DNA from: Verrucomicrobiota bacterium
GTDB lineage: Bacteria > Verrucomicrobiota > Verrucomicrobiia > Limisphaerales > Palsa-1400
DNA: 64,000 nucleotides
Assembly: GCA_049510745.1 (NCBI GenBank)
Contig: JBEKYR010000008.1
Span: forward strand, 192,001-256,000
Direction of reading: 5' to 3'
Positions 1 through 64,000 of the stretch are shown one piece after another. The notes under the pieces were generated by a model. It ran no database searches. It was not told the origin of the DNA and was given only the letters and a program-made list of their open reading frames with translations. Within the stretch, counting starts at the first letter, position 1, and the number at the start of each line of letters is the position of its first letter. The translations under genes and the position numbers were made by a program.

Positions 1-948
1 TACCGGCTGGCGGACCTGGGATTGGTCTGGGTGCAGGCGGACATTTATGAACAGGACTTGGCGTATATCAAGCTGGGCCAGGAGGCGACCGTCACGCTCT
101 CCTACCTGCCGGACCGCGAGTTTCGCGGGCGCGTCACTTACATCTATCCAAACGTGGATGAGAAAACCCGCACCGCCCGCGTCCGCATGGAGTTCCACAA
201 TCCGGGCTACTTCCTCAAGCCCGGCATGTTCGCCACCGTCAAAGTGGTCTCCGAGCTGGCGCCGTCCGTCTTGCTGATCCCCGACATGGCCATTCTGCGC
301 AGCGGCGAGAAGACCACCGTCTTCGTGGCGTTGGACGGCGGAAAGTTTGACCCGCGCACCGTCACGCTCGGGCCGCAGGCGGAGAACGACGACTATCAGG
401 TTCTCAGCGGGTTGAGCGAGGGCGAGCGGATTGTCACCTCGGGCCAGTTCATGCTCGATTCGGAAAGCCAGCTCCGCGAGGCGATTCAGAAAATGCTCGA
501 GCCGCGCCAAGCCTCCGCGCGCGCGGAGCGGGAGCGAGCCGTAGCGCCTTCCGCACTGAGCGCCACCAACGCTCCACCCTCCCCGGCCACCGAGGCCGTG
601 AAATACATCTGCCCGATGCCGGAGCATGTTTCCATCGAATACGACCATCCCGGCAAATGTCCCATTTGCGGCATGACGCTGGTGCCCGTGTCCCAAGCCA
701 TGCTCAAGAAACTCCAGCCGGGCGGGAAGGTTCTTTACTACACCTGCCCGATGCCGGAGCACAGCGACGTGCGGTCCGACAAACCGGGCCAGTGCCCCAA
801 ATGCGGCATGACGCTCATTCCGATAATTGAAGCGCCGCCCCTGCCGCCGTCCGCGACCGCTCCCACAAGCAATCCTTCGGGTTCGGCAACTCCCGCCGGC
901 GCCATGACAATGCCTGAGGGAACGATCATGCCCGGACAAAAGAACTAA
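1..948 (+). CDS. cusB: CusB-like RND efflux periplasmic adaptor (5' truncated by window) with two C-terminal heavy-metal-binding domains
   Basis: Membrane-fusion-protein motifs (TRTARVR, LKPGMFA, GQFMLDSES); two Y-x-CPMPEH...PG-x-CP-x-CGMTL repeats; directly upstream of a cusA-like gene. Confidence 0.9.
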   Translation, partial: YRLADLGLVWVQADIYEQDLAYIKLGQEATVTLSYLPDREFRGRVTYIYPNVDEKTRTARVRMEFHNPGYFLKPGMFATVKVVSELAPSVLLIPDMAILRSGEKTTVFVALDGGKFDPRTVTLGPQAENDDYQVLSGLSEGERIVTSGQFMLDSESQLREAIQKMLEPRQASARAERERAVAPSALSATNAPPSPATEAVKYICPMPEHVSIEYDHPGKCPICGMTLVPVSQAMLKKLQPGGKVLYYTCPMPEHSDVRSDKPGQCPKCGMTLIPIIEAPPLPPSATAPTSNPSGSATPAGAMTMPEGTIMPGQKN

Positions 949-957
949 AGGGCGATC

Positions 958-3900
958 ATGCTCAGAGGCGTCATTGATTTTTCGCTCAAGAACAAATTCA
1001 TCGTTCTGCTCGGCACGGTCACGCTCGTGCTTGGCGGCATTTATGCCGTGCGCAACATTCCGCTCGACGCCATCCCCGACCTGTCGGACGTGCAGGTGAT
1101 CATCTACACCGAATGGCCCGGCCAGGCGCCCCAAATCGTCCAGGACCAGGTCACCTATCCCCTCACGACCAAAATGCTTTCCGTGCCGAAGGCGACCGTC
1201 GTGCGCGGCTATTCTTTTTACGGCTTCTCCTTCGTCTATGTGATTTTTCAGGACGGCACGGACCCGTATTGGGCGCGCAGCCGGGTGCTCGAATACCTGA
1301 ACGGCATGAGCGGACAACTGCCGCAAGGCGTTTCGCCCGCCCTCGGCCCGGACGCCACCGGCGTCGGCTGGGCGTTCATGTATTCGCTCAACTCCACCAA
1401 CCGCGACCTGGCCCAACTGCGTTCGATGCAGGACTGGTATCTGCGTTATCAAATCGCGTCCGTCGAGGGCGTGTCCGAAGTCGCTTCCGTCGGCGGTTTC
1501 GTCAAGCAGTATCAAGTCACGGTGGACCCCGCCCGGCTGCGCGCTTTCCACCTGTCGATTTCTGACGTGGCGATGGCCGTCAAGCGCAGCAACGGCGAGG
1601 TCGGCGGCCGTTCCATCGAATTGTCGGAAAAGGAATTCATCCTGCGCGTCAAGGGTTACGTGCAGAATCTGGACGATCTGCGCAAAGTGGCGGTGGGCGT
1701 GGGTGACAAGGGCGTTCCGATTCTCCTCAGCCAGGTCGCCAACGTCGAACTCGGCCCCGACATGCGGCGCGGCATCGCCGAGTTCAACGGCGAAGGCGAA
1801 ACCGTCGGCGGCATCGTCGTGGTGCGCTACGGCGCCAACGCCCGCCAGGTCATCCTTGACGTCAAGCAAAAGCTCGACGCGGCGATGAAGGGACTGCCGC
1901 CGGACGTGCAATACACCATCGCCTATGACCGCAGCGCGCTGATCCATCGCGCCGTCAAAACGCTCGAAGAAAAGCTCCTTGAGGAAAGCCTCGTCGTGGC
2001 GCTGGTCTGCCTGGCCTTCCTCATGCACCTGCGCAGTTCCCTCGTGGCCATCCTCATCCTGCCCATCGCCGTGCTGATTTCGTTCCTCGTCATGTTTGGC
2101 CAGGGCCTCAGCTCGAACATCATGTCGCTGGGCGGCATCGCCATCGCCATCGGCGCGATGGTCGATGCGGCCATCATCATGATTGAAAACGCCCACAAAC
2201 ATATTGAGCGCGACCACGGCAACAAGCCGCATTGGGACATCATCCGCGACGCCGCGGTCGAAGTCGGGCCGACGCTCTTTTACTCGCTGCTCGTCATTAC
2301 GGTGTCGTTCATTCCCATCTTCACGTTCCAGGCGCAGGAAGGCCGGCTCTTCAAGCCGCTGGCGTTCACCAAGACCTATTCGATGGCTGCGGCCGCGCTG
2401 CTCTCCATCACGCTGGCCCCGGTTTTGATGGGATTTTTTATCCGCGGCAAAATCCCGCCCGAAGAAAAAAACCCCCTCAACCGCTTGCTGCTCTGGCTCT
2501 ATCATCCGGCGATTGACTTCGTCATCAAATGGCGCCGGGCCGTCATTGCCACGGCCGCGTTGCTGGTCGTTTGGGTGTTCTTTCCGTGGAACGCTCTGAC
2601 CGCGCGCCTTTTGCCCGATGGCAAGGTCAAGGAATGGGCCTTCAGAGCCGGGAAATTCTTCCCTTACCAGAACATCGGCCGGGAATTCATGCCGCCACTC
2701 TACGAAGGGGACTTGCTCTACATGCCGACGACTTTCCCCGGCATCTCTCCCACCAAGGCGCGTGAAGTGCTGCAAACCACCGACCGAATCATTCACCGGT
2801 TCCCCGAAGTGCGGAACGTCTTCGGCAAAATTGGCCGCGCCGAGACGGCCACCGACCCCGCTCCGTTCGACATGATCGAAACCACCATCATGCTCAAACC
2901 GGAAGAAGAATGGCCCGCGGTGGACATCCAGGACGATGCCGGCAACATCACCGCCCACCGCCGCCGCACGCCGGACGAATTGGTGGACGCGATGAACGCC
3001 GCCGTGCAAATCCCCGGCCTCAACAACGCCTGGACCATGCCGATCAGGACGCGCATCGACATGCTGGCGACCGGCATCAAGACGCCGGTGGGCATCAAGG
3101 TCGCCGGGCCGGATTTGGCGGAATTGGAGCGCGTCGCTTCGGAAGTCGAGGCGGTGGTCAAAACCGTGCCCGGCACTTTGAGCGCGTTTGCCGAGCGCAC
3201 GATGGGCGGAAACTACATCCAGTTCACCATTGACCGCGACGCCATCGCCCGCTACGGCCTGCGCGTCGGCGACGTGCAGGACGTGCTCGAAGTGGCGCTT
3301 GGCGGAATGCCCTTGACAACCACCGTCGAGGGCTTGGAACGTTACACGGTCAATCTCCGCTACAGCCGCGATTTCCGCGAAAACCTTGGCGCCCTGCGCG
3401 ACATCATCGTGCCCACGCCCGCCGGCGCGCAAGTGCCGCTGGGCCAGTTGGCGAAAATCGAAACCGTCCGCGCCCCGATGGGCATTAAAAGCGAGGCGGC
3501 CGTGCCCAACGCCTGGGTTTACGTGGACGTCAAAGGCATGGACATCGGCACCTATGTGCAAACGGCCATCCGCGCCGTCAACGACGCCGTGGCCAGGGGC
3601 CAAATCCATCTCCCGACCGGCTACAACATTTTTTGGAGCGGCCAATATGAATACATGCAGCGGGCCAAGGCGCGATTGATGCTCATGGTGCCGCTGACGC
3701 TGCTCATCATCGTGCTCATCATTTACCTCAACACTCGTTCAGCCGTCCAGACCGCCATCGTGATGCTCGCCGTTCCCTTTTCGCTGGTGGGCGCGTTCGC
3801 GGCCATCCACTGGCTCGGATACAACCTGAGCGTCGCCGTCTGGGTTGGCATCATCGCCTTGGCCGGCCTGGACGCTGAGACCGGCGTGGTCATGTTGCTT

Positions 3901-4218
3901 TATCTCAACCTCGCCTACGACCAGTGGATCAAACAAGGCCGGATGCGCAACGTCACCGACCTGCGCGACGCCATCTATCACGGCGCCGTCAAGCGGGTCC
4001 GCCCCAAAGCCATGACCGCCTGCGTCATCATCGCCGGCCTGATGCCGATCATGTGGAGCCACGGCGCCGGCGCGGACGTGATGAAACGCATCGCCACGCC
4101 GATGATTGGCGGCGTGGTCACCTCCACCCTCATGGAACTTTTGGTTTATCCCGCGATTTTTTACGTCTGGCGCGCGCCGCGCGTCGAGTCCGTCGCCGCC
4201 ACCCCGGCGGCAACCTGA
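958..4218 (+). CDS. cusA: CusA/CzcA heavy-metal efflux RND permease
   Basis: 1086 aa; DAIPDLSDVQV, GPDATGVGW, GAMVDAAIIMIEN, RVRPKAMT motifs. Confidence 0.95.
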   Translation: MLRGVIDFSLKNKFIVLLGTVTLVLGGIYAVRNIPLDAIPDLSDVQVIIYTEWPGQAPQIVQDQVTYPLTTKMLSVPKATVVRGYSFYGFSFVYVIFQDGTDPYWARSRVLEYLNGMSGQLPQGVSPALGPDATGVGWAFMYSLNSTNRDLAQLRSMQDWYLRYQIASVEGVSEVASVGGFVKQYQVTVDPARLRAFHLSISDVAMAVKRSNGEVGGRSIELSEKEFILRVKGYVQNLDDLRKVAVGVGDKGVPILLSQVANVELGPDMRRGIAEFNGEGETVGGIVVVRYGANARQVILDVKQKLDAAMKGLPPDVQYTIAYDRSALIHRAVKTLEEKLLEESLVVALVCLAFLMHLRSSLVAILILPIAVLISFLVMFGQGLSSNIMSLGGIAIAIGAMVDAAIIMIENAHKHIERDHGNKPHWDIIRDAAVEVGPTLFYSLLVITVSFIPIFTFQAQEGRLFKPLAFTKTYSMAAAALLSITLAPVLMGFFIRGKIPPEEKNPLNRLLLWLYHPAIDFVIKWRRAVIATAALLVVWVFFPWNALTARLLPDGKVKEWAFRAGKFFPYQNIGREFMPPLYEGDLLYMPTTFPGISPTKAREVLQTTDRIIHRFPEVRNVFGKIGRAETATDPAPFDMIETTIMLKPEEEWPAVDIQDDAGNITAHRRRTPDELVDAMNAAVQIPGLNNAWTMPIRTRIDMLATGIKTPVGIKVAGPDLAELERVASEVEAVVKTVPGTLSAFAERTMGGNYIQFTIDRDAIARYGLRVGDVQDVLEVALGGMPLTTTVEGLERYTVNLRYSRDFRENLGALRDIIVPTPAGAQVPLGQLAKIETVRAPMGIKSEAAVPNAWVYVDVKGMDIGTYVQTAIRAVNDAVARGQIHLPTGYNIFWSGQYEYMQRAKARLMLMVPLTLLIIVLIIYLNTRSAVQTAIVMLAVPFSLVGAFAAIHWLGYNLSVAVWVGIIALAGLDAETGVVMLLYLNLAYDQWIKQGRMRNVTDLRDAIYHGAVKRVRPKAMTACVIIAGLMPIMWSHGAGADVMKRIATPMIGGVVTSTLMELLVYPAIFYVWRAPRVESVAATPAAT

Positions 4219-4253
4219 AACGGGGTTCACGAGAGAACGCCCGGCCCAAGGTC

Positions 4254-4886
4254 TCACTTTTTGAAAAAGGGCGTTTGCTCCAAGGCGTTGAAGATGAATT
4301 GCACCGCCACCGAAGCCAGGAGCAGCCCGAACAATCGCGTGACCAGCTTGAGCGCCAGGGAGTTGAGATAATGCGCCCCGCGCACCGCCAGCCAAAAGAC
4401 CCAGTAACTCATAAAACACACCAGGGCGATGGCGGCAAAGAGGACCGCAACCTGGGCGATCCCCTTGGCCTGATTGAGCAGAATCAGCACCGTCGAAATC
4501 GCCCCCGGCCCAGCCAGCATGGGCACGCCCAGCGGCGTGATGGCAATGTCATCCTTGGCCGCCCCGGCCGCCACTTCTTCAACCGTCTCTTGCGCGGGCG
4601 AGCGCCGGGCATAAAGCATGTCCAGGGCGATGCGCAACAGGAGGATGCTGCCGGCCATCTGAAACGCCGGCAGCGTAATGCCCATCACCTTGAAAATCAG
4701 ATTCCCGGCCGCGGCGAAAACCACCAGCACTCCGGCCGACACCCAGCAAGCCAGACGCGCCATGCGCAGCTTTGCCGCCGGAGCATCGTTGGGCGTCATG
4801 GCGATGAACGCCGGCACCACCGCGATCGGGTCCAGGATCACAAAGATCGACGTGACCGCCAACAGACTATATTCGCCAAAAGTCAT
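4254..4886 (-). CDS. marC: MarC family membrane protein
   Basis: Six hydrophobic segments; DIAITPLGVPMLAGPGAIST signature; start chosen at ATG 4886. Confidence 0.9.
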   Translation of the reverse strand: MTFGEYSLLAVTSIFVILDPIAVVPAFIAMTPNDAPAAKLRMARLACWVSAGVLVVFAAAGNLIFKVMGITLPAFQMAGSILLLRIALDMLYARRSPAQETVEEVAAGAAKDDIAITPLGVPMLAGPGAISTVLILLNQAKGIAQVAVLFAAIALVCFMSYWVFWLAVRGAHYLNSLALKLVTRLFGLLLASVAVQFIFNALEQTPFFKK

Positions 4887-5019
4887 CTCCGGGAATACTG
4901 CCACTCTGCCGATTCAATGGAAACACCGCCGCCTTCTTTAACCAAGGCAAAATCCGCTAAGACCTCGCCAAAAAGCGGCCAGCCAATCCGTCTTCGATGC
5001 GTTAAGCTTACAGAGTACA

Positions 5020-5604
5020 ATGCTGATCGACATGACTGCCGCTCAAGAAGAATCGAACCTCGAGGGCTACCCGCGACAATATGAAACCAGAGCGCGGTTC
5101 GCGGGGCCTCTTGACCTCTTCTTCCGTCCGATCAAGCCCACGGACGCGGCCGCATTGCGGGAACTTTTTCGCTCGCATTCGGAGCAAACCATTCTTTACC
5201 GGTTCTTCACCTCCTGGCGCGAATTACCGCCGGAGCTGCTGCAAAAATTCGTCAACCTCGACTATCGCAACGACATGGCCATCGTCGGGCTGGCCCCGGT
5301 GACGGGCGGCGAACGGATCTTGTGCGTGGGCCGTTATTTTCGAGTGGCCAATTCCAACGACGCCGAACTGGCCATCACGGTGCATGACGATTTTCAGAAA
5401 CGCGGGATCGGGACCTTTCTGCTTCGCTTGTTGCTCAAGATCGCCCGTCAATATGGGATCGAGGTTTTTTCGGCCGACGTTCTGGCCGAGAATCGCGGCA
5501 TGATGCGTCTGCTCTGCAAGGAAGCCGGGAAATTGGAAACCCGCCTGGAAGCCGGCGTTTACCACGTGCGTTTCCCCTTGGGACCTGCCGGGGGAGGCGA
5601 ATGA
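5020..5604 (+). CDS. GNAT family N-acetyltransferase
   Basis: Motif A ([14 protein letters not shown]), DVLAENRGM; resembles the GNAT module of Pat-type acetyltransferases. Confidence 0.85.
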
Positions 5605-5682
5605 CACCGGGATTCCCCTTCACCCGGCCCCGTCCGCGAAGTTTTCTTGCCTTCCGCATGGGATTAAATCATTTTTTTGGCC

Positions 5683-6159
5683 ATGGAATCCCATGAGTTA
5701 TTGCGCGATGTTTTTCAGAAAATAAGCCCAAAACAAGCCGCCGCCGACTTGGGCCTGTCCCTTTCCATGGTCTATAAATGGGCCGAGCCGCCCGAACAAC
5801 GCAGCGGCGCCGCCAATCCCCTGGACCGCGTGGCCGCTTTGATCCGATGCAGCGACGACTCCCGCATCGCCCAGTGGATTTGCCACAAGGCGGGCGGCTT
5901 TTACGTCAAGAATCCACGCAACATCCATCCTCATCCCCTCCACTTGGTCCCCGCCATGAACACCGTCGTCCAGGAGTTTGCCGACCTCTTGTCCGTCATG
6001 GCCGCCGCCGCCAACGACAGCAAGATCACCGCCGCCGAAGCCAAGTCGATCCGCGACCGCTGGGAGGAACTCAAGACGGTCACGGAGGAATTTGTCCGCT
6101 GCTGCGAGGAGGGCAACTTCCGCCCCATCCATGGCGCGGCGCCGCCCGAGAAATTGTAG
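5683..6159 (+). CDS. Phage regulatory CII-like HTH protein
   Basis: N-terminal HTH (KQAAADLGLSLSMVYKW), NPLDR motif, C-terminal 'DSKITAAEA' helical motif. Confidence 0.65.
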   Translation: MESHELLRDVFQKISPKQAAADLGLSLSMVYKWAEPPEQRSGAANPLDRVAALIRCSDDSRIAQWICHKAGGFYVKNPRNIHPHPLHLVPAMNTVVQEFADLLSVMAAAANDSKITAAEAKSIRDRWEELKTVTEEFVRCCEEGNFRPIHGAAPPEKL

Positions 6160-6163
6160 GCGC

Positions 6164-7771
6164 ATGAGTTCCCCGTTTCGGCGGTCCGCCGGGGTTTGCC
6201 TCCTGGCGCTGCTGGCGGGCGGCGCGCCGCCGCTGCCGGCGGCGGAGGTCATCCAGAGCGATCTGTGTGTTTTTGGCGCCACCTCCGCCGGCGTGGCCGC
6301 GGCCGTGCAGGCCGCGCGCGAAGGCCGGAAAGTGGTGTTGACGGAATTCGGCGGCCACCTCGGCGGCATGACCGCCGGGGGCCTGAGCCAGACGGACATC
6401 GGCAACAAAGGCGCCATCGGCGGCATCGCCCGCGAGTTTTACCGGCGCATGGGCCGCCACTACGGCTCCAACGAAGTCTGGAAGCTCGAACCCGGCGTCG
6501 CGGAAAGCGTGTTCCAGGACCTGATCGCCGGGGCCGCCGTGCCGGTTTACTTCCACCGCCGGCTGGCTGGCGTCAAAACCAGCGGCGCGCGCCTGGCCGA
6601 AATCCAGATGGAGGACGGCTCGGTCTTCCGCGCCAAAATGTTTATTGACGCCAGTTACGAGGGCGATTTGATGGCCGCGGCCGGGGTTTCCTTCTTTGTC
6701 GGACGCGAGGCCAACGCCCGCTACGGTGAAACCCTCGACGGCATCCGCGCCCTCACGCCCCAGCACCAATTCACCGTCGCGGTGGACCCGTATGTCCGTC
6801 CGGGCGATCCGGCCAGCGGCCTGCTGCCGGGAGTGCAGGACCAGGCGCCAGGCCTGCCGGGGGCGGGCGACAACTCCGTGCAGGCTTACAACTTCCGGCT
6901 TTGCCTGACGCAAAACCCGACGAACAAACTGCCCATCGAACCGCCCGCCCACTACGACCCGGCGCAATACGAATTGCTGGCCCGCTACCTGGAAGCCCTC
7001 GTGGCCGCCGGCAAGCCGCCGCGCCTGGGCCAGTTGATCGACCTCCAGCCCATGCCGCACGGCAAGACCGACATCAACAACAACGGCCCCTTCTCGACCG
7101 ATTTTATTGGCGGCAACCAGGGCTACTCCGGCGGCGACTACGCCCAGCGCGCCCGCATCTGGCAGGCGCACGAGGATTACACCCGCGGCTTTCTGCATTT
7201 CCTGGCAGCCAGCCCGCGCGTCCCGGCCCCCCTCCGCGCCGAGATGCAATCCTGGGGGCTGTGTAAAGATGAATTTCAAGACACCGGCGGCTGGCCCCAT
7301 CAACTCTACATTCGCGAGGCCCGCCGCATGGTCTCCGACTATGTCATGACCGAAAACAACTGCCGCCATTCCCTGGCCGTGCCCGACGCCGTGGCGCTGG
7401 CGGCCTACACCATGGATTCGCACAATTGCCGCCGCATCGTCCGCGAGGGCCGCGTGGAAAACGAAGGCGACGTGCAGGTGGGCGGATTTCCCCCCTACCC
7501 GATCAGTTACCGCTCGCTCACGCCGCGCAAGCGGGAATGCGAAAACCTTCTCGTGCCCGTCTGTCTTTCCGCCACACACATCGCCTACGGGTCCATCCGC
7601 ATGGAACCGGTATTCATGGTTCTTGGGCAGTCGGCGGCCGTGGCGGCCGGGCTGGCCCTGGAAAAGAACGTGCCGGTGCAGGAGATTCCCTACGGCCAAT
7701 TGCGCCAGCGCCTGCTGGCGGCCCGCCAGGTATTGGAATGGCCGCCCCCGCCCGCCCCGCCCTCCCCGTGA
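6164..7771 (+). CDS. Secreted FAD-dependent oxidoreductase (FAD_oxidored family)
   Basis: Signal-peptide-like N-terminus, GATSAGVAAA Rossmann motif, FIDASYEGDL, SIRMEPVFM. Confidence 0.88.
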   Translation: MSSPFRRSAGVCLLALLAGGAPPLPAAEVIQSDLCVFGATSAGVAAAVQAAREGRKVVLTEFGGHLGGMTAGGLSQTDIGNKGAIGGIAREFYRRMGRHYGSNEVWKLEPGVAESVFQDLIAGAAVPVYFHRRLAGVKTSGARLAEIQMEDGSVFRAKMFIDASYEGDLMAAAGVSFFVGREANARYGETLDGIRALTPQHQFTVAVDPYVRPGDPASGLLPGVQDQAPGLPGAGDNSVQAYNFRLCLTQNPTNKLPIEPPAHYDPAQYELLARYLEALVAAGKPPRLGQLIDLQPMPHGKTDINNNGPFSTDFIGGNQGYSGGDYAQRARIWQAHEDYTRGFLHFLAASPRVPAPLRAEMQSWGLCKDEFQDTGGWPHQLYIREARRMVSDYVMTENNCRHSLAVPDAVALAAYTMDSHNCRRIVREGRVENEGDVQVGGFPPYPISYRSLTPRKRECENLLVPVCLSATHIAYGSIRMEPVFMVLGQSAAVAAGLALEKNVPVQEIPYGQLRQRLLAARQVLEWPPPPAPPSP

Positions 7772-7915
7772 GGGCAAACGCATCTCATGTTTTTGGTAGG
7801 GCCGTGCTGCCGCATGGCCACTGATGTTTTGGTAGGGCCGTGCTGCCGCATGGCCACTGATGTTTTGGTAGGGCCGTGCTGCCGCGCGGCCACTGACTAT
7901 TGCAGTGCCTTCAAA
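7632..7915 (+). repeat. Direct repeat A, copy 1 (3' end of FAD oxidoreductase gene plus downstream REP-like sequence)
   Basis: Aligns by eye with 12315-12528. Confidence 0.9.
7789..7896 (+). repeat. Three tandem 36-bp GTAG-type REP-like units
   Basis: TGTTTTGGTAGGGCCGTGCTGCCGC(AT/GC)GGCCACTGA x3 with no spacers; internal GGCCGTGC/GCATGGCC hairpin after GTAG. Confidence 0.85.
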
Positions 7916-7925
7916 AAAAGCCTGG

Positions 7926-9209
7926 TCAGCAAAATCTGTGGGTGAGGACATCGGGTTCGGGGAGCCTTCCTAACGTGTGATACAAGGCGATCTCCATCGC
8001 ATCTTAGGTGCGAAAGCCATAGGATCGTCTGGTTACCACTCGGATTTTATTGTTCAGACCCTCGACGGCGCCGCTGGAGACTTCGCCTTTGGCTTTGAAC
8101 CAATTCATCAACAACTCTTGATGAGCGCGCAACGTCCGCGCCACTTTCTTCATGGGTTCAATGCGGCTGCGCAAGGCGCGCCACGTCCAATCATCCAAAA
8201 AGTAGCCCGCCCAAGTCAGCGATTTGTAGCTCCTGAAGTGCTGGAACGTTTCCTTGAGGATCCAGGCCCGTGCGGTGGCCAGCTTGCTGGCGACCAAAGC
8301 CTTGAGCTGGCATCGAGCTTTGCCGCGCACCCGGCTGCCTCGCCGCAACAGTTTCCAGCGCATTTCTTTGAGATGCCTGGCTTGGGCTGAGGCCGCAATC
8401 CGCAAGCGGCCGCTTTCGGCCCGGCGCACTTGATCGACGGCCTGGTTCAAGTGCGTTGTGATATGGAACCGGTCCAGCACATGCAACGCCTGGCCCGCCT
8501 TGGCGGCGATGACGTTGAGATAAGGCCGCCACATGTCGCTGCACACAAAGCGCCGTCCTTTGACGGTGTCCTCACCCAGCGCCGCCAGGCCCCGGCGCAA
8601 GGTGGCTTGGGTGCGCCGCTTGCCTCCCCACAATAAACGGCGGCGATCGGGGTCAATCTGGTAAATTACGGTCAGGAAATTATCCGCCCGCTTGCTCTTG
8701 CCCCAGTGGATTTCGTCCACGCCGATTGATTCGACCCCTTCGAGTTTGCGGTGCGCCAAGCCCCATTGCACAAACCACTCCACCGAGCGGTAAACGCATT
8801 CCCAACTGGTGTGGAAGGCCTGCGCTGTCTCGCGCCACGACAAACGCCGCGCCCAGCGGGAAAGAAAGCACATCATGGCAATGGTTACCGGCCGCTTGCC
8901 CTGGCTTCAGGGAACGTGCTCGATGACCACCCCGCAGGTCGGGCAGTTGACCCGCCGGGCGGCGTAGAGAAAGCAGGTCATGATTCCCCACAGCGGCACA
9001 AAGAGCCAGGAACGTTGGGGCAACTGGTCATAGCCGGGGGCCGGCTGCAAGCAGTGGGAGCACTTGGCGCGGATGCCGGCCTTGGGTTGGAGGGTGATCT
9101 GGATTTGGCGGGGGCGGCCTTTGCGGTCGCGCAGCAAGCGGATGTCGTCGTAAACGAAGCCAACAAAGTGTTGAACGGCGTTGAGCAGGGTCTTAACTTG
9201 GAGCTGCAT
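7926..9209 (-). pseudogene. ISL3-family transposase pseudogene
   Basis: Single frame of 428 codons: zinc-finger CxxC motifs, IGVDEI, CSDMW, DRFH, VEGLNNK, ending THRFC*; in-frame TGA at 8907-8909 and TAA at 8004-8006. Confidence 0.9.
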
Positions 9210-9285
9210 AGCTGGTCTGTCGGCCCGGGTCTGTCGGCCCGGGCCGGGCGCTGAACTTCTATTCACACAACGCAGGTTGATACAA

Positions 9286-10146
9286 ATGCGGACTCTGGCT
9301 CAAGCTTACTGGGACCTGATTCGCGGTGCGAAAAAATGGTTGGCCCTTACTCTTTGCCTTTTCTGCTTCGGATTCGCAGCAGCAGTAGTGTTTGGCATTG
9401 CAAACCCGACCCTGATTGAACAAGTGGTGGAGCACCTTCATGGAAATCCTGAGACGGGATTTCCAGCCTTCGTCCTCTTCCTTAAGCATAACTTGACGGC
9501 CCTGCTTATCATCTGGTGCGGAGGCTTCGTCCCTGCCATTGCCCCCCTGTTCAACATCCTTGCAACGGGATTTATCCTTGGCACCTTGCTCGTGGACAGA
9601 GGAGTTCTCTACTCGTTTCTCTCCATTTTTCCGCACGGCATCGTCGAGATCCCGGCTATCCTCGTGGGGAACGCCTTTTCGTTGAGACTCGGCTTGAGGT
9701 GGATTTTCCAGAAGACTGCAGGCGAGCGCAAGCGGACCTTTGTTACAGATTTACAGAACAGCCTTAAGATCGGTCTTGTGTGCATGTTTCTGATCGTTAT
9801 TGCGGCTATGATTGAGACTTTTGCCACACCCAAAATCCTGGCGGCTTACGAGAGAGGGCATCTGGCCGGTATCGGCGTTCAGCTCGCAGTGCATGAGCAC
9901 CAGCTTACGATTACTCATGTCTTCCCCGACAGCCCAGCCTCGAAAGCCGGGCTCGTTTCCGGCCTGGTCATCCACAAAATTGATGGCGTCGAGACTGCTG
10001 GCAAGGACATCCGGCAATGCCGTGAAATGCTCCACGGCCGGGTTGGCACGAAGGTCAGACTTGAGCTGATCGACACTGCACGAAACCAGACAAACAGCAT
10101 CGAATTGGTGCGGGACTTATTGCCACACTTTTACCTTCCCCTATAG
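9286..10146 (+). CDS. SpoIIM-family membrane protein fused to a C-terminal PDZ domain
   Basis: PHGIVEIPA SpoIIM motif, IAAMIETF; PDZ motif GIGVQL...VFPDSPASKAGL. Confidence 0.8.
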   Translation: MRTLAQAYWDLIRGAKKWLALTLCLFCFGFAAAVVFGIANPTLIEQVVEHLHGNPETGFPAFVLFLKHNLTALLIIWCGGFVPAIAPLFNILATGFILGTLLVDRGVLYSFLSIFPHGIVEIPAILVGNAFSLRLGLRWIFQKTAGERKRTFVTDLQNSLKIGLVCMFLIVIAAMIETFATPKILAAYERGHLAGIGVQLAVHEHQLTITHVFPDSPASKAGLVSGLVIHKIDGVETAGKDIRQCREMLHGRVGTKVRLELIDTARNQTNSIELVRDLLPHFYLPL

Positions 10147-10492
10147 CCCGCTCAGCGGCTCAGCTCAACTGCAACGTATCCGCCTGCCCTCCGACAGCTT
10201 GGGTAAACCGCTGCGCTGGCCCCCAGAGCACGGCGGATACACTGCTTCACGTTACTCGAATGCGGACAGATCAGCTATTGTTGATCGGGGTCGGAGGACT
10301 TCAGCCCTGCAATTTTTCACAAGCAATTTCTTAGCGGCGCAAGATGGCGGAGGGCTGGGCAGTCAAGGTGGAGCGCAGCAGGGCACGGGGGCACGTGGCG
10401 AGCAATACCTTGACGGCCCGGCCCGGAGCCATAGGCTGGGCGCGGCGCAATTGCTTGGCGCTCCATTGTCTTTCGGCCGTCAGGCCGCTCGA

Positions 10493-10578
10493 CTTCATCC
10501 CCGGCCAACTCTTTGGTGGGGCGACGCCGCGCCCACAAACGGTCATCCCGACAATCTGTTCCAGTCTCCTGCCGAGCC
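10493..10578 (+). repeat. Direct repeat X, copy 1 (~86 bp)
   Basis: CTTCATCCCCGGCCAACTCTTTGGT...GGTCATCCCGACAAT matches 13313-13398 without gaps. Confidence 0.85.
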
Positions 10579-10815
10579 GCTTTGGCGAACCGTCGTCCGG
10601 CTCAGCAGAGTTGTCCGTCCGTGTTTGTCCGTGTCCGCCATAGTTTCAACGAAGGCGGAAGCCTTGCGACGGCGGATACTTCAGCCCTCAAACTGGCCCA
10701 CTTCGAAATGGAAAAATGACCCGAGGAAGCTCGCTTTCGGCGGGACAACGCAGCACTCTTGAGAAAAGAAAAATCTTTTTGATGAATCATTAGCCTGCAA
10801 CGCTCCACTGCTGTG

Positions 10816-12351
10816 ATGAAATTCAAGCAAATACTATTTCTTGTCTTGTTGGCGGTCACGGCTTTGGTTCTGGCGGGCTGCGCGAGCCATCTGCCGAATA
10901 CCTATGTTCTTTTCCCAAAAGCTTCCGTCAACGCACACCCGGCGCGCATGCAGTTGGACACCGGTGCGTCTTCCACCGTGCTGTTCTCTATGCGGGCCAG
11001 GCGGCTGGGCCTGAAATCGGCCGAAATATCCGAACCGACGCCAATGACGTTCGATGGTCAAAGCTTCACGGCACCGCTCCCCATGTTCCGCTTCTCGTTG
11101 TTATTCCGCCTGGCTCTCCTTAGAAAACAATGGGTTCCGCCGGACGGGGTTGTTGGCTGGCCCGAAATCCGGGACAATATCCTGGTCTTCGACGCGGACC
11201 GGCGCACGGTTCGCAGCGTGCAACAACTGCCGCCAGAAACCGCCGGATGGCTCAAATTGAAAGTGGTGCCGGGCGATTGGCTGCTGCTCGAAGTGGCGAT
11301 GGCGGACGGCAAAACCGGCACGATCGAGGTGGATACCGGCTCTGTTTTCGGCGTCGAAATGCCGCCAGCACAGTGGAAGGAATGGAAGGCGGCCCATCCC
11401 AAGTCCTCCTTGCCTTCTCATCTGGGCGGCGCCGGTTCTTTTGGTGTCCACATTTGGCACATGGGTTGGGCGGACGAAATCGATCTCGGGACGCTCCTAG
11501 TGACCGATGTCGTTGTGCAAGACATGCCCGCCGCCCAAGGGGCCGTGATCCAGAGCTGCGCCCCCAACGCCAAAGCCGTCTGGAGCATTGGCATGTGTGC
11601 CCTGAACCGCGTGGACTTGGTGGTGGATGCGAAAAACGGGTTTGCCTACGTCCACCCCAAACCTCCGCCCGGACCGCCTTATCCCGGGGTTGAACGTCTG
11701 GCTGCCCGGCAGGTCATGACCAACCCTCCTGTCACCGGCGGGAATTGGACCGTCGCGGACGACGTGCGATTGAGCCCCGACAACCTTTTCCTCATCTCGG
11801 GTAACTCTAAGCGCAACAAGGACAATTGGGCCGGCGCCCTCGCTGATTTCAACCGCGCCCTGGAAATTAGCCCGAACAATGCCGACGCTTATTCCCGCCG
11901 CGGCGTGGCCAGGCAAATCGAGGGCGACTTTTCGGGCGCCCTCTCAGACTACGACAAGTTCATCGCATTGAAACCTGACGCTTCAGACTGGGAGCGTCTG
12001 TATCGCCAGACTTTGTTGTGGCGGCTGGGCCGGGCGCCGGAAGATTTTTCAAAGTCACTGGCCGGATGCAAGGACGGTTGGACGAAAACCCTCGCCCTGT
12101 TTCTGGCGGAGAAGCTGGACGAAAAGGCCTTGCTCGCGGCGGCGGAGAAGAGCGACGGCGAGCCGGTGCCCCAGCAGAGAGCCTTGGCCTCTTATTATAT
12201 CGGCGTCATGCGTCTGAGCAAAGGCGACAAGGCGGGCGCACGGGATTCCTTTCGCAAATGCCGGGCTGCCGGCATGAAGGGCGATGATGAATATCACTTC
12301 GCCGTCGCGGAGTTGCGGCGGCTGTCGCGGCCGGTCTGGCCCTGGAATTAA
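10816..12351 (+). CDS. Lipoprotein with tandem retropepsin-like aspartyl protease domains and C-terminal TPR (NlpI-like) region
   Basis: LAGC lipobox; LDTGASS and VDTGSVF motifs; TPR motifs (ALADFNRALEISPNNADAY). Confidence 0.75.
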   Translation: MKFKQILFLVLLAVTALVLAGCASHLPNTYVLFPKASVNAHPARMQLDTGASSTVLFSMRARRLGLKSAEISEPTPMTFDGQSFTAPLPMFRFSLLFRLALLRKQWVPPDGVVGWPEIRDNILVFDADRRTVRSVQQLPPETAGWLKLKVVPGDWLLLEVAMADGKTGTIEVDTGSVFGVEMPPAQWKEWKAAHPKSSLPSHLGGAGSFGVHIWHMGWADEIDLGTLLVTDVVVQDMPAAQGAVIQSCAPNAKAVWSIGMCALNRVDLVVDAKNGFAYVHPKPPPGPPYPGVERLAARQVMTNPPVTGGNWTVADDVRLSPDNLFLISGNSKRNKDNWAGALADFNRALEISPNNADAYSRRGVARQIEGDFSGALSDYDKFIALKPDASDWERLYRQTLLWRLGRAPEDFSKSLAGCKDGWTKTLALFLAEKLDEKALLAAAEKSDGEPVPQQRALASYYIGVMRLSKGDKAGARDSFRKCRAAGMKGDDEYHFAVAELRRLSRPVWPWN

Positions 12352-12528
12352 ACCTCCCGGCGCAGGAAATTCCTTACGGTCAATTGCACCAGCGCCTGCT
12401 GGTCGCCCGCAAGGTATTGGAATGGCCGTCGCCGCCCGCCCCGCCGTCCTCGTGAGGGCAAACGCATCTTATGTTTTGGTAGGGCCGTGCTGCCGCGCGG
12501 CCACTGACTATTGCAGTGCGTTAAAAAA
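12315..12528 (+). repeat. Direct repeat A, copy 2 (diverged 3' fragment of the FAD oxidoreductase gene plus one REP unit)
   Basis: Encodes AAVAAGLALELNLPAQEIPYGQLHQRLLVARKVLEWPSPPAPPSS*, versus AAVAAGLALEKNVPVQEIPYGQLRQRLLAARQVLEWPPPPAPPSP* in the intact gene. Confidence 0.9.
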
Positions 12529-12549
12529 GACATTTATTCCAATGAGCGT

Positions 12550-12981
12550 TCATCCGGACTGTAAAGTCTCCGGGTGAACCGTTCGCCAAAGAGCGACAAA
12601 TTCAGCGGGAGTCACCACACGCGCTCCACGACATTTGTCCGGCGGATAGTCAGCCGTATTGCCCGTAACAAGATAATCGGCCGGGGCCGCCAACGCGACG
12701 GCAAGAAACGGCTCGTCGTCACGGTCGGGCAATCCAAATGCCGCAGGGGATGGAGAGACCGAAACACCATCCGCTTCAAGTTTGCTCAGAACGTCCCGGA
12801 CCTGTTGCGGATCGAATTTGAAATGGGGTCGGGCCAAGACTTCCGCATATTCGGAAAGAATGCGCCCATCATAGCATCCTTGCACCACTCCCCGCAGCGC
12901 CAGCGACAGAACTGTCGCGGGATTTCCTTTGCTGTTTAAGAGACCCGACACGAGAACGTTGGTGTCGAGCACAATTCTCAC
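12550..12981 (-). CDS. PIN-domain toxin of a type II TA system
   Basis: MRIVLDTNVLVSGLL, PDRDDEPFL, LVTGN motifs. Confidence 0.9.
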   Translation of the reverse strand: MRIVLDTNVLVSGLLNSKGNPATVLSLALRGVVQGCYDGRILSEYAEVLARPHFKFDPQQVRDVLSKLEADGVSVSPSPAAFGLPDRDDEPFLAVALAAPADYLVTGNTADYPPDKCRGARVVTPAEFVALWRTVHPETLQSG

Positions 12982-13268
12982 TGCCGGGGGCGGGTTTGGC
13001 GCGCCGCGTCGATTTCCGCGTCAATCTCGTTCAGGGAGAGGCGGAAAGTTCCATTGGCCTCGGCGGACTTTTGCAGCGCCGCCATGGCTTGCAGGGCCCG
13101 CACGCTGCGAAGCGCGGCAAGAGTGGGCCCCAGACTTTCCGAATCGACAGACAGCAAAACCGCCACGGGATCGCCTTGAGAGGTGACGACCAAGCCGTCC
13201 CGATCGGTCGCTTTGAACCATTGCTCGGCCGGTTGCTGTTTCAGTTCATTGATGCTTATCGTGCTCAC
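12978..13268 (-). CDS. Phd/YefM-like antitoxin
   Basis: TISINELK...VVTSQGDPVAVL; overlaps the toxin start by 4 bp; GTG start inferred. Confidence 0.8.
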   Translation of the reverse strand: MSTISINELKQQPAEQWFKATDRDGLVVTSQGDPVAVLLSVDSESLGPTLAALRSVRALQAMAALQKSAEANGTFRLSLNEIDAEIDAARQTRPRQ

Positions 13269-13312
13269 TCGGCAAAATCTACCGCATCCGCACCTCAATT
13301 TCCAATCCTAAT

Positions 13313-13398
13313 CTTCATCCCCGGCCAACTCTTTGGTAGGGCAAGGCGGCACCGCCAAGCGGTCATCCCGACAATTTGTTCTGGTTGCCCGCCGAGCC
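13313..13398 (+). repeat. Direct repeat X, copy 2
   Basis: Matches 10493-10578. Confidence 0.85.
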
Positions 13399-13606
13399 AT
13401 TTACCCTTTGCGAGGAATTCACCGGCACTCCAAGAGCCTGTTTGCACACAGATCGATGCTGGGATTGTGAGCGCTGCGGGGCGACCTGCACCCAGGCACT
13501 GCGCGAATCAAAAGCTCTAAAAGCGGGCGAATATGAATATGGTGGGCAAGCCTTGCAAAAACAGAAAGGGGCCAACAGCCTTTTCAAGTGAATTCCTCAA
13601 CGCCCG

Positions 13607-14839
13607 TCACAAATTTGGATAGGGAGTCCATCTGTCCATTTGATCATAATTCTTGGAGCCGCGATTGTTGGTTGCCTGCCAGACCACGTCGAAAACGGGT
13701 TTCAAAATCGGGTCCGGTAAAATGTCAAACGTGTCAATTATCAGTTCCGGCAGCGGCAGAATATCGGACTCAAAAGGCGTTGTTTCGTCGAAGTCGCGCC
13801 ACCTGTTATCTGTTCCAATCTCCAGCCCTTTAACTCTGACGAGACTCATCATGAAAACAAATGGTGGTTCAACATTCATCTGCTTGTAAACAGTCAGGAA
13901 ATGATGCAACCCATGACGAGCCATTCCTTCGAGGGAAATTGCATCGAGCACTTTGTGCCGCTTGGCCGCTTTTTCTTCCTCGGAACATAGGCTCTGGCTG
14001 AAATCCAGAAACTTGCAACTGAAAACCGACTCAATCGGGCCGTATCGGAAAACCTGCACATAAGCACGTTTCGTTTGACCAGATGCCGGGAATGACAGGA
14101 AACCATCGAAATTAAACCGTTCCCGCGAAACTGGATCATGAAAGGGCTGGATTGATGCTATTTTCGTGGCAGGAATCGTCAAGTCTTCCATTCCTGCTCG
14201 CCCGCTCGGTCTGAGCGGATAAAAATGGAGAACACAGTGAGGGCACAGAGCAAGCGGAAGCGGGGTCTCTCCTCTTTCGATTTTTGTCAATCTATCTGTG
14301 CGGAAAACTTCAACCCGGCTTTTCAGCGTGGCGGACATGTCACACGCGTTTCGAATCTCCCGCATATCCAACTGGTATTTCCCCGCACTCGTTCTGGAGT
14401 AAAAGGGTGATTGTTTCTCAAACGCAACCATGTGAGGAAAAGCCCAGCTTTTCGGAACGCGAATGACAATCACCCGGCCAGAGGCAAATCCCTCGATTGC
14501 CTTCATTTTGATGCCAGGAATGCGCGGATCAATATGTGACTGCAATACTTGTTCAAGTCGTCGCAGTTCGAGGTCCACATTGATTCCAGGCAGCCCCACA
14601 ATTGCTTCGGGAATTCCGGTTGCCTTTCCTGCTTCGCGTTTATCACGTATTCCGTAAATGAGATCGCCTCCGTCTGCGTTTGCAAACGAGGATACGTCAG
14701 AAAGAAATTCCTTTTTGTCGCTGTTCGCGCTGGCAGGAAGCCGCTCTTTGTATTCAATCGTCCGGGATTCGGCGACTGGGGTCGCAACCAGCGCCTCGAT
14801 GTCTGCCCTTGAAATGGCATCAAATTCTTTTCCAATCAT
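13607..14839 (-). CDS. Schlafen/AlbA_2 domain protein with uncharacterised C-terminal domain
   Basis: ESRTIEYKE, SFANADGGDLIYGI, PHMV, FYSRT motifs; visibly lower GC than the core genes. Confidence 0.85.
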   Translation of the reverse strand: MIGKEFDAISRADIEALVATPVAESRTIEYKERLPASANSDKKEFLSDVSSFANADGGDLIYGIRDKREAGKATGIPEAIVGLPGINVDLELRRLEQVLQSHIDPRIPGIKMKAIEGFASGRVIVIRVPKSWAFPHMVAFEKQSPFYSRTSAGKYQLDMREIRNACDMSATLKSRVEVFRTDRLTKIERGETPLPLALCPHCVLHFYPLRPSGRAGMEDLTIPATKIASIQPFHDPVSRERFNFDGFLSFPASGQTKRAYVQVFRYGPIESVFSCKFLDFSQSLCSEEEKAAKRHKVLDAISLEGMARHGLHHFLTVYKQMNVEPPFVFMMSLVRVKGLEIGTDNRWRDFDETTPFESDILPLPELIIDTFDILPDPILKPVFDVVWQATNNRGSKNYDQMDRWTPYPNL

Positions 14840-15026
14840 ACCGATCTTTTGAACACTCTTCGACGAAGAATTTTATACGGCAGGCCGCGCCTATGGAGGA
14901 CGTGGCCGTCCGGCTCTGTCCTAAGCCGTTAAAAATTTCGCGGTTTACTGTCCGACTCTCCCGACTACGCCAGATTTGTTTGTACGGTGAAATTCAAACG
15001 CCTTTCCGCCGAGGCGTCAACCCCAA

Positions 15027-15058
15027 TGGTACGGCTGACGACCAACTGATTAAGAGTC
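15027..15058 (-). other. tRNA-Lys(CTT) fragment, possible att-site scar
   Basis: Minus strand GACTCTTAATCAGTTGGTCG matches the anticodon-loop/variable region of tRNA-Lys(CUU) and is followed by ...ACCA; no 5' half or T-loop. Confidence 0.55.
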
Positions 15059-15163
15059 CGTCTCCGGCTATCGCAAAGAGTTGAGTATCAACAAACGTGG
15101 AATTTTGATGCCATTTGTGGGGCCAAACGGACGGACGCTGTGAAGGTGCCCGGGCGTCTGGAG

Positions 15164-15520
15164 TTAGAAGTCGTACCACTCCCAATTATTAACGCGCGGC
15201 CCGTCCGGAAGAATGACAAGGATGACGACCAGGCGTTTCTCCGTAACGCCATATCTTTCCCACCGGTAAGTCCATGCGGTGCCGTCCCATGGCGCGGGGG
15301 TCGCTTGTCCGTAAACGCTGGCGCTGGTTTCGTCAGGCCGCCCAAGTAGCGCCCGGACATTCTCCGCGGTTTGGCCAGGCCAGAGTCTCAGTGCGGCCTC
15401 TCGCGCCTGCTCCAGGGTGACGCCGTCGCGGTCAGAAGGGGGGTCGGGCCGGAAATCCAACGGCTGCGGGGCTTGGCAAGCGGTCAGCCATAACGCGAGG
15501 AGCGGGACGGCGGTTTTCAT
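15164..15520 (-). CDS. Small lipoprotein (BamE/SmpA-like fold)
   Basis: LTAC lipobox; GQTAENVRALLGRP...WTY pattern. Confidence 0.65.
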   Translation of the reverse strand: MKTAVPLLALWLTACQAPQPLDFRPDPPSDRDGVTLEQAREAALRLWPGQTAENVRALLGRPDETSASVYGQATPAPWDGTAWTYRWERYGVTEKRLVVILVILPDGPRVNNWEWYDF

Positions 15521-16280
15521 GGGTAGAGTTTAGCTCCGGATTCCTTTTTTGGCAACGGAGAAACGGCATTGGCCACGCTGATGATGGCCAGGCGGAGGGC
15601 TTCATTGGTGGGAATGTAAATGTTCATCAACCCATAGTTTCGTTCGATTTTGTCGCAGGGGTCACCCATCGGACCGCCCGCTTTTTAACTTCTCTCGTTG
15701 ATTTCAGCGAACGCGGCGACGGCTCAACCAATCGGATTTTTTGCCACCTCTTTGCCGGCCCCAGGCAGCCTGTCCGGCACGGATAGAGGCGCCAACAAAT
15801 ATCTGTGTCAATCTGTGTGAATCTGTGGCCCGCACCCTTGGCCGTCGGTCCATCCGCCCTCCTTGCCCCACTCACTCATTCACTGATTCACTCATTCTTA
15901 TATTCGCTTTTTTTTCCTTCCGTAGGTTTTTCCCGTTGACAGACCTGTGCTTAAATCGAGCCAGCATGAATGATACATGCAAAAGGCAGACTGCTGAGTG
16001 CGGCCCGGTCAACACCGGCCCGTGGCTCGGAGACCTCTCCCATCGGATCAGCCATTCGTCGCATTCGTCCCCTTGGTCCCATTGGCTCCCCAATCAAGCC
16101 AGTCAAACCATGCATGTTCGCCCTCACGTCCGACATTTGCCGTCTTCTACAGGTGACAAACTTGACGCAAAAACTCAATCCTGCGCCGGTCCAAACGCAG
16201 ACGCCATGCACCGCCAGCATCGGAAACTACCCGTAGAGGCGGCAAAAAATGCCGGATTCAAACCGGAAAACGAATTTAAA

Positions 16281-16340
16281 AACCCGGAAAAATCCGGCCA
16301 AATCCCGGAAAATCCGGCTAAATCCGGCTAAATCGGGCCA
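16281..16340 (+). repeat. Six tandem degenerate 10-mers (AATCCGGCTA-like)
   Basis: aacccggaaa aatccggcca aatcccggaa aatccggcta aatccggcta aatcgggcca. Confidence 0.85.
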
Positions 16341-16424
16341 AAAAATGAAAATCCACAAAATGCCAGGATTTGGCGACGGCGACCAGTGACGAAAAACCTC
16401 ACAAGTGCCAAAGGAAACGGGTCT

Positions 16425-17495
16425 TCATCCTTCATCCTTCTTCCTTGTTTGCAGCCGGCAGAGCGCCTCCAACACCTTTCGATGCGCGCTCGTGAACGCC
16501 AGTTGTCTTGCCTCTGCCATGCTTTTCCAGGCGCCGGGCGGTTCCTGGCTGACCGGGAGGTTGGCGCGGAAGGCCTCGAGCAGAATCCGCGAGCGCGTGA
16601 TCGTGTGCCGGACCCGGAAAAACGGGCCGCCGCGGCCAATGGAAAACGGGGCGGCCTTACTCGCCAGGTTCCTGGTCTTGACTGGGATTTCGATATTGGG
16701 AAATTCCCACAGGCCCGCGTTCACGCCGCCGCCCGGACGACGCCGCACGAAAATTCGGCCGCGCCGGCGCGCGATGAACGCGATGAAGCGCCGTCGGCGG
16801 GCGGGTGTCCGCCGGGCCGGGGCGGGAAAGTCCCCCACTCGATTCTCCCGCCGGGCGAAACACTCCCGGCACGCCGGACAGAGGGCGCATTTGGGCCGGC
16901 GCGGCAGGCAGATCAAGGCGCCCAATTCCATCAGCGCCTGGTTGAGTTGCGACGGCTCGACGCCGCGCAGCGAGACCAGCGCCCGCGCCAGGTTCCAGAG
17001 TTTGGTGTTGACGCTTTTGCCGCGCGGGTCGCCCGCAATGCCGAAGAGCCGGCTCAACACGCGAATCACGTTGCCGTCGAGGACGGGCGCGGGTTGGTTG
17101 AAGGCGATGCTACAGATCGCCCCGGCGGTGTAACGGCCGACGCCGGGCAGCGCCAGCACATCGTCAAAGGCCTCGGGAAAACGGCCCGCATGGTGGCGCA
17201 CGATCTGCCGGGCGGCGGCTTGGGCGTTGCGGACGCGGTTGTAATAGCCCAGGCCCTCCCACAGTTTCAGGATTTTCGCCAAGGGGGCGCGAGCGAAGGC
17301 CTCCACCGTCGGCAGCGTCCGCATCCATCGCTCAAAATAGGGGATGACGGTCTTGACCTGCGTCTGCTGGAGCATGATTTCGGAAATCCAGACGGCGTAG
17401 GGGTCCCGGGTCTGGCGCCAGGGAAGGTCGCGCGCGTTTATGCGGTACCAGGCGGCCAGTTTTTTCGCGATGCGGCGCATTTTGCGCCGCCACAT
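16425..17495 (-). CDS. mutY: A/G-specific adenine glycosylase
   Basis: WISEIMLQQT, WEGLGYY, LPGVGRYTA, DGNVIRV, Fe-S Cys cluster, NUDIX-like C-terminus. Confidence 0.95.
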   Translation of the reverse strand: MWRRKMRRIAKKLAAWYRINARDLPWRQTRDPYAVWISEIMLQQTQVKTVIPYFERWMRTLPTVEAFARAPLAKILKLWEGLGYYNRVRNAQAAARQIVRHHAGRFPEAFDDVLALPGVGRYTAGAICSIAFNQPAPVLDGNVIRVLSRLFGIAGDPRGKSVNTKLWNLARALVSLRGVEPSQLNQALMELGALICLPRRPKCALCPACRECFARRENRVGDFPAPARRTPARRRRFIAFIARRRGRIFVRRRPGGGVNAGLWEFPNIEIPVKTRNLASKAAPFSIGRGGPFFRVRHTITRSRILLEAFRANLPVSQEPPGAWKSMAEARQLAFTSAHRKVLEALCRLQTRKKDEG

Positions 17496-17597
17496 CTAAA
17501 CCGGAACACTTCAGTTGAACAGGAAGAAACAGGCGGCAGAGGCTTGAAATCGAAGGGCCAATTGACGGGAGATTACGATTACGATTAAGATCAGGAC

Positions 17598-18563
17598 GTG
17601 AAACCGTTGACCAGTTATACGTGCAAATTGACCGACGCCCAGGCGGCGGCGCTGGAGGCGCATTTGCGCGGGCACGATTTCAAATTTCGCGAGGTGCCTT
17701 ACGCCCGTTTTGCCGGGGAAAAGGAGAAAACCAACGTGGTGTTTTACCAGAGCGGCAAGCTCGTCGTGCAGGGTAAGGGAACCCAGGACTTCGTCGAGTT
17801 TGTCCTCGAACCGCTCATTTTGCAGGCGGTCAAGCTGGGCTACGAAACGGTTTTGAACCCGGAGTTGCTCGCCCCGCGCATCGGCGTGGATGAGAGCGGC
17901 AAGGGCGATTTTTTCGGCCCGCTCTGCGTGGCAGGCGTTTATATCAATGAAGCGGTGGTCAAACGCTGGCAGGACGCCGGCATCCGCGATTCCAAGAATA
18001 TCGGCAGCGACCGGAGAATCGCCGAGTTGGCGCAATTGATTCGCGACACGCCGGGCTGTCTGTTCAACGTCGTGCCCATCGGCAACGAAGCCTACAACCG
18101 GCTGCACGCGAAACTCAAAAGCGTCAACACCCTCCTGGCGTGGGGCCATGCCCGCGTCATCGAGAACCTGATGGCCGTCGCCTATCGCATGAACCCAAAG
18201 CCGGTGCGCGCGATCAGCGATCAGTTTGCGCATGACAAAGGCGTCATTGCCAAGGCCCTGATGCCGCTGGGGCGGAGCGTCGAGCTGGTGCAACGGCACA
18301 AGGCGGAGGAGGACCTGGCCGTCGCGGCGGCGTCCATTCTGGCGCGCAATGAATTTGTCACGCGCCTGCGCGACCTGGGCAAACACTACGAGATGGAATT
18401 TCCCAAAGGCGGCTCGGCCGCCGTCGATGCCGCCGCCAAAGAATTTGTCGCCCGGCACGGCGCGGAGAACCTGGGCAAAGTGGCCAAGATGCATTTCCGC
18501 ACCGCCTTGCGCGCCCAAGGGCTGCCCGAACCGCCCAAGGTGAAATGGAAACGGCGCGGGTGA
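17598..18563 (+). CDS. rnhC: Ribonuclease HIII
   Basis: N-terminal TBP-like domain (YQSGKLVVQGK), IGVDESGKGDFFGP, DSK, AVAAASILAR. Confidence 0.95.
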   Translation: MKPLTSYTCKLTDAQAAALEAHLRGHDFKFREVPYARFAGEKEKTNVVFYQSGKLVVQGKGTQDFVEFVLEPLILQAVKLGYETVLNPELLAPRIGVDESGKGDFFGPLCVAGVYINEAVVKRWQDAGIRDSKNIGSDRRIAELAQLIRDTPGCLFNVVPIGNEAYNRLHAKLKSVNTLLAWGHARVIENLMAVAYRMNPKPVRAISDQFAHDKGVIAKALMPLGRSVELVQRHKAEEDLAVAAASILARNEFVTRLRDLGKHYEMEFPKGGSAAVDAAAKEFVARHGAENLGKVAKMHFRTALRAQGLPEPPKVKWKRRG

Positions 18564-18566
18564 GGG

Positions 18567-19094
18567 CTATTTCTTTTCCGCCGCTTCGAGGCGTTTGAGG
18601 TCTTCGGCCAGAAATTGCGCGACGTCTTTGAATTTTCGGACGTTTTCCGGTTTGATCTCCATCAACGTCTTGTGCGCCTCCAGACAGGCGCGGGTGATTT
18701 CGGCGCGCGACTCGCCGCCGGCCTTGGCCAGCGGCTCGAAATGGTCCGTCAACGGCTCCGCGCCGGAGGTGATCCGAAAGAGATGCGCCACGCCGAGGTT
18801 CTCGAGCACTTCGGCGATGCGCGCATTGGGATTGGACAATTCCAGCGGCGATTCCCGGGGGTTGGCGCCGTCGCAGAATTTCAAGCCGATGCCCGACAAC
18901 ATCCCCAGGAAGGTGCTGTCCATCATGGCGCAATCGCGCAACTCGAAGATGAAGCGGCGGTAGCCGCGCTGCCAGAGTTCGAGGATCAGTTTCTTCAAAT
19001 CCACGCTGCAAGTGAAATCGGCGCGGCCATTGATCCTGACGCAGACCGCCTGGTCACATACCGCCACCATTAAATTTGCCGGAGTCGGATTCAT
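18567..19094 (-). CDS. STAS domain protein (anti-sigma factor antagonist-like)
   Basis: MDSTFLG motif; LEAHKTLM C-terminal extension. Confidence 0.85.
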   Translation of the reverse strand: MNPTPANLMVAVCDQAVCVRINGRADFTCSVDLKKLILELWQRGYRRFIFELRDCAMMDSTFLGMLSGIGLKFCDGANPRESPLELSNPNARIAEVLENLGVAHLFRITSGAEPLTDHFEPLAKAGGESRAEITRACLEAHKTLMEIKPENVRKFKDVAQFLAEDLKRLEAAEKK

Positions 19095-19133
19095 GAGAAA
19101 ACCGGGGCAATATCCCGCCGGAAAGCCGGGGAG

Positions 19134-20297
19134 TCAAGCGGCGGCGGGCAAAACTGCATTGCCGGCCTGGCCCTCGGGGCGGCTGGCGATGCGCACCAAG
19201 GCCTGCTGCAAGACCAGCGCCGGGTCCAGGTTGCGCGAAATGAGCCTCTGGTTGCACTCCAGCAACAGGGCCATGGCCGCGATCAATTCCTCCCGGCTGT
19301 AGTTGCGCGCCTGCGCCGCCGCCCGATACAACACATACGGATTCAACGCGAGCGGGTTGAATTTTTTGTCCTCGGGCAGCCCTTCGGCCGGAATGCGCGC
19401 CAACTGCGCTTTGAAGCGGTGGAATTCGGATTCCGGTGTGAGCCATTTTTGCGCCATCATTTCCCGCGCGAAAATCAGCGCCCGCACCTTGCTGATCAGC
19501 CCGTAGAGCAGCCCGATCTCGTTGCGTTGCGGGTCGCGCCGCACTTCCCACAACTCCTCGTCCAGGCAGCGCAGCACCTTCGGCAAATCCCGCTCGCCCA
19601 AGGCGTCCCCCAAGGCAAAGGCGCGGGCCTGCTTGTTCCGGGTGACAATGGCATCGACGTCGGCGGCCTCCAGGCGCGGCCGCGCCCCGGCGTAGAGGGT
19701 GAGCTTTTCGATCTCGGAGCGCAACGAGCGGGGGTTGGGGCCGGCATTGGCGATCAAGCTGGCCAGGGCCTCGTCGGAGATTTCCCGGCCCAACTCGCCC
19801 AACGCCCCCAAGGCGAAGGCCTCGGCCTGCTGCACCCAGTCGCTGTCGTCGGCCGACCAGCCGGCCCGGAATTCGACCGAGCCGATTTTCTCCAGCGTCT
19901 TGTAAAAGAGCTTGCGCTTGTCCACTTTCCCGGCGCTGACCAGCAGCCGGACATCGCGCCAGTCAAAGGCCTTCAGTTCCCGGGCCAGCTCGGCGAGCTT
20001 TTCGGTGACGGCCTGGGCGGCGGCGGCGCGTTCTTCGCCCAGGAAATTGCAGTTTTGCAGCCAGACGACTTTGCCGTCGCCGAAGAAAGGGAGGGTCTGC
20101 AAGGCGGCGCGCAGCCTGGCCAGCGCGGCCAGCGCCTCGCCGCTGTTATTGACAGCAGCGTCGATGATTTCGTGGTCCGAGCCGCCGATGGCGGCGCTCC
20201 AGCCCTGGAAGACCTCGCGGGCGCGCTCTTTGACGGCGAATTCGTCCTCGCCACAGACCAGGAGGACGGGGCTTTTGGGGAGGGCGGCGGCGGGCAT
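19134..20297 (-). CDS. holA: DNA polymerase III subunit delta
   Basis: LLVCGEDEF, QTLPFFG, DKRK, EIEKL motifs. Confidence 0.88.
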   Translation of the reverse strand: MPAAALPKSPVLLVCGEDEFAVKERAREVFQGWSAAIGGSDHEIIDAAVNNSGEALAALARLRAALQTLPFFGDGKVVWLQNCNFLGEERAAAAQAVTEKLAELARELKAFDWRDVRLLVSAGKVDKRKLFYKTLEKIGSVEFRAGWSADDSDWVQQAEAFALGALGELGREISDEALASLIANAGPNPRSLRSEIEKLTLYAGARPRLEAADVDAIVTRNKQARAFALGDALGERDLPKVLRCLDEELWEVRRDPQRNEIGLLYGLISKVRALIFAREMMAQKWLTPESEFHRFKAQLARIPAEGLPEDKKFNPLALNPYVLYRAAAQARNYSREELIAAMALLLECNQRLISRNLDPALVLQQALVRIASRPEGQAGNAVLPAAA

Positions 20298-20309
20298 GGG
20301 CGGGAGGCG

Positions 20310-20771
20310 CTATTCGGGTTCCTCGGATTCGCCCGTGTTCTCGTTGATCCGCTCCAGGGTCGCGCTCATGTCTTCGACCTGTTCGAAGAGAGAGGAGGAA
20401 ACGAAGATGGGCCGCTTTTGCGCGGTGGCCAGGGCCAGGCAATCGCTGGGACGGGCGTCAACCTCGACGATTTTGCGTCCCAACTCATTTTCCTGCTGCA
20501 AGATCAGACGGGCGTAAAAGGTCGCGTTTTTCAATTCGGTGATGACCACCCGCTCAATGGTGATGTTGAGGCCTTTAAAGATATTGTTCACCAAGTCGTG
20601 GGTCAGCGGCCGTTCCTTGTGCGTGTCGCGCAGAAACATGCCGATGACGACTCCCATGTTCGGTTCAACCTGGATGACGAACACCTTCCGCGCATTGCCC
20701 AAAAAAATCGCGCAGCCGCTATTCATCGGCAGGATCCCGCGAATTTCCACCGGCAAGACATCATTCTTCAT
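20310..20771 (-). CDS. Bifunctional nuclease family protein (DUF151)
   Basis: RPLTHDL, TFYARL, DARPSD. Confidence 0.92.
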   Translation of the reverse strand: MKNDVLPVEIRGILPMNSGCAIFLGNARKVFVIQVEPNMGVVIGMFLRDTHKERPLTHDLVNNIFKGLNITIERVVITELKNATFYARLILQQENELGRKIVEVDARPSDCLALATAQKRPIFVSSSLFEQVEDMSATLERINENTGESEEPE

Positions 20772-20968
20772 ACCCTCAGGTTAGACGTTTATGCCAAAAA
20801 CTCAAGCGGGCGTTGCGGATGCCCCGGAAACCCGGCCGGGGGCTGCCTTTGACCTTGACAGCAGCCGCGGCGGAAGGGAACGTGGGCACACTGGCGTTGT
20901 GCAGCGGCACTGAACCGCGGCGCGAAACAACAGAGTCGAGGCCGCCGACAGCGCCGGCCCAAAACAAC

Positions 20969-21298
20969 ATGCCCCGCGTTAAAACCGGCGAGTTAAAGGA
21001 AGGAATGGTCGTCGCCAAAGATGTCAAGAATATCGACGACATGCTCCTTCTGCCCGCCAAGGCCGTCCTGACCGGGCGGCAGATCGACATCCTCCAGGCC
21101 TGGGGCGTGGCGGAGCTTGAGGTGGAAGCGTCCGACCTGCTGGGGGACGCCGATCCGCTGGCCCGGCTGCCGCCGGAAGTGGCCGCCCAGTTGGCCGCCC
21201 AGATCAAGGCCCTGTTCTGGCAGGCGGATGATTCCAACCCTGTCTTCGCCGAGATTTTCAAGCTGATGCTCTGGCGCCGTGCGCGCAAAGAACCGTAA
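20969..21298 (+). CDS. Hypothetical protein of the type found upstream of HDOD/HD-GYP genes
   Basis: LKEGMVVAKDV...LQAWGV motif; 3 bp before the HDOD gene. Confidence 0.7.
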   Translation: MPRVKTGELKEGMVVAKDVKNIDDMLLLPAKAVLTGRQIDILQAWGVAELEVEASDLLGDADPLARLPPEVAAQLAAQIKALFWQADDSNPVFAEIFKLMLWRRARKEP

Positions 21299-21301
21299 GC
21301 C

Positions 21302-22156
21302 ATGAGGCTGCCCTCCATTACTGAATTGATCAGCGGCATTCCCTCCAGCCTCGGTTCCTGCGGCCCGGTGCTCAAGGAAATCGAAGCGGAATTGCAGTCG
21401 CCCCAGTGCAGCCTCAGCACGGTCGGGGAAGCGATCGAAAAGGACCCCGACCTGACCTCCCGCCTGCTGCGGTTGGGCAACAGTCCCTTTTACGGATACA
21501 GCACCCGGCTGACCAGCGTGGCCGAGGCCGTCAGTTTGATCGGGATTCGCCAGGTGCAGGACCTCCTTCTGGCCTCGAGCATCATTGAACGGTTCGCCGG
21601 CGTGCCGGAGAAATATGTGAGCATGGAATCGTTCTGGCGGCACAGCCTGGCTTGCGGGATTGCCGCCCGGCTGGTGGCCATGGAACGGCGGCTGCCCAAG
21701 CCGGACAAGTATTTCGTGGCGGGGCTGCTGCACGACGTGGGCCGATTGGTTCTCCTTGGGCAGGGCGCGCAGGCGGCCCATCAGGTGTTCCAACTTTGCC
21801 AGAAAGAACGGATGCTCCTGCGGGAAGCGGAAATGCGGGTGTTGGGCTTTGACCACCAGCAGATCGGCGGGGCCTTGCTCCGCCACTGGAGATACCCCAC
21901 CACCCTCATCGAGGCCGTCGCCTGCCATCATCAACCGGCCCTGGCGGAGCTGGGCCGCGAAGAAGCCGCCACCGTTCATTTCTGCGATCACCTGGTCAAC
22001 GCCATGCAGATCGGCTGTTCCGGCGAGCGTTATGTGCCGCCCCTGAACATGAAGGCGTGGGAGCGGCTCCATCTTCCGCTGGAGACGCTGCCCTCGATCG
22101 TCGGCGCCGTGGACGAACAGATCGAGGCGGTGATCGAGGTCTTTTTGAAGCATTGA
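21302..22156 (+). CDS. HDOD domain protein
   Basis: DPDLTSRLLRLGNS, FWRHS, GLLHDVG, HH motifs. Confidence 0.92.
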   Translation: MRLPSITELISGIPSSLGSCGPVLKEIEAELQSPQCSLSTVGEAIEKDPDLTSRLLRLGNSPFYGYSTRLTSVAEAVSLIGIRQVQDLLLASSIIERFAGVPEKYVSMESFWRHSLACGIAARLVAMERRLPKPDKYFVAGLLHDVGRLVLLGQGAQAAHQVFQLCQKERMLLREAEMRVLGFDHQQIGGALLRHWRYPTTLIEAVACHHQPALAELGREEAATVHFCDHLVNAMQIGCSGERYVPPLNMKAWERLHLPLETLPSIVGAVDEQIEAVIEVFLKH

Positions 22157-22159
22157 GGC

Positions 22160-22912
22160 ATGGAACCGCCGGGCGACATTTTTGATTCCATTTATCCCGA
22201 CATGCTCAAGACCGGCTTGGGAAAACTCGGGCTGCTGGATGCGCAACGGGAGTTGCTGGCGCTCTTTTCCGCCCTCGAACATTTCCGCCGCGACCTGCAC
22301 GCGCAGGAAAGCGCCGACGGCATCCTGCGCCTGAGCCAGCAGTATATCCAGGGCCTGAACCTGTTCCGCGCCGCCGGTTTCTGGCTGGTGTCTCCGGCGG
22401 AACTGAGCTTCGAGATTGCGTTGGCGTCGCCGGAATCGGAGCGGGAGCGGCTGGACGGGGTGGTGCGCGGGGAAATCCGCGCCGGCCGGTTTGCGTGGGC
22501 ATTGCGGCAAAGCGCGCCGGTCTTTTTCGCGGCGGGACCGCCCGAAAACCCGGAGCGCGGGCTGCTCCATGCGCTGGCGGTTTCCAGCCAGGTGGTCGGG
22601 ATGTTCTGCGGCCTCCTGCGGCGCGAACTGGCGCCGAACCAGGAAATCGTTTTCAGCCTGCTCTCGTTGCTTTTGGGCGGCAGCGCGGACGCCCTGGCCA
22701 CGTTGCGCAAGACAGCGAGTTTGACCAGCCAGATCAACACCTTGAGCGGGCTGCTGCCCGTCTGCTCGTGGTGCCGGAAGGTCCGCGATGATCGCGGGTA
22801 CTGGGAGCAGATCGAGAAGTATATCAGCAGCCGCACCGCGGCTTCGTTCACCCACGGGATTTGTCCGGAGTGCCGGCAGAAATGGCTGGAGGATCCAGGC
22901 GCCGGCTCGTGA
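22160..22912 (+). CDS. Signal-transduction-associated protein: GAF-like region plus C-terminal Cys-rich domain
   Basis: LSGLLPVCSWCRKVRDDRGYWEQIE...FTHGICPEC C-terminal motif. Confidence 0.7.
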   Translation: MEPPGDIFDSIYPDMLKTGLGKLGLLDAQRELLALFSALEHFRRDLHAQESADGILRLSQQYIQGLNLFRAAGFWLVSPAELSFEIALASPESERERLDGVVRGEIRAGRFAWALRQSAPVFFAAGPPENPERGLLHALAVSSQVVGMFCGLLRRELAPNQEIVFSLLSLLLGGSADALATLRKTASLTSQINTLSGLLPVCSWCRKVRDDRGYWEQIEKYISSRTAASFTHGICPECRQKWLEDPGAGS

Positions 22913-23089
22913 GGTTCTCGCGCGGAGGCCGAAGAAAAAAACTGTTTCTTTTTCCCTCTCCGCGCCTTGCGCGAGCATTCCCGCTCGGAGCGTTTTCACA
23001 CAGCGGAAACGATTCATTCCCAGATCGGCACGAGACGAAGAATTTTATCCTGCACCCGATGGTTTAGACTTGTCCGATTTCAATTTGCG

Positions 23090-23353
23090 TCAAATCGTTG
23101 AAGTCATTTTTGCTGAAGACCGGACATCCCTGTCTGCGCGGAGGGCGGCGCGGATGGCGTCCCGGCTGACTTTGACCGGCAACATCAGAAAACCTTCCCG
23201 CGTGCGGATGGGCTTTACTACAGGAACTTCCTTTTCCACCAATTGCACCACGCGCACACTTCCATCCGGCTGGCGGGAGGCGTCAAACGCGGTGCGCGGC
23301 GGAAATAAATCAGCGGAGCAGATGCGGCCATTTTTATCAGCAACCAATTTCAT
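23090..23353 (-). CDS. AbrB-like putative antitoxin
   Basis: MKLVADKNGRI swapped-hairpin-like start; small size. Confidence 0.45.
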   Translation of the reverse strand: MKLVADKNGRICSADLFPPRTAFDASRQPDGSVRVVQLVEKEVPVVKPIRTREGFLMLPVKVSRDAIRAALRADRDVRSSAKMTSTI

Positions 23354-23461
23354 AATGGGATTATCCCATAAGCCGGAGCAGTTTCAAGGGCATTTTCCAA
23401 AGCTGTTTTCCCGCCCGGGGGCGTCACAAAGGGCAAACCCGGCAGGCCAACCTTCCGAGGT

Positions 23462-23728
23462 TCAAATCGAGGCCGGTTTGTCGGAAGCGCGCAGGTGCCG
23501 GCGGCACCTGAGAATGACGGCTTTCTGGAATACATGAAACTCCGGCTTGGGCGGCGCCAACCGATCATAGCGGTTTGCGATTTCCTGGTGGAATACGCGC
23601 TCCGCTTGGTCGCGTTCGGCTGAGAATGGATCGAGGGCGTGCGCGAACTTGTCATAGAGTTGGGCCAGGCTCGCAATCTGCTCCCGGGAGATGGCCTCTA
23701 CGAGTGCATCTGGTGGAGGCGTTGGCAT
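23462..23728 (-). CDS. Hypothetical protein
   Basis: Plausible helical ORF overlapping the end of the upstream ORF. Confidence 0.55.
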   Translation of the reverse strand: MPTPPPDALVEAISREQIASLAQLYDKFAHALDPFSAERDQAERVFHQEIANRYDRLAPPKPEFHVFQKAVILRCRRHLRASDKPASI

Positions 23729-24057
23729 CTGTTTCTCAAGTCGAGCACCCGGTCGTAGAAAAACGCCGCGCCGCAATCGGGGTGGGCGAGCGACAACTGG
23801 TGGAGCCGTTTGGCGAATTCATCGCATTGGGAAACCATCGTACCCCACCATCCCGCGACCTTTGCCAAGTCCTCCTCGCGGCGCGCGAACTGGACCACGA
23901 ACTTGTAGATGGTCAGCAGTTGGGCCTCCAGTCGCGCGGCAGCATCGTTAAACGGCACACAAACGTCTTGCGGCAGGGTCGCCACTTCCTGGTCAAATGC
24001 GGCCAGCGTTGACTCGGCCAATACCTTGACATCCGATTCGGTTAGACATTCTGTCAT
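23698..24057 (-). CDS. Hypothetical protein
   Basis: 119-aa helical ORF with normal composition. Confidence 0.6.
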   Translation of the reverse strand: MTECLTESDVKVLAESTLAAFDQEVATLPQDVCVPFNDAAARLEAQLLTIYKFVVQFARREEDLAKVAGWWGTMVSQCDEFAKRLHQLSLAHPDCGAAFFYDRVLDLRNRCQRLHQMHS

Positions 24058-24174
24058 CGCGGCACAAGCCTATTCAAGAAACCCAAGCGTGTAAAGCTCG
24101 CAACGCGCTCCCCGAAATCAACCGCATGCTTCCGTAAGTGCCATCAGTACCCCATCCACGGGGGTTGAGGCGAC

Positions 24175-24735
24175 TCAACGTTTCAATAATTCGGCAACAT
24201 CGACGATGGCGTCCGGGAAGCGGGCGGGGCTGGCCTGGTCTCCGGCGTTTAGGATTTTAGACGAGCCGTAGCCGGTGAAATGCGGCTCGCGATAAACCTC
24301 CAGCGTCCCATTGACCAAATTCACGATCCACACCTCCGCGATGCCGGCGCGTCCGTAAGCCGGCAGCTTCACTTCACGGTCGGACTCCAGCGTCGAGTCA
24401 GACACTTCGATGAGCAGGAAGACGTCTTCGGGTCCGGGGTGGCGGCTGGTGTAATCGTCCGCCGCCGGATTGAGCAGCATCAAATCGGGCTGCGGCTCGG
24501 AATAGTCATCCAGATGAACAGGGTTTCGCACCGACAGCAACCAGCGATCCTTTGATAACGGGGTGAAAAGACGGTTGAGCCGTCTAACGATACCGCCATG
24601 ATATGGGCTAATTCGTGGTGTATCGATGATTTGGCCGTCGAGCAGTTCCACGCGGGCGCCCGGGCGGAGCACGCCGGTTTCACCCATGCGGTAATACTCC
24701 TTGACGCTAAAACGATGCCGGGGCTGCATCGGCAT
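24175..24735 (-). CDS. Uma2 family (DUF820) endonuclease-like protein
   Basis: VELLDG, SEPQPD, LLIEVSDS, YGRAGIAEVWIV. Confidence 0.92.
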   Translation of the reverse strand: MPMQPRHRFSVKEYYRMGETGVLRPGARVELLDGQIIDTPRISPYHGGIVRRLNRLFTPLSKDRWLLSVRNPVHLDDYSEPQPDLMLLNPAADDYTSRHPGPEDVFLLIEVSDSTLESDREVKLPAYGRAGIAEVWIVNLVNGTLEVYREPHFTGYGSSKILNAGDQASPARFPDAIVDVAELLKR

Positions 24736-24738
24736 GGG

Positions 24739-25911
24739 CTAAATCTTCCCGTAAAACTCTTCGACCACGGCGCGGAAATTGTTCTCGGCCACGTTGATGA
24801 TTTTCATCTCGCGCTCGGCGCTTTCCACCGAATCGCTGGCGTGGGCGGCGTTGACCATGATGGTGGAGCCGAACTCGCGGCGCACGGAACCGGGCGGCGC
24901 TTTGGAAGGATCGGTCGGCCCCAGCACGTCGCGAATTTTCCCGATGGCCGCGACTCCTTCGTAAATGAGCGCGATACACTTTTCGGTGCCGGGCTGGGTT
25001 AACAGGGCCGGGTCGCACTCGGCGGGGGAGCGGCCGGACATGAATTTGACGATGTTCTCAAACTGGTTGTCGCCAAAAGAGGGTCCGAGGATTTCCCCGA
25101 GTTGTTTCTCGTCCCCCGGCGGCACCTTGAAACCGAATTCCTTTTCCAAGGCCGCCTTGGCGCGGGCGGCGACGACGTCTTTGAGCTTGGTGCGCAAGAC
25201 CTCGCGGACGGGGCTGTAAAACTCGGAGGCCTCGGCCACACTCATGCGATGGACTTTGATGCCGACAATGAAAAGACCGGTGCGCGAAAGGAAATCAATG
25301 ACGTTGCCGGGCCGCCCGGTGGCGAAGCGGAAATTGTCCGGCTTGATGAGGACCAGGGTGCGCTGGGGCGTTTCGCCCGGCCCATAGGCCAGCGTGCCGT
25401 TGACAATGCCGCCGTCGGAATCCGAGTAGCGGGCCCAGAGTTTGAGTTTCAGGCCCGCTTCTTCCGGCATGGGCGAGGCCAGCACGGCCGGCTCGAAATA
25501 GCGCACCTGGTCGTGTTCGTCCATGACGAGGTCGCCGTAGGTGTCGCGGATGGTCTCGCCCCCGTGGCGGCCGGGGGCGATGTTGCCGATGACGGAGCGG
25601 GTTTTGCGCACGGCTTCCTCGCCGCGGAACAAGAGCATCATGACGCGGCGGTGCCGCTTGCTCTTCGGGTCCGGGGCCAGATTGCGCAGGATGTAGTCGC
25701 GGATCAATTCCTGGACGCGGCGGTCTTGCGGATCGGCGGCGGAAATGATGAGGTCTGAGTATTGCTGGACCAGCTCGGCGCTGGGGGCGAACATGCGCGC
25801 CGCCACCAATTCCAGTCCGGTGCGGGTGATCAAACGCGCCAGGATGCCGCCGGTGCGCGATTTGTGCAGCGTGTAGGGGGTGATGATGACGTAGGCCAGT
25901 TGTTGCGCCAT
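24739..25911 (-). CDS. ndk: Two-domain nucleoside-diphosphate kinase
   Basis: TLVLIKPD, LGPTDP, PGSVR and NAAHASDS in the C-terminal domain; degenerate N-terminal NDK repeat. Confidence 0.85.
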   Translation of the reverse strand: MAQQLAYVIITPYTLHKSRTGGILARLITRTGLELVAARMFAPSAELVQQYSDLIISAADPQDRRVQELIRDYILRNLAPDPKSKRHRRVMMLLFRGEEAVRKTRSVIGNIAPGRHGGETIRDTYGDLVMDEHDQVRYFEPAVLASPMPEEAGLKLKLWARYSDSDGGIVNGTLAYGPGETPQRTLVLIKPDNFRFATGRPGNVIDFLSRTGLFIVGIKVHRMSVAEASEFYSPVREVLRTKLKDVVAARAKAALEKEFGFKVPPGDEKQLGEILGPSFGDNQFENIVKFMSGRSPAECDPALLTQPGTEKCIALIYEGVAAIGKIRDVLGPTDPSKAPPGSVRREFGSTIMVNAAHASDSVESAEREMKIINVAENNFRAVVEEFYGKI

Positions 25912-25918
25912 AGGGAAG

Positions 25919-26116
25919 TCAGCTTGGCTGGTTGGTGGGCTTGGAAGCAGTGGCTGTCGTCGCGGACGCTTTGCTGCCGCCAAGGATTTTGAACATCACC
26001 ACGCCGCAAGTCGGACACTTGCCCTTGATCGCTTTGCGCCCATTCTTCATCGTCTCTTCAACGGCCTCGGCAATTTCTTTTTTTGCTTTGCACTTAAAAC
26101 AATATCCTTCAGCCAT
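25919..26116 (-). CDS. Small zinc-ribbon protein (DUF5679-like)
   Basis: YCFKCK...MKNGR..KGKCPTCG. Confidence 0.8.
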   Translation of the reverse strand: MAEGYCFKCKAKKEIAEAVEETMKNGRKAIKGKCPTCGVVMFKILGGSKASATTATASKPTNQPS

Positions 26117-26275
26117 AAAATCGGACTCGACAAGACGCTTCAAGCAGTCCCGTCGCAGTGCCGGCAGTGTAAAGGTTAGACCTTGCAACCGTCAACTCGT
26201 AAAAGTCCGCCTGATATGTAAGTCCTTCTTAAATAAGATGATATGCTGGGACGGCTTTTCGTCAAAAGAACGCGG

Positions 26276-27760
26276 CTACGGGGCTTTCGAGGCGATTTTG
26301 CGCAGTTCCGTTTTCAGGATCTTGCCCGTCGCGTTATGCGGCAGGGCGGACACAAAAACCACGCGCCGGGGAATTTTGTAGTCGGCCAATCGCTCGCGCG
26401 CGAAGGCCAGCAGCGGCCCCTCCTCCAGTTGGACGCCCTCGTGCGGCGCGACAAACGCCAGCGGCTGCTCTCCGCGCCGCGCGTCGGGCACGCCGATGAC
26501 GGCGGCTTCCCTGACTCCGGGATATTTGTAGAGGATTTCCTCAATCTCGCGGGGATAGACGTTGATGCCGTTGACCAGGAGCATGTCCTTCTTGCGGTCG
26601 GTGATGTAGAAGTAACCGTCGGCGTCACTGTGGCCGATGTCGCCGGTCAAGAGCCAGCCGTTGCGCAGGACGTGGGCTGTGGCGGCGGGCTGATTCCAGT
26701 AGCCCTGCATGACGTTGGGGCCGCGCACACAGACTTCGCCCGTCTGCCCTGGCGGCAGCATCTCCCCGGCCTCGTTCTGAATGGTGACCTCGACGTTGGC
26801 AATGGGTTTGCCAATCGATCCCGCCTTCCACGGGCCGCGAATGGGCTGAAAGGAAACGACCGGACTGGCCTCGCTCAAGCCGTAGCCTTCGAGCAGCGGA
26901 ATGGGAAAGCAGGCGGTGAATTCCCGCAGCGTTTCGGCCGGCAACGGCGCGCCGCCGCTGATGCACAGGCGCAACGGAAAGGCGGGCGGCACCGCGCTGC
27001 GCGCCAGGGCGCGAAAGAATTGCGGCACGGCCGGCAGCAACGTGGCCTGATGCTGGAGGATTTCCAGGAGGACATTCTTGGGCGGATGCAGCGTTTTAAT
27101 GAGAACCATTGAGCCGCCGACCAGCATCGGCAGCAGCAGGCCGACCGTCAGCATGAAACTATGAAACAGGGGCAGGACCACGACAAACCGATCCGTCCCC
27201 ACCGCTTCGAGCGCCACGCGGCAACTCTGCACGTTGGCCAGCAGATTGCCGTGGGAGAGCATCGCCCCCTTGGGATGGCCGGTGGTGCCCGATGTGTAAA
27301 CGAGCACCGCCAGGTCCGCCTCGGTCAAATCGGAAGGGGCCGCCGCGCCGGCGTCCTCCAGCCGGCCAAAGGAGCTGGCGCGGAGCGATTTCAATTCGGG
27401 GCGCCCGGCCGCCAATTTTGCCAAACCCTCATCCATCGTTTCATCCACAATCAGAACATTGATGCCGGCATCGGCGAGAATGAAGCTGACTTCAGCCGGC
27501 TTGAGAAAATTGTTGATCGGCACCGCCACCGCGCCCGCCTGTAAAATGCCGAAGAGCGCCGGGACAAATTCCGGGCAATTCCTGAGCCAGATTCCGACCC
27601 GGTCGCCGCGCCGGACGCCGAAGCCAGCGCGCAACCGTTCCGCCACCCAGAGGGACTGCGACCAGAGATCGAGGTAAGAGAAGCGGGCGTCGCCCCAAAA
27701 GAGGGCGGTCTTGGCGGGATCGCCGCGGGCGTTGGAAGCGAAAGCGAGTGCCAGGTTCAT
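26276..27760 (-). CDS. Long-chain fatty acid--CoA ligase
   Basis: YTSGTTGHPKG, EGYGLSE, TGDIG, ATGKILK. Confidence 0.92.
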   Translation of the reverse strand: MNLALAFASNARGDPAKTALFWGDARFSYLDLWSQSLWVAERLRAGFGVRRGDRVGIWLRNCPEFVPALFGILQAGAVAVPINNFLKPAEVSFILADAGINVLIVDETMDEGLAKLAAGRPELKSLRASSFGRLEDAGAAAPSDLTEADLAVLVYTSGTTGHPKGAMLSHGNLLANVQSCRVALEAVGTDRFVVVLPLFHSFMLTVGLLLPMLVGGSMVLIKTLHPPKNVLLEILQHQATLLPAVPQFFRALARSAVPPAFPLRLCISGGAPLPAETLREFTACFPIPLLEGYGLSEASPVVSFQPIRGPWKAGSIGKPIANVEVTIQNEAGEMLPPGQTGEVCVRGPNVMQGYWNQPAATAHVLRNGWLLTGDIGHSDADGYFYITDRKKDMLLVNGINVYPREIEEILYKYPGVREAAVIGVPDARRGEQPLAFVAPHEGVQLEEGPLLAFARERLADYKIPRRVVFVSALPHNATGKILKTELRKIASKAP

Positions 27761-27920
27761 TGAAGTTCCGAATGTTCCCAAGGGGGCCGGAGAAGCGCAA
27801 GGTTGAAAGGGTCGAAATATCAGGGTAGGGGCCGCTTTGGTTTGCTTTGCCTGATCTTGGGTTGTGGGCTACTTTGAATTTCCGCTGGCACGTTGACCGC
27901 AAAAGCGGCACGTTGCCAGC

Positions 27921-28052
27921 ATGATTAAACCGAAGAAGAAGCGCAAGGGAGATGCGGCCCAAGTCGCTTAAAGCGTCATGCAGGAGGTTATCCGAATGAG
28001 CAATAAGCCCATTGTCGCCCCGCCCGCCACAAAGCCCAAGAAAAAGCGGTAA
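27921..28052 (+). pseudogene. Small basic ORF with internal TAA
   Basis: MIKPKKKRKGDAAQVA*SVMQEVIRMSNKPIVAPPATKPKKKR*, starting ~40 bp inside the left IR. Confidence 0.4.
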
Positions 28053-28099
28053 TTTTCGGGCTTTCTTCATGGGCGGAATTGGGGCTTTATGCGGTGATT

Positions 28100-28699
28100 A
28101 TGCCGAAACCGCAACCGAAGCGCTCCAAGGTCAAAAAGGACACCCCAACGCGTAGGCTTAAATTTGCTGGTCAAATCAGGGAGTGGGCCAAAAAAGATAT
28201 TGTGACCGCAACATTTTTCGCGCAAAGAGGGAGAATATTCAGCGACATGGAATTGGCATTGGTGTGTTATTACTTCATCTGGGATAAATTTAAAGTCCTG
28301 CAATCCGGTCAAAATCCAATCGAACAAGGAATTTTGGGGGAACTATGGACAAAGGAGGTGTCGGACGCATACTCAAAAAACATTTCGCAACTTTTTGCCC
28401 AAGATCGAAGAAAACTATGCGGGATATTCTTGAATGCAGTGGAAAACCGCGATGCTGGAAAGATTTTAGAGATTGCCAAGGCGGTCAAATTCTTAAAGAC
28501 ATTCAAAGAGAATAGCGACCATTGCCGGGCTGGCATCTTGGGTTTGAAAAGTGTACTGGATAAAAATAACCGAAAAATGCCAATCAGCGAACTGGCGCGG
28601 GCGGTCAAATGGCCTGCAAGTGACGCAAAGCACGGATTTTGGAGACTTCGCAGAATCGCCAAGGAATTGAATTTCCCGCTGGAGCCTCAACACAAATAA
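28100..28699 (+). CDS. Hypothetical basic protein with possible C-terminal HTH
   Basis: 199-aa AT-rich ORF; MPISELARAVKW helix pattern. Confidence 0.6.
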   Translation: MPKPQPKRSKVKKDTPTRRLKFAGQIREWAKKDIVTATFFAQRGRIFSDMELALVCYYFIWDKFKVLQSGQNPIEQGILGELWTKEVSDAYSKNISQLFAQDRRKLCGIFLNAVENRDAGKILEIAKAVKFLKTFKENSDHCRAGILGLKSVLDKNNRKMPISELARAVKWPASDAKHGFWRLRRIAKELNFPLEPQHK

Positions 28700-28996
28700 G
28701 GCCGTGCAAACCGCGATAATGTGTTGAGTGTGTTTCAACTTCATAGGGTAAATTCCCCTCACGGAACTGCAATTCCGCAATAGGCGCATGTAATTTAGAA
28801 ACCGCTTTGTGTCCAATGCCCGCGCCGGGTGTTTTGCAGTTGGATGCGAGGCGGTTTTCGTTTTTGCGATTATGAAATTAAAACGGTCGCGCTTGCGTAG
28901 CCATTAAGGGCGGATACGTGGAGCGCGGACAAATGGGCACGGCCCGCTTGGTGATTCTTTGGCAAGACAACCAAGCGGGCCGCAAACGTAATGAAT

Positions 28997-29092
28997 GGGG
29001 CCAGTCCCCTTTGGCTGGACGCCGTAACGCGGGTTTAGACCGCTAGGGGCATTGTGTAATGCAATGGGGTTCGACTCCCACTGGTTCCACCA
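28997..29092 (+). ncRNA. tRNA-like RNA, 9/3 (allo-tRNA-like) fold, encoded CCA
   Basis: GGGGCCAGT pairs with ACTGGTTCC (9 bp) followed by A-CCA; T-arm GGG-TTCGACT-CCC; long arm CATTGT/GCAATG; hairpin GCGG-GTTTAGA-CCGC. Confidence 0.75.
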
Positions 29093-29248
29093 TTTACGCG
29101 GATACAGAACCACAGTCTGCCGCTGAAAGCAAGACTTTTCTGGCCCATTTCGACTGCGACAGGCCAGATTTGACGATTGTCGCATCAATTGTTTTGCGCT
29201 CGCCAGCCGTGAACCGGAGTTTTATGGCGTGCAAACAGGACAACATAC

Positions 29249-29797
29249 CTAGTCCGCCATCTCGCCGGTAAAAAACTCCACTATTTGTTCTTTTGTTCGC
29301 GGCTTGGTGCCGCGCTTCTGCACTACTTCGTGGTAAACTAAATAGAATCCAGTCCAGACGTCAGATTCATCGCCCTTTTGCTTTCTTATCACCTGGTCAA
29401 AACACGTCTCCCAGTAATATTGAATGTAAATCGAGTAGTCGCAATAAATCCTACTTTTCTGCATTTCATGGTCTTCAAGCGCGGAGCCAAGATCATTAAA
29501 GAAATCAATTATATCCTCGCTTATGTCGGCTGGTTTATCCAGGTTTTCCAAGATTATTTTTGCGGCTTTTTGGCGCTTTGGTTCAAGCCGTTCCCAGCGT
29601 TCCTCGAAGTAATTGGCCCTTTCTTCGGCTTTTTCACCCCACTTGAACCGAGATATGAGAACGCAAAGGATTGCGCTTATGATAAACCATTTGCCTGCAA
29701 TCGCGTGGTCTTGTGATGCGATGGCGGCAAAAAGCGGGGCACCAACTAACACAACCAGCCCCTCCGCTCGAATCCATCTGTGGAGCCAAGGAAACAT
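29249..29797 (-). CDS. Hypothetical protein with two N-terminal TM segments (DUF4760-like C-terminus)
   Basis: Two hydrophobic helices followed by an IIDFFNDLG motif; AT-rich. Confidence 0.6.
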   Translation of the reverse strand: MFPWLHRWIRAEGLVVLVGAPLFAAIASQDHAIAGKWFIISAILCVLISRFKWGEKAEERANYFEERWERLEPKRQKAAKIILENLDKPADISEDIIDFFNDLGSALEDHEMQKSRIYCDYSIYIQYYWETCFDQVIRKQKGDESDVWTGFYLVYHEVVQKRGTKPRTKEQIVEFFTGEMAD

Positions 29798-29920
29798 TTG
29801 GCCAGATTGACCCTAAATCCGATGTTGAAAAGGCATTTTTTGAGCCTGTTTTGCTTTCACATCCCGAATTTATACCACTACTATTCAGAAAATACGTGCT
29901 TCATGTTGAATATCAGAGGT

Positions 29921-29958
29921 TTACAAATCGCGCCGCAGAGCGGCGGCGCGATTTGTAA
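29921..29958. repeat. Perfect 16-bp-arm inverted repeat
   Basis: TTACAAATCGCGCCGC-AGAGCG-GCGGCGCGATTTGTAA. Confidence 0.9.
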
Positions 29959-30093
29959 GATCTCTCAATTTCTCCGTTGACAGGTTCTTGGCTGAAAACG
30001 CGGCGGGCGCGATTACAAGCTTCAAAGTAGCCCACTACCTGGCCTTGACTGGGCTTGACCGGACAAGGAGGAAGGCAGGATGAATTCAGCGGT

Positions 30094-31434
30094 TCAACGG
30101 CGGCGCGCCGTCAACGAGGAGGGTCGGGATTTCTTCCGGGTGCTTTTCGCCGCCGCCGGTTTTGCGCCTGTCCGGGCGTGTTGTTCCATCGCGGCTTCGA
30201 CCCGGGCGCGGTCGGTTTCGACAAAGCACTGGAGTTGTTCGGCGGAGGGCAGCACCGTGAGATAGCGGGAAACGAAGAGGCGGTTGTCCATGCCCGCCGT
30301 GGCGAACTGCACCTTGGTGTGGTCCTTGTCGCTACAGAGGAGGATGCCGACGGGCGGTTGATCGCCCTCCGCCATCATGCGGTCCTTAAAATAGTTGAGG
30401 TAATAATTCATCTGGCCCGCGTCGCCGTGTTGGAAGGGGCGGACTTTCAGATCGAGCAGGACGTGGCAACGGAGGCGCCGTTGATAGAAGACCAAATCCA
30501 CGTAGTCGTGCTCGTTGCCAAGGGTCACCCGGAACTGGCGGGCCTCGAAACAAAAGCCCGTGCCGAGTTCGAGCAGGAATTTTTGCAGGTGGTCGAGCAG
30601 GGCCGTTTCGAGATCGCTCTCGGTGTATTGCGGCAATTGGGCGAGGCCGGTGAATTCGAGGACGTAGGGATCGCGGATCAGGTCTTCGATGGTTTCCTGC
30701 GGCTCTTGAGCGCGGGCGCGTTTGATGACGGCGGCTTTATTTCTGGAAAGACCGGTCCGCTCAAAAAGGAGTGACCCAATCTGGCGTTGAAGCTGGCGCT
30801 TCGACCAGTTGCCCTTGAGACACTCGTTTTCATAGAAGGCGCGCTTTAGCGGGTCGTCGATGCGAATGAGTTCAAGGATGTGCGTCCAGGAGAAATGAAG
30901 GACGGCTTCGGGAGAAAGAGGCGTTATGCCGGAAGATTGGCCAACCCGTGGTTGGCCAATTCCGTAACCGGTGGTGACGGAATGACCAGCCAGACCAGAG
31001 GTTGCCGGCGCGCTCAATTCCGTAAGCGGTGAGGACGGAATTTTGCCGCCAAAAGCGCGCCGGGAAATCCTCACCGGTGGTGAGGATTTTTGACTCCCAC
31101 CGCCTGGCAGAAGGAGACGATTGCCCAATTCCCTCACCAGCGGTGAGGAAATCTTTGAGCCAAGTTGAGGATAAACTCCGTAGAGCAGGCGTGTGCGTTC
31201 CAACATCTGAACGCTTAAGCCACCGATCCCACGTTGTTTCAGGTCAGCGGCAAGCCGTGACAACAATCGGACTCCGTATTTCGCGCGATCCTCGCCATTC
31301 TGCTCGAATTCCACGAGGTATGCCCCAACCAGCCAGTTACGGATGACGAGGGATTGATTGACGACGGCGGCGGCGCGACCGAGCAACTCCCGGCTGGCCG
31401 AATCAATCGCTTTGACAAGTTGATTGTATCTCAT
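30094..31434 (-). CDS. YhcG/DUF1016 family PD-(D/E)XK nuclease with expanded internal linker
   Basis: RNWLVG, RAKYG, SWTH, RDPYVLEF, LELGTGF, DLVFY, DLK, GQMNYY. Confidence 0.92.
   Translation of the reverse strand: MRYNQLVKAIDSASRELLGRAAAVVNQSLVIRNWLVGAYLVEFEQNGEDRAKYGVRLLSRLAADLKQRGIGGLSVQMLERTRLLYGVYPQLGSKISSPLVRELGNRLLLPGGGSQKSSPPVRISRRAFGGKIPSSPLTELSAPATSGLAGHSVTTGYGIGQPRVGQSSGITPLSPEAVLHFSWTHILELIRIDDPLKRAFYENECLKGNWSKRQLQRQIGSLLFERTGLSRNKAAVIKRARAQEPQETIEDLIRDPYVLEFTGLAQLPQYTESDLETALLDHLQKFLLELGTGFCFEARQFRVTLGNEHDYVDLVFYQRRLRCHVLLDLKVRPFQHGDAGQMNYYLNYFKDRMMAEGDQPPVGILLCSDKDHTKVQFATAGMDNRLFVSRYLTVLPSAEQLQCFVETDRARVEAAMEQHARTGAKPAAAKSTRKKSRPSSLTARRR
30936..31152. repeat. Five 25-bp palindromes (10-bp arms, 5-bp spacer) inside the yhcG-like gene
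   Basis: Starts at 30936, 30959, 31017, 31065, 31128; spacers CCGTG, CGGTG, CGGTG, CGGTG, CAGCG. Confidence 0.85.
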
Positions 31435-31779
31435 GGGCGTCAGCGGGTGGCGTCACAAACTTCGTGCAGATGTCGCGCTCGCTGAGGGCCTCTTTCTCGG
31501 CTGAGGCCGTTCCAACTTCCGGTCGAGCGCACCGGCGGCGGCAACGACACGAGGGAGATCAAGGTGTCCAGTCGGGGGCGCTTGCCCGGCGATTGGTGAA
31601 ACTTTCGCGTCTTCAGCCATTGTGACTTCCGAGAGGATGGGCCGTAATGAGCAGACTTGCAGCAAAAAACGTCCTCCCGGGTGACTTGGGCGGGGCGGAG
31701 CGCATGAAGGCATTTGCAATTTTCGCGCGCGGAGATACAATAGGAGGAGTTGTTGAACCGGTTCAATCGTTGTTTTTCT

Positions 31780-32310
31780 ATGAGTTGGATGCTTTTTGCT
31801 TTGATGACGGTCGTTTCGTGGGGGCTTTATGGAATCTTTCTGCACAGCGGCCAGACGGCCATGGCGGACAAATCCAACGGCCTCTTTAAATCGTTCTTAT
31901 TCGTCGGCCTGGCTTACTTCTTGACAGCCGTGCTCGCCCCGCTGGCCATGCTGGCGACGCGCAAGACGGACTGGAGTTTTCCAACCGCCGGCATGGGATG
32001 GTCGCTCCTGGCCGGGATCGTCGGCGCGGCGGGGGCGTTTTGCGTCCTGCTGGCCTTCGGCGCCAAAGGAACGCCGGGAGTGGTGATGGCGATTGTTTTT
32101 GCCGGCGCCCCCATCATCAACGCGGTCGTGGCGATGATCGAGTATCCGCCGGAAGGCGGCTGGGGGGCGGTTCGCTGGCCGTTTTATCTGGGCATTGTCC
32201 TGGCGGCGACGGGCGGGTGTTTGGTGACGTTCTTCAAGCCGCCGCCCGCCCGGCCGCACGCGCCCGCGCCGACGGCGCAGAGGACAATGGCCAATCAGGC
32301 GCGGAACTAA
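31780..32310 (+). CDS. DMT/EamA-like small membrane protein
   Basis: Five hydrophobic helices; SWGLYG, FAGAPIIN. Confidence 0.7.
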   Translation: MSWMLFALMTVVSWGLYGIFLHSGQTAMADKSNGLFKSFLFVGLAYFLTAVLAPLAMLATRKTDWSFPTAGMGWSLLAGIVGAAGAFCVLLAFGAKGTPGVVMAIVFAGAPIINAVVAMIEYPPEGGWGAVRWPFYLGIVLAATGGCLVTFFKPPPARPHAPAPTAQRTMANQARN

Positions 32311-33587
32311 TGCCTTTCCCCACGCATGAGTCGATGGCGGCCGATCAGCTTGCGCAATTGCGCCGTTTGCTCGCCGCCCTTTTGCCGGGCAACGCTTTTT
32401 ACCGGAAGAAACTCGCCGGACTCGACCCGGCCATCGCAAGCCTGGAGGATTTTTCGGCGCGATTTCCCTTCACGACGAAGCAGGAATTGGCGGAGGACCA
32501 GCGCGAGTCGCCGCCCTTCGGCACAAACCTCACTTTCCCGATCGCCCGCTACACCAGGTTTCACCAAACCAGCGGGACGGCCAGCGCGCCGTTGCGCTGG
32601 GTGGATACGCCGGAAAGCTGGAATGGGATGGTGGAGAGTTGGAAGGACATTTTCCGGGCGGCGGGCGTGGGCGCGGCGGACCGCGTTTATTTTGCGTTTT
32701 CGTTCGGGCCGTTCATCGGATTCTGGCTGGCGTTTGACGCGGCCCAACAGTTGGGTTGCCTGTGCCTGCCCGGCGGCGGCTTGAGCAGCGCCGGGCGGCT
32801 GCAAGGCATCCTGGACAACCGGGCGACGGTGGTGTGCTGCACGCCCAGTTATGCCGCCCACCTGGCGGAGACGGCGGCGCGGAAGAGAATCGATCTCAAA
32901 TCCGGCGCGGTGCACGCCTTGATCGTGGCCGGGGAACCCGGCGGCAGCATTCCCGCCACGCGCCGGCGGCTGCGCGAACTTTGGCCGGGCGCCAGGATTT
33001 TCGATCATCATGGCATGACGGAAACCGGGCCGGTGTCGCACGAATGCCCGCAAGAGCCGGGGACGCTGCACGTTTTGGAGCGAGCCTACCTGGCGGAAGT
33101 GGTCGATGCCCGCGGGCAGCCGGCGCGGGCGGGCGAGGCGGGAGAATTAGTTTTGACGACATTGGGGCGGACCGGCTCGCCGGTCTTGCGCTACCGCACG
33201 GGCGACGTGGCGCGGGCCAAAGCGCGAGGGGAGGCCTGCGCCTGCGGGCGGCACGACCTGGCGCTGGCCGGCGGAATCCTCGGACGGACAGACGAAATGC
33301 TGATCGTTCGCGGGGTGAACATTTATCCGACGGCGGTGGAGGAGGTGTTGCGCGGTTTTCCGGAGCTGGCGGAATACCGGGTGGACGTGGACGGGTCGCG
33401 CAGCCTCGTGGAGTTGCGCCTGTGCGTGGAGCCGCGGGCGGACTGCGCGGAACCGGCGGCGCTGGCGGCGCGGGTGCAAGAGGCGCTGCACGGGGTCTTC
33501 AATTTGCGCATGCCCGTGACGCTGGCCCCGGCGGGCAGCCTGCCGCGCTTCGAGATGAAAGCCAAGAGGTGGCAGTTTGCGCCGTGA
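32310..33587 (+). CDS. Phenylacetate--CoA ligase family protein
   Basis: PFTTKQEL, TSGT, HGMTE, RYRTGD, GRTDEMLIVRGVNIYP; start overlaps the upstream stop (TAATG). Confidence 0.9.
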   Translation: MPFPTHESMAADQLAQLRRLLAALLPGNAFYRKKLAGLDPAIASLEDFSARFPFTTKQELAEDQRESPPFGTNLTFPIARYTRFHQTSGTASAPLRWVDTPESWNGMVESWKDIFRAAGVGAADRVYFAFSFGPFIGFWLAFDAAQQLGCLCLPGGGLSSAGRLQGILDNRATVVCCTPSYAAHLAETAARKRIDLKSGAVHALIVAGEPGGSIPATRRRLRELWPGARIFDHHGMTETGPVSHECPQEPGTLHVLERAYLAEVVDARGQPARAGEAGELVLTTLGRTGSPVLRYRTGDVARAKARGEACACGRHDLALAGGILGRTDEMLIVRGVNIYPTAVEEVLRGFPELAEYRVDVDGSRSLVELRLCVEPRADCAEPAALAARVQEALHGVFNLRMPVTLAPAGSLPRFEMKAKRWQFAP

Positions 33588-33652
33588 CATTGGTTTTGCG
33601 GGAATAACCTCTCCCGCGTGAGGAGAAAGGGCGCGCTTTGTCCAATTGAACG

Positions 33653-35620
33653 GTGAAACCGGACGACTTGCGCAACGAAGCCCAATACACCACCGGCAAA
33701 ATCCTTCGTCTCTGGGCCGTGGCAACTTTGCCGCTGGCGCTTCTCGGCTGGGGTGTGGCGCCCGTCCTGGCGGCGCGCGCTCCCTTGGCTGCGCCCATTC
33801 TTTACTGGCTGCTGATGTCGGCCGGGATGGGCTGGGTGTGTTTTGTCGCATTCTGGATCATCCGGCGTGAAGAAGGAGACCTGAGCCGGCAAACTCTCTC
33901 GCAACGTTTATGGCTCAACGGGCCGCGGTCGCCTCGAACGGACCAACCGCAGGCCCGGCTGTTGTGGTGGTTGCTGCCTTGTCTTCTGATTGCCTTCCTC
34001 GGCCTGGCCCTTCAACTGGCGCTGATGGCACTCGTCCACAGCGTCTGGAGTTTCCAGTTCCCGCACGCCCGATGGTCCCTGTTGTGGCCCGCGTATGCCA
34101 ACCTTCTTGAACTGGTCAGTCCGCAATACGCCGCTCTTTGGTGGCTGGGCGCCGGGGTGATGGGCCTTTGGTTTGTCAGCAGCCTGGTGGCGGAAGAGAC
34201 CCTCTTTCGCGGCGTGCTCCTTCCCAAAATGCAGGGGGCGTTTGGCAGGAAAGACTGGATGGCTAACGGGTTCCTCTACGCTGCTTTCTCAATCTTCCAG
34301 CCCTGGATGATTCCAGTGCGGGTGCTGGATGCATTCGCCATTGTCTGGCCGGTCCGCCGCTTTCGCAGTCTGCCTATGGGCATCATCGTCCGCGGCTTTT
34401 CAACGGCTGGCTTGCTGGCGGCTTTTTGGCTTGGGTTTTATGAGGCGCCGCTCAAGCCGTTGCCGGCTTCGTTGAACCTCCCTTACATCTGCTGTCATCC
34501 GCAACCGGTTAGTTTTAGGAGCTGGCCCGGCTGGCGCGCTCCGCTGACCAACCTGCCGGAGTTTAATCCGGACAACCCGTGGTTCTCGGTCGATTTGCGC
34601 TCCCGCGATGCGTCGGGTCTGGATTTGCGCGATTCGGGAAAAGACCTGGAACACGCCGATTATGACAGTCAAACCATCTGGCCGCCGAAAGATCGAATGC
34701 CGCCCGGCTTTGATCCGGCCCAGATCCTTGAACTCGGAAAGAATCCCGGCTTGGGCGTCCGCGGGTTGCACACGCAAGGCATCACCGGACGCGGGATCGG
34801 TATTGGCATTGTTGACCATTTCCCGCTGACCGATCACCGCGAGTACGCGGGGCAGGTCAAATGGTACGAGGAAATCAACGTGTGGGGAGCGTCAACGGCC
34901 CAAATGCACGGCCTGGCCGTGGCCTCCATCGCCGTTGGCAGGACCGTGGGAGTGGCGCCCGAAGCGGAACTCTACTTCGTCGGCTTTGGCGACAACCTGC
35001 GAATCGGGTCATTCCTGCCGCACTACTATGCTCAAGGCGTGCGCCGGCTCTTGCAGGTCAGCCGGCGCCTCCCGCACGAGCACAGGATTCGGGCGATGTC
35101 ATTGTCTTTCGGGCCGGGGCCCGGCCTGCTCGGGTATGAAGACTTCATCAGCGCCATCAAGGAGGCTGAAGCCGAGGGTATCTTTGTTGCGTGGTGCGGG
35201 GAGGGGCGGTTTCCGATTTCGGGGTTGGGCGTTGCACCGGCAGCCGATCGCGATGACTTTCAATCCTATTCCGTTCCGCCGTGGATTCTCTGGCGCCTGC
35301 CCCGGGCCGGTCCCGTTTCCGGGCGGCTGTTTGTTCCCATGGACTCGCGGACAACCGCCAGTCCAACCGGCGTGAACGATTACGTGTTCTATGGTCCCGG
35401 AGGCGCAAGCTGGACTGTGCCATACGCGGCCGGCGCCTATGCCCTCGCGGCCCAGGTTGCTCCGGACATCACGCCCGAACAGTTCTGGTCGCTGGCCCTC
35501 AAGACCGGGCGCAACGTCCAGGCGAAATCCAATGGCCGCGACGTGGCCGTCGGACCGCTCATTAACATGGCGGCCTTGGTCAAGGCCCTGGCCGACAAGG
35601 AAGGGATGCGGGTAAAATAG
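33653..35620 (+). CDS. CPBP (Abi/CAAX)-like membrane domain fused to an S8 subtilisin-like peptidase
   Basis: EETLFRG in the TM region; S8 triad motifs GIVD, MHGLAVASI, GGASW. Confidence 0.8.
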   Translation: MKPDDLRNEAQYTTGKILRLWAVATLPLALLGWGVAPVLAARAPLAAPILYWLLMSAGMGWVCFVAFWIIRREEGDLSRQTLSQRLWLNGPRSPRTDQPQARLLWWLLPCLLIAFLGLALQLALMALVHSVWSFQFPHARWSLLWPAYANLLELVSPQYAALWWLGAGVMGLWFVSSLVAEETLFRGVLLPKMQGAFGRKDWMANGFLYAAFSIFQPWMIPVRVLDAFAIVWPVRRFRSLPMGIIVRGFSTAGLLAAFWLGFYEAPLKPLPASLNLPYICCHPQPVSFRSWPGWRAPLTNLPEFNPDNPWFSVDLRSRDASGLDLRDSGKDLEHADYDSQTIWPPKDRMPPGFDPAQILELGKNPGLGVRGLHTQGITGRGIGIGIVDHFPLTDHREYAGQVKWYEEINVWGASTAQMHGLAVASIAVGRTVGVAPEAELYFVGFGDNLRIGSFLPHYYAQGVRRLLQVSRRLPHEHRIRAMSLSFGPGPGLLGYEDFISAIKEAEAEGIFVAWCGEGRFPISGLGVAPAADRDDFQSYSVPPWILWRLPRAGPVSGRLFVPMDSRTTASPTGVNDYVFYGPGGASWTVPYAAGAYALAAQVAPDITPEQFWSLALKTGRNVQAKSNGRDVAVGPLINMAALVKALADKEGMRVK

Positions 35621-35765
35621 CGTGGATTTCCCCCGAGAAATCGACGTTTTTTTTCCAGCGGCTCAGGGAGGACCGTCGATTGCCGAAAGAATGACGAAGC
35701 CCCAACGACGAAATTCGCGCGGGCCGACTTTTCGTCATTGAGTCATTTAAGCCTTCTTTTGTCAG

Positions 35766-37244
35766 TCACAGCCCCAAGACTCGGCAGGTCTTGCGGAAGT
35801 GGTGGCCGTAGATGGAGAAAGTAACGGCCATCGGGAACAGAGTGGGGCGGCGGAAGAATGTCCAGAGCAGCAAACCCCAGTAATGGAAACGTTCGCGGCC
35901 AAAAATCCCAAGACGGAGATTGGCCTGAAGAAACGCCAGGAAGGAACGCCAGTTCAACGAGCTGGAAATCTTCGGACGCTGGTACTCGCGCAGGAACGTG
36001 CGGATCCGCCGGTAATACGGCCCCGGCGCATAAAGGCGCCCCATGAGGCTCCTGTACCCTTCGCGTAATGTCTCCCGATTCATCCGCGGAATGAAGTTGG
36101 TTGTCCCGTCCAGGTTGTTGCCGGTGGTCTGGCCGGTCAGGCGGCCCTCGAGGTTGAGCCGCTGGTGAAGCTTCGTGCCGGGGATGGCTTGCAGCAGGCC
36201 GACCATCGCCGTGACAATGCCGCTTTTCTGGATGAACTCGATCTGCCGCGCAAAAATCGTGGGCGTGTCGCTGTCAAACCCAACGATAAACCCGCCCTGC
36301 ACCTCCAACCCCGCGCGCTGGATGCGCTTGACATCGGCGACCAGGTTGCGCTTCTGGTTCTGGCGCTTGTTGCACTCGGCCAGGCCCGCTTCCTCCGGCG
36401 TCTCGATGCCGACAAACACCTGGTTGAACCCCGCTTCGACCATCAACCGCATCAACTCCTCATCGTCGGCCAGATTGATGGACGCTTCCGTGAAGAACGG
36501 CGTGCCGCGCCCGCCGTGCTGCCACTGGATCAGCGCCGGCAGCAACTCCTCCTTGAGCGCGCGTTTGTTGCCGATGAAATTGTCGTCCACGAAAAAAACC
36601 GCCCCGATCCAGCCCGCCCGGCGCAGACCGTCCAACTCCGCGATCACTTGCGCCGTTGTCTTGGTGCGCGGCCGATGGCCGAACATCGCGGTGATGTTGC
36701 AGAACTCGCAATCAAACGGGCAGCCGCGCGAGAACTGCACGCTCATCGCCGCGTAACGTGGCAGGTCGGCCAACTCCCACCGCGGTGGCGGCGTCTGCCG
36801 GATATCGGGGAACAGAGGTGAAGCATACACGCGCCGCGCCGTGTGGCGCTGGAAGTCACGCAAAAACTCCGGCAGCGTCGCCTCGGCCTCATTGAGGACG
36901 AAATGGTCAACTTCGGGAAACTGTTCGTGGCCCAAGGTGAAGAGCGGGCCGCCCGCCACGATCGTCTTGCCTGCCGCGCGGCAGCGCGCGATCAGTTCGC
37001 GCGCCGAGGCCTGCTGGGCGATCATCCCGCTGATGAACACGACATCGGCCCAGTCCAGATCGTTCTGGCGCAGCTTCCGCACGTTGACATCCACAAGGCG
37101 CCTGGCCCAATCCTCCGGCAGCATCGCGGCCACGGTGAGCAGGCCCAGGGGCGGCAGCGAAGCTTTCTTGCGGATGAATTTCAAGGCGTGCTTGAAACTC
37201 CAGAATGTGTCAGGAAACTCCGGGTAGAGCAGCAACACCTTCAT
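35766..37244 (-). CDS. B12-binding radical SAM protein (DUF4070 C-terminus)
   Basis: PPLGLLTVAA, RGCPFDCEFC, FVDDNFIGN, GFIVGFD. Confidence 0.92.
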   Translation of the reverse strand: MKVLLLYPEFPDTFWSFKHALKFIRKKASLPPLGLLTVAAMLPEDWARRLVDVNVRKLRQNDLDWADVVFISGMIAQQASARELIARCRAAGKTIVAGGPLFTLGHEQFPEVDHFVLNEAEATLPEFLRDFQRHTARRVYASPLFPDIRQTPPPRWELADLPRYAAMSVQFSRGCPFDCEFCNITAMFGHRPRTKTTAQVIAELDGLRRAGWIGAVFFVDDNFIGNKRALKEELLPALIQWQHGGRGTPFFTEASINLADDEELMRLMVEAGFNQVFVGIETPEEAGLAECNKRQNQKRNLVADVKRIQRAGLEVQGGFIVGFDSDTPTIFARQIEFIQKSGIVTAMVGLLQAIPGTKLHQRLNLEGRLTGQTTGNNLDGTTNFIPRMNRETLREGYRSLMGRLYAPGPYYRRIRTFLREYQRPKISSSLNWRSFLAFLQANLRLGIFGRERFHYWGLLLWTFFRRPTLFPMAVTFSIYGHHFRKTCRVLGL

Positions 37245-37361
37245 CCATTCCCATCGATACCACGAAACGGCGCCCGCGCAATGGGGTGTTCACCCCATTC
37301 GCTTCTCCGCGTCCAAGAGATACAATCTTCGGATTGGATCAATGTGAAAACTGAAAAATAA

Positions 37362-39304
<1,943 letters not shown>

Positions 39305-39312
<8 letters not shown>

Positions 39313-39637
39313 CGAGCCAAAGAAAACCTCAAAAGACGAGCCGACGTTCGCCGGGCAGGTTGGCGCGAAGGCGGCGCGCAAGCTCAAGGCGCAACGCAAC
39401 GCCCAAGGCGTCTGGTTTGGCTTGGGCATGATGGGGCTGATCGGCTGGTCGGTGGCAGTGCCGACGCTGCTCGGCGCGGCGCTCGGAATCTGGTTGGACA
39501 AACATCATGCGGGCAAGCATCCCTGGACGCTGGCGCTGTTGGTGGCAGGGCTTATGATCGGCTGCTTAAACGCGTGGCATTGGGTCGCCAAGGAAGACAA
39601 AGCCATTCGAGAGGAACAGGAGGATGACGATGAATGA
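39305..39637 (+). CDS. atpQ: N-ATPase AtpQ (AtpZ/AtpI family)
   Basis: GLGMMGLIGWSV, GIWLD, GCLNAWHW. Confidence 0.85.
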
Positions 39638-39944
39638 AACTCTGACACTGGCGCTGGCGTGGGCGGCGGGGGGCGTGCTGGGCGCGATTTTTTTCGGCGG
39701 CCTTTGGTGGACGGTTCGCAAGGGCGTTTCGTCCAAACAGCCGGCGCTTTGGTTCTTCGGCAGCCTGCTGTTGCGCATGAGCATTGCCCTGGCTGGATTT
39801 TATTTTATCGGGCGCGGGCATTGGGAGCGGCTGCTGCTGTGTCTCCTTGGATTTGTCATCGCACGTCTGGTCGTGACGTGGCTGACCCGGCTGCCGGGAG
39901 AAAACCAAACCCGCCCGGCACAGGAGGCCAGCCATGCGCCTTAG
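39630..39944 (+). CDS. atpR: N-ATPase AtpR subunit
   Basis: FFGGLWWTV, SLLLR; position in operon. Confidence 0.85.
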   Translation: MNETLTLALAWAAGGVLGAIFFGGLWWTVRKGVSSKQPALWFFGSLLLRMSIALAGFYFIGRGHWERLLLCLLGFVIARLVVTWLTRLPGENQTRPAQEASHAP

Positions 39945-40629
39945 TCCCGATGAGATGATCTTCTGGCAACACGGGTATCTCAAACTCAACGCCACCATTG
40001 TGTTCACTTGGGGATTGATGCTCGTGCTGGCCGTCGGTTCAAAACTCATCACCCGCAAACTTTCCACGGGTTTGGAACGTTCCCGCTGGCAGAACCTTTT
40101 GGAAATCGTCGTCACCGCCATCGAGAAACAAATCGAAGACGTCGGCCTCCGCCATCCGGAGAAGTATATTGGCTTTCTCGGCACGCTCTTCCTGTTCATC
40201 GCCCTGGCCAACCTCTGCACTGTCATTCCCGGTTACGAGCCGCCGACGAGTTCGCTCTCGACCACTGCGGCGCTCGCGCTGAGCGTGTTTGTGGCCGTGC
40301 CGCTTTTCGGCATCGAGGACCAAGGCATGGGGGCCTACCTCAAGTCCTACGCGGAGCCGACGGTTATCATGTTGCCGTTTAACATTATCAGTGAGCTTTC
40401 GCGCACGCTGGCCCTGGCCGTCCGCCTGTTCGGCAACATGATGAGCGGAGCGATGATTATCGGCATTCTGCTGACCATCACGCCCTTTATCTTTCCGATC
40501 GTCATGACGGCGCTCGGTCTGCTCACTGGCATGGTGCAAGCCTACATTTTCAGCATTCTGGCCGCCGTTTACATCGCGGCCGCCACGGGCACTGGCAAGC
40601 CCAAGCCTGAGCCGGCGCCCAAAACTTGA
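39934..40629 (+). CDS. atpB: N-ATPase subunit a
   Basis: LALAVRLFGN, VQAYIF. Confidence 0.95.
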   Translation: MRLSPDEMIFWQHGYLKLNATIVFTWGLMLVLAVGSKLITRKLSTGLERSRWQNLLEIVVTAIEKQIEDVGLRHPEKYIGFLGTLFLFIALANLCTVIPGYEPPTSSLSTTAALALSVFVAVPLFGIEDQGMGAYLKSYAEPTVIMLPFNIISELSRTLALAVRLFGNMMSGAMIIGILLTITPFIFPIVMTALGLLTGMVQAYIFSILAAVYIAAATGTGKPKPEPAPKT

Positions 40630-40659
40630 AACTGCAACGAAATAACAAAAGGACATAAT

Positions 40660-40950
40660 ATGGATAGCATGACCCTCATCGCAGTCGCCTCAATCGTCAC
40701 CGCCGGCCTCACGACTGGTTTCGGCTGCATGGGTCCGGCGCTGGGCGAAGGGCGGGCGGTCGCGACGGCGCTGACGGCGCTGGCGCAGCAACCCGACGCC
40801 TCCGCCACCATCACCCGGACCCTGTTTGTCGGTCTGGCGATGATCGAGTCCACGGCCATCTACTGCTTCGTGGTCTCGATGATTCTCATTTTCGCCAACC
40901 CGTTCTGGAACCACGTCATCGCCCAGGCGACCACGGCGGCAGCAAAGTGA
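40660..40950 (+). CDS. atpE: N-ATPase subunit c
   Basis: GPALGEG, QQPD, IESTAIY. Confidence 0.95.
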   Translation: MDSMTLIAVASIVTAGLTTGFGCMGPALGEGRAVATALTALAQQPDASATITRTLFVGLAMIESTAIYCFVVSMILIFANPFWNHVIAQATTAAAK

Positions 40951-40954
40951 GCCT

Positions 40955-41776
40955 ATGCTGATCGACTGGTTCACCATCGGCGCGCAAGCGCTCAACTTCC
41001 TCATCCTGGTCTGGCTGATGAAGCGCTTTCTTTACAAGCCGATCCTAAACGCGATCGACGCGCGCGAGAAGCGGATCGCCGCGGAACTCGCGGACGCGGA
41101 CGCGAAAAAGGCCGAGGCGCAAAAGGAGCGCGACGAGTTTCAGCACAAGAACGAGGAGTTCGACCAGCAGCGCGCCGCGCTCTGGAGCAAGGCGGCAGAC
41201 GAGGCGAAAGCCGAACGTCAGCGGCTTCTCGACGAAGCGCGGAAAGCGGCCAACGCCTTGAGTGCCAAGCGGCAGGAAACGCTGGCAAACGACGCCCACA
41301 CCCTGAATCAAGCCATCAGTCGCCGGACCCAGCAGGAAGTCTTTGCCATCACCCGAAAGGCGCTGATGGATCTCGCCACGACGAGTCTGGAAGAACGGCT
41401 GGGCGAGGTGTTCACCCGCCGCTTGCGCACGATGGACGCCAAGTCAAAACAAGGCCTCGCCGAGGCCCTTAAGAGAGCTTCCGACCCCGCGCTCGTGCGC
41501 AGCGCGTTTGACCTGCCTGCGGAGCAGCGCGCGGCGATACAAAATGCGCTCAACGAAACCTTCTCGGCTGAAATCCGCCTCCGGTTCGAGACCGCGCCGG
41601 ACCTGGTCAGCGGGATCGAACTCACCGCCAATGGACAAAAAGTGGCTTGGAGCATCGCCGATTATCTCGCGTCGCTGGAAAAGGGCGTCAGTGAACTTTT
41701 GAAAGAGAAGGACAAATCTGAAGCCAAAGCCGCGCCTAAACCTGAAGAACCCAAGCCCGTTCCAAAAGGCCAATGA
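40955..41776 (+). CDS. atpF: N-ATPase subunit b (b-delta fusion type)
   Basis: IDWFT..AQ..NFLIL, long coiled coil, delta-like C-terminus. Confidence 0.92.
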
Positions 41777-43404
41777 ACACTGCGCCTGAGAGTTTGCAGA
41801 GTGTCTTTGACCGCGCGTTCGCTGAAATCAGCCAGGTGCGGGGAGCCTTCACGCCGCAACTGACCCCGCGCGAGGTGGGCACGATCACGAACATTTCCAC
41901 CGGCATCGCCAGGGTTTCCGGCCTTCCCGGCGTTGGCTTTGACGAGCTTCTCGAGTTTCCCGGCGGCGTCTTCGGCATTGCGTTCAACGTGGACGAGGAC
42001 GAAATCGGCGTCGTGCTGCTCGGCGAGTTTCAAGATTTGCACGCGGGCGACGAAGTCGAGCGCACGGGCCGGGTCCTGGACGTGGCCGTGGGCGAGGGAT
42101 TGCTGGGCCGCGTCATCGACCCGCTTGGCCGGCCCCTCGATGGGAACGGGCCCGTGACCGCCAGCGAGCGCCTGCCCATCGAACGCCCCGCCGCGCCCAT
42201 CATGGATCGCGCGCCCGTCACCGTGCCGCTCCAGACCGGCCTCAAAGTCATCGATGCGCTCATTCCCATCGGGCGCGGCCAGCGCGAGTTGATTCTGGGT
42301 GACCGGCAGACGGGCAAAACCGCCATTGCGATCGACACCATCCTGAACCAGCGCGGGAAGAATGTGCTCTGCGTCTATTGTGTGATCGGCCAGCGCGCTT
42401 CCGCCGTCGCCAAGGTCGTGGCCAACCTCCGCGAAAAAGGCGCGATGGATTACACCGCGGTCGTTGTCGCCGAAGGCAACGACGCGCCCGGCCTTGCCTA
42501 CATCACGCCCTACGCCGCGACCAGCATCGCGGAGCATTTTATGGAAGCGGGTCGCGATGTGCTGATCGTCTATGACAACCTCACGCAGCACGCCCAAGCC
42601 TATCGCGAGCTTTCCCTCCTGCTCCGCCGGCCACCCGGACGCGAAGCCTTCCCCGGCGACATCTTTTATATTCACTCGCGGCTGCTGGAGCGGGCGACCC
42701 ATCTGCGCGAGGAACGCGGGGGCGGCTCGCTCACGGCCCTGCCCATCATCGAGACCGAAGCGCAGAACATCTCCGCCTACATTCCGACCAACCTGATTTC
42801 CATCACCGACGGGCAGATCTACCTCTCGCCGTCGCTGTTCGAATTGGGCGTGCTGCCCGCCGTCGATGTCGGCAAATCCGTTTCGCGCGTTGGCGGCAAG
42901 GCGCAGCGGGCGGCCTACCGCGCGGTGGCGGGCGACCTCAAGCTCGGCTACGCGCAGTTCGAGGAACTCGAGGCCTTTGCCCGGTTCGGCGCCCGCCTGG
43001 ATGAAGACACCCGCAAGATCATCGAGCATGGAGGGCGCATCCGCGCCTGCCTCCAGCAGCCGGAATTCGCCCCGGTGTCCGTGCCCGCGCAAATCACCGT
43101 CCTGCTGGCCTTGACGGCGGAACTCTTCGATTCGGTGCCAATGGACCAGATGAAAGACGCCGAGCATGCCGTGCAGGAAGCGGCGGCGAACATCCCGGCG
43201 GAGGTGTGCGCACGATTCGAAACCGCCGCAAAACTCAATGACGAGGATCGCAAGGCAATTATCGAAATCGCCCGCAGATCGCTCACCCGTTTTCAACCCA
43301 AACCCGAAGCTAAAGTCGAGACCAAGCCGGAAGCCGAGTCCAAGCCGGAGGCCCAAACGGAGGTCAAACCCAAGCCCAAGGCAGCGCTCAAGGAGAATTC
43401 ATGA
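41773..43404 (+). CDS. atpA: N-ATPase alpha subunit
   Basis: [29 protein letters not shown]. Confidence 0.95.
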
Positions 43405-44297
43405 GCGACACCACGGCCAGCCTGCGGCGCAAGATCAAGAGCGCCGCAGACCTCCAATCCGTCGTCCGCACGATGAAAGCCTTGGCCGCCTCGAGTATCG
43501 GACAATACGAGAAATCGGTGCGCGCGCTGGCCGATTATTATCGGACCGTGGAGCTGGGGTTGGGCGCGTGCTTCCGGGAAAGCGGGCCGGCGGCCTTGAG
43601 GGGAGAACGGAAAGGACAAGCCGATGCGGGTGCAATCGGCGCGGTCGTTTTCGGATCCGACCAGGGACTGGTGGGCCAGTTTAATGACGTGGTGGCCGAT
43701 TATGCGGTCAAGACCCTGGCGGGTCTGCCCGGCAACCCCCAAGTCTGGGCCGTCGGTGAGCGCGTTCATGCGCGCCTGACGGACGCGGGCCTGCCGCCCA
43801 TGGGACTCTTCACCGTGCCGAATTCCGTCAAGGCCATCACCCCGCTCGTCGGGCGGATTCAAATCGAAAGCGAAGCGCATCGGGCCAAAGGCGAGTATGC
43901 GCGTGTTTATGTCTTCCATAACCGCCCGCGGTCCGGGGCACTCTATGAGCCGGTCAGCCAGCGGTTGTTGCCACTCGATGTGCAATGGCAACAAGGTCTG
44001 GCCAAAGTTCGCTGGCCGACCGGGACTTTGCCAGAGATCATGCACGGGGGCACCGCGACTTTGCGCGCACTCATTCGCGAATATCTTTTCATCTCGATCT
44101 TCCGGGCGTGCGCCGAATCCCTCGCGAGCGAGAACGCCAGCCGCCTGGCGGCGATGGAGCGCGCCGATAAAAACATCGACGAATTGCTGGAGAATCTCCA
44201 CGGCACATTCCACCGTTTGCGCCAGAGCGGCATTGACGAGGAACTGTTCGACGTGATCTCCGGCTTCGAGGCGCTGGCCGGACCGCGGCAGCAATAA
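43401..44297 (+). CDS. atpG: N-ATPase gamma subunit
   Basis: [30 protein letters not shown]. Confidence 0.95.
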
Positions 44298-44309
44298 TGT
44301 TGAAATGGG

Positions 44310-44693
44310 TCACTCCATCGCGGCCAGCAGTTCATCCAGGGAAACGGTGGCGAAGCTGGTGGCGGAGTCGCTCATGGCGTAGGGGATGATCACTTCGCGT
44401 CCCTGCAGCAGCGCGCCGCAGGTGTACACCACGTTGGGAACATAACCTTCGCGTTCGGCTTCGTTCGGGGAGAGCAACGGCTCGCGCAAACGTCCGATGA
44501 CGCGCGAGGGGTCCTCCAAGTCAAGCAGAAATGCGCCCAGGCAATACTTGCGCATCGCGCCCACGCCGTGGCTTAACACCAGCCAGCCCCGTTCGGATTC
44601 CACCGGCGAACCGCAGTTGCCGATCTTGATGAATTCCCACGGCTGCGCGGGCGGCAGCAACAGCTTGGGCGTCTTCCAGAAATGGATGTTGTC
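44310..44693 (-). pseudogene. C-terminal fragment of a GH130-family glycosidase/phosphorylase, fused in frame to an unrelated upstream ORF starting at 45002
   Basis: PWEFIKIGNCGSP, SHGVGAMR, EREGYVPNVVY; N-terminal portion missing. Confidence 0.8.
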
Positions 44694-44998
44694 GTAGGCG
44701 AGGTCACCAAGGTCAAGCTCTGGCCCCCTGATGGCAAAATCGTCATGCTTCCCCAGAAAGAGCTTTACCGGATAAAGGCCGAGATTCTCCTTTTCGAATT
44801 CGCTGGCATTGAATCCGAAATCTTCAGGCACGTCGCGGCGCTGAAATTGACTCCAGGCAAAGCAAAAATTTTTGCGCACGAGTTGCTTGTGCAGTTTTTC
44901 TTTGTCGCTGCGGGTTTTCTCCTCGCCAAACGCATAGAAATCCAGTCCGCGATCTCGCAGCTTCTCAACCTTCCACGCGAATGTGGCAATCTGGCCTG

Positions 44999-45640
44999 TC
45001 ACTTTCTCATCTTCGGCTTCGGTGGGATGTCTTCCAGGTCATCATAGTAAAACCGGACCTCAACCAGTTGACCGTTTTTCGCCTGGCCGCAGATTTCCTT
45101 TCCAAAGTGCTTCTGTTTTTCTGAAGCAAGATTGCGAACAAAACCGCTGGAACAGACGATGGCATGCATAACTTTTCTCTGTCCGTTGTGCTCACGTTCC
45201 GTGCCATCTGCAAAGTCCATGATCCGCTGTGTCAGGTTCATTGCACTGCTGCAAAAGTTTTGACAACCCGAAGTGCCGAGTGTCGCACGTGCAACGGCTC
45301 CTTCGTGAATCCCAACGCGCAAGAAGAGCTTCAAGATGTGCATATCGATCAGGAGTTTCGTGGCAAATGCCAAGACGGCATCATGCGTCACTCCATTTCC
45401 TGGCCGGATTAAGAGCACCGCTCCGTCGCCAGTTGGAAGCCTCCCAATGAGTTGCCGGATTCCGTGCGCCAGCAGAGCTTGCTCCATAGCCGTGTTCAAT
45501 TTTTCGGCAGCTTGCAGTTGCTCTTCCTGCCCGACCTTCGAATAGCCGATCAAATCCACGAATACGATGATGAATGGTGAGCCTGGGCGAGGTGCTTCCG
45601 ATTCACTTCTGGATCCAAAAGCAGCGGTTGAGTTACTCAT
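44999..45640 (-). CDS. Stand-alone class III nucleotide cyclase-like protein
   Basis: VFVDLIGYS, PTGDG, LRVGIHEG, N-x-x-x-RIMD; AT-richer than flanks. Confidence 0.7.
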   Translation of the reverse strand: MSNSTAAFGSRSESEAPRPGSPFIIVFVDLIGYSKVGQEEQLQAAEKLNTAMEQALLAHGIRQLIGRLPTGDGAVLLIRPGNGVTHDAVLAFATKLLIDMHILKLFLRVGIHEGAVARATLGTSGCQNFCSSAMNLTQRIMDFADGTEREHNGQRKVMHAIVCSSGFVRNLASEKQKHFGKEICGQAKNGQLVEVRFYYDDLEDIPPKPKMRK

Positions 45641-45972
45641 GTGTTGTGTAAAGGAATTGCGCCAAGGAGCCTTTGATGGGGGCGTCGTCAAGCCGCAGGG
45701 GTATGAAGCGGCGCTCTCGGTTCAGCGGGTTGCGAAACCGGAACGTGCCGGCCTCCAACCGCGCCCAGTCCGCGCCGAACGCGCACGCCAGCGTGCCCGA
45801 GGTGATTTGCGCCTCGGTCAGATACGGCGTCAGATAAATGTCCGCCGCGCCGATAAACCGCATCAATTCCTCCAGCTCGACGAAGCGATTGAAGAACACC
45901 ACGTGTTTCTGCACGCCGAGGTCTTTGGCCAGCCTTTCCAGGCTCAAGCGATAAGCCTCGCCCTCGTCACGC
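45633..45972 (-). pseudogene. Chimeric remnant: GT4 glycosyltransferase fragment joined to a TIR-domain fragment
   Basis: ADIYLTPY..EAQITSGTLA (GT4) then AFGADWARLEAGTFRFRNPLNRERRFIPLRLDDAPIKGSLAQFLY (TIR_2-like). Confidence 0.65.
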
Positions 45973-46317
45973 GGCCGCTTTTACCAAGACCCATTTCCAG
46001 TTTTCCAGCAGGGTGAACACCCCAAAGCGCCCGGTTGGTTTCGGTTCCATTCTCAGGTCGTGAACAGCAGACCACTCATCCACAATGGAAGGTGAGACGG
46101 CGCACGAAAACGGTTGGCGGGCCGGCCGAACCCATTCGCGCTTTGAAAAAACCTCCGTTTGAGTCTCAACTCCCTAACGTCGCGCAATTTCGGACAGAGA
46201 ATTGCCAAAAGATGGTGAGCTTTCTCGCGCTCCGATCAGTACTTATCTCATCCACGTGGAACTGTGGTCGCGGGCCGGCCGCAATGCGGGCCGGGCAGTT
46301 GGCGTCGGCTGTTTGGT

Positions 46318-49300
46318 ATGCGTTTCGTAAAGCAAGAACGTTTTGGCTTGTCGCGGGCGCGCCTTTCTCTCGCGGTTGGCACCGCGCAAATGCTCCTGTT
46401 GTGTCATCTCGCCGGAGCCGTCACGTTCAGCGTCACGCCCGCCGCCGTCGGCAACACTTACAACGGCGTCATCACGCTGCAAGTGGGCGGCTTGACCAAC
46501 AACGAAACAGTGGTCGTCCAGAAATTCCTGGACCTCAACACCAATGGCGTCATTGACGCCGGCGATTGGCTCGTGCAGCAGTTTAACCTGACTGACGGGC
46601 AGCCGGGCATGGTGATCGGCGGCATCGTCAACTCCAACGTGCCCGGCGACACCGACACGACGCCGGGACAAATCACCGCGCAGTTGAATTTCCGGAACGG
46701 CGATATGGTCCAGAACTTTGTCGGGCAATATGCGTTCAAGCTGTCCAGTCCGGGCGGGCATTTTGAGCCGATCACGAATTTTTTCAGCGTCACCAACTTC
46801 CCTTACGCGCAAAAGTTCACCGGCAACGTGGTCAGCAACGGCACTGGCACGACGGTGCCCAATGCCCTTGTCCTGTTGCTCGGTTCCGGCAACAAAAAGG
46901 CGCTGGCGGGCGCGGTGGCGGACAATTCCGGCGGCTACACCATTGCGGCGCCGCCGGGGACTTATATGCCGGTGGCATTGAAGAGCGGTTATGTCGCCAA
47001 TTTTTCGACGCCGCCGGTTCTCACCTTGAGCAGCGGCCAGACCAACACCACAAACCTGACGTTGCTGAGCGCCACCGCCAGCATCTCCGGCCAACTGGCC
47101 GATGCCAACAATTCCAGCATCGGACTGCCCGGCATTCTTCTCTCGGCCAGAGCAACCAACGGCCTGATGGGTGTAAGCTTCACGGACGGCAACGGCAATT
47201 TCAGCGTGAGCGTCCAAACCAACCTCGGCCAGTGGGAGGTCGCCCCCAATGAGTCGGGCTTGATTGTCCACGGCTATCTTGAATTGCAGAATAAAGGAAC
47301 CAGTGCCACCGCCGGCCAAACCAATGTCACCCTCGCCCTGCCCCGGGCCACCGCGCTGTTTTACGGCAGTGTGAAGGACAACCTGGGGAATCCCATGCCG
47401 GGGCTTGAGATTTACGCCGACGACAACAATAATGTCTATGAAGGCGACGGCTACACCGATGCGAATGGGAATTACGCCGCCGTCGCGCTGGGCGGCTTGA
47501 ACAACGACCCGTGGAGGACCCAAATCAGCAGTGACACCAGTCCCACCAATTATTTTTTTTCGCAGCCGGACTTTGATTGGAACGACGGCACAAACATCAG
47601 CGCCGGAGAGGCGGTGCTGGCGAACTTCACCGCCGTTCTTGCGACCAATACCATCTCCGGCTCTCTCAAGGATGGCAGCGGCCACCCCCTCGGCGGCATC
47701 GGGGTGGAGGCCAGCGCCACGATCAACGGGGTGTACTACCAACTGGAAGCCGTGGACACCGACACCAATGGCAAGTATTCGCTGAACGTGGCCAACAGCA
47801 CATGGACGGTCGCCGTATTACAGTACGGCTCCAGCGATAGTTTGCCCGCCAACTATTTCTGTCTCTCGCAAACGGTGGTGATTTCCAACAACAATGCCAC
47901 GGTGAATTTGACCGCCCTTTTTGGGACCAATACCATCTCCGGCTCTCTCAAGGATGACAGCGGCAACCCCATCGCCGGGGTCTGGGTGTGGGACAACGCC
48001 TGGATCAACGGCGTGACCTACTACCAGGGTGGCAAGGAGACCGACGCCAATGGCAATTATTCGCTTAACGTGGTCAACAGCACGTGGACGGTTGGTGTCA
48101 ATTCCTGCAGCGATTGCGGTGATGGTTTGCCCGTCAAGTATCTCTGCCCTCCAACTCAAACGGTGGTGATTTCCAACAACAACGGCACGGCAAATTTCAC
48201 CGCCCTTCTTGCGACCAATGACATTACCGGCGTCGTGAAGGACAGCAACGGCAACCCCATCGGCGGCGTGGGCGTCTGGGCCAACGCGACCATCAATGGC
48301 GCGGGTTACTTTCAATATGTGGACGCCGACACCAATGGCAACTATTCGCTGAACGTGGCCAATGGCAGTTGGACGGTCGGCGTCGAATGCAACGGCGGCA
48401 GCGACAGCCTGGACAACATTCTCGGCAGCGGCAATTACCAGTGCCCGAACAATCAGAGTGTGGGCATCACCAACAACAATGGCGTGGCGAATTTCGCGGT
48501 GCCACTTTGCAGCGGCCTCACCATCACAACCACTTCACTGCCCGCCGGCGAGGTCAATGTCTATTACGATCAGTTTCTCCAGGCTTCCAGTTGCAGTTCC
48601 ACTCTCACCTGGTCGCTCCTTGCCGGTTCACTGCCGCCGGGTTTGACCGGGGACCCTTTCTCCGGCGAAATCTATGGCACGGCCACCAGTGCCGGCGCCT
48701 ACGATTTCATCGTCCAGGTCATCGACGGCAACGGCCTGAGAGCCAATCAGGCCTTGTCGCTGACAATCAACGGCGGCGAGTTGCAGGTGACGACGACTTC
48801 ACTGTCCAGCGGCACAACCAACGTGGCCTACACCAGCCGGCAGTTGACGGCCCGCGGCGGTCAGCCGCCGTATCGCTGGTCGCTGGCGTCGGGGATGCTG
48901 CCGCCCGGAATGAGTTTGTCCACCAACGGGGTGATAAGCGGGACACCGACAGTCGCCGGGAATTCCAATTTCGTCGTGCAAGTGACGGACAGCGTATCTG
49001 CCACGGCAACGAAGGCGCTGTCGCTGGTCATCTATCCGTTTTCAACTTCCGTCAGCTTTAATGTTACGCCCCCTGCCGTAAGCAACTTTTACACCGGGAT
49101 TATTACGCTGCAGGTGGGCGGGCTGGTCACCGGCGAGACGGTACTGGTCAAGAAATACCGCGACAACAACGGCAACGGACTGATCGACGCGGGGGATTCG
49201 GAGGTGCAGCAGTTCCAGTTGACAGACGGCCAGGCGAGCGTGTTTTACGATGGAACAACCGCGGTAACGAACTTCAACGTCGCGGGAGACCTGACCCCGG

Positions 49301-52300
49301 CGGATGGCGCGATCACGGCGCAGTTGCCTCTGGCCCTCAGCGGGTCGTCGCAGATGACGGTGGCGCAATACGCGTTCAGGCTGTCCAGCCCCACCGGCCG
49401 GTTCGCGCCGATCACCAACCTCTTCAACGTCACCAACTCCGCCTTTGCGCAGTCGTTCACCGGCAACGTGGTCTGTAGCGGCACCAATGTCCCCCATGCT
49501 CTGGCCTGTTTGTTTATCCCGCCTTTCAGCGCGAACATCACTCTAATCGCCAGCAGTCTGGCTGATGGCGACGGCGGCTACCGCCTCAGCGCCCCGCCCG
49601 GAACCTATCTGCTCTGCGCTTTCAAGAGCGGCTTCGTGGCTGACGCCGGAAACGCCCCGGTGCTGGCGCTGGGCGCCAATGCCACGATCCCCACGAACCT
49701 GAGTCTGCTTCCGGCCACGTGCAGCCTCTCCGGCCGATTCGTGGATGCCGCCAACACCAACGCCGGGCTGCCGTGCGTCCATGTGAAAGGAGGCTCGGCA
49801 AACGGCCTGGTGACGTCCGGTACCGCGGATGGCAATGGAAACTTTGCCCTGCCAGCCACGACCGATTGGTGGGGTGTTTTGGGTGACAGTCAGAGCCTTG
49901 ATTCCCAAGGGTATCTCGGTTTGCAGTCCGCCGCCATCGTCAACGCCAACGCCGGCAGCGTTGCGGGCGTGACCATCGCGTTGGCCAGGGGAACGGCCCT
50001 GGTCTATGGCGCCGTCCAGGATGGGCAGAACCATCCGCTGTCAGGTGTCCGGCTCTCCGGCAGTCAAAATGACGGCGCCAGCCCTTATGTGGGCGACGCC
50101 ACCAGTGACCAGAACGGGAACTACGCGATGGCGGTCAATGATGCCGGAGTTTGGAACGCCGGCATCAGCGGCAACAATCCAGCCTTTCCCAATTACCTGT
50201 GGTCTGCCGGGCTGGGGGATACGACGTTCGCCAACGGGCAGGCGGTGCAGTGCAATTTCACCGCTCTTGTTGCGACCAACTATATCACCGGCTCGGTCCT
50301 GGACAGTTCCAACAATCCCATCACCAACATCCAGGTCTATGGTTCTGCCACCATCGGCAACCAAGACTACAACGCCGCCAGCGCCTTCACCGATGCCAAC
50401 GGCAACTATTCGCTGACCGTGGCCAGCGGCGCCTGGCAGATAACCTTGGATTGCGATGCGCTGGGTTGGCTGGGCTATTGTTGTCCCAACTACCCACCCG
50501 TCATTGTTTCCGGCGGCAACGCCGTGGAGAATTTTGCGCTCGTGCTCAACAGCGAGGTCCAAGTCACCACTACAAACCTGCCTCCCGGCTACGTCGGCTC
50601 TCCTTACGATGTTTTCCTTCAGGCTGCCGGTTGCCAGCCTCCGTTTGCCTGGTCGGTGGTTTCCGGTTCCCTGCCCTCGGGCCTGCAACTGGCCTCCACC
50701 GGAGAGCTTTCCGGCACTCCCAATAACGCCGACGCCTTCAATTTCACGGCGCAGGTCAGCGATGCCAACAACAATACGGCGAACCAGGCTTTGTCGCTCA
50801 TCGTCAATACCAACACGCCGCTGGAAATCACGACGGTCTCGCTGCTCACGGCCACCCAGGCCGTGTTTTACACGGCGACGCTGGGGGCTTCCGGCGGGCA
50901 GAAGCCTTACAGTTGGTCCCTTGCCCCGGGTTCAGGCCCGCTGCCGGCCACCTTGTCTTTGGCGACCAACGGCGTCCTCTCCGGCACTCCGGCCACCAAC
51001 GGGACCTTTTACTTCTACGTGCGCGCGACCGACGCGATCAAGACGACGGCTGACCAACTTCTGACCCTGACGGTCAACGGCCTGACCAACAACCCGTACG
51101 ACTCGAACGTCACTTTTTCCGTCACCCCGTCCGCCGTGAGCAATTCGTACATGGGAGCCATCACGCTTGAGATTGGCGGTTTGGCCAACGGCGAGACAGT
51201 GGTGGTCCAGAAGTATCTTGACGCCAACTCCAACGGGCTGGTGGACGCGGGCGACTGGCTGGTCCAGCAGTTCAGCTTGTCGGATGGCCTGGCGAGCATG
51301 ATTGACGGTGTGACCAACAGCAATATTCCCGGCGACACCGACACGACGCCGGGACAAATCACCGCGAAGTTGAATTTCCGGAACGGCGACTTTATGCAGA
51401 ACATTGTCGGGCAATATGCGTTCAAACTGTCCAGCCCGACGGGGCGTTTTGCGCCGATAACGAACCTTTTCAGCGTCACGAACTTCCCCTACGCGCAAAA
51501 GTTCACCGGCAACGTGGTCAGCAACGGCACGAGCACGACGGTGTCCAACGCCCTTGTGCTTTTGTTCCCGCCTCCCCGTGCGGGAAAGAGCGGGCCAAGC
51601 GGGTCGCCGCTGGCGGGCGCGGTGGCGGACAATTCGGGCAGCTACAGCATTCAAGCGCCTCCGGGGACTTATTCGCTGTGTGCTTTCAAGAGCAATTATC
51701 TCGCCAACTTCTCCACCATGCCGGTTCTCACTTTGGGCAGCGGCGCGACCGTCACCACGAACCTGGCGCTCACGAACGCCACGTCCAGCATCTCCGGCAA
51801 CCTGGTCGATGCCAACAATTCCAGCATCGGACTGCCCGCCATTCTTTTGTCGGCCCAAGCGGCCAACGGCCTGATGGATGTGAGCTTCACGGACACCAAC
51901 GGCAATTTCACCGTGGGTGTCGCATCCGGCCAGTGGGGTCTGCGCGCCGATGACACCAGCCTGATTGTCCACGGCTATCTTGGATTGCAGAATAGAACCT
52001 ACGCCAACGCCGGGCAGACTGGTGTTGCCCTCGCCGTGCCGCAGGCCACGGCGCTGTTTTACGGCAGCGTGAAGGACACTCTGGGAAATCCTTTGACGGG
52101 AATTGACGTTTATGCCAGCGACAACAATGACGGCCTCTATGAAACCGACGGCTACACCGATGCGAACGGGAATTATTGGGCCGCTGTGCTGGGCGGCCTG
52201 GGCAGCGACGATCCATGGCAGGTGGATCTCAGCAGCAACAGTCGTCTTGCCAATTACCTTGTTTCGCCGCCGGGCTTTGATTCAAACGGCGGCACGAACA

Positions 52301-55300
52301 TGGGCGCCGGACAGGCGGCGCTGGCGAACTTCACCGCCCTTCTTGCGACCAATTACGTCTCCGGCTCTGTCAAGGACAACAACGGCAGTCCGATCGCCGG
52401 TGTCGGGGTCTGGGCCGGCACAACCATCAACGGGTTGAACTACAACGCGCAGACCGTGGACACAGACACCAATGGCAATTATTCGGTGATGGTGGGCAAT
52501 GGCACTTGGACGATTGGCATCAACTTCGGCCAATGCGGTGACTGCCTTCCCGGCGAGTATCTCTGCCCCCCGACTCAATCGGTTGTGATTTCCAACAACA
52601 ATGGCACGGCCAATTTCACCGCCCTTCTCGCCACCAATGAAATCACCGGCTCGGTCACGGATAGCAGCGGCCATCCCATCGGCGGCGTTCGGCTCTTTGC
52701 CAATGGCACTGTTGGCGGCGTGTCTTACCAAAGCCGCCAGGACACCGAGGGCAACGGCAGTTGCAGCCTGAACGTGGCCAACGGCACTTGGTCTGTCGGC
52801 CTCTATTGCAGCGGCTCCGACAGCGACACTTTGGACAACATTCTCGGCCCCGGCAATTACATCTGTCCGGCCAGCCAGAATGTGACCATTACCAACAACA
52901 ATGGCACGGCGAGTTTTATCGTGCAACTTTGCGGCGTCACCATCACGACCACTTCACTGCCCGCCGGCCAGATCAATGTCTATTACGATCAGTTCCTCCA
53001 GGGTTCGAGTTGCAGCGGCACGCTCAGTTGGTCGCTCCTTTCCGGTTCCCCGCCGCCGGGTTTGACCTGGAACCCTTCATCCGCCGAAATCAATGGCACA
53101 CCCACCACGGCCGGCACATACGATTTCACCGTCCAGGTCACTGACGGCCTCGGCCACTGGACGAATCAGAATTTCTCGCTTTACATCGCTTCGTCTCCTT
53201 CGCCGCTGCAAGTGACGACCGCCTCCCTGCCCAACGCCACCCAGGGGGTCTTTTACAATCAACAACTCCAGGCGTCTGGCGGACAACCGCCCTATGCGTG
53301 GTCCCTTACCCCGGGGTCGGGCAGCCTGCCGACGGGATTATCGCTGGCAACCAACGGCGTCATTTCCGGCGCCCCGGCCCTCCATGGAACTTTCTACTTT
53401 TACGTGCGGGTCGCCGATGCGGCGAGTGCGACGGCGGACCGGGTCTTGAGTCTTGCATTGCAGCCCGCCGCCACCATCACCAACGGTGTCACACTCAGCA
53501 CTTGGTACCAGTTTACCGGCGGCAACGATGGCGGGAGTCCCAAGGCCGGACTGGTGCAGGGCAACGATGGCGCTTTTTATGGCACGGCATACAGCGGCGG
53601 CACGATGGGCGATGGCACGGTCTTCCGCATAGCCACCAACGGCGTGCCCATTGCCTCGGTATCGTTCGATTATGCCAACGGCGGCGGTCCCGAAGACGGG
53701 TTGGTGGAAGGCCGGGACGGCAGTTTTTACGGCACGACATCCTATGGCGGGGCGAACGGCTGGGGCGCGCTGTTCAACGCCACCACCAACGGCGCGCTCA
53801 CCGCTCTCCACTCGTTCAGCTTCGGTGACGGCGGCAACAATCCGTGTGCCGGGTTGGTGCAGGGCGGCGATGGGAATCTCTATGGCACGACACCCTATTG
53901 GGGCACGATCTACTTCACCACGAACTACAATGGCACGGTATTCAGGATAAGCACCAACGGAGCGTTCCAATCCCTCTACTCATTCACCGGCGGCAACGAT
54001 GGGGCCAATCCCACCGCCCAACTGGCACAGGGCAACGATGGCAGTCTCTACGGGACGACACACGATGGCGGCTCGAACGGCAGCGGCACGGTATTCAAGA
54101 TAAGCACCAACGGGGCGTTCCAATCCCTCTACTCATTTACCGGCGGCAACGATGGGGGCCATCCTTTGGCCGGGCTGGCGCTGGGGAGCAATGGAATTTT
54201 TTATGGCACAACCACGGGAGGAGGCGCGGGCGGTTGCGGCACTGTGTTTGGCATAACCACCAACGGCGCGTTCAATGCGTTGTACTCGTTCACCGGCGGC
54301 AACGATGGCAATTCTCCGTATGCCGGCTTGGCGCAGGGCAGTGATGGCAATTTGTATGGAACCACACTCTATGGAGGCGCGGTTGGCTCCGGCACCGTGT
54401 TTGGCATGACCACCAATGGCGTCCTTGCCACCCTCTACTCCTTCTCCGGGTCTGGCGACGGCTCCCAGCCCCTCGGAAGCCTTCTGCAAGGAAGCGATGG
54501 CTGTTTTTATGGCACGACGAGCAGAGGCGGCGCCCAGGACGATGGAACTGTTTTCCGCTTGAGCCTCACTTCCGCGCCGTCGCCCGACTTGGCGCCCCTC
54601 TCGGTGGCGGCGCCGGCCAGCGTGATCACCCCGCAGCCCAACGCGGCGGTCCAGGTGGCTTGGAGTGTGACCAACCAGGGAGCCGGGCAGGCGCCGGGCG
54701 GTTGGTGTGACCGGGTCTGGTTCTCCACCAACGGAGTGCTGGACGGAAATTCGGCGGCGCTGGGCGACTTTTTCAACAGTCAAACATTGCCTCCCGGCGG
54801 CAGCTACCGGCAGACCAACACCGTGACCCTCCCTCTGCCCGCGATTGCCGGCGGCAGTTACACCCTGTTCGTGCAGGCGGATGTCTATGGCCAGATTTAC
54901 GAATTCAACAAATCGAACAACATTTCGGCGGGCGCGCACGGCCTCTTCACCCTTGCCCCTCCCGACCTGGCTGTTTTGGCGGTAAATCCGGCGACCAACA
55001 ACGTGGTGTTTTATCCGGCCAGCCCGCAGTCGCCCACCGTTCAGTTGACTTGGGCGGTGACCAACCAGGGCGCGGGGCCGGCTGCGGGCAATTGGTATGA
55101 CAGGGTTTGCGTCTCGACCAGCGTCTCCATTGCCGACGGGGTCAGTTCACAGTACTTCTGGCAGGACTGGACCTCGCCTCCGTTCGCGGTGGGAGAAGAG
55201 TATCAAGTAACCAACACGATCTGGCTGCCGCAACAGAGCGGGACGTATTACCTCATCGTCAGCGTCGATGACGGCAATTACATTTATGAGGCCGACAAGA

Positions 55301-58300
55301 CCAACAACGTGCTGGCGTCGGCCCCGTTGACAGTCAACTACCAGGTGCGCCCGCCGGATTTGGCCGTCGTGTCGGCGTCAGCGCCGGCCACGGTGGCTTC
55401 CACCCAGCCCTATCCGGGTGTCCAGGTGACTTGGAGCGTCACCAACCAAGGGACGGGCGTTGCGTCGGGCGGCTGGTATGATCGCGTGTGGTTTTCCACC
55501 AACGGAGTGTTGGATGGAAATTCAAGGGACATCGGCGACTTCTACCAAAGCCAAAACCTGGCGGCAGGCGGCAATTATCAGCAAACCAACGCGGTGATAT
55601 TGCCGGTGACAAACAGCCTCAGCTACACACTGTTCGTGCAGGTCGATGTGTACGACCAGGTCTATGAGCCGAACAAGTTGAACAACCTCTCGGCCGGCGT
55701 GCCCGAAGCCTTTACTCTCACGCCGCTCTGGACGATTTTCGCCACGAACAATCCCCCGGCCGACGGCTACATCAGCGGGACCGGCTCCTACCTCACCGGC
55801 GCCACCAACGTTCTCACCGCCCATCCCAACTTCGGCTATCTCTTCGTCAACTGGACGGAAGGCGCAAACGTCGCCGGCACAAATCTCTCCCTGACGAACG
55901 TGGTGTTCACGAATCATGTGTTCGCCGCCAATTATGCTGATGCCACTCCCACCCATGTCGTGACCACCGCAACGTCACCCGCGGGCTTGGCGGCGGTGGC
56001 CGGCGCGGGCACTTACAGCAACGGCCAGACCGCGCACTTCAGCGCGCCTCTGGCCATCACCAATCCGCCCAGCCTCTACACCTTCGAGCAATACACGGAA
56101 GGCAACAACCCGGTCAGCTCGGCCGCCGCCTTCAGCAAGACCTTCTCGACGTTTGACCCGGCCTCGGGACAGTACGTGGCGGTTTACAGCGCCAGTCCGC
56201 TTCTCCCCATCGTGGTCAATGTCAGCCTGAACCTCGCCAATCCCGTGCCCGCGACCACCAACTTCATCGTCACCGTTCAATTCGACCGCTCCATGCGGAC
56301 GAACCCTTCCCCGATAATCGTGTTGACAAATAGCGCCGCGACTCTCCAGCCCGCCGTTTCCGGCAACGGGTCGTGGTCCGCCACGGCGTTGAGCAACGAC
56401 ACCTACTCCACGCCGCCTGTCACCTTTATTTCCGGCATGGACGGCACCAACCAGATAATTGTGTCCGGGGCGCAGGACCTGGCGGGCAATGTCATGGCGC
56501 TCACCAACGCCGGCAGCGCCATCGTGGACGCCACGCCGCCGCCCGTCCCGGTCCTGGCCGTGACGGCTTCCAACAGTTCGTCGGTAACCGTCGCCTGGGC
56601 GGCCTATGCTGCGCCGCCGGACTTGAGCTATTTCCGGGTATTCTTCCAACCCACCAACTTCACTTCCGTGGCGGGATTGCCGATTTTGACGAGTCTGGGT
56701 TCCGGCGCCCGCAGTTTCCAATTCGGCGGCCTGGCCTTGGACACAAGGTATTACGCCGCCGTCCAAGCCGTGGATTACGCGGGCAACGCCAGCGGCCTCA
56801 GCGTGCTGCCCGTCATTCTGCCCGAAACCGTCCCCCCGCCCGTCAGTGTCCAAGCCGCTCCCGTGGGCGCGGATTCCGTGCTGCTCTCCTGGAATTCCTA
56901 CAATACGGCCGCCTTGCTGGGTTTCGCCGGCTTCACGCTCTATGAAGCGCCGGGCAATTTTACGTCCGTGCCCGGCTCGCTCGTCGGGGTGCCGCTCGGC
57001 CCGTCGGTCCAGTCATACCAAGTCAGCGGACTTGACCGCGCCAAAACCTATTACTTCGCCGTCGTGGGCTTCAATCTCACGAATGGATTCAACCCGAATG
57101 TCACCACCGCCGTCTGGTCCGATCCTTACGCCGGAAACATCGGCATCGACACCACCATCGGCGGCGCGGGCCAAAGCCAGGTGCCTGTTTATCACAGCAT
57201 TGTCGTCGTCAGCAACGCCACCTTGACCCTTGAGCCTGGAACGACGCTGCTCTTTGCTCCCGGCGCGAGCCTGACCGTGCAGCAGGGCAGCCTCGCGGCC
57301 AACGGCACGGCGTTGGCTCCGATCATCCTGGATTCCGCCAACGACACCCCCGGCCACATTCCCGCCCCCGGCGACTGGGGCGGAGTCATACTTGGCAGCG
57401 GCGCCGGCTCCTCCAGCTTGAATTTCGTGGAAGTGCTTTACGGCGGCGGCCTGACCGTGAGCGGATGCTCCCCGGCTGTCTCTGCTTTTACCGCCAACAA
57501 CAATATCCCCTGCGGCCTGGCCCTGCAAAATGGCGCGGCCCTCACCACCAGCGATGCGCTGTTGACGGCCAATGGCATCGGCATACAGCAATCCGACACC
57601 TCCGCGCTGACGATTCAAAACTCCGTCATCCAAAACAACGGCACCAACGCCGTCGCCTCCGGCAGTTCTCCGCTCAACGCGGCCTCGGACTGGTGGGGCA
57701 CGGCACAGGCGGGAACTCTGGCCGCCCAGTTGCAGGGCAATATCGTTTACACTCCTTTTCTCACCTACGAACCGGTCCTGACGCCCGCGATTGGAACTTC
57801 CAACGGCCTGACGCAGGTCGGCAGCGGCCTGGTCAATCTGCAACTTGCCTGCCGCACGGCCGAGGGCATGCGGCTGAGCGAGGACTACACGTTCACCGGA
57901 GTCTTCTTCACGCCGTTCACCAACAACACGACCTTCCCGCTCTCCGCCGGCGGCGGCTTGAAACGCGTCTATGCGCAATTCCGCAGCGTCACCGGCCAGA
58001 CCAACGCGCCGCTCGAAGTGGACGTGAATTACATCACGGCCGGCCCGGTCATCCAGTCGTTCAGCCTCGCCCAGGGACAGACCTTGAACCGTCCGCTCAC
58101 TGTCACCGGCTCGGCCACGGCGGTTTTGGGGATGCAGGACATGGAGTTTTACGTGGACGGTGTTTTGGCGGGGACCAACGCCGGCGGAAATTTGTCGCAG
58201 TTCTTTGACATCCGCGCGCTGCCCAACGCCATTCACGAGGTCAAATTGCTCGCCCGCGACCAGAGCGGCAACATCGCCACCCTCCAGAACACGGTGATCA

Positions 58301-61300
58301 TCGCCCTCACGCCGCCGCCGGCCCCGGTCATCACGTCCCCCGCCGCCGGCCTCATCGTCAAGACGAATCTTCTCTCCGTCAGCGGCTCGGCCGAGGCGGG
58401 CATGAACATTCAGTTGACACGCAACGGCCAGATTGTCGGCGCCACCGTCGCGGATGGCACGGGCTTGTTCACCGTCTCCAATGCCACGCTGGTGGAAGGC
58501 CTCAACACCCTGGTGGCGGTCGCCTTTGACAGCACCGGCACGACCCCTTCGGCGGCCAGGAATGTTATCGTCGAAACCATCCCGCCGGCGGCCTTGGTGA
58601 TGAACACGCCCGTTTATGCTCCCGGAACCGGCCTGAATGTGTCCTGGAATTTTCCGCCCACCGGCAAACTGGCCGTCACCTTCCAGTTGTTCTGGAGTCA
58701 GGCGCCGTTTGGAGAGACCAACGAGGCGACCGGGCACAGCATCGTTCTTACGGGCATGGCGGATACCCTCCAAGGCCTCTCCGATGGGCTTTATTATTTT
58801 GGGGTGGTCGGTTACGATGTCACGGGCGCGGCCAGCCCGCTCTCGGCCTTGGTCTCGACGGTGTATGACGCCACTCCGCCGGCGTTGACCGTTTCTTACA
58901 GCCGCGCGCCGCCCTTGGGGGTCGGGCCGGTCGCCATTTCCCTGACCTCCAGCGAGGCGCTGGCGGGGACGCCCTCTTTGACCCTGCAGCCGTGCGGAAG
59001 CGTCTCGCCGGTTTTGCTGAGTCTGACCAACGTGGCTGTCAATACCTGGCAAACAGCGTTCACCGTGACATCCTCAACACCCTCCGGGCCGGTCGCGGTG
59101 ACGGCGTCCGCGCAGGACTTGGCCGGCAATGTTTTCAACGGCGTTCCCAATGGCCCGGCGCTGGCCATTGACACCGTTGCGCCCGCCGCCAGCATCACCA
59201 CGGTCCCGCCGCCGCCGGTGCAGACCACCAACAATGTCAACGTGGCGGTGAGCCTGGCGCTGACCAAACCAGCCGGGCCGGGAACAATGCCCACCCTGAG
59301 CTTCACAACGCCGACTGGCACGAACATCGTCCTGACGCTGTCCGGCGGCGGCAGCAATTGGAGCGGAACGCTGCCGTTGACGCCGGCGGCAGGCGCCGGT
59401 TTTGGCCAGTTTTCCTTCAGCGCCCAGGACGCCGTGGGCAACGTGGGCAGCAATCTCCTCGCGGGAGGCCAACTTGAGCTTTACAACACCGCTTTGCCGT
59501 CGGCTCCGGCCGCGCCTTCGGGCCTGAGCGCGACCAGCCTGGCGGGCGGCTATGTCTGGCTGGCTTGGAACGCGGTCAGCAACGCGCAGATTTACCGCGT
59601 TTACCGCGAACCCGGGACGAATTTGGTTCCGCCCGCCGTGCTGGATCTTGACCACATCACCAGCAATGGCGTGGCCGATCTGCCGCCCTCGGATGGTTCT
59701 TACCGTTACGGCGTCACCGCCAGCCGTCTTGGCTCGGAAAGCGGGATTTCCAACGTGGTGGTGGCGGTTTCCGTTCGCACGCCGCCTTTGGCGCCGACCA
59801 ACGTGACAGCCAATCTGGCCGCCAGCGGGGTGCAAATTTCCTGGCAGGAGCCTGCGGGCGGGACCACCCCGGACCATTACAACGTCTATCGCAATGGAAC
59901 TTTGATCCAAACCGTCTCCAGCGTTTCTCCGGTGGTGGATTATCCGCCGCTGGGAACCAACAGCTATGTCGTGGCGGCCGTTGATGCCGTGGGCAACCAG
60001 AATCCGAGCGCTCCCGCCGTGCTGTTCCTGCCCGTCGCTCCGGTCAGCAACCTTGCGGCGTTGTCAATTGCCGGACAGGCCCCGGTTCTGACGTGGAACA
60101 CCGGCGGCGGCAGTGTTGGCTGCAATGTTTATCGCAACGGCATCCGGCAGAACGCCGCCCTGATCACCGGGACCAATTACACGGACAATCTGCCGTTGTC
60201 GGATGTGGTGCGGTACGCCGTCACCGCCGTGAACGGCTCCGCGCAGGAAAGTCCGCCGAGAATGGTCACGGTTTATCCGGTCCGTCTGAGTCTCCTGGTG
60301 AACTCGTTGGGACGCGGCGCGGACAACCCGCTGTTGACCGGTTATTTCGACCAGTTCCAGGTGGGAGTTTCCAATCTGGGCAGCAGCAACAGTCTCCCGC
60401 TCCAGCAGGTGCAATTGCTGCGGACGATCACCGGCCTTGAACCGTTGGTGGTCACCCTGGGCGCGCCCACCAACGTGAGCGCGGGGACGCAACTCCAGGA
60501 GCTGATCACCGTTCCAGAATCATCCGTCGTCGCCGCGCAAAGCGTGCAGGTGACCGTGTTCCAACAGACTGACAGCGCGGGCAGCACCGTGGTCTATGAG
60601 AATACGTTTAACCTGACCGACAGCCGGTTGCCGGGCACGGAAATCGCCCTGTCGGTCAATCAACTGCCGCTGGTTGGCGGAGTGACCCCATTCCAGCTTC
60701 AAATTTTCAATCGGGGTTATGCCGACATGGAAGTGATCGTGTCGCGCGCCTTCGGGGCGCAGCCGGGCGATGTTTTCGTCTCCGTCCAAAACAGCTTTGG
60801 CCAGGAAGTCAGCCGCACCGCGTTGTCGGGCCTGGTGTCCGGCGCAACCTACCTTATGGACGGCACGGCGTATGTGACCATCCCGCCGGGCGCATCACAT
60901 ATCCTGACCATCACCAATGTGCTTGTGCCGGCGGCGCTGGGTGGGGCGACCAACGTCACGTTCCTGGGCGTGGCCAGCGAGATTTACAATCAGTTGGAAA
61001 CGACCAACCAACAGGTGTCCGGGCCGTTGAGCGGGAGCATGGTTTCGCCGAGCTTGGCGCAGACGCCTTATTACGGGACGGCCCAGACGGACAAAGCGGA
61101 CTACTCGAATAACGATCCCATCCTTATCAGCGGGCAGGCGCTGGATCGCACTTCGGGTTTGCCCGTGCCGAATGTGCCCCTGAATATCGGATTCGCCGCC
61201 CGCGGTTTCCACTGGTATCAAAGCGTGACGACGGACAGCGACGGGAATTACCAGCTTACATACAATCCATTGGCCGGCTTCGCCGGCACGCTGACCATCT

Positions 61301-63465
61301 GGGCGGCAAATCCGCTGGTGGTGGACGTTTTGAATGAGGCGCAAGTCGTCATCTTCCGCATGTACGCGGTGCCTTCGGCGGCGGACGTGCAGATGTCCAA
61401 AAACGGCCAGTTGAGTTTTTCAATCCAGTTGTTGAACCCCGGCGATGTGCCGCTGACCGGTTTTACCAGTTCGGTTCAGGCCTGGCAACTGTCCGGCACC
61501 AACCAGATTCCAATTGGCACAGTCACGGGAACCAACCAGATTCCGCCGGGTTTTGTGCTGGGTCCCGGCCAGACAGAAACGGTCAACCTGCAATTGTCCG
61601 CCGCCATCAACGCGCCGGATAACGCGCAGGCGCAATTCACGATCACCTCGGCCGAGGGCGCCACGGCCACCCTGACCGCCAGTTTGGATCTGTTCCCGGC
61701 CGTGCCGGTGCTCTCGGTGGTGAATCCGGCGGCGGGCTATTTGGAGGTGAGCCTGAACCGCGGCGACCAGCTTAGCGGCCAGATCACCATCGCCAACAGC
61801 GGGTTGATGGCGTTGCAGGGCATCACGCTTGCGCCGCCGACGAACAGTTGGATGGCGGTCAACCTGCCCGTGGCCAGCGACGGCCGGATTCACCTGCCGG
61901 ATTTGGGGATCGGCCAGTCCAACACCTTTGCCGTCGTGTTCACGCCGCCGACCAATACGGTTCTGGGGTTTTATCAGGACGCGATCACGGTTCAGGGAAC
62001 CAATGCGGCCAGTCCGTTCCCGGTGAATGTCTATGCCCAAGTCACCTCGTCGCAGACGGGCGGCATTCAGTTCGAAGTGGACGACATCCTCGGCGAGCAG
62101 GTGCCCAACGCCGCGATCCGCCTGCACAATAACGCGCTGTTGTCCGACTGGGGACCATTCTACACCGATACCAACGGCTTGGTCACGGTCACCAATTTGC
62201 AGGAGGGCGATTGGAACTGGCAGGTCACGGCCGCCGGCTGCTCGGGCAATGTCGGCACGGTAACGGTCATTGCCGATCAAATCGTTTACCAGCCCACCCG
62301 TCTTTCCCGAAGCCTGGTCACGGTGAACTTCACCGTGGTGCCGGTGCCTTTTACGGATTCATACCAAATCCAGGTGGAACAGACCTATGAAACCTACGTG
62401 CCGGTGGGGGTCCTGGTGCTCGACCCGCCGTACCTGGGTTTCACCAATCTTCCCTCCGGCTTCCAGGCCACATTCACGACGAGCGCGGAAAACCAGGGCT
62501 TGGCGCAAATGACCGATGTGACGTTGACCGGTTCCGAAGCCAACGGCTTTTCCGTAACCCCTTTGATTACTTACATTCCAGTTCTCCTGCCGATGCAGTC
62601 GGTGGAAGTGCCTATGGTCGTGGCTCTGGATTCTCCAGGGGTTGCCGGAGGCCAGAATGCACAGGCACGACAGTCCACCTCCGACTGCGTCAGTGCGCAA
62701 AACATTCAGGACTTCCTAACCGGAGTGATGGTCCTCGCGCAGGCCCTTCAAATGTGCCCCAAAGACAGCGCGCCGGAGACGAGCCTGGCCAATGAAATCC
62801 TCGAGGATGAAATTGAAGAAGCAACCATCGGGGAAAGTTTGGAAGGATCCGTCGCAGGAGCCACTGTGGCAGCCGAATTAGCCGGCGCGCTGATTGGGTG
62901 TGCCCATCCTGGCATCTCCAGTTTCTTCCTGGGGACCGGCGGCTACAGTGGCCCTTCCTACAACACACCGGTTGCTGCGCCAGGTTTTAACTTGCCCAAT
63001 GGCTGTTTCTCCGCCTCCACCTCCGTCCTGATGGGCGATGGAACGGAAAAACCGATCTCGGAGATTCGCATCGGCGACACCGTTCGCAGCGGTCCAAAGC
63101 CGGGAAACATCGCGGTTGTCTATGCCGTCTATTCGCTGACCGCCACCAATTTCCAGGAAATCCGGTTTGTCAGCGCCGACGCGAAGAACGCGAGGAGTTT
63201 GACCGCCACCGACGAGCACCGGTTCTGGGTTGATGGCAAAGGCTGGGTGGCCGCCGGAGTTGTGGCCGCCGGTGACTGGCTGTTCGATTCGTCTGGCCGG
63301 CGCCTCAGCGTGGTTGCCAGCCAGTCCGTGACCCGCAGCATGCCGGCTTATACCTTTAGTCTCGCCGATGACAACGCGTTCTACGCCAACGGCGTTTTGG
63401 TCCATGACCTGTGCGGCGCGCCGCCAGCCGGATCGCGAGTCCGGACATCGGAGGTGGCCAAATGA
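46318..63465 (+). CDS. Giant secreted repeat protein (~5,715 aa): carboxypeptidase-regulatory-like, putative Ig, GloVer choice-of-anchor, CARDB, FN3-like and C-terminal Hint domains
   Basis: Uninterrupted ORF; signal-like N-terminus; TDxNGNY repeats, LPPGL..SGTPT Ig repeats, LYSFTGGNDG..P.AGLVQG.DG.FYGTT repeats, PDL..NQG CARDB repeats; CF...HRFWV...FYANGVLVH Hint. Confidence 0.9.
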   Translation: MRFVKQERFGLSRARLSLAVGTAQMLLLCHLAGAVTFSVTPAAVGNTYNGVITLQVGGLTNNETVVVQKFLDLNTNGVIDAGDWLVQQFNLTDGQPGMVIGGIVNSNVPGDTDTTPGQITAQLNFRNGDMVQNFVGQYAFKLSSPGGHFEPITNFFSVTNFPYAQKFTGNVVSNGTGTTVPNALVLLLGSGNKKALAGAVADNSGGYTIAAPPGTYMPVALKSGYVANFSTPPVLTLSSGQTNTTNLTLLSATASISGQLADANNSSIGLPGILLSARATNGLMGVSFTDGNGNFSVSVQTNLGQWEVAPNESGLIVHGYLELQNKGTSATAGQTNVTLALPRATALFYGSVKDNLGNPMPGLEIYADDNNNVYEGDGYTDANGNYAAVALGGLNNDPWRTQISSDTSPTNYFFSQPDFDWNDGTNISAGEAVLANFTAVLATNTISGSLKDGSGHPLGGIGVEASATINGVYYQLEAVDTDTNGKYSLNVANSTWTVAVLQYGSSDSLPANYFCLSQTVVISNNNATVNLTALFGTNTISGSLKDDSGNPIAGVWVWDNAWINGVTYYQGGKETDANGNYSLNVVNSTWTVGVNSCSDCGDGLPVKYLCPPTQTVVISNNNGTANFTALLATNDITGVVKDSNGNPIGGVGVWANATINGAGYFQYVDADTNGNYSLNVANGSWTVGVECNGGSDSLDNILGSGNYQCPNNQSVGITNNNGVANFAVPLCSGLTITTTSLPAGEVNVYYDQFLQASSCSSTLTWSLLAGSLPPGLTGDPFSGEIYGTATSAGAYDFIVQVIDGNGLRANQALSLTINGGELQVTTTSLSSGTTNVAYTSRQLTARGGQPPYRWSLASGMLPPGMSLSTNGVISGTPTVAGNSNFVVQVTDSVSATATKALSLVIYPFSTSVSFNVTPPAVSNFYTGIITLQVGGLVTGETVLVKKYRDNNGNGLIDAGDSEVQQFQLTDGQASVFYDGTTAVTNFNVAGDLTPADGAITAQLPLALSGSSQMTVAQYAFRLSSPTGRFAPITNLFNVTNSAFAQSFTGNVVCSGTNVPHALACLFIPPFSANITLIASSLADGDGGYRLSAPPGTYLLCAFKSGFVADAGNAPVLALGANATIPTNLSLLPATCSLSGRFVDAANTNAGLPCVHVKGGSANGLVTSGTADGNGNFALPATTDWWGVLGDSQSLDSQGYLGLQSAAIVNANAGSVAGVTIALARGTALVYGAVQDGQNHPLSGVRLSGSQNDGASPYVGDATSDQNGNYAMAVNDAGVWNAGISGNNPAFPNYLWSAGLGDTTFANGQAVQCNFTALVATNYITGSVLDSSNNPITNIQVYGSATIGNQDYNAASAFTDANGNYSLTVASGAWQITLDCDALGWLGYCCPNYPPVIVSGGNAVENFALVLNSEVQVTTTNLPPGYVGSPYDVFLQAAGCQPPFAWSVVSGSLPSGLQLASTGELSGTPNNADAFNFTAQVSDANNNTANQALSLIVNTNTPLEITTVSLLTATQAVFYTATLGASGGQKPYSWSLAPGSGPLPATLSLATNGVLSGTPATNGTFYFYVRATDAIKTTADQLLTLTVNGLTNNPYDSNVTFSVTPSAVSNSYMGAITLEIGGLANGETVVVQKYLDANSNGLVDAGDWLVQQFSLSDGLASMIDGVTNSNIPGDTDTTPGQITAKLNFRNGDFMQNIVGQYAFKLSSPTGRFAPITNLFSVTNFPYAQKFTGNVVSNGTSTTVSNALVLLFPPPRAGKSGPSGSPLAGAVADNSGSYSIQAPPGTYSLCAFKSNYLANFSTMPVLTLGSGATVTTNLALTNATSSISGNLVDANNSSIGLPAILLSAQAANGLMDVSFTDTNGNFTVGVASGQWGLRADDTSLIVHGYLGLQNRTYANAGQTGVALAVPQATALFYGSVKDTLGNPLTGIDVYASDNNDGLYETDGYTDANGNYWAAVLGGLGSDDPWQVDLSSNSRLANYLVSPPGFDSNGGTNMGAGQAALANFTALLATNYVSGSVKDNNGSPIAGVGVWAGTTINGLNYNAQTVDTDTNGNYSVMVGNGTWTIGINFGQCGDCLPGEYLCPPTQSVVISNNNGTANFTALLATNEITGSVTDSSGHPIGGVRLFANGTVGGVSYQSRQDTEGNGSCSLNVANGTWSVGLYCSGSDSDTLDNILGPGNYICPASQNVTITNNNGTASFIVQLCGVTITTTSLPAGQINVYYDQFLQGSSCSGTLSWSLLSGSPPPGLTWNPSSAEINGTPTTAGTYDFTVQVTDGLGHWTNQNFSLYIASSPSPLQVTTASLPNATQGVFYNQQLQASGGQPPYAWSLTPGSGSLPTGLSLATNGVISGAPALHGTFYFYVRVADAASATADRVLSLALQPAATITNGVTLSTWYQFTGGNDGGSPKAGLVQGNDGAFYGTAYSGGTMGDGTVFRIATNGVPIASVSFDYANGGGPEDGLVEGRDGSFYGTTSYGGANGWGALFNATTNGALTALHSFSFGDGGNNPCAGLVQGGDGNLYGTTPYWGTIYFTTNYNGTVFRISTNGAFQSLYSFTGGNDGANPTAQLAQGNDGSLYGTTHDGGSNGSGTVFKISTNGAFQSLYSFTGGNDGGHPLAGLALGSNGIFYGTTTGGGAGGCGTVFGITTNGAFNALYSFTGGNDGNSPYAGLAQGSDGNLYGTTLYGGAVGSGTVFGMTTNGVLATLYSFSGSGDGSQPLGSLLQGSDGCFYGTTSRGGAQDDGTVFRLSLTSAPSPDLAPLSVAAPASVITPQPNAAVQVAWSVTNQGAGQAPGGWCDRVWFSTNGVLDGNSAALGDFFNSQTLPPGGSYRQTNTVTLPLPAIAGGSYTLFVQADVYGQIYEFNKSNNISAGAHGLFTLAPPDLAVLAVNPATNNVVFYPASPQSPTVQLTWAVTNQGAGPAAGNWYDRVCVSTSVSIADGVSSQYFWQDWTSPPFAVGEEYQVTNTIWLPQQSGTYYLIVSVDDGNYIYEADKTNNVLASAPLTVNYQVRPPDLAVVSASAPATVASTQPYPGVQVTWSVTNQGTGVASGGWYDRVWFSTNGVLDGNSRDIGDFYQSQNLAAGGNYQQTNAVILPVTNSLSYTLFVQVDVYDQVYEPNKLNNLSAGVPEAFTLTPLWTIFATNNPPADGYISGTGSYLTGATNVLTAHPNFGYLFVNWTEGANVAGTNLSLTNVVFTNHVFAANYADATPTHVVTTATSPAGLAAVAGAGTYSNGQTAHFSAPLAITNPPSLYTFEQYTEGNNPVSSAAAFSKTFSTFDPASGQYVAVYSASPLLPIVVNVSLNLANPVPATTNFIVTVQFDRSMRTNPSPIIVLTNSAATLQPAVSGNGSWSATALSNDTYSTPPVTFISGMDGTNQIIVSGAQDLAGNVMALTNAGSAIVDATPPPVPVLAVTASNSSSVTVAWAAYAAPPDLSYFRVFFQPTNFTSVAGLPILTSLGSGARSFQFGGLALDTRYYAAVQAVDYAGNASGLSVLPVILPETVPPPVSVQAAPVGADSVLLSWNSYNTAALLGFAGFTLYEAPGNFTSVPGSLVGVPLGPSVQSYQVSGLDRAKTYYFAVVGFNLTNGFNPNVTTAVWSDPYAGNIGIDTTIGGAGQSQVPVYHSIVVVSNATLTLEPGTTLLFAPGASLTVQQGSLAANGTALAPIILDSANDTPGHIPAPGDWGGVILGSGAGSSSLNFVEVLYGGGLTVSGCSPAVSAFTANNNIPCGLALQNGAALTTSDALLTANGIGIQQSDTSALTIQNSVIQNNGTNAVASGSSPLNAASDWWGTAQAGTLAAQLQGNIVYTPFLTYEPVLTPAIGTSNGLTQVGSGLVNLQLACRTAEGMRLSEDYTFTGVFFTPFTNNTTFPLSAGGGLKRVYAQFRSVTGQTNAPLEVDVNYITAGPVIQSFSLAQGQTLNRPLTVTGSATAVLGMQDMEFYVDGVLAGTNAGGNLSQFFDIRALPNAIHEVKLLARDQSGNIATLQNTVIIALTPPPAPVITSPAAGLIVKTNLLSVSGSAEAGMNIQLTRNGQIVGATVADGTGLFTVSNATLVEGLNTLVAVAFDSTGTTPSAARNVIVETIPPAALVMNTPVYAPGTGLNVSWNFPPTGKLAVTFQLFWSQAPFGETNEATGHSIVLTGMADTLQGLSDGLYYFGVVGYDVTGAASPLSALVSTVYDATPPALTVSYSRAPPLGVGPVAISLTSSEALAGTPSLTLQPCGSVSPVLLSLTNVAVNTWQTAFTVTSSTPSGPVAVTASAQDLAGNVFNGVPNGPALAIDTVAPAASITTVPPPPVQTTNNVNVAVSLALTKPAGPGTMPTLSFTTPTGTNIVLTLSGGGSNWSGTLPLTPAAGAGFGQFSFSAQDAVGNVGSNLLAGGQLELYNTALPSAPAAPSGLSATSLAGGYVWLAWNAVSNAQIYRVYREPGTNLVPPAVLDLDHITSNGVADLPPSDGSYRYGVTASRLGSESGISNVVVAVSVRTPPLAPTNVTANLAASGVQISWQEPAGGTTPDHYNVYRNGTLIQTVSSVSPVVDYPPLGTNSYVVAAVDAVGNQNPSAPAVLFLPVAPVSNLAALSIAGQAPVLTWNTGGGSVGCNVYRNGIRQNAALITGTNYTDNLPLSDVVRYAVTAVNGSAQESPPRMVTVYPVRLSLLVNSLGRGADNPLLTGYFDQFQVGVSNLGSSNSLPLQQVQLLRTITGLEPLVVTLGAPTNVSAGTQLQELITVPESSVVAAQSVQVTVFQQTDSAGSTVVYENTFNLTDSRLPGTEIALSVNQLPLVGGVTPFQLQIFNRGYADMEVIVSRAFGAQPGDVFVSVQNSFGQEVSRTALSGLVSGATYLMDGTAYVTIPPGASHILTITNVLVPAALGGATNVTFLGVASEIYNQLETTNQQVSGPLSGSMVSPSLAQTPYYGTAQTDKADYSNNDPILISGQALDRTSGLPVPNVPLNIGFAARGFHWYQSVTTDSDGNYQLTYNPLAGFAGTLTIWAANPLVVDVLNEAQVVIFRMYAVPSAADVQMSKNGQLSFSIQLLNPGDVPLTGFTSSVQAWQLSGTNQIPIGTVTGTNQIPPGFVLGPGQTETVNLQLSAAINAPDNAQAQFTITSAEGATATLTASLDLFPAVPVLSVVNPAAGYLEVSLNRGDQLSGQITIANSGLMALQGITLAPPTNSWMAVNLPVASDGRIHLPDLGIGQSNTFAVVFTPPTNTVLGFYQDAITVQGTNAASPFPVNVYAQVTSSQTGGIQFEVDDILGEQVPNAAIRLHNNALLSDWGPFYTDTNGLVTVTNLQEGDWNWQVTAAGCSGNVGTVTVIADQIVYQPTRLSRSLVTVNFTVVPVPFTDSYQIQVEQTYETYVPVGVLVLDPPYLGFTNLPSGFQATFTTSAENQGLAQMTDVTLTGSEANGFSVTPLITYIPVLLPMQSVEVPMVVALDSPGVAGGQNAQARQSTSDCVSAQNIQDFLTGVMVLAQALQMCPKDSAPETSLANEILEDEIEEATIGESLEGSVAGATVAAELAGALIGCAHPGISSFFLGTGGYSGPSYNTPVAAPGFNLPNGCFSASTSVLMGDGTEKPISEIRIGDTVRSGPKPGNIAVVYAVYSLTATNFQEIRFVSADAKNARSLTATDEHRFWVDGKGWVAAGVVAAGDWLFDSSGRRLSVVASQSVTRSMPAYTFSLADDNAFYANGVLVHDLCGAPPAGSRVRTSEVAK

Positions 63466-64000
63466 GATATTTGCCTGACTTCGGGTGTCGTTTCCGGGCG
63501 GGTGTTCTGCTCCTGCTCTTGTTGCCTTGGACCGGCGCGGCCCAGGAGCAACAACAGGGACTCTGCGCCCAGGTCAAGATCATGATTTCGCAGCAAATGA
63601 CCCTGGAACGGATCGGCTTTCAGGCCACCCTGCAAATCACGGACAATGACCCGAACGATCCGATCACTGGGTTTGCCGCCAATCTGACCTTTGAGAATCC
63701 CGCCCTCTCCACCAACGGAACGGTCAACGATTCCTCCAGCCTGTTCTTCGTCCAGCCGCCGACCCTGCAAAACGTGGCCAGCGTCAACGGCAGCGGCGTC
63801 TTCTCGCCGGGGCAGACCGCGACGATCGTCTGGTTCATTATCCCCACGACCAATGCCGGCGGCATGAGTCCCAACGGCGTTGTCTATAATGTCGGGGCCA
63901 AGTTGAGCGGGCAGATTCGCGGGGTGGATATCCCCGCCTCCAGCCTGACGGTCTATCCGGCGCCGATCACCGTCCAACCCGACGCCCAGCTTGCCATCAC
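63462..64000 (+). CDS. Secreted protein (3' truncated), translationally coupled to the giant protein
   Basis: ATGA overlap, GGAGG RBS, signal peptide, then LCAQVKIMISQQMTLERIGF; frame open to the window end and absent from the ORF track. Confidence 0.85.
   Translation, partial: MRYLPDFGCRFRAGVLLLLLLPWTGAAQEQQQGLCAQVKIMISQQMTLERIGFQATLQITDNDPNDPITGFAANLTFENPALSTNGTVNDSSSLFFVQPPTLQNVASVNGSGVFSPGQTATIVWFIIPTTNAGGMSPNGVVYNVGAKLSGQIRGVDIPASSLTVYPAPITVQPDAQLAI

Follow-up and report, generated by a model that had tools for sequence, protein, structure and literature searches.

What is the 2,180-bp segment that lies between two inverted repeats in this window (the whole 64,000-nucleotide stretch of DNA that was analyzed, from a Verrucomicrobiota bacterium), and what might be the role of the tRNA-like RNA that it carries? 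A sequence-only reading had described it as a transposase-less, IS1-like cassette mobilized in trans, in which the RNA, a protein with two transmembrane segments (2-TM) and a regulator formed a defense or addiction module. We found that the segment derives from an IS1-type insertion sequence (IS) that carries passengers, and that it is non-autonomous and decaying. Its features are as follows (related loci are given by L numbers).

27852..27859, no strand: left copy of the target duplication, drifted, TGATCTTG; the duplication length in the family is 8 bp
27860..27878, + strand: left terminal inverted repeat, differing from the family consensus at one position
27921..28052, + strand: small basic ORF of the IS family, 43 codons, with TAA at codon 17 (27969-27971)
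28100..28699, + strand: 199-aa all-helical protein of an unnamed family, in the variable slot
28798..28858, + strand: long hairpin followed by a T-run, terminator-like, common to L024, L032 and L033
28872..28927, + strand: short upstream ORF of 11 codons at 28872-28907; the first leader hairpin (28888-28927) overlaps it
28940..28982, + strand: conserved leader hairpin with covariation, directly 5' of the tRNA-like gene
28997..29092, + strand: tRNA-like RNA with G3:U70, A73 and CCA
29094..29246, - strand: antisense ribbon-helix-helix gene, 5'-truncated 3' remnant (Pfam NikA-like, E 9e-6; homology starts at about 29225)
29249..29797, - strand: 182-aa passenger protein with two N-terminal hydrophobic stretches
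29921..29958, no strand: perfect 16-bp palindrome upstream of the passenger gene, seen in the sequence
30021..30039, - strand: right terminal inverted repeat, exactly the family consensus
30040..30047, no strand: right copy of the target duplication, 8 bp, TGGCCTTG

Ends of the element

Both inverted repeats were confirmed, with 18 of 19 positions complementary and 2,180 bp between the outer ends, and so was the AT-richer interior (48.3% GC in the element against 60.3% in the genome). The flanking 8-mers agree at 6/8 positions. IS1 family members have terminal inverted repeats of approximately 15–25 bp starting with GGnnnTG and generate target duplications of 8–9 bp; the repeats detected here are 19 bp long and start with GGT(A/T)GTG. 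By itself, the repeat pair is weak evidence, as an 18/19 pair within 6 kb also arose in 3 of 20 shuffled windows. The element is nevertheless real because the same 19-mer recurs elsewhere. Intact elements in relatives carry the identical repeat, showing that an IS does use these ends; the end was found in 19 of 31 family genomes (a reversed-pattern control gave 0), and 37 of 54 distinct end pairs of the family had identical flanks over 8 bp. Thus, IS1-type ends, an 8-bp target duplication and a non-autonomous cassette, all proposed earlier, were supported. The window contains a second repeat pair, apparently by chance.

Intact relatives and loss of the transposase

Four relatives (L024, L028, L029 and L165) have the identical 19-mer ends, perfect 8-bp duplications and a transposase inside. 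The order in the family is left end, small basic ORF, variable ORF, leader hairpins, tRNA-like gene, small gene (an antisense ribbon-helix-helix gene or a short basic peptide), DDE transposase, passengers and right end. Left end, small ORF, leader and RNA of the present copy are colinear with L024 (76–86% at the DNA level). Since the four intact relatives keep this left half and continue with a transposase of 276–279 aa, the present copy is an internal-deletion derivative, in which a deletion very probably took the transposase together with the start of the ribbon-helix-helix gene. The point where homology to the latter gene begins marks this deletion. The ribbon-helix-helix remnant had been overlooked in the first reading.

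The transposases of the relatives matched PF03400 with 24.4 bits in L029 (cut-off 24.1) and 19.3 bits in L024, and their best NCBIfam match, NF033558, scored 49–53 of 100 bits, below the curated IS1 cut-off. Homologues at 51–55% to these transposases, plasmid ones among them, are annotated as IS1 family. The family is similar to IS1 elements with a single long ORF and passengers, which we take to be the ISMhu11 group, in its GGTnnTG ends, 8-bp duplications and DDE transposase matching PF03400/NF033558. It differs in that, in the relatives, the transposase is preceded by a non-coding leader with tRNA-like cargo, that profile scores are under the NCBIfam cut-off and that the present copy has no transposase.

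The absence of a transposase from this copy was confirmed. Of the proposal that it is mobilized in trans, one part stood, as autonomous partners with the identical repeat occur in related genomes; however, none is intact in its own assembly, and neither a second site nor an empty site was found. A search for a partner in this assembly (94% complete) yielded remnants only and no intact transposase: one at C2:214027 stops at residue 207 of 277, one at C2:26266 is a C-terminal part, one at C8:135527 has a stop, and another lies at C2:22650. Two more transposase-less elements with these ends are present in the same genome (C2 and C7). An empty site was not found in the loci of 17 relatives, in which the genes upstream of the AMP-binding gene differ, nor in contigs from four sequencing runs, whose coverage is fragmentary; the only joint in these contigs that spans the element (X16; both ends kept, with 23 letters on the short side) proved to be a short element having these ends and not an empty site. 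For this copy, an in-place deletion following insertion is at least as good an explanation as movement of a cassette in trans, because the interior matches the left half of intact elements in its order and the break cuts a family gene, and because both flanks and one end have drifted and no intact transposase, empty site or second insertion site was found. As mobile insertion cassettes are described in the available part of PMC4337579, the element resembles them in having passenger genes between IS-type inverted repeats and no transposase of its own; it differs in that its interior is a truncated parent element and its assembly has no cognate intact transposase.

Protein genes and the proposed three-part module

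The small basic ORF noted previously is present, but is really one 43-codon frame interrupted by TAA; at this position its homologues encode Tyr (TAC/TAT) or carry some other, unrelated sense codon. The 199-aa ORF and the convergent 182-aa ORF were both found as described. The structural model of the 199-aa protein (pLDDT 96.6) ends in three short C-terminal helices, and its family comprises 158 clusters at 50% identity. Over its full length, neither Pfam nor PHROG nor fold searches gave a match of weight, to a helix-turn-helix family or otherwise, and an atlas search gave nothing above 0.81; it may be a DNA-binding regulator. The 182-aa protein is DUF4760-like by language-model features (0.93), with no Pfam match, and a literature search on DUF4760 found nothing related. 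It also has a weak SLATT_5 match (E 0.002, 17.6 of 60 bits). Fold searches with the two proteins returned nothing beyond generic helical matches (best Z 6.6 and 7.0), and a PDB sequence search gave no match.

The idea that the RNA, the 2-TM protein and the 199-aa regulator are one defense or addiction unit moving as a cassette could draw on the fact that all three are intact between the ends, whereas neither the small ORF nor the ribbon-helix-helix gene is whole, on the SLATT_5 match, and on the occurrence of the identical cassette in two additional metagenome contigs. However, these two copies are at the same site with 100% identity and therefore are not independent. The same RNA occurs without either protein at four other loci (L024, L165, L025 and L313), and in each relative the slots of both proteins are filled by unrelated genes. 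Among 380 loci checked for co-occurrence, no match to the 182-aa family lay outside copies of this cassette, and the 199-aa family was present at only two other places (L032 and L330), neither beside this RNA. PADLOC (2023 library) had no match for the three proteins of the window; one homologue showed a weak match (E 0.006). Because the RNA occurs elsewhere without the two orphan proteins, the three-part module is not supported; its distribution largely refutes it, and we consider it very improbable. The two proteins look like incidental passengers, and the true companions of the RNA are the leader hairpin, the small antisense gene and the transposase.

The tRNA-like RNA and its leader

The structured RNA region suggested earlier was confirmed (z -3.8 for 28700-29250 and -3.2 for 28997-29093). 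The RNA has a 9-bp acceptor stem and a 3-bp T stem (9/3), a 5-bp V arm, a 4-bp D stem with a 5-nt loop and a 4-bp anticodon stem, and an extra 4-bp helix encloses its D and anticodon arms, giving a nested five-stem fold. The anticodon loop is GUUUAGA, with G32 and UUA at 29035-29037. Over five sequences, whose carriers belong to two transposase subgroups ~50% identical, the 29 pairs of this fold contain 0 broken pairs and 6 two-sided (compensatory) changes, the latter in four of six helices. The V arm has two compensatory changes, and the D-loop GG and the T-loop are kept in all five. In this copy, the predicted probability of the anticodon stem is 0.0, versus 0.51–0.99 in four relatives, and the named fold has -35.6 kcal/mol versus a minimum of -44.6 kcal/mol, with a different hairpin predicted. 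With a nonsense codon in its small ORF and an RNA predicted to misfold, this particular copy looks decayed and is probably impaired.

ARAGORN at default settings missed this RNA, and no Rfam family reached its gathering score in the window, where only chance matches were obtained. At a relaxed threshold, a 13-nt T-loop match to tmRNA appeared; a tmRNA remnant was rejected, as a separate tmRNA is present in the host and the RNA itself includes D, anticodon and V arms. An RNA model (R1), whose structure string was off by one column in the V/T region, detected only this copy in a search of 151 genomes of the order. Neither the five-stem RNA nor the 7/5 type was found in viral contigs.

The leader hairpin showed two-sided changes at 10 of 12 pairs across 19 sequences. 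A model of the leader gave 7 unseen matches in the order, and in 5 of these a tRNA-like gene was next; there was none after the leader in L242, L327 and L033, nor in the three matches outside the order (0/3). The model found 2 matches in 100 loci, 1 (a training member) in 95 further loci, and none in three genomes reached through L041, L061 and L097. The leader/RNA region was not found in plasmids, and a promoter scan performed no better than on shuffles.

Alanine identity and stop-reading loops in the slot

In 9 of 76 regions a tRNA-like gene precedes the transposase, compared with 3 of 300 random host windows. It was present in 8/8 members of the closest group (6 by detector, 2 by eye); by detector, the majority of distant transposases (67/76) were without such an RNA. 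The RNA bodies in the slot vary (7/5, 8/4 and 9/3). In a set of 24 slot RNAs, gathered partly by eye and consisting of related members (L029 was read from ARAGORN), 18 have G3:U70 and A73; for comparison, the host has 5 alanine tRNAs among 76 tRNA calls. The loops of 15 of the 18 would read UAA or UAG (UUA, n=10; CUA, n=5), two of the alanine-identity RNAs have GUA, and the remaining 6 of the 24 are without alanine identity. Thus, the slot is selected for an alanine acceptor end (G3:U70, A73) combined with a stop-reading loop (UUA/CUA) on very different tRNA bodies. Loops are irregular, with G32 and often C37, and 4-bp or mismatched stems occur in L029, L290, L286, L232, L230, L288 and L325; UACA/UAGA is common to many of the loops. 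In L325, L326 and L317, the tRNA has no transposase within 1.5 kb.

Comparison with known systems

The closest known kinds are allo-tRNAs (Mukai 2017) and mobile insertion cassettes; the interesting part is an IS-borne leader with a putative suppressor-tRNA cargo, on which our literature search found no paper. According to the available part of Mukai et al. (PMC5389517), 9/3 allo-tRNAs with G3:U70 insert Ala/Ser in E. coli once their anticodon is changed to CUA, missense allo-tRNAs arrest growth, and a UAU species with a five-stem junction was inactive in E. coli translation; allo-tRNAs are reported near transposon-related and toxin-antitoxin genes, and the 9/3 type includes UUA-anticodon species. 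From what these sources describe (PMC5389517 and, in part, the review PMC7609411), the RNA shares with (9/3) allo-tRNAs the 12-bp acceptor/T branch split 9/3, a long V arm, a UAA-reading anticodon uncoupled from identity, the alanine identity pair and an origin in soil and peat bacteria. It differs in its extra 4-bp helix enclosing the D and anticodon arms and in G32. In the same sources allo-tRNAs have a tRNA-Sec-like D arm (long stem, tetraloop) and a long anticodon stem, whereas here the D stem is 4 bp with a 5-nt loop and the anticodon stem 4 bp. Five marker strings of the RNA had no related row in the available table of PMC5389517, with one unrelated UAU row, and the available text describes no defined IS1-type slot or conserved leader; its figures 4A and S5 may depict loci of this kind or a comparable five-stem form.

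The locus can also be compared with RNA-toxin addiction modules. CreTA and type I toxin-antitoxin loci are of this kind, and they are similar in having a small RNA that could disturb translation, a structured leader and a selfish element. The candidate RNA here has neither an identified antitoxin nor a constant protein partner.

Possible function of the RNA

AlaRS charges tRNAs without reading the anticodon. We consider it rather likely that intact elements transcribe the RNA behind the leader, that host enzymes mature it and AlaRS charges it with alanine, and that alanine would then be put in at UAA/UAG. Because TAA or TAG ends 41% of host-like genes, steady read-through would be costly, and the hairpin/T-run and short upstream ORF would thus keep the RNA off. 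It is possible, at somewhat less than even odds, that the RNA is a conditional translation poison, acting for example upon infection or stress, which favors cells or lineages that keep the element. This gating by the hairpin/T-run, together with conditional poisoning, is the weakest inferred step of the explanation. Overall, a decaying IS1-type derivative with a leader and an alanine-inserting, stop-reading RNA that may act as a conditional poison is the best explanation, with a probability of roughly 0.55. A bolder version is doubtful: an IS1-type (and some IS1595-type) lineage with a dedicated non-coding operon of gated leader and exchangeable alanine/stop-loop tRNA, here in a nested five-stem fold not described before, in which a trigger such as phage infection would release an alanine-inserting nonsense suppressor that ruins termination of translation, as an RNA-only defense or a selfish poison spread by transposition, and of which the cassette would be the transposase-free form.

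The RNA might instead not decode at all. It could be a tRNA mimic in cis, where cleavage by RNase P and 3' nucleases stops read-through transcripts from reaching the transposase 50–350 bases downstream, or a decoy that draws off anticodon nucleases or other proteins that bind tRNA. The fixed position just upstream of the transposase in the same orientation, the freely varying bodies (7/5, 8/4 and 9/3), the often poor anticodon stems and the departure of the extra helix from the canonical core would all fit, as would the loop UACA/UAGA, which could be a protein site in many of these RNAs, and the inactivity in translation of related five-stem allo-tRNAs, as given in the available part of PMC5389517. 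However, a processing signal needs neither G3:U70 with A73 (18/24) nor a stop-matching triplet (15/18), and the leader sometimes has no tRNA after it, as the tRNA sometimes has no transposase within 1.5 kb; such a mimic or decoy is unlikely, but it deserves more weight than the two readings that follow. Neutral decay of a captured tRNA that no longer has a role in any of the elements agrees with the visibly degenerate L034, L028 and L033 and with the possible misfolding of this copy, but is very hard to reconcile with compensatory changes in four of six helices over five sequences, with the covarying leader and with identity elements common to unrelated bodies. Similarly improbable is a suppressor that serves the element by reading through in-frame stops in its own genes, thereby gating their expression or making the host dependent. 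This copy does combine a UUA-loop RNA with an in-frame TAA at a conserved position of the small ORF, the frame being open on both sides; yet this TAA is private and one step from TAC, L024, L165 and L029 have UUA RNAs but sense codons there, and the transposases of relatives are uninterrupted, the three that were read ending in TGA. Host genes showed no excess of in-frame TAA either (candidates: 3/948 for TAA, 3/834 for TAG and 5/1,701 for TGA). Recoding in the host was also considered and rejected, as the in-frame candidates inspected look like shadow frames and TAA is not in excess.

Since they became known in 2017, natural nonsense and missense allo-tRNAs have lacked both a home and a purpose. 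An alanine-inserting, stop-reading RNA in an IS1-type element would give them a defined address, namely a constant position within a mobile IS that follows a covarying leader, and the combination of alanine identity with stop-reading loops across unrelated tRNA bodies is a pattern that points to function. The natural variants make the decoding question testable in E. coli. If the explanation is true, transposons spread conditional ambiguity of the genetic code, and the nested five-stem fold would widen what the ribosome accepts as tRNA and may offer new scaffolds for code expansion.

The ends of the cassette belong to an IS1-type family

The cassette is 2,180 bp long, with a GC content of 48.3% against 60.3% genome-wide, and has the 8-bp flanks TGATCTTG and TGGCCTTG. 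The following features were located in and around it:

27860-27878 and 30021-30039: terminal inverted repeat arms, 18/19 complementary
28997-29092: tRNA-like RNA with 9-bp acceptor, 3-bp T stem, G3:U70, A73, encoded CCA and 5-bp V arm
directly behind the RNA, antisense: remnant of a ribbon-helix-helix-type gene, NikA-like (E 9e-6)
29921-29958: perfect 16-bp palindrome upstream of the 182-aa gene
30094-31434, minus strand, adjoining the cassette: YhcG/DUF1016 PD-(D/E)XK gene with an internal low-complexity stretch containing imperfect repeats (30952-31152)
37730-37821: 92-nt tRNA-Phe called by ARAGORN, possibly spurious or irregular (ordinary tRNA-Phe of this genome, 75-76 nt)
59369-59387 and 63777-63795: second 18/19 inverted pair, GC-rich, apparently within coding sequence and taken as chance

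Arms, size, base composition, flanks and gene content were as the sequence-only reading had stated; it had overlooked the gene remnant and the fact that the small basic ORF is one frame of 43 codons, interrupted by TAA at codon 17. An 18/19 pair within 6 kb occurred in 3 of 20 shuffled windows, and the repeat pair taken alone is not rare. The claim of IS1-type ends was borne out by recurrence of the same 19-mer with 8-bp duplications and a transposase whose best profiles are those of IS1, which places the ends in a real IS family.

Four further sites in the source genome match the 19-mer with at most three mismatches. A facing pair on contig C2 (C2:26127-27202, flanks 7/8) encloses the same first small-ORF codons and the C-terminal third of the transposase (PF03400, E 1.5e-4); this internally deleted member, in which the small-ORF start is fused to the transposase C-terminus, also carries two small passengers. 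A second cassette without transposase (C7:106989-108350) has the same ends, the left one base short, and a perfect 8-bp duplication, GGCCTTTC, around a single AT-rich passenger gene. A lone end (C18:16742-16760) lies beside AT-rich orphan genes, with no partner end or matching flank within the range searched. A short tandem motif, GTCAAG, occurs at both the window (30040-30062) and C2 (C2:26110-26126) insertions, and AAGGCC is common to three flanks in the source genome and absent from flanks in other genomes, hinting at a target preference.

The end was found in 19 of 31 genomes of the host's family (reversed-pattern control, 0), one of which had 29 matches, mostly close to contig ends. It was also present in at least 123 stretches in a species-genome scan (among those listed, mostly titled Acidobacteria, with some Verrucomicrobia, Planctomycetes and others) and in 47 stretches of viral contigs. 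One viral contig (L331-L335) has seven exact matches in about 8 kb. The 8-bp flanks of 54 distinct facing pairs, spanning 32 to 4,051 bp, were identical in 37 cases, with one mismatch in 6, two in 5 and more in 6. Several pairs with perfect duplications, including the comparison loci L024 (3,204 bp), L028, L029 and L165, enclose a 276-279-aa transposase, whose best profiles are those of IS1 (PF03400; NF033558, the latter below its curated cut-off) and whose plasmid homologues at 51-55% identity are annotated as IS1 family transposase. Minimal elements of 32-38 bp, with little beyond two overlapping ends (L086, L102, L117, L132, L137, L142, L149 and L073), mostly have perfect 8-bp duplications.

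Origin of the window copy

Intact elements have the order left end, small basic ORF, variable ORF, leader hairpins, tRNA-like gene, small gene, transposase, passengers and right end. The left end, small ORF (86%) and leader/RNA region (76%) of the window copy align with L024 in identical order. An N-terminal GRP segment, present in five ribbon-helix-helix homologues, is missing from the window remnant, which places the deletion break near 29225-29250, at the end of the 182-aa passenger. The window copy is a deletion derivative of an intact element. Directly 3' of the variable ORF, L024, L028, L029, L101 and L165 have three to five direct repeats with ~21-bp spacing, an arrangement resembling operator arrays that is not apparent in the window copy.

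The sequence-only reading had proposed a cassette mobilised in trans. Its structure does match a mobile insertion cassette as defined in PMC4337579. Evidence for movement in trans was not found: the source assembly (94% complete) yielded four remnants only when searched for an intact transposase, no empty insertion site was found, and the sole other copies (L163 and L166) occupy the same site with 100% identity. Drifted flanks, the mismatch in one end and the nonsense codon point to an old insertion followed by decay at the same site.

The same reading had grouped the RNA, a two-transmembrane protein and a regulator into a possible defence or addiction module. This grouping is not supported, because the four other loci that carry the RNA lack both proteins. 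Among 380 loci, the 182-aa family occurs only in this cassette and the 199-aa family in only two further places. The 199-aa protein falls in an unnamed family comprising 158 clusters and has a predicted all-helical fold (pLDDT 96.6), for which profile and fold searches gave no match of weight. One homologue lies within a related IS (L032); the other (L330) lies between genes that we take to be integrase-like and, the smaller one, excisionase-like, a setting that suits a regulator. For the 182-aa protein, seven close relatives were found; it has two hydrophobic stretches and DUF4760-like features (0.93), and no Pfam match.

The tRNA-like RNA and its leader

As far as the text and tables of Mukai et al. 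(PMC5389517) describe them, (9/3) allo-tRNAs resemble the window RNA in the 9/3 branch, G3:U70, A73, encoded CCA, V arm and UUA loop (here 7 nt, centred on UUA), whereas the core of the latter differs in having an additional 4-bp helix, set immediately within the acceptor, around the anticodon arm and a short D arm. According to the same paper, these allo-tRNAs include UUA and G3:U70 species, which inserted Ala or Ser in E. coli when given an amber anticodon, and were observed close to transposon and toxin-antitoxin genes. The element type and allo-tRNA class are already known; no description of the nested five-stem form, the fixed IS slot or the leader was found in the literature searched, including that text and its tables (figures 4A and S5 lie outside this).

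In a manual alignment of five distinct sequences (window copy, L024, L165, L025 and L313), all 29 pairs of the five-stem fold are kept, with two-sided changes at six (two each in the extra helix and the V arm, one each in the acceptor and the D arm) and one-sided changes at four; the anticodon and T stems are invariant and therefore uninformative on pairing. In the ensemble predicted by a nearest-neighbour model, to which tertiary contacts and modifications are external, the D arm of the window copy pairs with its anticodon arm (anticodon-stem probability 0.0 versus 0.51-0.99 in four relatives), and such misfolding would count against function in this copy. Three small contigs of the source genome (C73-C75) carry tRNA arrays of 11, 8 and 4 genes, with C73:2821-2897 called with a UUA anticodon.

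A long leader hairpin lies 5-30 nt 5' of the RNA, with a further hairpin and an A-rich linker on its own 5' side. The long hairpin has two-sided changes at 10 of 12 pairs in 19 sequences, and its covariation score was reached by no shuffle, with slid controls far lower. Outside the training set, the leader model had seven matches in the order (plus a tandem copy beside a training member), five of them followed by a tRNA-like gene (L307, L313, L317, L325 and L326) and two not (L327 and L242); none of three matches outside the order had a tRNA. At L316/L320 (G028:C7:36249-36379) a tandem pair of model matches precedes a five-stem RNA. The leader also occurs 5' of transposases that are presumably IS1595-like (L031 and L033); in L031 and L033/L306 it is followed once by a Leu-like tRNA body with GUC and once by no tRNA. 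Upstream of the leader, the window copy has a long hairpin with a T-run and an 11-codon ORF, which may mediate attenuation.

With a strict detector, 9 of 76 distinct regions upstream of a transposase held a tRNA-like gene, versus 3 of 300 random host windows, and all eight transposases of at least 70% identity have a slot RNA, six by detector and two by eye. Counts from the 24 complete slot RNAs are descriptive, since these kin were collected partly by eye; they exclude L307, truncated where its contig stops, and a pair of ARAGORN calls close to L289 and L292, both lacking a clear leader and one lying on the other strand. G3:U70 and A73 occur together in 18 of the 24, across 7/5, 8/4 and 9/3 bodies, with loop triplets UUA (10), CUA (5), GUA (2) and irregular (1); L029 has UUA by ARAGORN. 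Among 76 host tRNA calls the combination is clear only in five alanine tRNAs. L032, which also carries a 199-aa homologue, has two irregular tRNA-like genes (5448-5641, minus) downstream of and opposite to its IS1-type transposase.

Possible role of the RNA

The main rival to a decoding role is that the RNA mimics a tRNA without decoding and works either as a decoy or on the transcript of the transposase. Anticodon stems are mismatched in 7 of 15 UUA/CUA slot RNAs. Only the window copy has the in-frame TAA in its small ORF; at that position three relatives with UUA RNAs have sense codons. Constant read-through would be harmful, since 1,001 of 2,459 host-like genes terminate in TAA or TAG, and host genes examined for dependence on read-through gave no sign of it. 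Most likely, the intact element would make an alanine-charged RNA reading UAA/UAG, and the leader would hold this putative suppressor in check, allowing its release under certain conditions.

Follow-up and report, generated by a model that had tools for sequence, protein, structure and literature searches.

Within the window, i.e., the whole 64,000-nucleotide stretch of DNA analysed here, from a peat bacterium of the Verrucomicrobiota, the gene for a six-helix tRNA-like RNA occupies positions 28997..29092 of the plus strand, as identified by fold statistics, a descriptor scan and covariation. This 96-nt unit is real and evolutionarily conserved. Its 9-bp acceptor stem, with the 5′ strand at 28997..29005 and the partner at 29080-29088, contains G1-C72, G2-C71, G3·U70 and a second wobble pair, G4·U, and is followed by the discriminator A73 (29089) and an encoded CCA (29090-29092). 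An extra helix, termed helix X, pairs CCCCT at 29006..29010 with AGGGG at 29045-29049 and encloses two 4-bp hairpins: a D-like one whose loop carries an invariant GG (29012..29024), and an anticodon-like one with the 7-nt loop GUUUAGA (29029..29043), in which the central UUA lies at 29035-29037. A long variable-type arm (29050..29066) and a T arm of 3 bp with the canonical loop TTCGACT (29067..29079) complete the fold. Rechecking the sequence, we found all the features of the unit listed in the first-pass annotation of this DNA exactly where it had placed them.

The fold combines a 9/3 acceptor/T branch and a long variable arm with the extra helix around the D-like and anticodon-like hairpins. 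Four helices, namely the acceptor (9 bp), helix X, the variable arm and the T arm (3 bp), come together with almost no linkers in a four-way junction, and helix X closes a second, three-way junction with the D-like hairpin and the anticodon-like hairpin of 4 bp and a 7-nt loop. The variable arm has 5-6 bp. The D-like stem has 4 bp, and its loop is 5 nt long here and varies over 3-5 nt among members; the anticodon-like loop measures 6 nt in one member. Geometric reasoning suggests that helix X may stand in for the D stem in the stack of the anticodon branch, giving about 10 layers (4 bp + 1 + 5 bp), and that the D-like hairpin may fold back onto the T loop.

Folding of 28997-29092 gave a minimum free energy of −44.6 kcal/mol (z −3.14), which none of 200 shuffles reached. 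A descriptor composed of a 9-bp acceptor, a 3-bp T stem and a T loop matched this locus alone in the 5.6-Mb genome and nothing in five dinucleotide-shuffled genomes, and the unit is single-copy in the host genome. The standard searches that the annotation had proposed, ARAGORN and the Rfam tRNA and tmRNA models, both missed the unit. ARAGORN called no tRNA at 28997-29092, and Rfam gave nothing at gathering score for the unit or, likewise, for 11 relatives; the best sub-threshold match of the unit was to tmRNA over a 13-nt T-loop stretch (10.5 bits). Judged as a canonical tRNA, the unit has no 7/5 branch, no Y32/R37 loop and no match to RF00005.

The gene sits inside a 2,180-bp low-GC stretch bounded by 19-bp inverted repeats, the left at 27860..27878 (plus strand) and the right at 30021..30039 (minus strand), which are complementary at 18 of 19 positions and are terminal repeats of the IS1-family type. 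IS1 ends begin GGnnnTG. The flanking 8-bp target-site duplications (27852..27859 and 30040..30047) agree at six of eight positions; among eight repeat pairs examined, the duplication is a perfect 8 bp in five and imperfect in three, including this copy. Contigs from two of four other sequencing runs diverge exactly at 27860. The same 19-bp repeat occurs in 19 of 30 family-level genomes and at three further places in the host genome: a cassette with different cargo including a transposase remnant (C2:26127-27202), another with different cargo and a perfect 8-bp duplication (C7:~106990-108350), and a third place at C18:16742. In one genome (G601) there are 30 terminal-repeat copies, mostly at contig ends, and the element is probably active and high-copy there. 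Near the right end of our cassette lies a perfect 16-bp inverted repeat (29921-29958), and abutting that end is a short repeat (30040-30058), possibly a preferred target, of which further copies lie next to the C2 cassette and at other places in the genome.

Besides the RNA gene, the cassette carries a small basic ORF of 43 codons that is conserved inside the left end (27921..28052, plus strand), a passenger ORF of about 200 aa with one 63% homologue and no known family (28079..28699, plus strand), and a 182-aa passenger ORF with an N-terminal hydrophobic stretch (29249..29797, minus strand). Neither passenger ORF matched a Pfam, NCBIfam or PADLOC family above cut-off or an Atlas entry at 0.9 or higher. 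Codon 17 of the small ORF (27969-27971) is TAA here and Tyr (TAC or TAT) in all five other elements, with the frame intact behind it; an independent sequencing run showed no difference across this site. No transposase is encoded within 27860-30039, and this copy is thus a non-autonomous derivative. In 15 of 20 member loci a related transposase lies within the fetched flank, in tandem (eight), divergent (four) or convergent (three) orientation. The relatives' transposases matched Pfam DDE_Tnp_IS1 above cut-off in three of five cases, and NCBIfam IS1 was their best match, but below cut-off, in four of four. The proposal that the gene had spread on a transposable cassette is borne out by these IS1-type ends, duplications and linked transposases. 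In 11 of 31 clustered loci (L193:1778-2071, minus strand, and 10 others), the transposase has as its neighbour a conserved protein of about 100 aa that matches no Pfam family.

Family and covariation of the six-helix RNA

At least 20 distinct members were found in Verrucomicrobiota, Acidobacteriota, one actinomycete and soil or peat metagenomes. BLAST of 30 family-level genomes yielded two full-length relatives (L075 and L076), and a covariance model search a third (L099). A pattern fixing the acceptor and T arm alone picked out 16 metagenome loci, all 16 of them members (74-121 bits). A genome-wide pattern with free acceptor and loop matched 44 loci, three of which were members, namely the two Verrucomicrobiota records already known and an actinomycete MAG (L131); the other 41 proved to be tmRNA ends, a tRNA-Sec or chance matches. 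Five members came from a model search of 150 Acidobacteriota genomes, and two further ones (L234 and L238), which stand outside the final alignment, from a loop-anchored pattern that hit 10 viral-contig loci. No member was found by BLAST in 401 phylum-level and 201 order-level genomes (ordinary tRNA ends or chance matches alone), by model R1 in 150 order-level genomes (weak matches of at most 35 bits, those inspected being ordinary tRNA or tmRNA), in the plasmid and phage collections searched, in 149 further genomes of the actinomycete's order, in 150 genomes of G628's phylum (one weak match, to another tRNA type), or with five patterns in viral contigs (0, 0, 4 non-members, 0 and 0).

The final alignment comprises 20 distinct rows, omitting the identical copies L103, L105, L107, L110, L111, L113, L138 and L152, and the identity to this copy ranges from 90% down to 53%. 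In this alignment, which was fitted to the structure and whose rows are related so that counts are not independent, 97.7% of the cells in all six helices are paired and double changes occur in 22 of 30 pairs; none of 500 shuffles scored as high, and slid alignments were 41-50% paired. Double changes affect all four pairs of the D-like hairpin, three of four in the anticodon-like hairpin and four of five in the variable arm. RNAalifold recovered the identical six-helix fold from a 15-row alignment. Homologues with compensatory changes, the absence of which was to count against the gene, thus exist. In members with an Ala-type acceptor (defined below), C-G and U-A exchange at two of the five pairs of helix X, at one pair in a ratio of 7 to 7. 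Helix X has a near-zero single-sequence probability in the aligned register of the six Ser-type members of the alignment, and a clean 5-bp helix X is present in L234, also of Ser type. By sequence comparison, helix X appears well supported in the Ala-type branch; what had been offered as a mere possibility is real and marks out that branch.

Folding of this copy alone gives good support to the acceptor, helix X (pair probability 0.97), the variable arm and the T arm. The D-like and UUA hairpins, which the annotation had described from the same sequence, then have a pair probability of about 0, with a rod-like structure more stable by 5.9 kcal/mol; they are upheld by covariation in the relatives and do not form in this copy on its own. 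The anticodon hairpin is favoured by folding in 13 of 20 members. We rejected the rod as a family structure, given that 70% of its cells are paired, one of its 13 pairs shows a double change and 424 of 500 shuffles scored as high. Also rejected was the reading as a tmRNA or tRNA-Ala remnant at an attachment site: the closest host match is to tRNA-Ala at 23 of 27 nt, the gene sits mid-cassette and its own 5′ half covaries. A degenerate tRNA or tmRNA 3′ end, looked for by Rfam and host-genome comparison, is thereby ruled out.

This copy in particular might be a decaying remnant of a functional family member that is inactive now, which would be compatible with any of the readings below. The missing transposase, the mismatches in one repeat and in the duplication, the small ORF's stop codon, an antisense −10 weaker than in any other member, the predicted rod misfold and the G4·U69 pair all point that way. 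We nevertheless regard decay as rather unlikely, since all 30 consensus pairs are intact here, the copy scores 102 bits, its variable arm carries compensatory changes relative to the closest relatives, and G4·U69 is common to four of the 20 members.

Loop, acceptor marks and control elements

The centre of the anticodon-like loop reads UUA in 18 of 20 rows and CUA in one, is broken in one, and holds down to 53% identity. A36 and A38 are invariant in the 20 rows. Position 37 holds C (15 rows) or G (five rows) and in no row A, and 16 rows have G at position 32. For comparison, tRNA calls in the host have a pyrimidine at 32 in 50 of 53 cases and a purine at 37 in 52 of 53. Modification of A37 strengthens decoding of codons beginning with U. 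The doubt about actual decoding voiced in the first-pass annotation is thus fair, given G32 in most members and C or G at 37 in all. Model matches are biased toward the conserved loop; a loop-blind descriptor applied to 28 of the 30 Acidobacteriota transposase loci recovered the five RNAs that the Acidobacteriota model search had found, all with YUA-CA, and no helix-X RNA with another loop.

The acceptor is of Ala type (G3·U70 and A73) in 14 of 20 members and of Ser type (A3-U70 and G73) in six; G3·U70 was preset by the search pattern for 10 of the 14, while L075, L076 and L099 were found without that pattern. AlaRS and SerRS both ignore the anticodon. The alanine marks and the UUA triplet singled out in this copy are therefore predominantly conserved in the family. 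The D-loop GG is present in all 20 members and a pyrimidine at −1 in 17. The encoded CCA, present here as annotated, is no family trait, as only five of 20 members have it.

The surrounding sequence contains several candidate control elements. Some 130 nt upstream of the RNA gene is a long hairpin followed by a U tract, resembling a sense-strand terminator (28797..28866, plus strand), with similar ones in L075 and L081. A leader hairpin with an internal loop follows in a short-ORF region (28888..28927, plus strand), and similar ones were seen by eye elsewhere. Just 5′ of the RNA gene lies a conserved long hairpin that resembles an antisense terminator (28940..28983, minus strand) and is weak in this copy; of 22 loci, 16 have a U tract flanking it on the antisense side, and none has one on the sense side. 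Past the 3′ end, an antisense promoter-like site (29104..29132, minus strand) comprises a −35 at 29132-29127, a TG and a weak −10, with a predicted start at about 29097.

In 20 of 22 loci a −35-like hexamer occurs on the opposite strand, 40-49 nt past the discriminator, accompanied by an extended −10 TG in 14 of 22, as against 23 of 4,400 shuffles and two of 76 host tRNA calls; the looser −35 motif used was derived from these same sequences, and the hexamer alone is also found on the sense strand in nine of 22 loci. By a plain sigma70 score, all six non-Verrucomicrobial members, five of which played no part in spotting the motif, reach 10-11 of 14 (shuffle p ≤0.017), compared with four of 76 host tRNA calls at 10 or more. 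Inspection by eye revealed the site in two more members from viral contigs as well. Across the 14 Ala-type members its position is fixed, and it is weak against the sigma70 consensus (score 6-10, p 0.04-0.85), this copy having the weakest (6 of 14, p 0.85), and a generic promoter scan did not list the site of this copy. From the antisense promoter and the 5′ hairpin terminator together, an antisense RNA of about 150 nt across the whole gene is predicted. Kissing of its 5′ end with the loop was considered and rejected, as the matching TTTAC trailer is absent from the six Ser-type members.

These features could also be read as a tRNA shape that serves merely as a processing or stability signal for RNase P/Z, or as a by-product of a locus whose true product is the antisense RNA. 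The elbow marks (D-loop GG and T loop) are kept, and the rarity of an encoded CCA and the frequent pyrimidine at −1 would suit such a role. It leaves the YUA loop and the Ala/Ser identity sets unexplained, however; the module occurs in three orientations to the transposase, and G·U pairs are kept on the sense strand alone. We therefore consider this reading very improbable.

The tRNA slot and comparison with known systems

Starting from the transposases, we surveyed 30 loci, fetched from 45 places in the family and representing 29 elements, and found a tRNA-like gene in 12 (10 by descriptor, one by ARAGORN and one by eye). Three are of the six-helix type and nine have 7/5 bodies. Among the latter, seven of nine combine G3·U70 with A73, and seven of nine have an NUA loop centre (UUA in three, CUA in two and GUA in two, read by eye, two of them with weak stems). 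The five stop-type genes carry C or G at 37, and the two with GUA a normal A37. Such slot RNAs lie in family genomes at L164:1166-1241, L169, L170, L174, L175, L181, L188, L163 and L173, and two further small Ala-type RNAs stand beside Acidobacteriota transposases (L207 and L213); they include Ala-type ochre or amber tRNAs, minimal Ala-type RNAs, and tRNAs that combine a Tyr anticodon with Ala or Ser identity. That unrelated bodies share one recipe argues for selection on charging and loop. The same upstream hairpin precedes other odd tRNA-like genes at L080, L077 and L081, where no transposase match was found in the fetched flank; their kinds are an Asp anticodon on a Leu-like body, an Asn tRNA with a degenerate T loop, and a minimal hairpin form. 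Near Acidobacteriota IS1-type transposases there are also tRNA-Ser calls with a short variable region (L198, L224 and L225), with U73 in the two inspected.

One use of such a gene would be as a mild suppressor that serves the element itself, reading nonsense codons in transposon or cargo genes as a switch or a buffer against decay, without any toxin. The TAA in the small ORF, which replaces a Tyr codon within an intact frame, would fit, as would transposases interrupted by TAG at two family loci (L205 and L108/L111). We looked for a conserved in-frame transposase stop in the member and slot loci and found none: most adjoining transposases are intact, with 276-281 aa and mixed terminal stops, and internal stops fall at differing places, also in loci without a detected tRNA. 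Since single nonsense codons are expected in decaying elements, service to the element seems an improbable explanation.

The published RNAs closest to this family are the allo-tRNAs, to which the first-pass annotation had compared the unit. The comparison is apt; the published set, however, already holds species with a 9/3 fold, G3:U70, A73 and UUA (PMC5389517). Like the present RNA, 9/3 allo-tRNAs have a 9-bp acceptor, a 3-bp T stem and a long variable arm (Mukai et al. 2017, PMC5389517; PMC7609411); Ser or Ala identity is unlinked from the anticodon, UUA included (supplement row 647: 9/3, UUA, A73; PMC5389517); and they occur in soil bacteria with a loose link to transposon and toxin-antitoxin loci (PMC5389517). 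Those with G3:U70 direct Ala into amber positions in E. coli, missense allo-tRNAs arrest growth, and transposon-linked allo-tRNA(UAU) variants showed no translation in E. coli (PMC5389517).

Several differences emerged from the table rows and motif searches on which our comparison with PMC5389517 rests. Our family has an enclosing helix, and with it a four-way plus a three-way junction, whereas the rows compared have none; its D and anticodon stems are 4 bp, whereas theirs are long; and it has G32 with C or G at 37, whereas A37 is found in 10 of 10 of their UUA-anticodon rows compared. Five family motifs were absent from the sequence tables of that paper. The specific IS1-type carrier and the predicted antisense promoter also set our family apart. 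Measured against the 9/3 allo-tRNA class, the unit shares the 12-bp acceptor branch, the long variable arm, and Ser/Ala identity with a non-cognate anticodon. It departs from the class in three structural marks, having neither a tRNA-Sec-like D arm (long stem, tetraloop), nor an anticodon stem longer than canonical (4 bp here), nor a single cloverleaf junction with the D arm 0-3 nt from the acceptor (helix X encloses the arms). The unit was thus filed as a variant and not as a member. It is an architectural variant of the published 9/3 allo-tRNAs, new in its additional helix, its atypical loop and its transposon module.

The allo-tRNA(UAU) group and the 'E-loop' polycistronic tRNAs resemble our family in their irregular junctions, transposon genes and doubtful translation, but have another anticodon and are described as five-stem junctions or as having an extra loop before the D arm (PMC5389517); they are set apart here by that text description, and overlap in junction type may exist. 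Among toxin-antitoxin systems, the type VIII pairs SdsR-RyeA and CreTA unite an RNA toxin with an RNA antitoxin, and SdsR-RyeA overlap on opposite strands, as predicted here (TADB 3.0, PMC10767807). Neither toxin is a tRNA in that description (PMC10767807), whereas the toxicity and the antisense RNA of our family are predictions. The carrier shares short terminal repeats, 8-bp duplications and passenger genes with IS1-family elements and their non-autonomous derivatives, and the relatives' DDE transposases match IS1 models best; it differs in the recurring tRNA slot, in transposases that score under the NCBIfam IS1 cut-off and in having none in this copy. The G1-C72, G2-C71, G3·U70 and A73 acceptor is also that of tRNA-Ala and the tmRNA tRNA-like domain, but our gene is 9/3 instead of 7/5 and has no tag frame, and the host has intact tmRNA and tRNA-Ala genes of its own, which differ from it in sequence. 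Among the published titles and abstracts searched, with subscription literature mostly outside this scope, we found no description of a helix-X fold, of a tRNA slot in IS1 elements, or of a tRNA toxin paired with an antisense antitoxin.

Proposed function

Taken together, we propose, with a probability of about 0.4, that the gene encodes a non-canonical tRNA carried by IS1-type transposons as a self-contained module: a charged, weak suppressor of UAA and UAG that is silenced by a cis-antisense RNA and acts as a conditional RNA toxin. In this model, the host would trim the tRNA and add CCA where none is encoded. A synthetase blind to the anticodon, AlaRS here and SerRS for the distant members, would then charge it, and EF-Tu would deliver it to UAA and UAG codons. 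With no member having A at position 37 and most having G at 32, suppression is expected to be weak. Transcription from the convergent promoter would stop at the upstream hairpin, giving an RNA of about 150 nt that is complementary to the tRNA over its full length and would hold it silent. Once the antisense RNA lapses, be it through loss of the element, transcription shut-off or phage infection, stop-codon read-through might poison the cell, and the module could thus stabilise the element or abort infection in the manner of an RNA-toxin/antisense-antitoxin pair. What suggests this model from comparison of sequences is the covariation, the YUA loop that is kept while the acceptor switches between Ala and Ser, the recurring recipe on unrelated bodies, and the antisense site. 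Of the roles named in the annotation, an antitoxin role of the tRNA is the least favoured, as the layout makes the tRNA the repressed partner and the antisense RNA the repressor.

Against decoding, G32 and C37 break the anticodon-loop rule, the stem has just 4 bp, and ribosome fit is a guess because the enclosing helix was not found among the published tRNAs compared. The RNA might instead be a charged tRNA mimic that does not decode: its acceptor end would bind the synthetase and EF-Tu, and its loop would be a recognition surface and no anticodon, whether as bait for an anticodon nuclease or tRNA-targeting toxin, as a release-factor competitor, or by pairing with another RNA. The usual anticodon loop of tRNA-Tyr (CUGUAAA in L163 and L169) is complementary to UUUACA, and the extra helix, like the loop and the short stem, is unlike decoding tRNAs. 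C37-A38 recurs on unrelated bodies, which suggests selection beyond the triplet; moreover, the slot is in some cases filled by minimal alanine-type RNAs that lack a clear 7-nt loop (L181 and L188), and non-translating allo-tRNAs have been published (PMC5389517). Yet position 34 is only ever U or C, the two stop-reading options, with G confined to the normal Tyr loop; C or G at 37 fits neither a mimic of Tyr codons, for which C or U is expected, nor a single pairing partner; and a nuclease decoy needs no aminoacylation marks, although Ala or Ser marks are always retained. A non-decoding mimic is accordingly conceivable but, in our judgement, unlikely.

If the weak-suppressor model is extended to the whole lineage, these IS1-type transposons would carry interchangeable stop-reading tRNAs that act as RNA toxins and are each kept silent by a dedicated cis-antisense RNA. 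They would then represent a toxin-antitoxin class whose toxin is a suppressor tRNA. One of its architectures, with six helices, would be usable by ribosomes despite having a Watson-Crick helix in place of the tertiary core. We put forward this wider claim tentatively and at low odds.

The role of allo-tRNAs has been a question since 2017, and the present family offers a testable answer with a defined carrier (IS1-type transposons), layout (tRNA, antisense promoter and terminator) and target (UAA and UAG). In the host, TAA or TAG ends 40% of 1,919 long ORFs. Should decoding prove true, the six-helix fold would widen the notion of a working tRNA and provide a new scaffold for Ala/Ser suppressors, one overlooked by standard tRNA finders. 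Should toxicity prove true, a tRNA would serve as the toxin of an RNA-RNA toxin-antitoxin pair, and mobile DNA would have a route to alter stop-codon reading in soil bacteria. Even with no decoding, this would still be a conserved non-coding RNA family absent from Rfam.

Other unusual tRNA genes were seen in the host and elsewhere. The host genome has tRNA arrays on contigs C73-C75, one tRNA of which has a UUA anticodon (C73:2821-2897), and a duplicated 3′ half of tRNA-Ala(CGC) at C6:20325-20351, probably an island attachment scar. In the window, ARAGORN called a tRNA-Phe at 37730-37821, within an ORF that by eye is of the ATP synthase beta type; the call is probably false. Three viral contigs (L021, L022 and L024) carry short tmRNA-like RNAs that apparently consist of the tRNA-like domain alone, and a genome of G628's phylum contains a cluster of Ser-type long-arm tRNAs with extended acceptors (L233:1293-1790).
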